Source: Acidobacteriota bacterium
Lineage (GTDB): Bacteria > Acidobacteriota > UBA6911 > RPQK01 > JAPXNP01
Direction of reading: 5' to 3'
Assembly: GCA_033811955.1 (NCBI GenBank)
Contig: JAPXNP010000001.1
Location: 1 to 32,889 of the forward strand
DNA: 32,889 bases
Position numbers and translations under genes: made by a program. The notes below the pieces were generated by a model. It was given only the letters and a program-made list of their open reading frames with translations, made no database searches and was not told the origin of the DNA. Below are positions 1 through 32,889 of the stretch, piece by piece (position 1 is the first letter of the stretch; each line of letters opens with the position of its first letter).

Positions 1-1311
1 TAAACGAACTCACCGAGAATGCTTACCGGCGATTCGGATATAAGATTGTTCCGGTGCTTCTAAGCCGGAAAGAACACCGCCACTTCTACGAGGGGTTTTC
101 CAACGAGATCATTTGGCCGATGTTTCATGATCTCCAAACGATGTGTAACTTCAACCCGGAGTACTGGAAATCGTATTTGGCGGTGAATCGCAAGTTCGCC
201 GAGAGCGTATCGAGCCTCTTGAATCCTGACGACTTCGTGTGGGTCCACGATTACCACCTGATGTGTTTCGCCGGGGAGTTGCGTTGTATGGAGAATGAAT
301 GCCCTTGCGCTTTCTTTACATTCCTTTTCCTCCCCTGGACATCTTCTCAAACTCCCTTGGCGGCTGGAGCTCCTCAGGGCACTTCTGGATTTCGACTTGG
401 TGGGCTTCCAGACCGAGAGAGATCGGCGCAATTTCTTGGAGTGCTTGCGAGCCATTGTGCGAAGCGTCTCGATCCGAGGAAGAGGAAGGGTGATCGGCGT
501 TTCCTGGCAAGACAGGGCTCGGAGAATCGGAGCATTTCCCATCTCCATCGATTTCGACCGTTTCGCCGCGGATGCTAGAAAACCAAGGGTAGTGGAGTTA
601 ATGCATCGTATCCGGGAGAATCTGGCCAACCGGACGCTCTTGCTCGGGGTCGACCGACTGGACTATACGAAGGGAATCCCCTATCGCCTTCTCGCCTTCC
701 GCGACGCTCTCTTCCGCTACCCACAGCTACGGGGAAAGGTTACGCTCGTACAGGTAGTCGTCCCAAGTCGGACCGGAGTTCCGAAATACCGGGAGCTGCG
801 GGCACAGATCGAGCGTCTCGTGGGAGGAATCAACGGCCAGTTCGCCCGCACCGACTGGGTACCGGTCCACTACGTCTTTCGCTTCTTGACTCCGGAAGAA
901 CTGCTCGCCTTTTATCGGGCGGCGGACATCGCGTTGATCACCCCTCTAAAGGACGGAATGAATCTCATCGCGAAGGAATACTGCGCCGCCAACGTGACGA
1001 ACAACGGGATCGTTATCCTTAGTGAGTTCGCCGGCGCCGCTTCCCAGCTCCAGGTGGGCGCCCTCCTCGTCAATCCTTACCATATCCAGGCGGTAGCCGA
1101 CGCGATCTTACAGGCTTATCAAATGGACAGCGCCGAGAAGAAAGCACGTATGAAGAAGATGCGCCAAGTGGTGCGCAAGCAAAACGTCTTCTGGTGGGTC
1201 GACGCGTTCCTCAAAAGCGCGATCTCACAGGATCTAGGCAGTTTTCCCTACGTGCAGGAATACGTTCCCCAGCTCGACTCGGGAGGCTTTCCTTTCGAGA
1301 TGTCTTCCTAA
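1..1311 (+). pseudogene. otsA: Trehalose-6-phosphate synthase (GT20, OtsA-like), 5' end outside window, reading frame disrupted at least twice
   Basis: Phase 0 is open from nt 3 (NELTENAYRRFGYKIVPVLLSRKEHRHFYEGFSNEIIWPMFH...FVWVHDYHLMCFAGELR), matching the OtsA N-half. The conserved FxxIPFPxxxIF block appears in another phase (RFLYIPFPPLDIF, ~nt 308-346). The rest (LPWRLELLRALLDFDLVGFQTERD, RLDYTKGIP, TPLKDGMNLIAKEY, LSEFAGAA) is in the third phase, ending at the stop at 1309-1311. Confidence 0.8.
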
Positions 1312-1573
1312 CCGACCTTTCACACGCGGGGACGAGCGGGCTCGTTTCGTGCGCAAGAAGCGGTACGGTTTTGCGAGCTGTCGATTGCTCACGTGGGGGT
1401 AATCGCACCGGATGGAGCCTATGCCGTGCTGCTGCGGGCAAGTGCCAGGTAAGAGAGCCGGGACCTGAAAGCCTCCGACCGGGTCGGTCTGTCCCGCCGC
1501 GAAACGCGCGATCATCAAAGATCGCTGAAATGCCCACGAACCGCCCTGACTGGGAGGGCTTGGACAACCGGAT

Positions 1574-1591
1574 GGAGAGGGAGGGGCGGGA
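1574..1591 (-). other. 16S trailer half of a putative rRNA processing stem (pairs with 3138-3160)
   Basis: GGAGAGGGAGGGGCGGGA (plus strand) is complementary to 3138-3160 (TCCCGGCCCCTTCACCCTTTCTC). That gives about 10 bp with one bulge, then a 3-nt bulge, then 6 of 7 bp. It lies 21-38 nt outside the mature 3' end, as expected for an RNase III stem. Confidence 0.5.
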
Positions 1592-1611
1592 TGCTTGGGT
1601 TGTACCTGTTA

Positions 1612-3122
<1,511 letters not shown>

Positions 3123-3137
3123 CTGCCTTCTATCCAA

Positions 3138-3160
3138 TCCCGGCCCCTTCACCCTTTCTC
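3138..3160 (-). other. 16S leader half of the putative processing stem (pairs with 1574-1591)
   Basis: See 1574-1591. It lies 16-38 nt upstream of the mature 5' end. Confidence 0.5.
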
Positions 3161-3245
3161 AGGGCACCCGTCTCCACCCAGTTGTCAAAGACCTCCCACA
3201 CCCCTCGGCATGGACCCGCCGGATCACCCCTGCGGGCAACACTTA

Positions 3246-3274
3246 ATACTACCAAAAGCTGGGACCAAATTCAA
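3246..3274 (-). promoter_or_regulatory. Candidate sigma70-type promoter for the 16S gene
   Basis: On the minus strand: TTGAAT (3274-3269), 17 nt spacer, TAGTAT (3251-3246). It sits ~120 nt upstream of the mature 16S 5' end. This is the only match with canonical spacing I found in the 270-nt upstream spacer. Confidence 0.4.
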
Positions 3275-3392
3275 CTTAGCGAATGGCCCCACTCCAACGA
3301 AACCCTTCCAGCCGCCGCTCCGCGCGGCTCCCACGCTTAGGATCCCTATGTTCCAGGACCGCGCCTCCCGGAAACCGACTCACTGACCGCTC

Positions 3393-5411
3393 CTACCCCA
3401 ACACCGAACTCGGCTGGCTGAAGGGCTCCTCCAGGTACTTCTGAGCCTCGGCCAGCGAACCGTTGTAATCCACCTTCGTGTTCAGGGCCTTTTGATACTC
3501 CGCCTCCGCCCGGCGCCGCTGACCGAGAATATCGTAGACTTTGCCCAAATAGATATGCGCCCATACTTCGATCCATTCCGGCTGCAAATCGCCGTTAAGC
3601 GCCTCCCGCATGCTGTTGGCCGCGTTGGAATAGCTGTGCTGCTCGAAAAAGGTCTGCCCCAAGCGGAAGTGAGCCAGTGAGTTGCGCGGATTGAGCTCCA
3701 AAGCTCGCTCGTACTCGCGGATCGCCGAGACGTACTCACCGCGCTCCCGATACTCGTCGCCCATAGCAACGCTTACCGCCACCCTCATGCGGTCCGAATC
3801 TCTAAGAACTTTGCCGTGGGGATCCAGCACCAGCCTGACCGGCAGGGTTTCCGTCTCAAAGGTGAAGCTGGTCACCTTCCCGGAAACCAAGATCTTCTTC
3901 TCTTCAGGTTGGCCCTTCGTTTCCACCAAAATCTCCAAGGGCATCCGAAACATTTCCAGGTCTTGCAGCACTCGTCCCCGTATCCTAAAACCGCCTTCCC
4001 GCAGCTTGAGAATCGTGTATTCCAGGCGTAGGTCCGGAACACCCACCGATTCCAACCACTGCGTGAAAAACCACCGATAATCCTCTCCCGCCGCTTCGTC
4101 GATCAGCCGAGCAAACTCACGAGTGGAACCGGTCCGGCCGGCTTGATTCGCATAAAAATCCTGAAGGACGCCCTTCACCTTGTCTTGCCCCAAAAGCTGC
4201 TCCAGCATGAACAAGATCCAACCACCTTTGGCCGCGACAATGGACTGATAGCGGGCCGACCCGCGCTCCAGGTTGAACCCGTCGGCCACCGGCGCCTGTT
4301 CCTGGTACTTGAGAGCTTCCACGGCGGTCTTCGCCAGTTCCGTGGAATACTCGTCGGACCGGTTCGCCCGGCCGAAACAGAGTGCTGCATAGGTCGCAAA
4401 ACCGTCCGCCAGCCATGCATCACTAGCCCGCTCCGGCAGTACGCCGTAACCCCACCACTGAAGCGCGAGACGGTACGCCAGCTCCCGCCAAGACGGTAGT
4501 GACGAACCCCAGTACCGCAGCTCCAGCGGCAAAAGGCCCCGCGAACCAAGCGGAGTTATAGCTAAATTACGGGTCTGCACCACGGTGAGGGTTTCCAACC
4601 CGCTCCGACCGAATTCCTCCTCGTAGAAAGCGAGGATTTCCCACACCAGCTCCGCCAGTGGAGTCAAGTCCTTGTCGGCGCTCTCTTCCTGAACGAAAAA
4701 GACAAGCTTCGGCGACTTCTCCTCGAAGGACTGGCGAAAGAATCGGCCAATGAACAACGGTGCACTGTTTACCGGATCGCGACTTGCCCACTGGAACGCT
4801 TCCGTCAAGCCGAGCGTTTCCACCGCGACTAGTTCGCCTGGTCCCACCACCGTGAAACCAAGGGGAACTGTAACCCTCAAAGACATCTCCGCCGGATCGA
4901 CCGGCAATTGATGACTGGGAAACCAGAACGCCTCCGTCAGGAGATATCCACCGTCCCGATCCAGCAAAGCCTTCTTATCCTGCGGCGTATCCAGAAACGC
5001 ATACTGTTCCGGCTCGAAGCTCCCTTCGAAAGAAATCACCAGATGCGCTTCGTTTCCAGCCCGCCAAGGGGTCTCCGGCTCAAGCCGAATCGCATCCCTC
5101 GACAACGCGGCACTCCCCAGGGAAAGGCGGCGCCCCTCCGAGTCGGTCGCGCTGATGACGCTCAAGTGGCGACTGAAACTAAGCTCCAGGCTCGGTGTGT
5201 CTTCGAGAAAACGCAAGAACAGACGACCCTCACCACGTAAGGTACTTCGCTCAAGGTCGAGTTCGGCGTCTACCTCGTATCGCAAGGCATCTACCGTCGG
5301 TCCCTTTTCCGACTGGACGGCCGCCAACCCGGTCCCGAGGCTCCACCACATCGCCCAGCACAGGAAACTTATCCCCCAGGCTTTCCTCACCCATCTCCAC
5401 TTTCTTTTCAT
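3393..5411 (-). CDS. Secreted M1-aminopeptidase-fold protein with degenerate catalytic motifs and C-terminal TPR repeats
   Basis: N-terminal signal-like MKRKWRWVRKAWGISFLCWAMWWSLGTGLAAVQS. The M1 core aligns but the motifs are changed: GAMEN is GSRGL, HELAHQWFG is YRLALQWWG, and NEGFA is ADGFATY. The C-terminus has TPR-like repeats (EYERALELNPRNSLAHFRLGQTFF, YLGKVYDILGQRRRAEAEYQKAL). The start ATG overlaps the lpxB stop (ATGA at 5408-5411). Confidence 0.7.
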   Translation of the reverse strand: MKRKWRWVRKAWGISFLCWAMWWSLGTGLAAVQSEKGPTVDALRYEVDAELDLERSTLRGEGRLFLRFLEDTPSLELSFSRHLSVISATDSEGRRLSLGSAALSRDAIRLEPETPWRAGNEAHLVISFEGSFEPEQYAFLDTPQDKKALLDRDGGYLLTEAFWFPSHQLPVDPAEMSLRVTVPLGFTVVGPGELVAVETLGLTEAFQWASRDPVNSAPLFIGRFFRQSFEEKSPKLVFFVQEESADKDLTPLAELVWEILAFYEEEFGRSGLETLTVVQTRNLAITPLGSRGLLPLELRYWGSSLPSWRELAYRLALQWWGYGVLPERASDAWLADGFATYAALCFGRANRSDEYSTELAKTAVEALKYQEQAPVADGFNLERGSARYQSIVAAKGGWILFMLEQLLGQDKVKGVLQDFYANQAGRTGSTREFARLIDEAAGEDYRWFFTQWLESVGVPDLRLEYTILKLREGGFRIRGRVLQDLEMFRMPLEILVETKGQPEEKKILVSGKVTSFTFETETLPVRLVLDPHGKVLRDSDRMRVAVSVAMGDEYRERGEYVSAIREYERALELNPRNSLAHFRLGQTFFEQHSYSNAANSMREALNGDLQPEWIEVWAHIYLGKVYDILGQRRRAEAEYQKALNTKVDYNGSLAEAQKYLEEPFSQPSSVLG

Positions 5412-6622
5412 GTTCGGTCTCTAGCTGTAAAGCGAACCGAGTTGGAACTCGTTCCAACTCCCTCATGCATCCAACCCTCTTGCAGGATCCGGTCGGCCGC
5501 CTCCCTGTAGGCATCACGCCGTCCCAAACGCTCAGCCGCCTCCCGTAGCCGTGCCTTGTATCGCCTAAACTCCCGCACATCAGACAGAACGTTGTCCAAC
5601 CACGCCCCAATCCGCTCCGGGCGGGCGTTCCATTGCACGAACTCCGGGGCGACCGTCTCCTCGGCCACCCGATTCGCCAAGCAAAAGGGCTGCCGCGGAA
5701 CCAGCGGACGAAGTAAAAGCCAGCTCAACCAGCTCATGCGATACATCATGGCGAACGGCACTCCCGCCAACATGCTCTCCAAGGTGGACGTACCGCTCTT
5801 TACGATCGCTGCGTCCATCTCGGCCAGCAGCCTTTCCGTCGCCCCTTCGACGATTCGCACCGGCACGTCGGAACGCAATTCTCTTTGACATCGGCTTACC
5901 ACCGTCTCAACTTGTTCCCTCGAGATCTCAGGCGCTTTGACGACGACGAGTTCAACTCGGCGCCTTCGACTCACCCACGCTCCCGCCGCCAATTGAATCG
6001 GCAACATGGATTCCACCTCGTGCCGCCGACTCCCAGGCAAGAGAGCGATCCGTGGGATCGGCCGAGGATCCTCGGCCGATCCCACACCGAGCTCGAAAAA
6101 CCGGGCCGCCGTCGGATTGCCGACATAAACCGCCCGAATATCCCGCGACTGAAAGTACCTTTCCTCGAAAGGAAAGATCACTAGCAATAGATCCACCCAT
6201 CGCCGGATTTGTTTCACTCGGTACTCGCGCCAGGCCCAGACCTGAGGAGCGATGAAGTAACATACCGGCACGCCCACCTCTTTCAGCCGACGAGCCAACC
6301 GCAAATTGAACTCAGGAAAGTCCACCAGAATCGCCGCCCTCGGTTTCCGCTCTCGAACCGCTTCCAGGAGCCGCACAAAGGACTTTCGATAGTGTGCAAG
6401 GTGGGTTAGGGCCGCCTGCGGACCGATCGCCGCCTGTTCTCCAATGCCGGCAAGCAGGTCGACACCTGTATCCCGCAGGTGGGATCCGCCGTACCCAAAC
6501 CAGCGAACACCACCCGGCCCTATCCGAGCCTCGACAGCACGCACCAGGCCGGCGGCATGCCGATCTCCGGAGGGCTCCCCGGCCACCACCATAAAACACG
6601 GCGACTCAGGCAACGGAGTCAT
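5408..6622 (-). CDS. lpxB: Lipid-A-disaccharide synthase
   Basis: MVVAGEPSGDRHAAGLV, ILVDFPEFNLRLARRLK, YFIAPQVWAWREYRVKQI, LLPGSRRHEVE and KSGTSTLE match LpxB along the full length. The ATG at 6622 gives an E. coli-like N-terminus. The longest ORF extends to a TTG at 6649. Confidence 0.9.
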   Translation of the reverse strand: MTPLPESPCFMVVAGEPSGDRHAAGLVRAVEARIGPGGVRWFGYGGSHLRDTGVDLLAGIGEQAAIGPQAALTHLAHYRKSFVRLLEAVRERKPRAAILVDFPEFNLRLARRLKEVGVPVCYFIAPQVWAWREYRVKQIRRWVDLLLVIFPFEERYFQSRDIRAVYVGNPTAARFFELGVGSAEDPRPIPRIALLPGSRRHEVESMLPIQLAAGAWVSRRRRVELVVVKAPEISREQVETVVSRCQRELRSDVPVRIVEGATERLLAEMDAAIVKSGTSTLESMLAGVPFAMMYRMSWLSWLLLRPLVPRQPFCLANRVAEETVAPEFVQWNARPERIGAWLDNVLSDVREFRRYKARLREAAERLGRRDAYREAADRILQEGWMHEGVGTSSNSVRFTARDRT

Positions 6623-6691
6623 TCTCTCTAACCGCGCAGTTTCCCCCAAGTACGTATCCTCCGCCGGTCCGTTCGGCGGTACTTCTCGGTT

Positions 6692-7888
6692 TCAGTGTGA
6701 TCGCATTGTAGAGAAACCAGCCTCGCGCCGTCGGATGAGAGCTTCTTCATTCGAAAGCGGACGTTGAATCCAACCTCCTCCCAACACTTCGGAGCCCCGG
6801 TAAAAAACCGCGGCTTGGCCCGGAGTTACGGCGGCTTGAGGCTCCTCGAAAAGAACCACCGTCGGCCCCTCCGGCTCGCCCTCTTGCACCACGACGGCGG
6901 AGACGGGACGGTGAGTCGATCGAATCTTGACCTCCACCCGCATCGGCTCCTGGAGATCAACCTCGGGGCGTCGGATCCAGTGGCTTGCAGCCGTGACCAA
7001 GCCCAAGCTCAACAGTTCCGAACGCGGGCCAACCACCAGCCGATTCCGCTCCGGATCAATCTTCGTGACGTAAAGCGGTTCCCGATAAGCCACGCCGAGC
7101 CCCTTCCGCTGTCCGACGGTATAACGAAAAACTCCGCCGTGAGTGCCCAAACGACTCCCGTCGGCCAGCTCAATAGCACCCGGTCGGTCTCTGTTCTCCA
7201 GTACCGGCAGTAAATCGCTGCGTACGCGCCCGGTTTCCCGCCGGATGAAGCCGGCAAGGTCCCCGTCCGGCAAAAAACAAATCTCACGGCTCTCACGTTT
7301 GACCGCCGTGGGCAGGTCGGCCTCCCGAGCTAACCGCCGAGTGTCCGTCTTGCGATAACCGCCTAATGGGAACACCACTCCAGCGAGCTGGGCCTGTCTG
7401 AGTTCGAACAAGAAATACGACTGGTCCTTTCTTTCATCGACGCCCCGCAGCAAACGAAACCCGTCCAGCCCTGCCGACTCTATGCGCGCATAGTGACCGG
7501 TGGCCACATACTCGATCCCAAGACCTCGGGCGAACCGGAGAAGGCCGCCGAACTTCAAGAACGTATTACAGCGCGCGCAGGGTATCGGAGTACTTCCCAA
7601 CAAATAGCCCTCGATAAAGGGAGCAACTACGTGGCGTTCGAAGTCCGCTTCCAGGTTTACAACAAAAAAGGGAACGCCCAAGCGCTCCGCCACCCGCCGA
7701 GCGTCAAAAACGTCGTCCGGCGAACAGCAGCCGCCCGTCGACGGCCGATCGGAAGCATCGCTGGGATTGCGACGGGCGTCCCATAATTGCATGGTACACC
7801 CCACCACATCCCAGCCCTCTTGTCGTAACAACCAGGCGGCGACGGAGCTGTCGACACCTCCGCTCATGGCCACCAGCACACGCTTCAT
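6692..7888 (-). CDS. mnmA: tRNA-specific 2-thiouridylase
   Basis: PP-loop VLVAMSGGVDSSVAAWLL, then CCSPDDVFDARRVAERLGVPF and TPIPCARCN. Typical MnmA length of 398 aa. Confidence 0.92.
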   Translation of the reverse strand: MKRVLVAMSGGVDSSVAAWLLRQEGWDVVGCTMQLWDARRNPSDASDRPSTGGCCSPDDVFDARRVAERLGVPFFVVNLEADFERHVVAPFIEGYLLGSTPIPCARCNTFLKFGGLLRFARGLGIEYVATGHYARIESAGLDGFRLLRGVDERKDQSYFLFELRQAQLAGVVFPLGGYRKTDTRRLAREADLPTAVKRESREICFLPDGDLAGFIRRETGRVRSDLLPVLENRDRPGAIELADGSRLGTHGGVFRYTVGQRKGLGVAYREPLYVTKIDPERNRLVVGPRSELLSLGLVTAASHWIRRPEVDLQEPMRVEVKIRSTHRPVSAVVVQEGEPEGPTVVLFEEPQAAVTPGQAAVFYRGSEVLGGGWIQRPLSNEEALIRRREAGFSTMRSH

Positions 7889-8103
7889 CCTTTCATTATC
7901 CAGGATTCCGAAACAGACCTACGAATCAGCCGACGTCTTAGCCGACACCTCATGCTACCGCGGCCATCGGGGCACAGGCGGGGCCCAGAAAGCAGAAGAC
8001 GGGAATCTCAAAAAGAGCGAAGGAGTCCGGGTAACAACAACCGGGACAACCGCTGTGCTGGTACCAGCGCGCCGCTCCCAACCCCGTACGCGGAACTCTC
8101 TCG

Positions 8104-8844
8104 TCAGTGCGACTGGGCCGAGAAACCGCCGAACCCGGCGGAAGTGCCGATTTCTCCCAACAGCGCTTGCTCTACCGCCGCTTCCGCCAAAGCTTCAAGA
8201 GAATCCACAACAGCGAGATCCGGCACGTGGACCCCAAAGAGTCCCAGTTCGGTACATCCGTAAATAACCACCTCGGCCCCTTCCGAGGCAATCTCCTCTA
8301 TGACTCGCTGGAAACCCTTTCGATGAGGAGCCAAGTCCTGATGGCCTTTCACTGCCTCAATCGCCCCCTGCACCACCGCTTGGCTCTTTCCATCCGGCAG
8401 AATCCAGGTGAAATCTTCGTCTGCAGCCTCCTGGTAAAGCCCGCACGAAACCGTCGCCGTCGTAGCCAGAAGTCCCAAAGAACGAGCCCCAGGATACCTG
8501 CAGCGGACGACTCTCAGCGTCTCGTCCACGATGTGAAGGACGGGAATGGCAACCCCCCGTGCGATCTGCGGCCAGAACTTGTGGGCGGTGTTACACGGCA
8601 TGGCGATGAGATCGGCTCCGGCTTTCTCCAGTCTCTGCGCGAGCTCCACTAAGTACGGCTCAGGCGATTCGCCGGAGAATCCCATGAGATACGAACAGCG
8701 GTCAGGAATGCGCGGTTCGCTGATCAGAACCACCGGTATGTGCTCCTGGTCCCTGGAAGCAGGCGTCAAATCGATGATTTTCTGAAAAAAAGCCGCCGTG
8801 GCATCCGGCCCCATACCGCCCAAAATCCCCACCGTCTTCGGCAT
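8104..8844 (-). CDS. Aspartate/glutamate racemase family protein (aspartate racemase-like)
   Basis: GILGGMGPDATAAFF, MPCNTAHKF and YGCTELGL are the two catalytic-Cys motifs of the Asp/Glu racemase family. 246 aa. Confidence 0.85.
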   Translation of the reverse strand: MPKTVGILGGMGPDATAAFFQKIIDLTPASRDQEHIPVVLISEPRIPDRCSYLMGFSGESPEPYLVELAQRLEKAGADLIAMPCNTAHKFWPQIARGVAIPVLHIVDETLRVVRCRYPGARSLGLLATTATVSCGLYQEAADEDFTWILPDGKSQAVVQGAIEAVKGHQDLAPHRKGFQRVIEEIASEGAEVVIYGCTELGLFGVHVPDLAVVDSLEALAEAAVEQALLGEIGTSAGFGGFSAQSH

Positions 8845-8896
8845 GGGCCCATGCTAGCACAAGGCATTTCGGCCGAGAGAAGCGACCTCGCCGGGG

Positions 8897-9385
8897 TTAC
8901 AGGCTTTCTTTCTCGGAGCCAAGCGAAGCGCTCCACTCTCGAAAGACTTCGCCAAGAAAAAAGCGGGCTGCTTGATAAATCCCGGCCGTCTGACTTTCCC
9001 GGGGTCCGGCGACATTCAGAACGGCAATCTTCATGTCTCGGAGCCAAACCAAGACGGAAGTGGGCGGAGGCGGTTCTTGGAGTTCCACGAGGAAGACCGG
9101 CTTCCCACACTCCACAGCAAACCGCCACGTAAAGGCCGTGCCGCCTCCTGGAGGTCCCACACAGCAAATCAGCGTGGCGTCGGCGTCCCTCACATTCCAC
9201 TCGGTGCGCTGAGCGTAGTCGGCCGTCGGCGTCTCCCGCAGGGGATAGGTAGACGGGATAACGCCGTCTTCGGCCAGTCGCCCGGCGGGACACCAACCGC
9301 CTACCCGTAAACCTGCGGCGGCGGCCGCGTCCAGAGCCGCCCGATCCACCCCGGTCTGCCCTCCCGAGATCACCCGTGGTTTCAT
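8897..9385 (-). CDS. SLOG-fold 'putative molybdenum carrier' (YpsA-like) protein
   Basis: VISGGQTGVDRAALDAA...GGWCPAGRLAEDGVIP..YPL.ETP..DYAQRTEWNVRDADATL matches my memory of the MoCo_carrier family consensus. I chose the start at the ATG at 9385 (MKPRVISGG); the longest ORF reaches 9493. Confidence 0.6.
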   Translation of the reverse strand: MKPRVISGGQTGVDRAALDAAAAAGLRVGGWCPAGRLAEDGVIPSTYPLRETPTADYAQRTEWNVRDADATLICCVGPPGGGTAFTWRFAVECGKPVFLVELQEPPPPTSVLVWLRDMKIAVLNVAGPRESQTAGIYQAARFFLGEVFREWSASLGSEKESL

Positions 9386-9460
9386 GACGGATACTTCACC
9401 TACACGGGATGCCGGCTTAGAGATCGTCGCCGGCCGTTGCCCGCTGTGTTCGCCCAACCG

Positions 9461-9489
9461 TAGTCCAAAATCCCGTCGACCACTATAAT
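9461..9489 (+). promoter_or_regulatory. Candidate promoter upstream of xylA
   Basis: Perfect -10 TATAAT at 9484-9489. There is a weak -35 TAGTCC at 9461-9466 with a 17-nt spacer. It lies ~100 nt upstream of the xylA ATG, and an AGGAGG SD is at 9571-9576. Confidence 0.3.
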
Positions 9490-9586
9490 GCAAGGAATCT
9501 TTGCGCCGGCACAGCCGTACAGCGGAGACTATGCGGTGGTGTCATCCGCGTGATAAGAGATTAACCGAAAAGGAGGAGACGTAACC

Positions 9587-10759
9587 ATGGACTCGTATCA
9601 ACCGAAGAAAGATCATCGATTCAGTTTCGGTCTTTGGACTGTGGGGAGTGTCGGGCGCGACCCCTTTGGTGAGCCGGTCCGGCGCCCGTTGTCGCCGGTG
9701 GAGCTCGTCCATCTCCTTGCGGAGGTGGGCGCCTGGGGCGTCAACTTCCATGACAACGACCTGGTCCCCATCGACGCGACCCCGGCAGAACGAGATCGCA
9801 TCGTGGCTGACTTCAAGCGCGCACTGCAGGAGACCGGGCTGGTGGTCCCTATGGCTACCACCAACCTGTTTACCGATCCGGCGTTTCGGGATGGGGCCTT
9901 TACAGCCAACGATCCCGCGGTGCGCACCTATGCTCTCCAGAAAACCGTGCGAGGCATCGATCTCGGCGTCGAGCTGGGAGCGAAGGTCTACGTGTTCTGG
10001 GGCGGTCGAGAGGGAGTGGAGTCGGACGCCACAAAAGATCCGGTGGAGTCTCTGAAGCGTTTCCGGGAGGCCGTCAATTTCCTCACCGCCTATGTGCGGG
10101 ATCAGGGCTACGACTTGAAATTCGCCCTGGAGCCGAAACCCAACGAACCGCGAGGTGATCTTTTCCTTCCCAACGTGGGGGCGATGCTTGCCTTTATCGA
10201 AACGTTGGATTACCCCGAGATGGTGGGAGTCAACCCGGAGGTGGCCCACGAACATATGTCGGGACTCAACTTCACCCATGCTTTGGCCCAGGCGTGGGAA
10301 GCGGGAAAGCTCTTTCACGTGGACCTCAACGACCAAGCCTTCGGACGTTACGACCAGGATTTGCGGTTCGGGTCATACAACCCTAAAGCCGCCTTTTTCA
10401 TGGTCAAGTTCCTAGAAGACGTGGGTTACCAGGGCGCCAGGCACTTTGACGCTCATGCCTACCGCACTTCGAATTACGAGGACGTGAAGGCATTTGCCCT
10501 CGGGTGCATGCGCACGTACCTGATTCTGGCAGAGAAGGCTCGACAGTTCCGGGAAGACCGCGAAATCCAAGCTCTTCTTCAGGAGATTCATGCCGACGAC
10601 GGATCCCTGCAATCGTTTCGCGGAGCCTACTCGCGGGAGAAGGTGGAATCCTTGAAAAATCATCCGTTCGATCGGAAGGAACTGGGCTCGCGAGGCAAGC
10701 CTTACGAACGATTGGATCAGCTGGTGGTGGAGCTGCTTCTCGGCGTACGGGGCTGCTAG
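9587..10759 (+). CDS. xylA: Xylose isomerase, class I (Streptomyces/Thermus-type, ~390 aa)
   Basis: [60 protein letters not shown] and DQDLRFG are collinear with the Streptomyces rubiginosus enzyme as I remember it. A strong SD precedes the ATG. Confidence 0.93.
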
Positions 10760-10863
10760 GCGGACTCAAGGCCGATGGATCCGGCGACAGTCGATCGACC
10801 GACCGGGCGGGGGGACGGTACCGGCCGGAATCCTTGCTTCCGGTCGCAAGGGATAGCATCGCA

Positions 10864-11397
10864 ATGTTATTGAAGCTGAACAAACGCAACCGGTTCGGAT
10901 CCACGGCCGTACTCGTCCTGGCCGTTGCGCTGCTCGCGTGTGGGCAGGATTCCTCGATGCGGAAATCCGCCGACCTCCATCCGGGAGGAGCGACGGCGGA
11001 GCCGGGCGGCCCGGTTCTCGACTTGGTCAAAGCGTGGACGACGGCTTTGAATCGGCGTCCCCTCTCCGTTGAAGCGTTTTACCACGCGGATGCGGTCCTC
11101 CTGTGGCCCGGACGAGAGGTTTCCCCAGGCTCTCGGGAAATCGAAAGGTACTTGCAAGACGCATTGGCCGATGTTATTTCGTTTACTTACCAGTCCCAGT
11201 CGCAAGGGGTTGAGGAACACGTCGCCTGGGAGAACGGGCGGTTTGTGGTTGCCTTTGCCGACCCTTCGGCCGCGCAAGCAGGATCGATCTTGAGGGTTCT
11301 TCAGTTGGACGCCGACGGAAACTGGCGAATCGTGCGGGAAGCCTGGAACTTCTTGACCCTGGAGGAGGGAGAGGGCCTCCGACCGCAAAGGCGCTGA
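10864..11397 (+). CDS. Lipoprotein with NTF2-like (SnoaL/DUF4440-type) domain
   Basis: The ATG at 10864 gives MLLKLNKRNRFGSTAVLVLAVALLACGQ, a lipobox LLAC. The body (LVKAWTTALNRR...VLLWPG...ENGRFVVAF...DADGNWRIVREAW) looks like an NTF2-like fold. The domain call is by pattern only. Confidence 0.55.
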   Translation: MLLKLNKRNRFGSTAVLVLAVALLACGQDSSMRKSADLHPGGATAEPGGPVLDLVKAWTTALNRRPLSVEAFYHADAVLLWPGREVSPGSREIERYLQDALADVISFTYQSQSQGVEEHVAWENGRFVVAFADPSAAQAGSILRVLQLDADGNWRIVREAWNFLTLEEGEGLRPQRR

Positions 11398-11460
11398 TCC
11401 TGAGTGTCGGCGGGAAGCATACAGGTTCCCCGCCCGATTCCTTTGAGTCGGGGAAGAACT

Positions 11461-11694
11461 ATGGAGAGTGACGTGCCGCCGGAACATCCTCCGGCTCACG
11501 AAGAAGCTAGGAAGCGTCTGCCAAGCTGCCCGGAATGCGGCTTCGTCGTGGTGGAGAGACCTCCCTCCTGCCCTTACTGCGGAGCCAGGCTGACGGCTCC
11601 CGGATGGAAAAAGGCGCTCGCCTGGCTGCTCCTCGTCTTGATCGGTTACGGCCTGGCGCGTTGTGCCCTTCGCCTCACCGAGGGTTTCGATTGA
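11461..11694 (+). CDS. Small zinc-ribbon membrane protein
   Basis: CPECG-x12-CPYCG zinc ribbon followed by one hydrophobic helix (ALAWLLLVLIGYGLARCAL). The ATG at 11461 follows GGGGAAG. It lies directly upstream of the PP2C gene. Confidence 0.5.
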   Translation: MESDVPPEHPPAHEEARKRLPSCPECGFVVVERPPSCPYCGARLTAPGWKKALAWLLLVLIGYGLARCALRLTEGFD

Positions 11695-11742
11695 GCGGTC
11701 CGCGGAGTACTATACTCTCATCGAGATCGGCTCTGAGATCCG

Positions 11743-12504
11743 TTGGTGAGATATAAACTTTACTTTCAGGCACTCAGCGACCCCGGCTGGTACCGCGAAA
11801 ACAACGAAGACGCTTATTTGACCCGTGATGATATAGGTCTGTTCGCCGTTTGTGACGGACTGGGGGGACATGCGGCGGGTGAGGTGGCTAGTGCTCTCGC
11901 CGTCGAGACGCTAAAGCGATTTCGTCCACCCAAGAATCTGCAGGCGGAATCACCCCGCGAGGCTCTCCTGAAGCTGGTCCAACAAGCCAATTGTGAGATT
12001 CTGCAGGATCAGGCACAAAACCCGGCTCACCGGGGGATGGGAACAACGTTGAGCGCTCTCTGGGTCCCGGAACCCGCCGTGGGTCCGGCATGGGTCGCCC
12101 AGGTTGGGGACAGCCGCATTTATCGGCTGCGCGACGCCAAGTTGGAGCAGTTAACGGAAGACCACTCGCCGGTATTCCGGCTCTTCAAACGGGGCTTGCT
12201 TACCAAGGAAGAGCTTCGCCTTCATCCCCAAAAGCACATTGTCGAGCAAACCCTCGGGCTACGTGCCGAGGTCAAGTGTGACGTGCTTCCCGCGACCGCT
12301 TGGGTCGACGATATCTTTTTGCTTTGCTCGGACGGCTTGACGGACTGCGTCAGCGACGAAGAGATTCGTGAGATCTGCTCGAGCACGCCGTGGAAGGAAA
12401 TGGCGTCGCGGCTGGTGGATCGAGCCCTACGCTGCGGGGGCCATGACAACGTGACGGTAGTACTGGTGCGAATAGGACCGGAAGAGAGCGTGTCGGGCGG
12501 CTAA
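11743..12504 (+). CDS. PP2C-family Ser/Thr protein phosphatase
   Basis: RENNEDAY, FAVCDGLGGHAAGEVAS, GMGTTLSAL, VGDSRIYRL, LCSDGLTD and GGHDNVTVVLV are PP2C motifs in canonical order. Start is TTG at 11743 or GTG at 11746. Confidence 0.9.
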   Translation: MVRYKLYFQALSDPGWYRENNEDAYLTRDDIGLFAVCDGLGGHAAGEVASALAVETLKRFRPPKNLQAESPREALLKLVQQANCEILQDQAQNPAHRGMGTTLSALWVPEPAVGPAWVAQVGDSRIYRLRDAKLEQLTEDHSPVFRLFKRGLLTKEELRLHPQKHIVEQTLGLRAEVKCDVLPATAWVDDIFLLCSDGLTDCVSDEEIREICSSTPWKEMASRLVDRALRCGGHDNVTVVLVRIGPEESVSGG

Positions 12505-12511
12505 CAGAACC

Positions 12512-13588
12512 ATGTCACCCAATGAGAGGGTCATGAGCAAGAACCTAGACGGAATGAATGAACTGAACCTGGGAATTGTGGGAGCCGGCAACATCAGTCA
12601 AACCCACTTGAAGGCCGCCCTTGAGGTGCCGGGCGCCCGGGTGACCGCCGTCTGGGGACAAAACCCAACCAAAGCGGAGGCTCTGGCCCGGCGGGTGGGT
12701 GCGAAGTTCTGCCGTAGTTACGACGAACTCCTGGACAGCGGGGTTCATGTCGTTTTGATCGGTTCACCCTCGGGTCTGCACGCCGAGCAAGGCATCGCGG
12801 CGGCACGGCGCGGCATACACGTCCTGACCGAAAAGCCCCTCGACATAACGGTGGAGCGGGCCGATGCTCTCGTTAGAGCCTGTGAGGCGGCCGGTGTGCG
12901 CTTGGGTGTGTTCTTCCAGAGTCGAGTTGCCCCGGACGTCGTAAAGCTGAAACAGCTACTTGACCGGCATAACCTTGGCCGAGTTTTTCTGGTGAGTGCG
13001 CAAGTGAAGTGGTATAGGCCGCCCGATTACTATCGCAATTCGAAATGGCGCGGCACTTGGGCCCTCGACGGAGGCGGAGCGGTGATGAACCAGGGAATCC
13101 ATACGGTGGACCTGGTGCAGTGGCTGGTAGGAAAGGTGGTTGCGGTGGAAGCAAGAACAGCCACGTTACTGCATGACATTGAGACCGAAGATACGGCGGT
13201 GGCCCTGTTCGAATTTGAAAACGGTGCTCTGGGAGCCTTCGAAGCGACGACCGCCGCCTATCCAGGATTCCCCCGACGAGTCGTGATTTCCGGCGCGGCG
13301 GGCACGGCCGTCCTGGAGAACGATCGACTTCTCTCCTTGCACCGACTGGGCGAATCGGCCGACCTGTTATGCGATGAATCGGACGGCGAGAGTAACCCGA
13401 CCCAGTCCAGTCCCGTAATTGCCGAGATCTCGGGGCATCGACGGATCCTCGAGGACTTTCTTCGAGCGATCCGTGAGAACCGTGAACCGATCTGTTCAGG
13501 CAAACAGGGACGGGAAAGTGTCGCAATCGTTGAAGCCTTATATGAGTCAGCCAGAACCCGTCGGCCCGCAAAACCTCGGTCTTGGTGA
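12512..13588 (+). CDS. Gfo/Idh/MocA family NAD(P)-dependent oxidoreductase
   Basis: N-terminal Rossmann motif LGIVGAGNISQTHL, EKPL motif (LTEKPLD), 358 aa, with a typical C-terminal alpha/beta domain. Confidence 0.85.
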   Translation: MSPNERVMSKNLDGMNELNLGIVGAGNISQTHLKAALEVPGARVTAVWGQNPTKAEALARRVGAKFCRSYDELLDSGVHVVLIGSPSGLHAEQGIAAARRGIHVLTEKPLDITVERADALVRACEAAGVRLGVFFQSRVAPDVVKLKQLLDRHNLGRVFLVSAQVKWYRPPDYYRNSKWRGTWALDGGGAVMNQGIHTVDLVQWLVGKVVAVEARTATLLHDIETEDTAVALFEFENGALGAFEATTAAYPGFPRRVVISGAAGTAVLENDRLLSLHRLGESADLLCDESDGESNPTQSSPVIAEISGHRRILEDFLRAIRENREPICSGKQGRESVAIVEALYESARTRRPAKPRSW

Positions 13589-13678
13589 TCCTTCGTAACG
13601 GCGAGGCTGATCGCTTCGTCCGCCGACCTTCGCGCCTCCTCGGCACGGAAGGCGACCTGATCCCTCGTCCACCGGGGC

Positions 13679-13715
13679 GGAGCCGCAGAGAAGGGGACCC
13701 CACCCTTGCGGCTCC
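13679..13715. terminator. Strong GC hairpin between convergent genes (possible bidirectional terminator)
   Basis: GGAGCCGCA (13679-13687) pairs with TGCGGCTCC (13707-13715), and an inner AAGGG/CCCTT helix adds more pairs. It lies between the stops at 13588 and 13732. No clear U-tract, so terminator function is inferred. Confidence 0.4.
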
Positions 13716-13731
13716 AGAGTCGGCAGAGGAT

Positions 13732-14538
13732 TTAGGCCGGCGCGCCGGCAGGCTCCAGGACTACGGACATGCCTCGCGAGACCTGAAGAACTTGGCTTGC
13801 GGGACGCCGGGCGACGGCAATTTCCAAAAAGCCGCTGCTACCCGTCAAGGCGATCGCCTCACCCTCGGCACCCTGGGAATAGTACTCCACGAGGCGCTCT
13901 ATCGTCTTGTTTCCAATACGCAAGCGCCATTGCGGATGCCGCGTACGGAATTCGTCGAGCTCTCTTTGTGTGAAGGTGGTGATGATGTTGCCGAACTTGT
14001 CAATGTGTAGAACCCGCCCGTGCAACCGTCCCGATTTTTCGACGGGCGACGGCAAGGTCAGCAGCTTGTAGTCGCTCACTTCGCTCCCGAAGTTCTCGAC
14101 TGCGATACCTTTCGCAAGCCAGGCGGCCACCGGTCCGAGAATATCGCGGGCATGGAAGGTCGGACAGACCGGGTGACGGTAGTAATGCTCCGCTTCGACC
14201 GCAATCACCCGAGACGGGGGATCCTGACGAAAGACCAAGGAAAGTACACCGTTGTCGGGCGCCACGTACCGATGTCGGTCCGTCACGGCAATCAGGACCC
14301 GCCGCTCGGATCCCACGCCGGGGTCTACGACGATCAAGTGAACAGTCCTGGGGGGGAACCAGGGACAACTGCCCGCCGCCGTAAGCGCCCCGGCCAGAAC
14401 GTCGTGAGACGGGACCTCGTGGCTTAGGTCCACCAGTTCAATCTCGGGATGCACTTCCAGGATCGAGCCTTTCAGGGCTCCGACGTAATATTCTCGTGTA
14501 CCGAAGTCAGTGATCAGGGTCAACAACGGACGTAGCAT
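13732..14538 (-). CDS. SAM hydroxide adenosyltransferase / chlorinase-fluorinase family (DUF62)
   Basis: [36 protein letters not shown] and VAPDNGVLS are characteristic of the DUF62 SAM-cleaving family. 268 aa. Confidence 0.8.
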
Positions 14539-14758
14539 GACGGATCTCCCAAATGCCGGCTGCTCTGAAAGGCGCCGCCCCCCGGCGACGGGGCGGGCGT
14601 CCCGCTTCCGGTTATTCTATCGGCAAGGAATGAAGGATGGTCCAGCAGGTCGGTGTTCCACACACCGTCCACCCGCACCCCTACGCGGGCGGTCCGCCGG
14701 AAGGCGGTCGAAAAAGGAGTCGAACTCTACCGTCACCGTTTTAGAGGAGGAACTTGGC

Positions 14759-15265
14759 ATGGAGAGGAGAACATGGCACAGGCCTGACGAGCCTCCGGAA
14801 AATGGAACCCGAGTGAACCCATCGGAGAGCAGAAAGTCGGCACGGCGTAGTTTCGAACGACGACTTCTCCTTTTCCTCCCAGTCTCGCTCTTCGTCGACG
14901 CCTGCGGGAAAAAACCGCGTGTTCTGCCTCCCCCCGGCGGATTCCAGATGAGGCAGGAGGGTCTGGCCAGTTGGTACGGGAAAGGAGACGGCTATCACGG
15001 GAAGCGCACAGCCAGCGGTGAACGATTCGACCGCAACAAGTTGACGGCTGCACACTACAATCTACCGTTCGGTACCGTCGTTCGCGTGACGAACAAGAAG
15101 AACGGGCGTCGCGTGACCGTCCGCATCAACGATCGAATTCCGTTAGAGACCTTGCGCAAGGGACGGATCATCGACCTCTCCTACCGGGCGGCCCAGGTTC
15201 TGGATATGATCCGCGACGGGGTGGTTCCCGTACGCCTCGACATCATCGAGTTACCGAAAGGCTGA
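14759..15265 (+). CDS. rlpA: Septal ring lytic transglycosylase RlpA-like lipoprotein (DPBB domain)
   Basis: [20 protein letters not shown]...LTAAH..LPFGT.VRVTN..NGR.V.VRINDR is the RlpA DPBB signature. The ATG at 14759 is preceded by GAGGAGG at 14744-14750. Lipobox-like LFVDAC. Confidence 0.85.
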
Positions 15266-15512
15266 CAGGAAAGCGCCTTCTGCAATGCCGGGACAACGGC
15301 AACGGCTTGGACATCCCCCCCTTGCTTCTTCCCGCGGCCCGGGCGGCCGCCGTCTCCCCGCGTCCGTTTGTCGACGAGTCAGCTTCGTCATGCACTGGAC
15401 CGCAGACGGCTCGCTTTCGATCGCCGATGGAATGTTGTCCCACGATTACCGAGACGGTCTCTTGCTCCCGGCGTTCTCGGCAGCCTTGCCGACATGCTCT
15501 GCATCAACCGTT

Positions 15513-16880
15513 TCAGCTCCAGAGTCGATCCCATGAATCGATCTGATCCCATTCCGGAGTGGGTTCAAAATAGCCGGGTTCGGCAAGGTGCCGACGAATC
15601 ACTTCCTCGTTCGGCTCGACGCCCAGACCGGGAGCGTCGGGAACCATAACGAAGCCGTTCCGCACGATGGGCTTCTCGATCCCAAGCACCAAATCTTCCC
15701 AGTACTCAATGTCCACTCCGTGGTGCTCGAGACAAAGGAAGTTTTCCGTGGCTGCCGCGCAATGAACGGAAGCGAGAAAACCAATGGGAGTACCTGCGTA
15801 ATGCATCGCCATGGCCACACCGTTTTCCATGGCGATGTCGCCGATCTTCTTCGTCTCCAGCAGTCCCCCACTCGTAGCCAAATCCGGGTGAACGACATCC
15901 ACCGCCTTTGCCTCGACGAGCCTTCGGAACCCTTCTTTTAAGTAAATGTCCTCTCCCGTACATAGAGGAACGTCGATAGCCAGCTTGATCTCCTTCAGCA
16001 ATTCCGTGAACTGCCAAGGAATCATGTCCTCCAACCAGGCGAGCTGATACTTCTCCACTGCTTTGCCCAGCCGGATACAGCTGTTTACCCCGATATGACC
16101 GAAGTGATCCGAAGCCAACGGAACCTCCATGCCGATAACTTCCCGAATCCCTCCGACGTACTCCCGGAGGTAATCGAGCCCGAGGTCGGTAATCTCGATA
16201 CCGGTGAAAGGATGCATGACCTCATTTACGTCCCGCAGAGACAGACCCAGGGGCCGATTGAGAGCATCCGGAATCTTGTCGAGCAATCCGACGCCGAAAT
16301 CGACTTTCAGGAACGTATAGCCCATATCCATACGGGCTTTCAGACGATGGCCCGCCTCGGCCGCATAGGGCGTCTGAGGTGTATCGCAGTAGAGCCGAAT
16401 CTTGTCGCGAAACTTCCCGCCCAACATCTGCCAGGCGGGGACACCCCAGGCCTTCCCGGCCAAGTCCCAGCAGGCCATTTCAACCGCACAGACGCCTCCT
16501 GCTTGGCGGGCATGGTGGCCGAACTGCTTAATTCGGCGGAAGATCTTGTCAACGCTGCAAGGATTCTCACCCAGAATGCGGCTCTTCAGCATCAAGGCGT
16601 ACCGCTTGCTCGCTCCGTCACGGACTTCGCCGTAGCCTGAGATTCCCTGGTTGGTGTCAATCCGCACGATAGTGCTGGAAAACGGTGCTCTTCCAAGCGA
16701 AGCCACCCGAAGATCTGTGATCTTCAATTGCGAAGGACCGCTGTTCCGGTTCACATTCTGCAGTGAAGCTTCCAGTTCCTCATTGACGTTCCAGCCGGCC
16801 AGAGCGGCTCCCACGCCGAAACTACGCACGAGAAAAGATCGCCGGTGCCACCCGCTGACAGGTTTTGCTCCCACCGCCAC
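15513..16880 (-). CDS. Enolase-superfamily enzyme (mandelate racemase/muconate lactonizing or acid-sugar dehydratase type) with Tat signal
   Basis: Twin-arginine motif WHRRSFLVRSFGVGAALAG at the N-terminus. Enolase-superfamily blocks follow: VEMACWDLAGKAWGVPAWQMLGG, LKVDFG, LAWLEDMIP, CTGEDIY, VVHPDLATSGG. GTG start. Confidence 0.8.
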   Translation of the reverse strand: MAVGAKPVSGWHRRSFLVRSFGVGAALAGWNVNEELEASLQNVNRNSGPSQLKITDLRVASLGRAPFSSTIVRIDTNQGISGYGEVRDGASKRYALMLKSRILGENPCSVDKIFRRIKQFGHHARQAGGVCAVEMACWDLAGKAWGVPAWQMLGGKFRDKIRLYCDTPQTPYAAEAGHRLKARMDMGYTFLKVDFGVGLLDKIPDALNRPLGLSLRDVNEVMHPFTGIEITDLGLDYLREYVGGIREVIGMEVPLASDHFGHIGVNSCIRLGKAVEKYQLAWLEDMIPWQFTELLKEIKLAIDVPLCTGEDIYLKEGFRRLVEAKAVDVVHPDLATSGGLLETKKIGDIAMENGVAMAMHYAGTPIGFLASVHCAAATENFLCLEHHGVDIEYWEDLVLGIEKPIVRNGFVMVPDAPGLGVEPNEEVIRRHLAEPGYFEPTPEWDQIDSWDRLWS

Positions 16881-16994
16881 AGTAACCCCCTTTCCTTAAA
16901 CGTAAAGTGAAAGGAACTCTAGCACACGCCCGCCGGCGTGAAAAGCGCCATCGACCGCAGTTGCCGCGGGACAGAGGCAGAAGGAAAGAGACGA

Positions 16995-17017
16995 GGGGGC
17001 GGCGGCGACAGGCCCCC
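16995..17017 (-). terminator. Candidate intrinsic terminator after the CBS gene
   Basis: On the minus-strand RNA: GGGGGC, an 11-nt loop, GCCCCC, then UCGUCUCUUUCCUUCU. It begins 8 nt after the stop at 17025. Confidence 0.4.
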
Positions 17018-17024
17018 GTCCACC

Positions 17025-17468
17025 TCAAGGGCTGTCAAAGGAACCGGTGATGTAACTTACCAACTGGCGAATGTGGAAATCCTGCTCGGAGATCTTCGCG
17101 TACACCACGTCTCCGATCGACACGACCCCCACCAAACGCCCTTCTTCCATTACCGGAAGGTGACGGATGTGACGGTCCGTCATCAGGGCCATGCACTGCT
17201 CCACCGTGTTCTCAGGTCTAACGAACGCCACCGGCGTCGTCATCACCTCATGGATCAACGTTTCCCGAGAGGACTTCCCACGGAGCACGACCTTACGGGC
17301 GTAATCCCGCTCTGAGAAGATTCCCACCAGCCGCTGTTTCTCCAGGACCATCACGGCTCCGACGTTCTTCTCGGCCAGGACCTTCAGGGCGCGATACACG
17401 GTGTCGGACGGACACACGGAAAACACGGCATTGCCCTTATTCTGAAGGATCTCTCGCACGGTGTTCAT
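17025..17468 (-). CDS. CBS-domain pair protein
   Basis: Two CBS repeats (VMVLEKQRLVGIFSERD and LPVMEEGRLVGVVSIGD). The ATG at 17468 is preceded by GGAGGG 7 nt upstream. The longest ORF starts at a GTG at 17483. Confidence 0.85.
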   Translation of the reverse strand: MNTVREILQNKGNAVFSVCPSDTVYRALKVLAEKNVGAVMVLEKQRLVGIFSERDYARKVVLRGKSSRETLIHEVMTTPVAFVRPENTVEQCMALMTDRHIRHLPVMEEGRLVGVVSIGDVVYAKISEQDFHIRQLVSYITGSFDSP

Positions 17469-17647
17469 CGGACTGCCCTCCACCTTTCAGATTTCGTCCC
17501 GATTCACCACCACCTCAGAACGCCTTGGGAGCACCGGAAATGGTAATAGAGTTGCGAGAAGTATACTCTAATGTAACGGCACCGAACAAGCCCGACAACC
17601 GCTCCCCGCTCTGTTGTTTCCCTAACCCGTCAATTCCGTAACGTAAA

Positions 17648-17671
17648 GGGGGAAGCCGGGCGGCTTTTCCC
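17648..17671 (-). terminator. Candidate intrinsic terminator after oleD
   Basis: On the minus-strand RNA: GGGAAAAGCC, loop GCCC, GGCUUCCCCC, then UUUACGUU. It starts 7 nt after the oleD stop at 17678-17680. Confidence 0.5.
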
Positions 17672-17677
17672 AAGAAT

Positions 17678-18685
17678 TCAGCTCTTCACGGCGGTTTGCC
17701 GGGAAAACCAATCCGCCAACCGCCGGAACCCCTCTTCCATATCGATCGGTGGTGTGTAGCCCAGATCGCGCTTGGCGGCGGAGATGTCGAACCAATGGGC
17801 GGTGGTCAACTCCTCGACAAGGAAGCGCGTCAACGGAGGTTCTCCCGGAAGGGGAAGGATCTTCCAGATCGCCTCCATCACCGCTCCCAGCAGCCAGGCC
17901 GGTCCGGCGGGGAGCGCACCCGGCCGTAGCGGAGGCGCCGAGGCGCACTCCAAGACGCGGGCGATGAACGTCCAGACCGGCATCGGCTCCCCTTGCGATA
18001 TGAAGTACACCTTTCCGGAGAGGGGACTGCCTACTTCGATCTTCTCGGCCGCCAAAACGTGCGCTTCCGCCGCATTGTCGACGTAAGTAAAGTCCACGAG
18101 TTTGTCTTCCCGACCGACCCGACGCAATCGTCCCGTCCGTCCCCGGGCCAGGATTCCCGGAATCAGTTGGGTGTCTCCGGGACCCCACAGCAGGTGAGGT
18201 CGAAGGCTGACGGTGGCCAAATCACTTCCCGCGGCCTCTCTCACCATGCGCTCCGCCACGGCCTTGGTTGCCGGATAGTGAGACCGGTAGCTCTTCGGAT
18301 AGGGAACGTCTTCCGTGGCCCCCTCCATGTCACCGGCGGGAAAAACCACGCTTGGAGAGCTTGTATAGACCAGGCGACGGACACCGCATCTGCGGCAGGC
18401 GCTTAGGACGTTCCGAGTTCCTTCGATGTTGGCCCGAATGAAATCTTCCCTCTTCCCCCAAACTCCCGCCTTGGCACCAATGTGCAACACAAGGTCGACG
18501 TCGCGCACCGCTTCCGACACGGCTCCCTCGTCCGCCAGATCGCCTTGCATCTGCTCCACCCCGAGGGACTCCAGGTGAGGATAGCGGCGCCGGCAGAAAG
18601 ACCGGACCGACCATCCCCGCTCGACAAGCCGCCGGATCACGGCCGTACCTAGGAAGCCTCCACCTCCCGTCACCAATGCGTTCAT
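17678..18685 (-). CDS. oleD: NAD(P)-dependent reductase of the 3-beta-HSD/extended SDR family, OleD-type
   Basis: VTGGGGFLG Rossmann motif and YPATK catalytic YxxxK. It is the last gene of an oleA-B-C-D-ordered set, and its ATG overlaps the oleC stop (ATGA at 18682-18685). Confidence 0.8.
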   Translation of the reverse strand: MNALVTGGGGFLGTAVIRRLVERGWSVRSFCRRRYPHLESLGVEQMQGDLADEGAVSEAVRDVDLVLHIGAKAGVWGKREDFIRANIEGTRNVLSACRRCGVRRLVYTSSPSVVFPAGDMEGATEDVPYPKSYRSHYPATKAVAERMVREAAGSDLATVSLRPHLLWGPGDTQLIPGILARGRTGRLRRVGREDKLVDFTYVDNAAEAHVLAAEKIEVGSPLSGKVYFISQGEPMPVWTFIARVLECASAPPLRPGALPAGPAWLLGAVMEAIWKILPLPGEPPLTRFLVEELTTAHWFDISAAKRDLGYTPPIDMEEGFRRLADWFSRQTAVKS

Positions 18686-20295
18686 CGCTCTTCCTCTTGG
18701 ACCCGCTCAGCCAGTCGTTCCCGAAGGATTTTCGCATTGTGCCGAGGATCCACGGGAAAGTCACGAAGGAACACGATGCGTCGAATCGAGCGCGTCGCCA
18801 CTTCCGCGGCGGCTAAAGCCGACAGCTCGCGGGTCAAAGTCTCTCGCTCCCGCCGGGACAGCCGCCGTTTGGGTTCCACACAAAGAACCGGCTCCTGGTT
18901 CCCCGGCAAGCCGATCCCGACCAACGCACTGCGCTTGACCGCCTCGTGAGCGTTGAACATCAACTCCCACGCTACCGGGAAAAGCGTAGTTTCGGCCGTC
19001 GTCACCCGGTGAGACTTGCGGCCGCAAAACCAAAGCCGGCCCGCCTCGTCCGTCCGCACCAAATCACCCATCCGATGGCCGATTCTTCCCCCGCGCAGCG
19101 TCTTTGCAGAACGGTCGGCCTCCGGCCTCCGGTAGTAGCTTGAGGACACGTTCTCTCCCCACACAACCAGTTCTCCCACGTCCCCGGCCTTGACCCGCAA
19201 AGAGCTGTCCCAGGTAGGCAGGCATTCATCGGTAATTCGTATCACCTCCACCTCGACACCTTCCACAGGACGTCCGATGCATACACCGAACCCGGGCCGA
19301 GATCCGAGATTTAGCCTTTCGCCGGCCGAGATCGTGGTAACCGGCAAGGCCTCGGTGGCACCGTAAGGTGTGTGAACATCCGCTTCACCCTGCAGAACCG
19401 AACGGGACTGCTCCAACACCAGATCGGATACCGGGGCCCCCGCACAGAGCACCCTTCGCAGCGTCGGAAATCGAACTCCGCGCTCGACCGCCCAGGCTCC
19501 CAGCCGGCCCAACAAAGCCGGCGAAGCAAACATGTGTGTGACGTTATGACGCCGAATCGCCCCGGCTATCTCCACCGGATCCGCCTTCCCGGGCCGGGTA
19601 AAGTCCATCCGGGGAAAAACACTCGTGGCACCCCAGACGGGATCGAACAGGGCAAACAGGGGAAACGTGGCCAAGTCCACTTCTCCCGACTGCACACCGA
19701 ATGTACGTTGGAGGATCCGAGCCTGGCAAAGAAACATACCGTGGGTGTAAACAACTCCTTTCGGCGGCCCGGTGCTGCCCGACGTGAAAGCCACCGCCGC
19801 CGGGTCCGCCCCGGTGACCAGCGGCAGCGATCGCCTCCCCGTTTTCCCGCCGACCACCAGAGTTCGCCACGACCGTGAATTCGGCGGACCCAAGTTCCCC
19901 ACGGTAATCCACACCCGCAGCGAGTCTGAGGCCCAGCGCAACAGCCGCAACGCCCAGACGGCCTGAGGAACCCCGACCATACCTTTTGGACCGGACTCCT
20001 CAATGCACCGCCGAAGGTTGGACCGACCCATCCCGGGATCCACCAACACCGGAATCAATCCCGACCGAGCCATAGCAAAAGCCGTAACGAGCATTTCCGG
20101 CCCGGGGGTCACGAGCAACACGACTCGGTCCCCCGGCTCGAGCCCCGTGCCCAGCAGAGCTTGCGCCAGGCTGTCCGCCTGTCTGTCGAGCTCGGCAAAC
20201 GTCAAGCTCCCACGGCGGCTGATGACGGCCGCCCGCTCCGGTGCCTGGGCCGCAGTCTCCCGTAAGACGTCCGCAACAGTCTCAATCCGAGGCAC
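18682..20295 (-). CDS. oleC: AMP-dependent synthetase family, OleC-type beta-lactone synthetase
   Basis: AMP-binding core FTSGSTGPPKGVVYTH, TPYGATE and GDLVRTDEAGRLWFCGRKSHRV. It sits between the OleB- and OleD-type genes and overlaps oleB by 14 nt. Confidence 0.8.
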   Translation of the reverse strand: MPRIETVADVLRETAAQAPERAAVISRRGSLTFAELDRQADSLAQALLGTGLEPGDRVVLLVTPGPEMLVTAFAMARSGLIPVLVDPGMGRSNLRRCIEESGPKGMVGVPQAVWALRLLRWASDSLRVWITVGNLGPPNSRSWRTLVVGGKTGRRSLPLVTGADPAAVAFTSGSTGPPKGVVYTHGMFLCQARILQRTFGVQSGEVDLATFPLFALFDPVWGATSVFPRMDFTRPGKADPVEIAGAIRRHNVTHMFASPALLGRLGAWAVERGVRFPTLRRVLCAGAPVSDLVLEQSRSVLQGEADVHTPYGATEALPVTTISAGERLNLGSRPGFGVCIGRPVEGVEVEVIRITDECLPTWDSSLRVKAGDVGELVVWGENVSSSYYRRPEADRSAKTLRGGRIGHRMGDLVRTDEAGRLWFCGRKSHRVTTAETTLFPVAWELMFNAHEAVKRSALVGIGLPGNQEPVLCVEPKRRLSRRERETLTRELSALAAAEVATRSIRRIVFLRDFPVDPRHNAKILRERLAERVQEEER

Positions 20296-21211
20296 TGGTC
20301 TGTATCCTCACCAAGAAATCACGTACCGCCGGGATCACTCGTTCCCCGGCATCCTCCAGGACATAGTGACCGGCGTCCGAGAAGGTTCGCACTTCCGCAC
20401 TCGGGAAAAACCACTTCCAGCGCCGTAGGAACCCTTCGTGAAAGATAAAATCCCGCAGGCCCCAGCACACCAATACCGGGCGATCTTTTAAACGCTCGAG
20501 GCCAAGCTCCGTGTTCTTGACGACATCATACGAAGGATCGCCGGGCGCAAGCGGAATGTCCTCCACGAATTTGGCCTGCGCAATGCTCCCTCGAGATCCC
20601 CGGTGGGGAGCATAAAAACCCCGCCGCACCGAGGCGGTCGGACGTCGTCGACAGCCTAGCCACATGGCCGCAATGCCGAAGGCATTCCATCGGCGAATAG
20701 CCAAGTGAGCCAGCGGTGACCGCCGGGCCCAACGAAGCGTCCAGTGGAACCTCCGGTCCCCCGGGACGCGGAAGGCGGCGGAATTGAAGACCACCAGGGA
20801 GCGGAGGCGATCCGGATGATCCACGGCCCAAGCCAATCCGATCAGTCCTCCCCAGTCGTGCACCACCAAATCGACGGGCTCCCCCGCAGTGACTGAATCC
20901 ACCAAGCGAGAGAAATCCTCGACCCGGTCCCGCAAGCGGTACCCATATTGCCCTTCGTTCGGTCGGTCGGAGTACCCACAGCCGATGTGATCGGGCGCCA
21001 CAACCCGCATATGATCCCGGAGGGCGGGAATCAGCTCCCGATACAAGAAGGCCCACGTAGGGTTGCCGTGCAGGAGAAAGGCCACGGGACCGTCTCCCTC
21101 ATCGAAGGCGTGCATGCGCAGCCCCTTCGAAACCGTCACGAAACGGGATCTGAAAGGGAGGCGACAGGAACCATTCTCCGCTCTAGAGGGATTACCTTCC
21201 TGAGGGGCCAT
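20282..21211 (-). CDS. oleB: Alpha/beta hydrolase, haloalkane-dehalogenase-like, OleB-type
   Basis: HGNPTWAFLYRELIP, APDHIGCGYSDRP and the nucleophile elbow VVHDWGGLIG. 309 aa. Separated from oleA by 17 nt. Confidence 0.8.
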   Translation of the reverse strand: MAPQEGNPSRAENGSCRLPFRSRFVTVSKGLRMHAFDEGDGPVAFLLHGNPTWAFLYRELIPALRDHMRVVAPDHIGCGYSDRPNEGQYGYRLRDRVEDFSRLVDSVTAGEPVDLVVHDWGGLIGLAWAVDHPDRLRSLVVFNSAAFRVPGDRRFHWTLRWARRSPLAHLAIRRWNAFGIAAMWLGCRRRPTASVRRGFYAPHRGSRGSIAQAKFVEDIPLAPGDPSYDVVKNTELGLERLKDRPVLVCWGLRDFIFHEGFLRRWKWFFPSAEVRTFSDAGHYVLEDAGERVIPAVRDFLVRIQTSASD

Positions 21212-21228
21212 CGGCCATCCAACAACGA

Positions 21229-22257
21229 TCAGTACTCGAAAGAAGCCAGAGCCGTGGTAACCCCGGCGCTACCCATAACCAACAACACCCGCATACCCCG
21301 CCGAAGTCGTCCCTCTTCTTCCGCCACAGCCAAGCCGAGAGGCAACGAGGCTGAAACCGTGTTACCGAAACGGTCATGGGTCTCAAATACACGGTCCACA
21401 TCGAGGCCCATCATCCGCGCGGCTCGCGCCGTCGAAGCCACACTGACCGCATGACCGACGATCAAATCGTAGGTTCGATCCGACAAGCTCTGGGTTTCCC
21501 GGAAATGAGCCACCAACTGGCGGACCGTAAAGGACAGAAGCTGAGCCGGCGCGGTGATAAAAGCCATCGGCTTGATCCGCTCCCCGTTGGGCGAGAAATC
21601 GGCCGCATTCGGCAGAGCAATCTTGCACAAAGAATGCTTGTCTCCCCACGTCTTGAAGGAAAACTCCGAATCGTCGTCGCCTTCGGCGCTGAGCAAAGTC
21701 GCCGTGGCCGCTTCGCCGATCGTGAACGCCGAAAAAGACTGCTCCAGATCCTCTTCGTTATGAATCTCGAAATTCGCATACTCGCGGAAGTTGAATTCGC
21801 AGTTCAGGATCATGATGAGCTTGTACATCTTCTGAGACAAAAAGCTCTTAGCGATTGCAAGACTGCGGATCCAGCTGGCGCAAGCGTCAAGCACGTCGAA
21901 GCACGTAGCCGAACGCAACCCCAACTCACTCTGAAAAAGGTTGGCGGTAGCCGGCTCGACCCATCCACGCCCCACTCCGGCGTAGATCAGGAGGTCAACG
22001 TCCTGAGGAGCCACGCCCGCTTCATCCAGGGCCTGCCGTCCAGCCTGAACTGCAAAGTCAAACGCCTTTTCTCCGTTATTCCGGTGAAAGCGATACTGCG
22101 TCCCCGACATGTGGAAAAAGCGCCGAAGCTTCTCGTCGAACACCTGGACTTGGTCGGCGGACAGGTGAGACCGATTGCGATCCAGCACTTCTCGGATGAG
22201 TTCTTCGTTATCCACACGCCGAGACGGCAGAGCGTATTTTATGCTCAGAATCTTCAT
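21229..22257 (-). CDS. oleA: Thiolase-superfamily (FabH-like) condensing enzyme, OleA-type
   Basis: FabH-like fold with active-site Cys context FDVLDACASW, C-terminal HAVS and FGNTVSASLPLGL (His/Asn region). 342 aa. First gene of the cluster. Confidence 0.8.
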   Translation of the reverse strand: MKILSIKYALPSRRVDNEELIREVLDRNRSHLSADQVQVFDEKLRRFFHMSGTQYRFHRNNGEKAFDFAVQAGRQALDEAGVAPQDVDLLIYAGVGRGWVEPATANLFQSELGLRSATCFDVLDACASWIRSLAIAKSFLSQKMYKLIMILNCEFNFREYANFEIHNEEDLEQSFSAFTIGEAATATLLSAEGDDDSEFSFKTWGDKHSLCKIALPNAADFSPNGERIKPMAFITAPAQLLSFTVRQLVAHFRETQSLSDRTYDLIVGHAVSVASTARAARMMGLDVDRVFETHDRFGNTVSASLPLGLAVAEEEGRLRRGMRVLLVMGSAGVTTALASFEY

Positions 22258-22385
22258 GTCACCGCACTCTCCGGCCTAAACGTCAACCGAGATCCGTCGG
22301 CGGCACAACCACCGACTTGACCCTTCAGGAGGCATAGGTATCCGTCCCCGCGATTGCTTATGAATCCTAGCAAGAGCCGCCGGCC

Positions 22386-22405
22386 GTCTTCAAAGCGTCT
22401 TCAAA
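22386..22405. repeat. Tandem direct repeat GTCTTCAAA x2 with 11-bp phasing
   Basis: GTCTTCAAA at 22386-22394 and again at 22397-22405, identical 9-mers one helical turn apart. They lie ~130-150 bp upstream of the oleA start in the divergent spacer. Confidence 0.6.
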
Positions 22406-22683
22406 CATCAAGGTTGCCATCGAGCCCCCGAATCCCCAAAACCTCATCTCTTCGTCCGGCAAGACGGTACTTCGGGACGGCACGTTCAATAATACGACAT
22501 TTTTGACTCACGGGTTTCCGCACGTGCTGCATAACGCTCAGCCGCCGGGAACATGCTGCAGCCTTCGAATCACCTGATCGGGGTGTATCAAGATGTGCGG
22601 TTGATGTTGCGCCATGCGGGCCGAAGACTGCCCCTTGGTGCGGCTCGTGCCCCCCGGGCCGGGGTTACGGCTGTCAAGGAGGG

Positions 22684-22966
22684 TTGCAGGTATCCGACGG
22701 GTAGAGCGTTCGGCGGTGAAGGTTTCAAGTTTCAGGAAGAGAAAGAGGATGGTTGGCAGTCCGGAGGCCGCAGTCTGCGACCCGGGGTCTTGCGGTTACG
22801 AATCGGCCACAGACAGCCGCCGGACTTCGAGCCCGGAAATCCCGAACTCCAGCCCACCAACCATCGCTCTTCTTCTCGCCTCCTGAAACCCGAAGGTTGA
22901 AACCTGCAAATTGTGTCCTTCCGCCTCCGCTTCGCCAAGGCTTGCCAGTCCAACAACGGACGGATA
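22684..22966. ncRNA. Candidate large structured RNA or long imperfect inverted repeat (rod-like hairpin)
   Basis: Hand-checked helices: 22720-22728/22897-22905 (9 bp); 22729-22737/22881-22889 (9 bp); 22738-22747/22867-22876 (8 WC + 1 GU + 1 mismatch); 22748-22756/22857-22865 (9 bp); 22758-22764/22820-22826 (7 bp); 22766-22768/22816-22818; 22773-22777/22810-22814. Outer extensions are 22712-22716/22921-22925 and 22704-22708/22928-22932. Strand unresolved. Confidence 0.5.
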
Positions 22967-22985
22967 GCATACGCTCAAGACACTC

Positions 22986-24230
22986 ATGGAAAGCTCACCC
23001 TTGATCGATCGTAGTGAGTATGGGTTCGGACGGGACGCTCGGGCCGATTTCCCGGCATTCGAGCGTCTGGAGCGGGACCGCCCCTTGGCCTTTTTCGACG
23101 GCCCCGGAGGAAGCCAGGTGCCGACCCAGGTTATCGAAGCCGTCAGCCGTTACTATCGCCGCTCAAATGCCAATACGCACGGCGCCTTTTGTACCTCCGT
23201 CGAGACGGACGCCGTCATCGAGAAGGCACGAGAAAGCTGTGCCGCCCTGTTGTGTGCCCCGGGGCCTGAAACGATTTCCTTCGGCGCCAACATGACCACG
23301 CTGACGTTCTCGCTGGCTCACGCCCTGGGTAGGACACTGCGCCCCGGGGACGAGATTCTTATCACGCAGCTGGATCACGAAGCCAACCGCGGACCTTGGC
23401 TGAACCTGCGAGAGGCCGGCATACAGGTCCGAGAGGTCCGTATGACTCTTCAAGGCGAACTCGATTACGAGGATTTCGGCGCCAAACTCAATGAAGCCAC
23501 TCGGATCGTAGCCGTCGGTTGGGCGTCAAACGCCCTGGGAACCGTCAACGACCTCTCCTGGATTCGGGAACAGACGCGGCGGGTGGGCGCCCGGCTCGTG
23601 GTGGACGCGGTTCATTACGCCCCTCACTTCGGAATCAACGTGCAGACCGCCGACTTCGACTTCCTGCTTTGCTCCGCCTACAAGTTTTACGGACCTCACG
23701 TTGGGATTCTTTACTCGCGGCCGAATCTTTTGGGGCAGCTACCCACGGATCGCCTCATCGCGCAGGACAGTCGGGCTCCGTGGCGAATCGAGACAGGCAC
23801 CCTGAACCATGCCGGCTTGGCCGGCGTTACGGCGGCAATCGAATATCTAGCCTCCTGGGGAAAGGATGGGGACCTGCGCTCACGGCTGGAACAGGCGTTC
23901 CCCCGGTTGGGGAGACATGAGAGCTCTTTGGCACGACGCCTGTGGAACGGCCTCGGTCACATTGAAACAGTCCGCCGCTATGGACCGGACTTCGACGAGA
24001 CTAGTCGGGCGCCGACCGTCGCCTTCCGGGTGCGCCACCTTTCGCCCCGCACCGTTGCCAAGCGGTTGGCGGAAGAAGGCGTCTTGGTTTGGGACGGCGA
24101 CTTCTATGCAGCACGAGCCATTGAGATCCTGGGGTTGGCGTCCTTGGGAGGAGTCGTCCGGGCCGGTATTTCCCTGTACACCACGGAGCAAGACGTAGAC
24201 CGGCTGCTGGCGGTAGTGGAACGCCTTTAG
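22986..24230 (+). CDS. Class-V aminotransferase-fold PLP enzyme (cysteine desulfurase-like)
   Basis: [34 protein letters not shown] and the PLP-lysine context [10 protein letters not shown]. 414 aa. Confidence 0.8.
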
Positions 24231-24240
24231 GGAGACGAAC

Positions 24241-25635
24241 ATGAGCGACTATCGCATCGAGAAAGACTCCATGGGCGAGGTGAAAGTCCCTGCCACCGCT
24301 TATTACGGTGCGCAGACACAACGGGCGGTCCTGAACTTCCCGATCAGCGGGCTGCGGATGCCCCGGCCGTTCATCCGTGCCATGGGTCTGATCAAGAAGG
24401 CGGCCGCGGAAACCAATCTCGAATTGGGTCGCCTGGATCCCGCCGTCGCCGACGCCGTCATACAGGCCGCCGACGAGGTGATTGCGGGGAAGCTGGACGA
24501 CCAGTTCGTGGTCGATGTGTTTCAGACGGGTTCCGGCACATCTACCAATATGAACGTCAATGAAGTCCTGGCAAACCGGGCCATCGAAATCCGTGGGGGC
24601 AAGATCGGCAGCAAGGAGATTCATCCCAACGACCACGTGAACTCAGGCCAGTCCAGCAACGATGTCATTCCGACGGCAATTCACGTGGCGGCGCTGGAGC
24701 AGATCGAAAAGAAGCTGTGCCCGGGTGTAGAACGACTGCGAACCTCGTTGAACCGAAAGGCGAGGGAGTTCGACGACGTCGTCAAGATCGGCCGGACCCA
24801 CCTGCAGGATGCCGTCCCGATTCGTTTGGGACAGGAGTTTTCGGGATACGTTTCCATGATGGAGCACGGGTTGCGCCGTCTCGACGCCGTCAGACCCCAC
24901 CTGGCGGAGCTGGCGATCGGGGGTACCGCAGTGGGGACGGGCCTGAATTGCCCGCCGGGCTTCGCCCCGCGGGTGGTGGAAAAGCTCTCGCAGTGGACGG
25001 GCCTGCCCTTCCGGGAGGCGGAAAACCGTTTTGAAGCGCTGGCTGCACGGGATGCCGCGGTCGAGGCTTCGGGCATGTTGAAGACGCTGGCCGTCAGCTT
25101 GATGAAGATCGCCAACGATTTGAGGTGGCTCGGATCGGGGCCGCGGTGCGGCATTGGCGAGCTCCAGTTGCCACCCACTCAACCTGGAAGCTCGATTATG
25201 CCGGGTAAAGTGAACCCGGTCATCCCGGAGGCCGTTACGATGGTGGCCGCGCAGGTAATCGGCAACGACACGGCAATCACGCTGGGAGGACAATCCGGGA
25301 ATTTCGAGCTGAACGTGATGCAACCTCTGATCGCCTACAACCTGCTCCAGTCCATCGAGTTGCTGGCCAACGCCTGCATCGTCCTGGCTGAAAAGTGCGT
25401 CGACGGTCTCCAGGCGAACCGCGAAAGAGCCCGGGAAATGGTGGAGAAGTCGTTGGCCATGGTGACCGCACTGGCACCTCGGATCGGTTACGACCTGGCG
25501 GCCGAAATCGCCAAAGAATCGTACCAGACGGGGAAAACGGTGCGGGAGATCTGCCAAGAACGGAATGTGCTGACGCCTGGTGAACTGGCACGAGTGCTGG
25601 ACCCCTGGCGCATGACGGAAGGCGGAACCCTCTGA
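24241..25635 (+). CDS. fumC: Class II fumarate hydratase (aspartase/fumarase superfamily)
   Basis: Signature [23 protein letters not shown] and [11 protein letters not shown] resemble FumC (QTGSGT, SQSSND) more than AspA (QGGAGT, CQSTND). 464 aa. Confidence 0.8.
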
Positions 25636-25769
25636 CGCAGGCTCCTCGGTCGGACGTACCACCGATCCGGGCGGCGCGAGGGCGTTCCCGGAGCACCATC
25701 TATCCCAAACACGAACTGCGCAGAGTCCCCGAAACAACAGACCTTCGGTTCATGCCGTCTCCACGCTTC

Positions 25770-26435
25770 CTACGGCTTGACGGCGCTGCCGGCTACAAAG
25801 GGCGTCAACAAAAGACCAAACGGCTTTGTCCACCGGCCCACCTTCACGAACGGATCAAACCATTCGCAATCTTCCAGCCGGAATCCGATCTGCCGGATCA
25901 CGTGCAGGGTCCGGCGATTAGGACGACACCCGCAGCCGATCCACGACCACACAGGAGCAGCAAGGTCCTGCCATCGCGCCCGGCGTCCCTCCCCACGGAT
26001 GTGCTCCAGAAACAAGAACGTCCCCCCGGGGCGAAGAACACGAGCCAACTCCCCCAGCACAGCCGCGGGCTTCCGCACCGAACACAGCACCAGCGTGCAG
26101 ACGACGGCGTCGAACTGAGCGTCTGCAAACGGCAGCTGGGCACCGTCGCCCTGAATCAAAGCGCCAGGAAACTGGAAGTCACGCTCTCCCGCCGAACGCT
26201 TGCGACCGGCCACGGCCAGCATCGCCGCATCTCGCTCGACGCCGACGTATTGGTCGACCCGACGGGGGAGCTGAGACCAGTTGGCTCCGGTGCCTACACC
26301 GATTTCAAGCACTCGGCCCCGGACACCGCCCAACAGCTTGCTCCGGTACGGGCGCAACGCCCTTCGTTCCACGCTCTGCATCAACCAATCGTACCGGGAC
26401 GCCCACCAACATCCTCGCTTGACTCGACGGTCCAT
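25770..26435 (-). CDS. Class I SAM-dependent methyltransferase
   Basis: Motif I VLEIGVGTGAN, post-I acidic residue GVERD, and LRPGGTFLFLEH. 221 aa. Starts 6 nt after the macro-domain gene stop. Confidence 0.8.
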   Translation of the reverse strand: MDRRVKRGCWWASRYDWLMQSVERRALRPYRSKLLGGVRGRVLEIGVGTGANWSQLPRRVDQYVGVERDAAMLAVAGRKRSAGERDFQFPGALIQGDGAQLPFADAQFDAVVCTLVLCSVRKPAAVLGELARVLRPGGTFLFLEHIRGEGRRARWQDLAAPVWSWIGCGCRPNRRTLHVIRQIGFRLEDCEWFDPFVKVGRWTKPFGLLLTPFVAGSAVKP

Positions 26436-26441
26436 GCAGCG

Positions 26442-27005
26442 TCAGCCCCGATCAGTCTCGCCTCCCACTTGGGTTTGCAGCAGCTTCTCCAGAACCTCAC
26501 AGTGTATCCGGAAAGCTTCTTTACCCCACAGAACAAAGCGAATCAGGCGGACCGATCGTAAGTCTTTGGCCTCCTCCGCCACGGTCCGCAGAGCGACCTC
26601 TGCCGCCTCGGCGGTCGGATAGCCGAAAGCCCCCGTCGAAATCGAGGGAAACGCTATCGAACGGATACCCTTCTCCTCGGCCAACCGTAGGCTGTTGCGG
26701 TAGCAATCCGCCAAGATCCGGTCGGCCGGCTCGTCCCGCCCGTACACTGGGCCAAGGCAGTGAATCACCCAGCGGTTCGGTAGACGATGACCGCCGGTGA
26801 TCACCGCCTGCCCGGGCCGGATCGGTCCCAAAGGACGACATTCCTCCCACAATCCGGGACCGGCTGCGCGGTGAATGGCGCCGGCTACTCCCCCGCCTGG
26901 GGCCAACTGGGCGTTCGCGGCGTTCACGATGCACTCGATGTCGGGTTGCTTGGTGATGTCTCCTTCGACAACTTCGATTTCCACGGCTCCAACCTGTTTC
27001 CTCAT
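26442..27005 (-). CDS. Macro-domain protein (O-acetyl-ADP-ribose deacetylase, YmdB-like)
   Basis: IVNAANAQLAPGGGVAGAIHRAAGP, VIHCLGPVY and IAFPSISTGAFGYP. The ATG at 27005 is preceded by GGAGGTT. The longest ORF starts at 27056. Confidence 0.85.
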   Translation of the reverse strand: MRKQVGAVEIEVVEGDITKQPDIECIVNAANAQLAPGGGVAGAIHRAAGPGLWEECRPLGPIRPGQAVITGGHRLPNRWVIHCLGPVYGRDEPADRILADCYRNSLRLAEEKGIRSIAFPSISTGAFGYPTAEAAEVALRTVAEEAKDLRSVRLIRFVLWGKEAFRIHCEVLEKLLQTQVGGETDRG

Positions 27006-27134
27006 AAGAAAACCTCCTAAGAATGTCGATCCCCGCGGCAAAAGCGGGTTACCCAAATCGGCATTCCCGGTGCAGCAAACCGTTTCCCGGCAACCCGATT
27101 CGGACGAGAGACTCCCAAAACCTACGCTCCTAAT

Positions 27135-29633
27135 CTAGTTCTCCATCCGCAATACTTCCAGAACCGGCCGTCGCAATAATCCCCAACTGAGCGAGACGCC
27201 GACCAGCACGGTGGCAATCGGTATAAACGCAGCCAAGAGAACCGTAGTCCTCCCGAACGGAACGAACGGCACTTCCAAGATCCATTTACATAGTCCCCAC
27301 CCGGCGATTTCGGCCAGCAACAGCCCCGCAAACAGTCCCAGCATCCCCACGGCGGCGTATTCGGCCAGCAGGATGCGACGGAGTTGGCCACGAGAAGCTC
27401 CCAGAGTGCGCAAAAGAATCACCTCGCGCATTCTGGCCCAGCGCCCCCCGGCCAGCGCAACCACCAGCGTCAGAAAGGCAACCGCCAGGCTAAACGAACC
27501 CATGAAGTGAACGACAAAGCCCACGCGATCGAGCACCGCTTCCACCGTCTCTAAAACAAAGGACAAATCGACGGCTGACACCGTCGGGTACCGCTCCAAC
27601 ACCTTCCGCTGAACTTCCGCGGAGGTTGCACGGTCGGCGACTCGCCCGACAAGGACATGAAATTGTGGTGCATCTTCCAAGACTCCGGAAGGAAACACGA
27701 CAAAGAAATTGGGCTGAAAGCTCCTCCATTCCACCTGCCGAATGCCGCCCACCTCCACCGACACCGGGACTCCTTGGACATCGAACGTGAGCCGGGAGCC
27801 CACCTCGACCTGGAGGCTCCGGGCGATTTCTTCCTCGAGGGTAACGTAAACCCGGTCACCCCGGCGATGCTGGACCCGGCCGCGGACGAGCCGCTCCGAA
27901 TCGTCCAGCTTCTCCCGGTAAGTGCAACGGTATTCGTGCTCATAGGCCCATCGTTCCTGCCCGTTCTTCTCGATGTCGTCGACGTTCACCCCCTCCACGG
28001 AAAGCAACCGCATCGTCACCACCGGCACCTGCTGGAGCAGCCGCATCCCCGCCTCGCCGGCCAGCCGGGAGACCCCTTCCAGTTCGTCCGTCTGCACGTC
28101 GAAGAGCACCAAATTCGGCCGGTCCTCACTGTCGTTGAAGCGAATCTCGGCCAACAGTCCAGCTTCCAAGAGGGAGAGAAGGGCCACCAGAAAAGTGCCC
28201 AGTGCCACCATAGAGACCATGAGCAGCGTTTGATTGCCCGGCCGGTAAAGGTTCGCAATCCCCTGGCGCCATTCGTACGAGAACCTTCTCCGCGCCAGAG
28301 CACGGGCGGCTCTCATCAGGGCGAAGCTCACTCCCCACGCCGACAGCATGACCGCCGTCAGTCCGCCTACGAATCCGAACGCAAGAAGAGCGTCTCCCGT
28401 GACCTGGCGGCTCCAGGCAACCAGACCTCCGAGTGCCGCGATCCCTAACACCCAGTATCCGGCCGGCCATTCTTGGGATGGTTCGACCTCGCGCCTCAAA
28501 GCGGCCAGTGGAGGTACACGGCGCAAAGGAACCGCCGGCACGAGGGCGAAAAAAAGCGCGCCCCCCAGACAGAGAGCCACTGCCTCCACGACCGGTTGCC
28601 ACCGTAGTCGAGGCTCGACGGTAAACGGAAGCCAGTCCTGGAGCAGCCAAGGCAAAATACTTTGAGCGGCGACACCTGCGACAGCCCCAACAGCCAGCCC
28701 TCCCAGACTCAACCCGCCTATCTGAAAGACAAAGACGAGAACCGCCTCCCATCCCCTGCAGCCCAGGCAACGTAGCGTCGCCACAACCGGCGCCTGACGC
28801 CGCGCCGACAGCAGCACCGCACTACTGACGGCTGCCGCCGCCAACACCAACGCCACCAGCCCCGCCAACCCGAGGAAGCGGTTCAAATTCCGAAAGCTGC
28901 GCCCGAAAGAAGCCCGACGATCCTCAATCGTCGTAAATCTAATATTCATGTTCTCGGCGGCACCCCGCAGAACCGGCAACTCGGCCGCAGGATCCCGGAG
29001 CTTCCCAAAGTACCGATATCGCACGCGGCTGCCGACCTGGATGAGTCCCGTCTCATGCACAAACCGCAACGGGATGAACACGCGGGGAAACAACTCGGAG
29101 ACTACCGCCGCCTCGCCCGCCACCCGAACGACCGCACCCGCAATACGAAATTCCGCATTGCCGATCCGTACCCGGTCCCCCATCTCAAGACTGAACTGCA
29201 GGAGAAGCGTCTGATCTACCAGAGCCAGGCGGTCCTCCTGCCAGCCGTTCGCCGCGGCGGGAGGATCGGTCTCCAGCGAGCCGTAAAACGGATAGTCGCC
29301 CTGAAGGGCACGAACTTGGACGAGGCGCGACATTCCGCTCGGCGGAAACACAGCCATCGAACTGAAATCCACCTCCTGCGCCCACTGGGAGGGAGATTCC
29401 CGAATCACCCTTTCGATCTCCTCGGGAAACGGTTGACTGCTGGAGAGAGCCACGTCCGCTCCCAGTAATGTCTTGCTTTCTTCTTGAACCGCCGCGTCCA
29501 GGCTTCCGGAGAAAAGCCGAACCGAGATCACCGCGGCCGCGCCCACCGCCACCACCAGAAAATACAGCACCAGCCTCCGCCACGAGTGCCGGAAGTCACG
29601 CCCGGCCATTCGGAGTATCCAGGCCGTTCTCAT
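27135..29633 (-). CDS. ABC transporter permease with two FtsX-type domains (YbbP-like)
   Basis: 832 aa with N- and C-terminal four-helix FtsX-like modules separated by large loops. Its start overlaps the ATPase stop (4 nt). Confidence 0.8.
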   Translation of the reverse strand: MRTAWILRMAGRDFRHSWRRLVLYFLVVAVGAAAVISVRLFSGSLDAAVQEESKTLLGADVALSSSQPFPEEIERVIRESPSQWAQEVDFSSMAVFPPSGMSRLVQVRALQGDYPFYGSLETDPPAAANGWQEDRLALVDQTLLLQFSLEMGDRVRIGNAEFRIAGAVVRVAGEAAVVSELFPRVFIPLRFVHETGLIQVGSRVRYRYFGKLRDPAAELPVLRGAAENMNIRFTTIEDRRASFGRSFRNLNRFLGLAGLVALVLAAAAVSSAVLLSARRQAPVVATLRCLGCRGWEAVLVFVFQIGGLSLGGLAVGAVAGVAAQSILPWLLQDWLPFTVEPRLRWQPVVEAVALCLGGALFFALVPAVPLRRVPPLAALRREVEPSQEWPAGYWVLGIAALGGLVAWSRQVTGDALLAFGFVGGLTAVMLSAWGVSFALMRAARALARRRFSYEWRQGIANLYRPGNQTLLMVSMVALGTFLVALLSLLEAGLLAEIRFNDSEDRPNLVLFDVQTDELEGVSRLAGEAGMRLLQQVPVVTMRLLSVEGVNVDDIEKNGQERWAYEHEYRCTYREKLDDSERLVRGRVQHRRGDRVYVTLEEEIARSLQVEVGSRLTFDVQGVPVSVEVGGIRQVEWRSFQPNFFVVFPSGVLEDAPQFHVLVGRVADRATSAEVQRKVLERYPTVSAVDLSFVLETVEAVLDRVGFVVHFMGSFSLAVAFLTLVVALAGGRWARMREVILLRTLGASRGQLRRILLAEYAAVGMLGLFAGLLLAEIAGWGLCKWILEVPFVPFGRTTVLLAAFIPIATVLVGVSLSWGLLRRPVLEVLRMEN

Positions 29634-30385
29634 CGACGCACTTCCTCGAGAGGTGTCTTCTCCGCGATGATGCGCCCAGCCCGCAGCGTGACGATCCGCA
29701 TGCAGCGGGACGCCAAATCTCCGTTGTGGGTCACCAGCAGAAGTCCCGCCTCAAACTCAGCGTGCAACGAGAACAGCAGCTCCTCCACCCGCGCAGCCGT
29801 CTCCGCATCCAAATTGCCCGTCGGTTCGTCACAGAACAAGATACGCGGCCGGTTCACAAAGGCTCGGGCCAAGGCCACCCGCTGCTGCTCTCCCCCGGAC
29901 AACTGAGCCGGATAGTGATGGAGGCGTTCCGCGAGGCCTACGCGTTCCAGGAGATCCGAAGCAATTCTTCGCGCCGACGTGTCTCCCAGCAGCTCCGCCG
30001 GAACCATGACGTTCTCGAGAGCGGTCAGAGTAGGTATCAGCTGAAAGGTCTGGAAGACGAATCCCACCCATCGCCGGCGCAAATCCGCCAGTGCATCCTC
30101 CGTCAGCCGTTCCAGGTCGTGCCCGGCCAGGACCACCCGTCCCGCAGTCGGACGATCGAGCCCGGCGGAAAGGGCGAGAAGCGTTGACTTTCCGCTGCCG
30201 GAGGGCCCTACGACGGCACAGCTTTCGCCCTTCGCCAGTACCAGGCTCACATCCCGCAACACCTCGAGGCGCTCGGTTCCGCTCAAAAACGATTTGTAAA
30301 TCCCATTCAACGCCAAAATCTGCGCATCGGTCCCCATCGTCGGTTTTCTCGTCTCCGCCCCGGCAGGCGCCGGCTGGTTCAGCAT
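29630..30385 (-). CDS. ABC transporter ATP-binding protein (YbbA/LolD-like)
   Basis: Walker A GPSGSGKST, Q-loop, signature LSGGEQQRVALARA, Walker B ILFCDEPTGNLD. An alternative start at 30337 (MGTDAQ) would leave a 67-nt rather than a 19-nt divergent spacer. Confidence 0.9.
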   Translation of the reverse strand: MLNQPAPAGAETRKPTMGTDAQILALNGIYKSFLSGTERLEVLRDVSLVLAKGESCAVVGPSGSGKSTLLALSAGLDRPTAGRVVLAGHDLERLTEDALADLRRRWVGFVFQTFQLIPTLTALENVMVPAELLGDTSARRIASDLLERVGLAERLHHYPAQLSGGEQQRVALARAFVNRPRILFCDEPTGNLDAETAARVEELLFSLHAEFEAGLLLVTHNGDLASRCMRIVTLRAGRIIAEKTPLEEVRR

Positions 30386-30404
30386 ATACTCTCAACGTAT
30401 ACCT

Positions 30405-31061
30405 ATGCTTTACGCCTGGCTGCCGCTTCTGGTTTCGTTTTCCCTTGTTCCGCAGCAGCAGAGTTCCGAGGAGCAAAACACCGTCACGATCCTGGTCGTA
30501 GGCGACAGTCTGAGTGCCGGCTACGGTCTCTCGCCGAAACAGGCCTGGCCCGCGCTGGTGGAAGAGAAATTGAAGCGGGAAGGTTGGAACGTCCGCGTGC
30601 AAAACGCCGGCGTCAGTGGCGATACCACTTCCGGAGGTCTTCGGCGGATCTCGTGGGTACTGCAAGACTGTCCCGACATCCTCATTCTTGAACTAGGCGC
30701 CAACGACGCTTTGCGGGGGATTCCGTTGGACGCGACCCGGACCAACCTACGAGAAATGATCTCTCGGGCTCGGAAGACGTGTCCGGACGTCAAGATCGTC
30801 CTGGCCGGGATGCTGGTCCCACCCAACCTCGGGCCGGACTATACCCGCGAGTTCCGCGAAATCTTTCCCGATCTGGCTCGAACCGAGAAGGTCGATCTGA
30901 TCCCTTTTCTCCTGGAAAAAGTGGCCGGCCGGCCGGAATTCAATCTTCCCGACGGCATCCATCCCAACGCCCGAGGCCACGAGATTGTGGCAGACACCGT
31001 TCTGAAGCATCTCAGGCCGCTTCTTGCCGGCCGTTCCACCTCGGCTGAAGCCGACAGATGA
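30405..31061 (+). CDS. tesA: SGNH/GDSL arylesterase (acyl-CoA thioesterase I / lysophospholipase L1-like)
   Basis: Block I VVGDSLSAGYG, block III GANDAL and block V DGIHPN, with a signal-like N-terminus. It is divergent from the ybbA/ybbP-like pair, as in E. coli. Confidence 0.85.
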   Translation: MLYAWLPLLVSFSLVPQQQSSEEQNTVTILVVGDSLSAGYGLSPKQAWPALVEEKLKREGWNVRVQNAGVSGDTTSGGLRRISWVLQDCPDILILELGANDALRGIPLDATRTNLREMISRARKTCPDVKIVLAGMLVPPNLGPDYTREFREIFPDLARTEKVDLIPFLLEKVAGRPEFNLPDGIHPNARGHEIVADTVLKHLRPLLAGRSTSAEADR

Positions 31062-31076
31062 CAAGAAACAAAGACG

Positions 31077-31546
31077 GGACATGCACGAGTTTTCGGTCCT
31101 AACCGATTGAACCTAAGGGGCTTGGAAAGTGAGTCCGGCACGGCAAGTTCTTCTCGGGGAACGTCGGCGTGAGCCGTTGACTGCGGGGCAAGGAGGTCTA
31201 TCCGTCATCGTACCGACCCCCTGGGACAGTAAGACAGAGGGGCTCGTCTGGAGACATCGTCGCGTACATCGCGGGCGCGGTGGGTCATCAAGCAGGAAAT
31301 CTCGAGGCGAAGCTCAGGCAACCGGCGGTACCGGAAAAGCTTGGAGAGGTAAGAGCGACGGTCGACGTCCTCGCCCAGGGCGGACGCACAACCGTTGCCT
31401 CGCCGCCTGATCAGATCACACAAGCGGCGGACAAGCCGACGGTCTCCGCTCGACACGGGTCAAGCTTCCCCGGGAAAGGAACATTGGCCCCGGACCGGGA
31501 TTCGAACCCGTGTTTCTAAGCACTTGCGGACAATATTCGGGCGTGT
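31077..31546. repeat. Mosaic repeat unit, copy A (470 bp)
   Basis: 31077-31159 is identical to 32363-32445 (83 bp) and 31518-31546 is identical to 32804-32832 (29 bp), both at offset 1286. The interior is alignable at roughly 65-78% identity by hand alignment. Confidence 0.9.
31205..31456 (-). CDS. Conserved mini-ORF inside repeat copy A (possible relic of a DDE-transposase C-terminus)
   Basis: The core DLIRRRGNGCASALGEDVDRRSYLSKLFRYRRLPELRLEISCLMTHR aligns with the copy B ORF. The substitutions show 3-base periodicity, peaking at this strand's third codon position. Confidence 0.3.
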   Translation of the reverse strand: MSSGDRRLVRRLCDLIRRRGNGCASALGEDVDRRSYLSKLFRYRRLPELRLEISCLMTHRARDVRDDVSRRAPLSYCPRGSVR

Positions 31547-31627
31547 CACCAATTTCTACAGCAGTCGGGCAGAGTCGGAGACAGCGCCGCTTGCTTTTCT
31601 TACAATAAGGCGCGAGGAACTACGTTG

Positions 31628-32311
31628 ATGCGAACGAGAGCGATGTCGGTAGTCTTTCTTGCTCTTTTGTACTTCTCCCCTTTCCTGTGGGCGGAGGAGT
31701 GGCGCCCCTTGTTCAACGGCCGGGACCTTGAGGGTTGGGAGCACGTCGGTCCGGGCAGGGTCTATGTGGAGGACGGCCTGATGAAAACGGAGGGAGGAAT
31801 GGGGCTGCTGTGGTACACCCGGGAGAAATTCGGCAACTGCACTATCCGGGTCGTATACCGCACCACCAGCCCTGAGGACAACTCGGGCATTTTCATCCGC
31901 ATCCCAGAGCCCCCCAAGGACCCTTGGCAGGCGGTCCACACCGGTTACGAAATCCAGATTCTCGAACGTTGGCCCGAAGAGACTCACCCCCGTTCCGAAC
32001 ATCAAAAGACATTCGGCGACGACTGGCATATGAGCGGTGCCATCTATTCCATGAGTAAAGCTTTAAAGCATGCGCAGCGCCCACACGGCGAGTGGAACAC
32101 GATGGAGATCGTGCTGGATGGACCCCGGACCCGAGTCTACCTGAACGGAGAGCTGGTCAACGACTACGTCGAAGGTCAGGAAGTGCCGCCCCGTCAGCAC
32201 GATTACGAACCCATCCGCGGTCCCCGACCGGACGAAGGGTACATCGGGATCCAGAACCACCATGAACCGCAGACGGTTCATTTTCGTGAAATCAGCGTGA
32301 AACGAAACTAA
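31628..32311 (+). CDS. Secreted DUF1080 (3-keto-disaccharide hydrolase-like, concanavalin-type fold) protein
   Basis: Signal MRTRAMSVVFLALLYFSPFLWA, then W.PLFNG.DL.GW, NSGIFIR, GYEIQIL, GAIY, EWN.MEI and IGIQNH...V.FR.I.V, the pattern typical of DUF1080. A TTG at 31625 is also possible as the start. Confidence 0.8.
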   Translation: MRTRAMSVVFLALLYFSPFLWAEEWRPLFNGRDLEGWEHVGPGRVYVEDGLMKTEGGMGLLWYTREKFGNCTIRVVYRTTSPEDNSGIFIRIPEPPKDPWQAVHTGYEIQILERWPEETHPRSEHQKTFGDDWHMSGAIYSMSKALKHAQRPHGEWNTMEIVLDGPRTRVYLNGELVNDYVEGQEVPPRQHDYEPIRGPRPDEGYIGIQNHHEPQTVHFREISVKRN

Positions 32312-32362
32312 GCAACCCGAGAAGCGTGGGAGCGCATCTTGCTGTGTTGCTGTTGGAAACGT

Positions 32363-32832
32363 GGACATGCACGAGTTTTCGGTCCTAACCGATTGAACCT
32401 AAGGGGCTTGGAAAGTGAGTCCGGCACGGCAAGTTCTTCTCGGGGGGAGGTCGGCGTAAGAAGTTGTACGGGACAACGACATCTATTCAATATCGTATGC
32501 CCCCCGGAACACTAAGTGGGACGATCTATAGTGACGGAAGCATCCTCACGTGCGTGGTGCTTGCGGTGGACTACAAGGCTGCTGATCTCGAGACGAAGCT
32601 CGCGCAGCCGGCGGTACCGGAAGAGTTTCGAGAGGTTAAAACGACGGTCAACCTGGTTGCCGAAGACAGGCGCACAGCGGTCACCTCGCCGCCTCATCAG
32701 CTGAAAGAGAGGCAGACAATTAGACGCCATCCGTTCGACACGGGTTGAGCTTCCCCGGAGAAGGAAAACGGATCCCAGACCTAGACTCGAACCCTGGGCT
32801 TACAAGCACTTGCGGACAATATTCGGGCGTGT
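32363..32832. repeat. Mosaic repeat unit, copy B (470 bp)
   Basis: See copy A. Same orientation and same length. Confidence 0.9.
32512..32730 (-). CDS. Conserved mini-ORF inside repeat copy B
   Basis: QLMRRRGDRCAPVFGNQVDRRFNLSKLFRYRRLRELRLEISSLVVHR. 27 of 38 core codons encode the same residue as copy A on this strand. Confidence 0.3.
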   Translation of the reverse strand: MASNCLPLFQLMRRRGDRCAPVFGNQVDRRFNLSKLFRYRRLRELRLEISSLVVHRKHHAREDASVTIDRPT

Positions 32833-32870
32833 GATCACTTTCCTGACAGTATTCCGGCGTGACATCTATC

Positions 32871-32889
32871 CTCATCACCAGTTTTCGGG
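32871..32889. repeat. Possible start of a third repeat unit, cut by the window end
   Basis: CATCACCAGTTTTCGG matches the unit start CATGCACGAGTTTTCGG (32366-32382) at 15 of 17 positions with one gap. It lies 39 bp after copy B ends. Confidence 0.35.

What the first reader, a model, noticed from the sequence alone, without database searches (positions are those of the whole stretch)
31077..32832. Exactly 470-bp mosaic direct repeats bracket the DUF1080 gene, with perfect end blocks and a diverged core
Two same-orientation copies (31077-31546 and 32363-32832) lie at a constant offset of 1286 bp. The first 83 bp are 100% identical, and so are the last 29 bp. The ~358 bp between them has diverged to roughly 65-78% identity. 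The small indels there cancel out, so both units are the same length. Uniform decay after a segmental duplication would not leave the ends untouched. Invariant termini with a drifting interior fit two classes of explanation. One is a non-autonomous mobile element whose ends are recognised in trans. The other is a module with cis-acting sites or RNA motifs at both ends, or end-restricted gene conversion. Copy A starts 16 bp after the tesA stop, and its 3' block sits ~80 bp upstream of the DUF1080 start. The unit may therefore also supply the upstream regulatory region of that gene. I cannot assign the unit to any repeat or RNA family I know.
Basis: seen in the sequence. Interest (0 to 1): 0.72.

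Follow-up and report, generated by a model that had tools for sequence, protein, structure and literature searches.

The report
Recombination-mosaic repeats flanking a DUF1080 gene
Two copies of a roughly 480-bp non-coding stretch bracket a small gene in an uncultured Acidobacteriota genome, and their perfect ends and diverged middle are best explained by ordinary copy-to-copy recombination in a variable population, not by a mobile element or a known RNA.

Summary
Copies 31077-31546 and 32363-32832 share an identical 83-nt 5' block and an identical 29-nt 3' block. The core between them is about 67-70% identical.

The "invariant termini" reading fails.
- The blocks vary between strains: five SNPs in the 83-nt block in a lineage 98.3% identical to the window.
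- They are only about 68% (5' block) and 24/29 (3' block) identical in a sister species.
- They are about 57% identical to a third, diverged copy at another locus.
- Three derived substitutions in the 5' block occur in both window copies. Other strains, the sister species and the third copy keep the ancestral bases. So the identity was copied recently, not conserved.

No dispersed copies, terminal inverted repeats, Rfam family, conserved RNA fold or convincing ORF were found.

Strains 98-99.98% identical carry three haplotypes:
- a single copy without DUF1080, whose junction lies exactly in the 29-nt block;
- A-core / DUF1080 / A-core;
- the window's A-core / DUF1080 / B-core.

Best reading: an old local duplication of intergenic, probably regulatory, DNA, reshaped by gene conversion, crossover deletion and allele switching. 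The element's own function is unknown.

Caveat: A and B on one molecule rests on a single assembly path across the 83-nt repeat.

The parts
30405..31061 (+). tesA-like GDSL arylesterase gene, the left anchor of the locus
   Evidence: Pfam PF13472/PF00657. An identical protein is found on 17 contigs of related strains.
31077..31546 (+). Repeat copy A (A-type element). Homology to the other copy continues weakly to about 31556-31576.
   Evidence: This is the only type found next to tesA in all strains.
31077..31159 (+). 83-nt 5' block of copy A, identical to 32363-32445. It carries lineage-specific derived bases at 31098 (C) and 31117-31118 (GG).
31118..31136 (+). Small hairpin GGGCUUG-GAAAG-UGAGUCC. 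It is the only local structure with some compensatory support, and its G-U pairs imply the + strand.
   Evidence: Support is weak: two pairs are broken in the sister species.
31160..31517 (+). Core of copy A (A-type)
31290..31414 (+). Segment best conserved among the A, B and C types (31290-31364 and 31390-31414). It lies in the core, not at the ends.
31518..31546 (+). 29-nt identity island of copy A. This is the crossover interval of the single-copy (DUF1080-less) haplotype.
31547..31624 (+). Spacer upstream of DUF1080 with a sigma-70-like site (GAGACA-17-TACAAT, 31578-31606)
   Evidence: a consensus match only
31628..32311 (+). DUF1080 / 3-keto-disaccharide hydrolase family gene (alternative TTG start at 31625). 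It is present or absent among strains together with one repeat copy, as a 1286-bp unit.
   Evidence: Pfam PF06439, E = 3e-46; haplotypes
32312..32362 (+). Spacer between the DUF1080 stop codon and copy B
32363..32832 (+). Repeat copy B: 83-nt block 32363-32445, B-type core 32446-32803, 29-nt island 32804-32832
   Evidence: The B core is independently assembled in L023.
32833..32889 (+). Right flank leading to a 121-aa orphan gene that lies beyond the contig end. SNPs at 32838 and 32844 are linked to the B-type core. A promoter-like site lies at 32843-32872.

Best explanation
The unit is a lineage-restricted, roughly 480-bp stretch of non-coding intergenic DNA, most likely part of the upstream or regulatory region of the gene to its right. 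It was duplicated locally long ago, so that two paralogous copies flank a DUF1080 gene. The cores (A-type and B-type) are old, diverged versions. They differ from each other about as much as either differs from a third copy (C-type) at another locus.

The perfect end blocks are not conserved recognition sites. They are the product of recent RecA-type exchange between the two copies, by gene conversion or crossover, which can still act where enough identity remains and cannot act across the roughly 30% diverged core.

The same identity blocks serve as crossover points in the population. A crossover in the 29-nt island deletes DUF1080 plus one copy and gives the single-copy haplotype. A conversion tract running from the 83-nt block to the island overwrites the B core with an A core and gives the L005/L028 haplotype. 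The result is alternative ("switched") upstream regions for the 121-aa gene among strains that are otherwise 96-99.9% identical.

Shown: the haplotypes, the junction positions, the non-conservation of the blocks, and the shared derived SNPs. Inferred: the direction of the events, the involvement of RecA, and a regulatory role for the element.
For: (1) Three haplotypes occur among strains 98.3-99.98% identical to the window. The single-copy form has the tesA flank, the A core, the island and then the B flank, so its junction lies inside the 29-nt island. L005 and L028 have an A core in both copies. The window and L023 have a B core on the right.
(2) The blocks are not conserved. There are 5 SNPs in 83 nt in the lineage that is 98.3% identical to the window. 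The sister species (TesA 93%, 121-aa protein 88% identical) is about 68% identical in the 5' block, with a 7-nt insertion, and 24/29 in the 3' block. The C-type block is 57% identical against 58-64% for the core.
(3) Bases C at 31098 and GG at 31117-31118 are derived. T and AA are found in the L014 lineage, in the right-hand copies of L005 and L028, in the sister species and in the C-type. The derived bases are present in both window copies, so sequence was copied between the copies recently.
(4) A-B core identity is 67%, A-C 64% and B-C 58%, so the A/B split is old.
(5) No other copies exist in this contig or any fetched locus (nhmmer). A 20-mer from the 5' block gave only 3 chance hits in one genome each of 185,579 species. 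JGI metagenomes returned only this same locus. Viral contigs, plasmids and phages gave nothing.
(6) There is no Rfam, tRNA or tmRNA hit. The pairs of the A-copy MFE structure are kept in B no better than in permuted controls on either strand (z from -0.8 to +0.5). The RNAalifold covariation terms are unfavourable. The 5'-3' duplex of -38 kcal/mol in the window is not conserved in the sister species.
(7) The divergent patch is sharply local. L023 compared with single-copy strains is 61-77% identical in the core and 96-99% right after it. This matches the described phenomenon of switched intergenic regions (PMC5890482).
Against: Gene conversion between repeats usually homogenises interiors at least as well as edges. 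Identity only at the ends needs the extra assumption that the cores had already diverged too far to recombine.

The 29-nt island is shorter than the more than 40 bp of identity reported for efficient RecA processing in B. subtilis (PMC4824099). It sits inside the B haplotype between the B core and the B-linked SNPs at 32838 and 32844. It is therefore either a very short conversion patch or under some constraint.

In the sister species the two contigs break about 22 nt past the 5' block and 6 nt before the 3' block. This could mean the same constant-ends, variable-core layout recurs there, which would hint at function.

Co-residence of A and B on one molecule rests on one contig path through an 83-nt exact repeat. 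The direction of events (gain or loss of DUF1080) is unresolved. The element's own function was not determined.
Confidence: 0.6

Rival explanations
1. Functional non-coding module. The element is a new structured RNA or long cis-regulatory leader whose two ends must match a species-specific partner or each other, with a fast-evolving interior. The identical ends would then be maintained by selection.
For: Three diverged types are still alignable over more than 360 nt, with conserved islands at 31290-31364 and 31390-31414. The small hairpin 31118-31136 shows some compensatory changes and + strand G-U pairs. The right-hand neighbour is always a co-oriented gene with a promoter-like site. The sister-species contigs break at both block boundaries. 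A, B and C keep nearly the same length, 362/361/362 nt, despite 6-7 indels each.
Against: There is no Rfam match even at E <= 10. There is no excess of conserved pairing, and the covariation terms are positive. The predicted terminal helix is broken at 3 of 11 and 4 of 10 pairs in the sister species and its duplex is not conserved. The blocks evolve about as fast as the neighbouring spacer between species and faster than the genome average between strains.
Confidence: 0.15
2. Assembly chimera. A-type and B-type are alleles of one locus in different co-occurring strains, and the assembler joined DUF1080 plus the 83-nt block from a two-A-copy strain to a B core from another strain. Under this reading the mosaic pair does not exist on one molecule.
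For: The window is a metagenome-assembled contig that ends 57 nt after copy B. The only other contigs that span DUF1080 into the second copy have an A core (L005, L028). L008, which is 99.9% identical to the window, breaks inside the block. L023 starts exactly 30 nt (k-1) before the end of the block. Many assemblies break inside the element.
Against: The right-hand copies of L005 and L028 carry T/AA in the block, whereas the window's right-hand block is of the window type. The window path is therefore not simply an L005-like strain joined to a B core. L008, the closest relative, also has the window-type block on the DUF1080 side. Assemblers that use k larger than 83 can resolve this repeat.
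Confidence: 0.12
3. Small protein gene. The conserved middle encodes a peptide of about 60-95 aa, either the minus-strand ORF 31205-31456 / 32512-32730 or the plus-strand ORF 31280-31519 / 32464-32748. The variable and constant parts would then reflect coding constraints.
For: Both complementary frames stay open over 50 codons in A, B and C. Their shared second codon position is the least variable: 36 vs 53 and 56 substitutions. Gene callers have called ORFs on both strands (P0123, P0124, P0125, P0126).
Against: dN/dS is 0.47-0.75. Indels of 1 and 2 nt shift the frame at both ends of the block. There is no Pfam, NCBIfam, PHROG or PADLOC hit. In 1.84 billion representative proteins the only relatives are the element's own copies. 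AlphaFold2 mean pLDDT is 55 for both frames. No convincing ribosome-binding site is present.
Confidence: 0.07
4. Non-autonomous mobile element, or a cassette recombination site (MITE-like or attC-like), whose ends are recognised by a transposase or integrase. The 1286-bp unit would be a mobile cassette.
For: The unit made of DUF1080 plus one element copy is present or absent among near-identical strains. A related copy lies in a different context (L030).
Against: There are no inverted repeats and no target-site duplication. There are only two copies in 33 kb and none elsewhere in the large collections. No transposase or integrase gene lies in the immediate neighbourhood; the rest of the contig was not fully annotated. 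The element is 3-8 times longer than any attC. Its ends vary between strains. The deletion junction lies anywhere within a 29-nt identity, as expected for homologous rather than site-specific exchange.
Confidence: 0.03

Closest known systems
Switched intergenic regions / horizontal regulatory transfer (Oren et al. 2014, as summarised in Piggy, PMC5890482)
   Same: Highly divergent alternative sequences (about 67-70% identity) occupy the same position upstream of the same gene (the 121-aa ORF) in strains whose flanks are 96-99.9% identical. The boundaries are sharp.
   Different: Here both alleles may lie in tandem in one genome, separated by a gene. The alternative alleles are homologous to each other rather than unrelated. 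No expression data exist.
Concerted evolution (gene conversion) and RecA-mediated deletion between direct repeats
   Same: Derived SNPs are shared by both copies of one genome only. The single-copy haplotype has its junction inside a shared identity block. One haplotype has the second core fully overwritten by the first (L005, L028).
   Different: Identity is confined to the ends and the interior stays diverged. The 29-nt island is at or below the usual minimal length for efficient RecA exchange (PMC4824099).
MITEs and modular intergenic repeats such as pneumococcal BOX elements (conserved end modules, variable middle; from my own knowledge)
   Same: The layout is superficially the same: constant ends, a variable interior and an intergenic position.
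   Different: There are no inverted termini, no dispersal (two copies at one locus plus one distant relative) and no target-site duplication. The ends are not conserved between strains or species.
Integron gene cassettes (ORF plus attC)
   Same: A unit made of one gene plus one repeat is gained or lost as a block.
   Different: The element is about 470 bp, against 57-141 bp for attC. No integrase or attI was seen near it, there is no array, and the R/L core-site symmetry is absent.

Membership tests
Non-autonomous transposable element (MITE-like) | Terminal inverted repeats or other conserved transposase-recognised ends | tested here: not met
   The repeat finder reports 0 inverted pairs in 29000-32889. 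The ends differ between strains and species.
Non-autonomous transposable element (MITE-like) | Multiple dispersed copies with target-site duplications and empty sites | tested here: not met
   There are only two copies in the contig. Collection scans return only this locus or chance 20-mers. The "empty site" still holds one full copy. The complete genome was not available.
Integron cassette / attC | A 57-141-bp imperfect palindrome with R''/L''-L'/R' sites, an array next to intI/attI | tested here: not met
   The element is 470 bp and has no inverted symmetry. The neighbours are tesA, an ABC transporter, a 121-aa ORF and a Reg_prop protein. intI was not searched for across the whole genome.
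Any Rfam 15 RNA family, tRNA or tmRNA | Score at or above the family's gathering threshold, or ARAGORN detection | tested here: not met
   cmscan at gathering thresholds found only 16S rRNA. At E <= 10 there were two chance-level hits of 15-19 bits. ARAGORN found 0 genes. The GGTTCGAATCC-like motif on the minus strand (about 31497-31509) has no cloverleaf and its stem is not kept in copy B.
Structured non-coding RNA (new family) | Base pairs conserved through compensatory changes across diverged copies | tested here: inconclusive
   There is no excess over permuted controls and the covariation terms are unfavourable. Only one 7-bp hairpin has support. Only 3-4 diverged sequences exist, and the C-type lacks its 3' part.
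Diversity-generating retroelement (template/variable repeat pair) | Differences confined to adenines of one repeat; a reverse transcriptase nearby | tested here: not met
   The 105 substitutions fall on A, C, G and T of copy A as 21, 31, 40 and 13, and there are six indels. A reverse transcriptase was not searched for.
Switched intergenic region (allelic replacement by recombination) | Two divergent sequences (<90% identity) at the same locus, defined by conserved flanking genes, in closely related strains | tested here: met
   Upstream of the 121-aa gene, A-type is found in L001, L005, L006, L007, L014 and L025, and B-type in the window and L023. The cores are 61-77% identical and the flanks 96-99%.
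Gene conversion / concerted evolution between paralogous repeats | Paralogues within a genome share derived states that orthologues in related lineages lack | tested here: met
   C at position 22 and GG at positions 41-42 of the block are in both window copies. T and AA are in the L014 lineage, the second copies of L005 and L028, the sister species and the C-type. A formal tract test such as GENECONV was not run.

The most novel reading that the evidence does not exclude
The element is an undescribed functional non-coding module of this Acidobacteriota lineage, either a long leader or regulatory RNA or a protein-binding region. It would exist in several old specificity types (A, B, C), with ends kept identical within each genome. 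The matched ends would let cores, and the gene between them, be shuffled, lost or regained as a cassette by homologous exchange. The fact that a sister species' contigs also break at both block boundaries would then reflect the same architecture.
Probability: 0.12. Interest if true: 0.55.

Novelty: new member of a known kind. Interest (0 to 1): 0.27.

Why it matters
The main value is as a worked example. A pattern of perfect ends and a drifting middle looks like a mobile element or an RNA scaffold. Population and sister-species comparison shows it is recombination history instead. The ends are identical only within one genome, they share derived mutations, and they mark the crossover points of a gene-loss haplotype.

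Biologically, it documents strain-level gain and loss of a DUF1080 (3-keto-disaccharide hydrolase family) gene, and alternative upstream regions for an orphan gene, in an uncultured Acidobacteriota population that recurs in many public metagenome assemblies. It also explains why many assemblies of this organism break at this locus. If the element proved to be functional, it would add a lineage-specific regulatory module, but nothing here requires that.

Tried and rejected
- Rfam at gathering thresholds and at E <= 10, and ARAGORN: nothing relevant.
- Minus-strand tRNA-like reading of the GGTTCGAATCC motif: no cloverleaf, and the stem is not kept in copy B (read from the sequence).
- Plasmid and phage BLAST, and two viral-contig scans: no match.
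- Genome-collection scan with GGAAAGTGAGTCCGGCACGG: three chance 20-mer hits only.
- Metagenome scan designed to exclude the A-type (CACGGCAAGTTCTTCTCGGGGB): no hit.
- Scan with the 3' block: only the same locus, plus three chance hits.
- Closing helix between the 5' and 3' blocks: rejected, because the sister species breaks 3 of 11 and 4 of 10 pairs and has no equivalent duplex.
- Sigma-54-like GG-N10-GC site at CGGTACCGGAAAAGC: not kept in B or C (read from the alignment).
- Coding tests (codon periodicity, dN/dS, four HMM libraries, the 1.84-billion-protein profile search, AlphaFold2 on both frames): no convincing support.
- DGR: rejected on the substitution spectrum.
- A tesA relative at 63% identity has no element downstream of it.
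Full report
**Observation.** The repeat is real and the coordinates are right. The repeat finder and MAFFT show 31077-31159 = 32363-32445 (83 nt, 100%) and 31518-31546 = 32804-32832 (29 nt, 100%), at a constant offset of 1286 bp. The 358-nt interior carries 105 substitutions and six indels (+1, -2, -2, +3, -1, +1) that net to zero. Core identity is about 67-70%. Each block occurs exactly twice in the window, with none expected by chance. Weak homology continues for about 10-30 nt beyond the 3' block, so that block is an island inside a roughly 480-500-bp duplicated unit. The flanking genes are a GDSL arylesterase (tesA-like) and a PF06439/DUF1080 protein. The window is an entire 32,889-bp contig of an Acidobacteriota MAG and ends 57 nt after copy B.

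**Is it a known RNA, a gene or a mobile element?** The tests do not support any of these.
- Rfam finds only the 16S rRNA gene at gathering thresholds and two chance-level hits at E <= 10. ARAGORN finds nothing.
- There are no inverted repeats.
- ORFs on both strands have no Pfam, NCBIfam, PHROG or PADLOC match.
- The element has no match in plasmids or phages, and 18-20-nt probes from its two blocks have no exact match in IMG/VR viral contigs.
- A 20-mer from the 5' block gave only three chance matches in one genome each of 185,579 species.
- Two metagenome scans returned only this same locus or chance 20-mers.
- An nhmmer profile of the element finds no further copy in the window or in any of the 32 fetched loci.

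It is not a dispersed repeat.

**Population context.** Looking up the identical TesA protein and its near-identical variants gave contigs from strains 98.3-99.98% identical to the window. They fall into three haplotypes.
- H1 is a single copy without DUF1080. It occurs in L001, L006, L007, L009, L010, L014, L017 and L025, and probably L021, whose contig ends 12 nt past the 3' island. It has the tesA flank, an A-type core, the 29-nt island and then the right flank of copy B. The last A-specific base is just left of the island and the first B-flank base is just right of it. The junction therefore lies inside the 29-nt identity, exactly what a crossover between copies A and B would leave.
- H2 occurs in L005 and L028. 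It has both copies and DUF1080, but the second copy has an A-type core with no mismatch to copy A's core.
- H3 is the window's arrangement: A core, DUF1080, B core.

The B core joined to the 121-aa gene is independently assembled in Logan contig L023, with 2 mismatches in 474 nt, both in the window's last 10 nt. Against single-copy strains, L023 is 61-77% identical in the core and 96-99% immediately downstream. The divergence is a sharply bounded patch.

**Are the end blocks invariant?** No.
- The L014/L017/L021/L022 lineage, 98.3% identical to the window overall, has five SNPs within the 83-nt block. That makes the block more variable than the genome average.
- A sister species (TesA 93% and 121-aa protein 88% identical) has a 5' block only about 68% identical, with a 7-nt insertion, and a 3' block with 5 differences in 29.
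- A third, more diverged homologue (C-type; L030/L031) came from a profile search of 1.84 billion representative proteins with a spurious-looking minus-frame ORF. It sits next to a different gene, a divergent 514-aa ORF, not tesA. Its block is 57% identical to the window's, against 58-64% for the core.
- The segments best conserved across A, B and C lie in the core: 31290-31364 and 31390-31414.

**Why are the ends identical within the window?** The polarity of the SNPs answers this. At block positions 22 and 41-42, the L014 lineage, the second copies of L005 and L028, the sister species and the C-type all have T and AA. Both copies in the window have C and GG. Two paralogues that share derived states absent from orthologues is the signature of recent copying between them. 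Meanwhile A-B (67%), A-C (64%) and B-C (58%) core identities are similar, so the core types are old. The simplest account is an old duplication whose cores diverged beyond the reach of homologous exchange, while the ends keep exchanging. Different tracts are visible in different strains: in the window the whole block is copied, and in L005 and L028 the tract runs from about position 43 to the island. Recombination frequency falls steeply with divergence and needs a stretch of identity (PMC4824099). Sharply bounded alternative intergenic alleles in otherwise near-identical strains are a described phenomenon, called switched IGRs or horizontal regulatory transfer (PMC5890482).

**Tests of functional alternatives.**
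- Structure: the pairs of the A-copy MFE are kept in B no better than in spectrum-preserving permutations on either strand, and the same holds in reverse (z from -0.8 to +0.5).
- RNAalifold on A/B/C, and on six 5' regions, gives unfavourable covariation terms.
- The attractive 5'-3' closing helix of the two-sequence fold (-38 kcal/mol duplex) is broken at several pairs and has no equivalent in the sister species.
- Only a 7-bp hairpin at 31118-31136 shows some compensatory change.
- Coding: two complementary frames stay open in A, B and C, and their shared second codon position is somewhat less variable. However, dN/dS is 0.47-0.75, frame-shifting indels flank the block, there are no homologues beyond the element's own copies, and AlphaFold2 gives pLDDT of about 55 for both frames.
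- The substitution spectrum excludes a DGR-type template/variable pair.
- A promoter-like site follows each copy and each copy precedes a co-oriented gene. A role as upstream regulatory DNA is therefore plausible but untested.

**Caveats and loose ends.**
- (a) A and B on one molecule depends on this contig's path through an 83-nt exact repeat. L008, the closest strain, breaks inside the block, and many assemblies break within the element. The right-hand block types argue against a simple chimera, because the window and L008 have the window type while L005 and L028 have T/AA. Only reads can settle this.
- (b) The 29-nt island is flanked on both sides by B-linked differences and is short for RecA. 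It is either a tiny conversion patch or mildly constrained.
- (c) The sister-species contigs stop about 22 nt after the 5' block and start 6 nt before the 3' block. That would fit the same constant-ends, variable-core layout, or mere strain bubbles.
- (d) A, B and C span 362, 361 and 362 nt over the shared alignment despite 6-7 indels each. This may be chance.
- (e) The direction of events, gain or repeated loss of DUF1080, cannot be fixed.

**Verdict.** It is best explained by ordinary homologous recombination acting on an old local duplication of intergenic DNA in a recombining population. The mobile-element and conserved-termini readings are not supported. The function of the element is unknown and it belongs to no known family. 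Interest is modest.

Noticed in passing
window 1613-3122 (-), with 295-1311 (+): The 16S rRNA gene is not followed by an ITS with tRNAs or by a 23S gene. The next feature downstream is a GT20 (trehalose-6-phosphate-synthase-like) ORF, and ARAGORN finds no tRNA anywhere in the contig. This looks like an unlinked 16S gene.
   Followed up: partly
L023 about 1000-2100 (Reg_prop / beta-propeller gene downstream of the 121-aa ORF; beyond the window's right end): There is a second patch of raised strain divergence here: 83-96% identity against about 99% further along. This suggests another recombination-imported or diversifying segment in the convergent 682-770-aa Reg_prop protein gene.
   Followed up: no
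L005 7832-8197; L001 11464-11829 (just beyond window end): The 121-aa ORF downstream of copy B is an orphan. It has no Pfam, NCBIfam, PHROG or PADLOC family. Only two homologous protein clusters exist among 5.8 billion clusters, both from this lineage.
   Followed up: partly
window 31077-31438, 32363-32723; L030 1-362: The A, B and C versions span 362, 361 and 362 nt over the same alignment columns, although each pair differs by 6-7 indels of up to 7 nt. This may point to a length or spacing constraint, or it may be coincidence.
   Followed up: no
window about 31497-31509 (minus strand): A T-loop-like GGGTTCGAATCCC motif is followed by GTCCGGGGCCA on the minus strand of copy A. It resembles a tRNA 3' end, but there is no cloverleaf, ARAGORN is negative and the stem is not kept in copy B.
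   Followed up: yes
L030/L031 1-362 and 472-2016: The C-type homologue of the element lies 110 nt from the start of a divergently oriented 514-aa ORF with no Pfam domain. Both contigs end at the same point inside the element, so its 3' part and right neighbour are unknown.
   Followed up: partly
L004, L008, L002/L003/L026, L022, L024, L027, L029 contig ends: Independent assemblies of this organism repeatedly terminate inside the element, at 21-411 nt from its start. The locus is a systematic assembly breakpoint for this population.
   Followed up: partly
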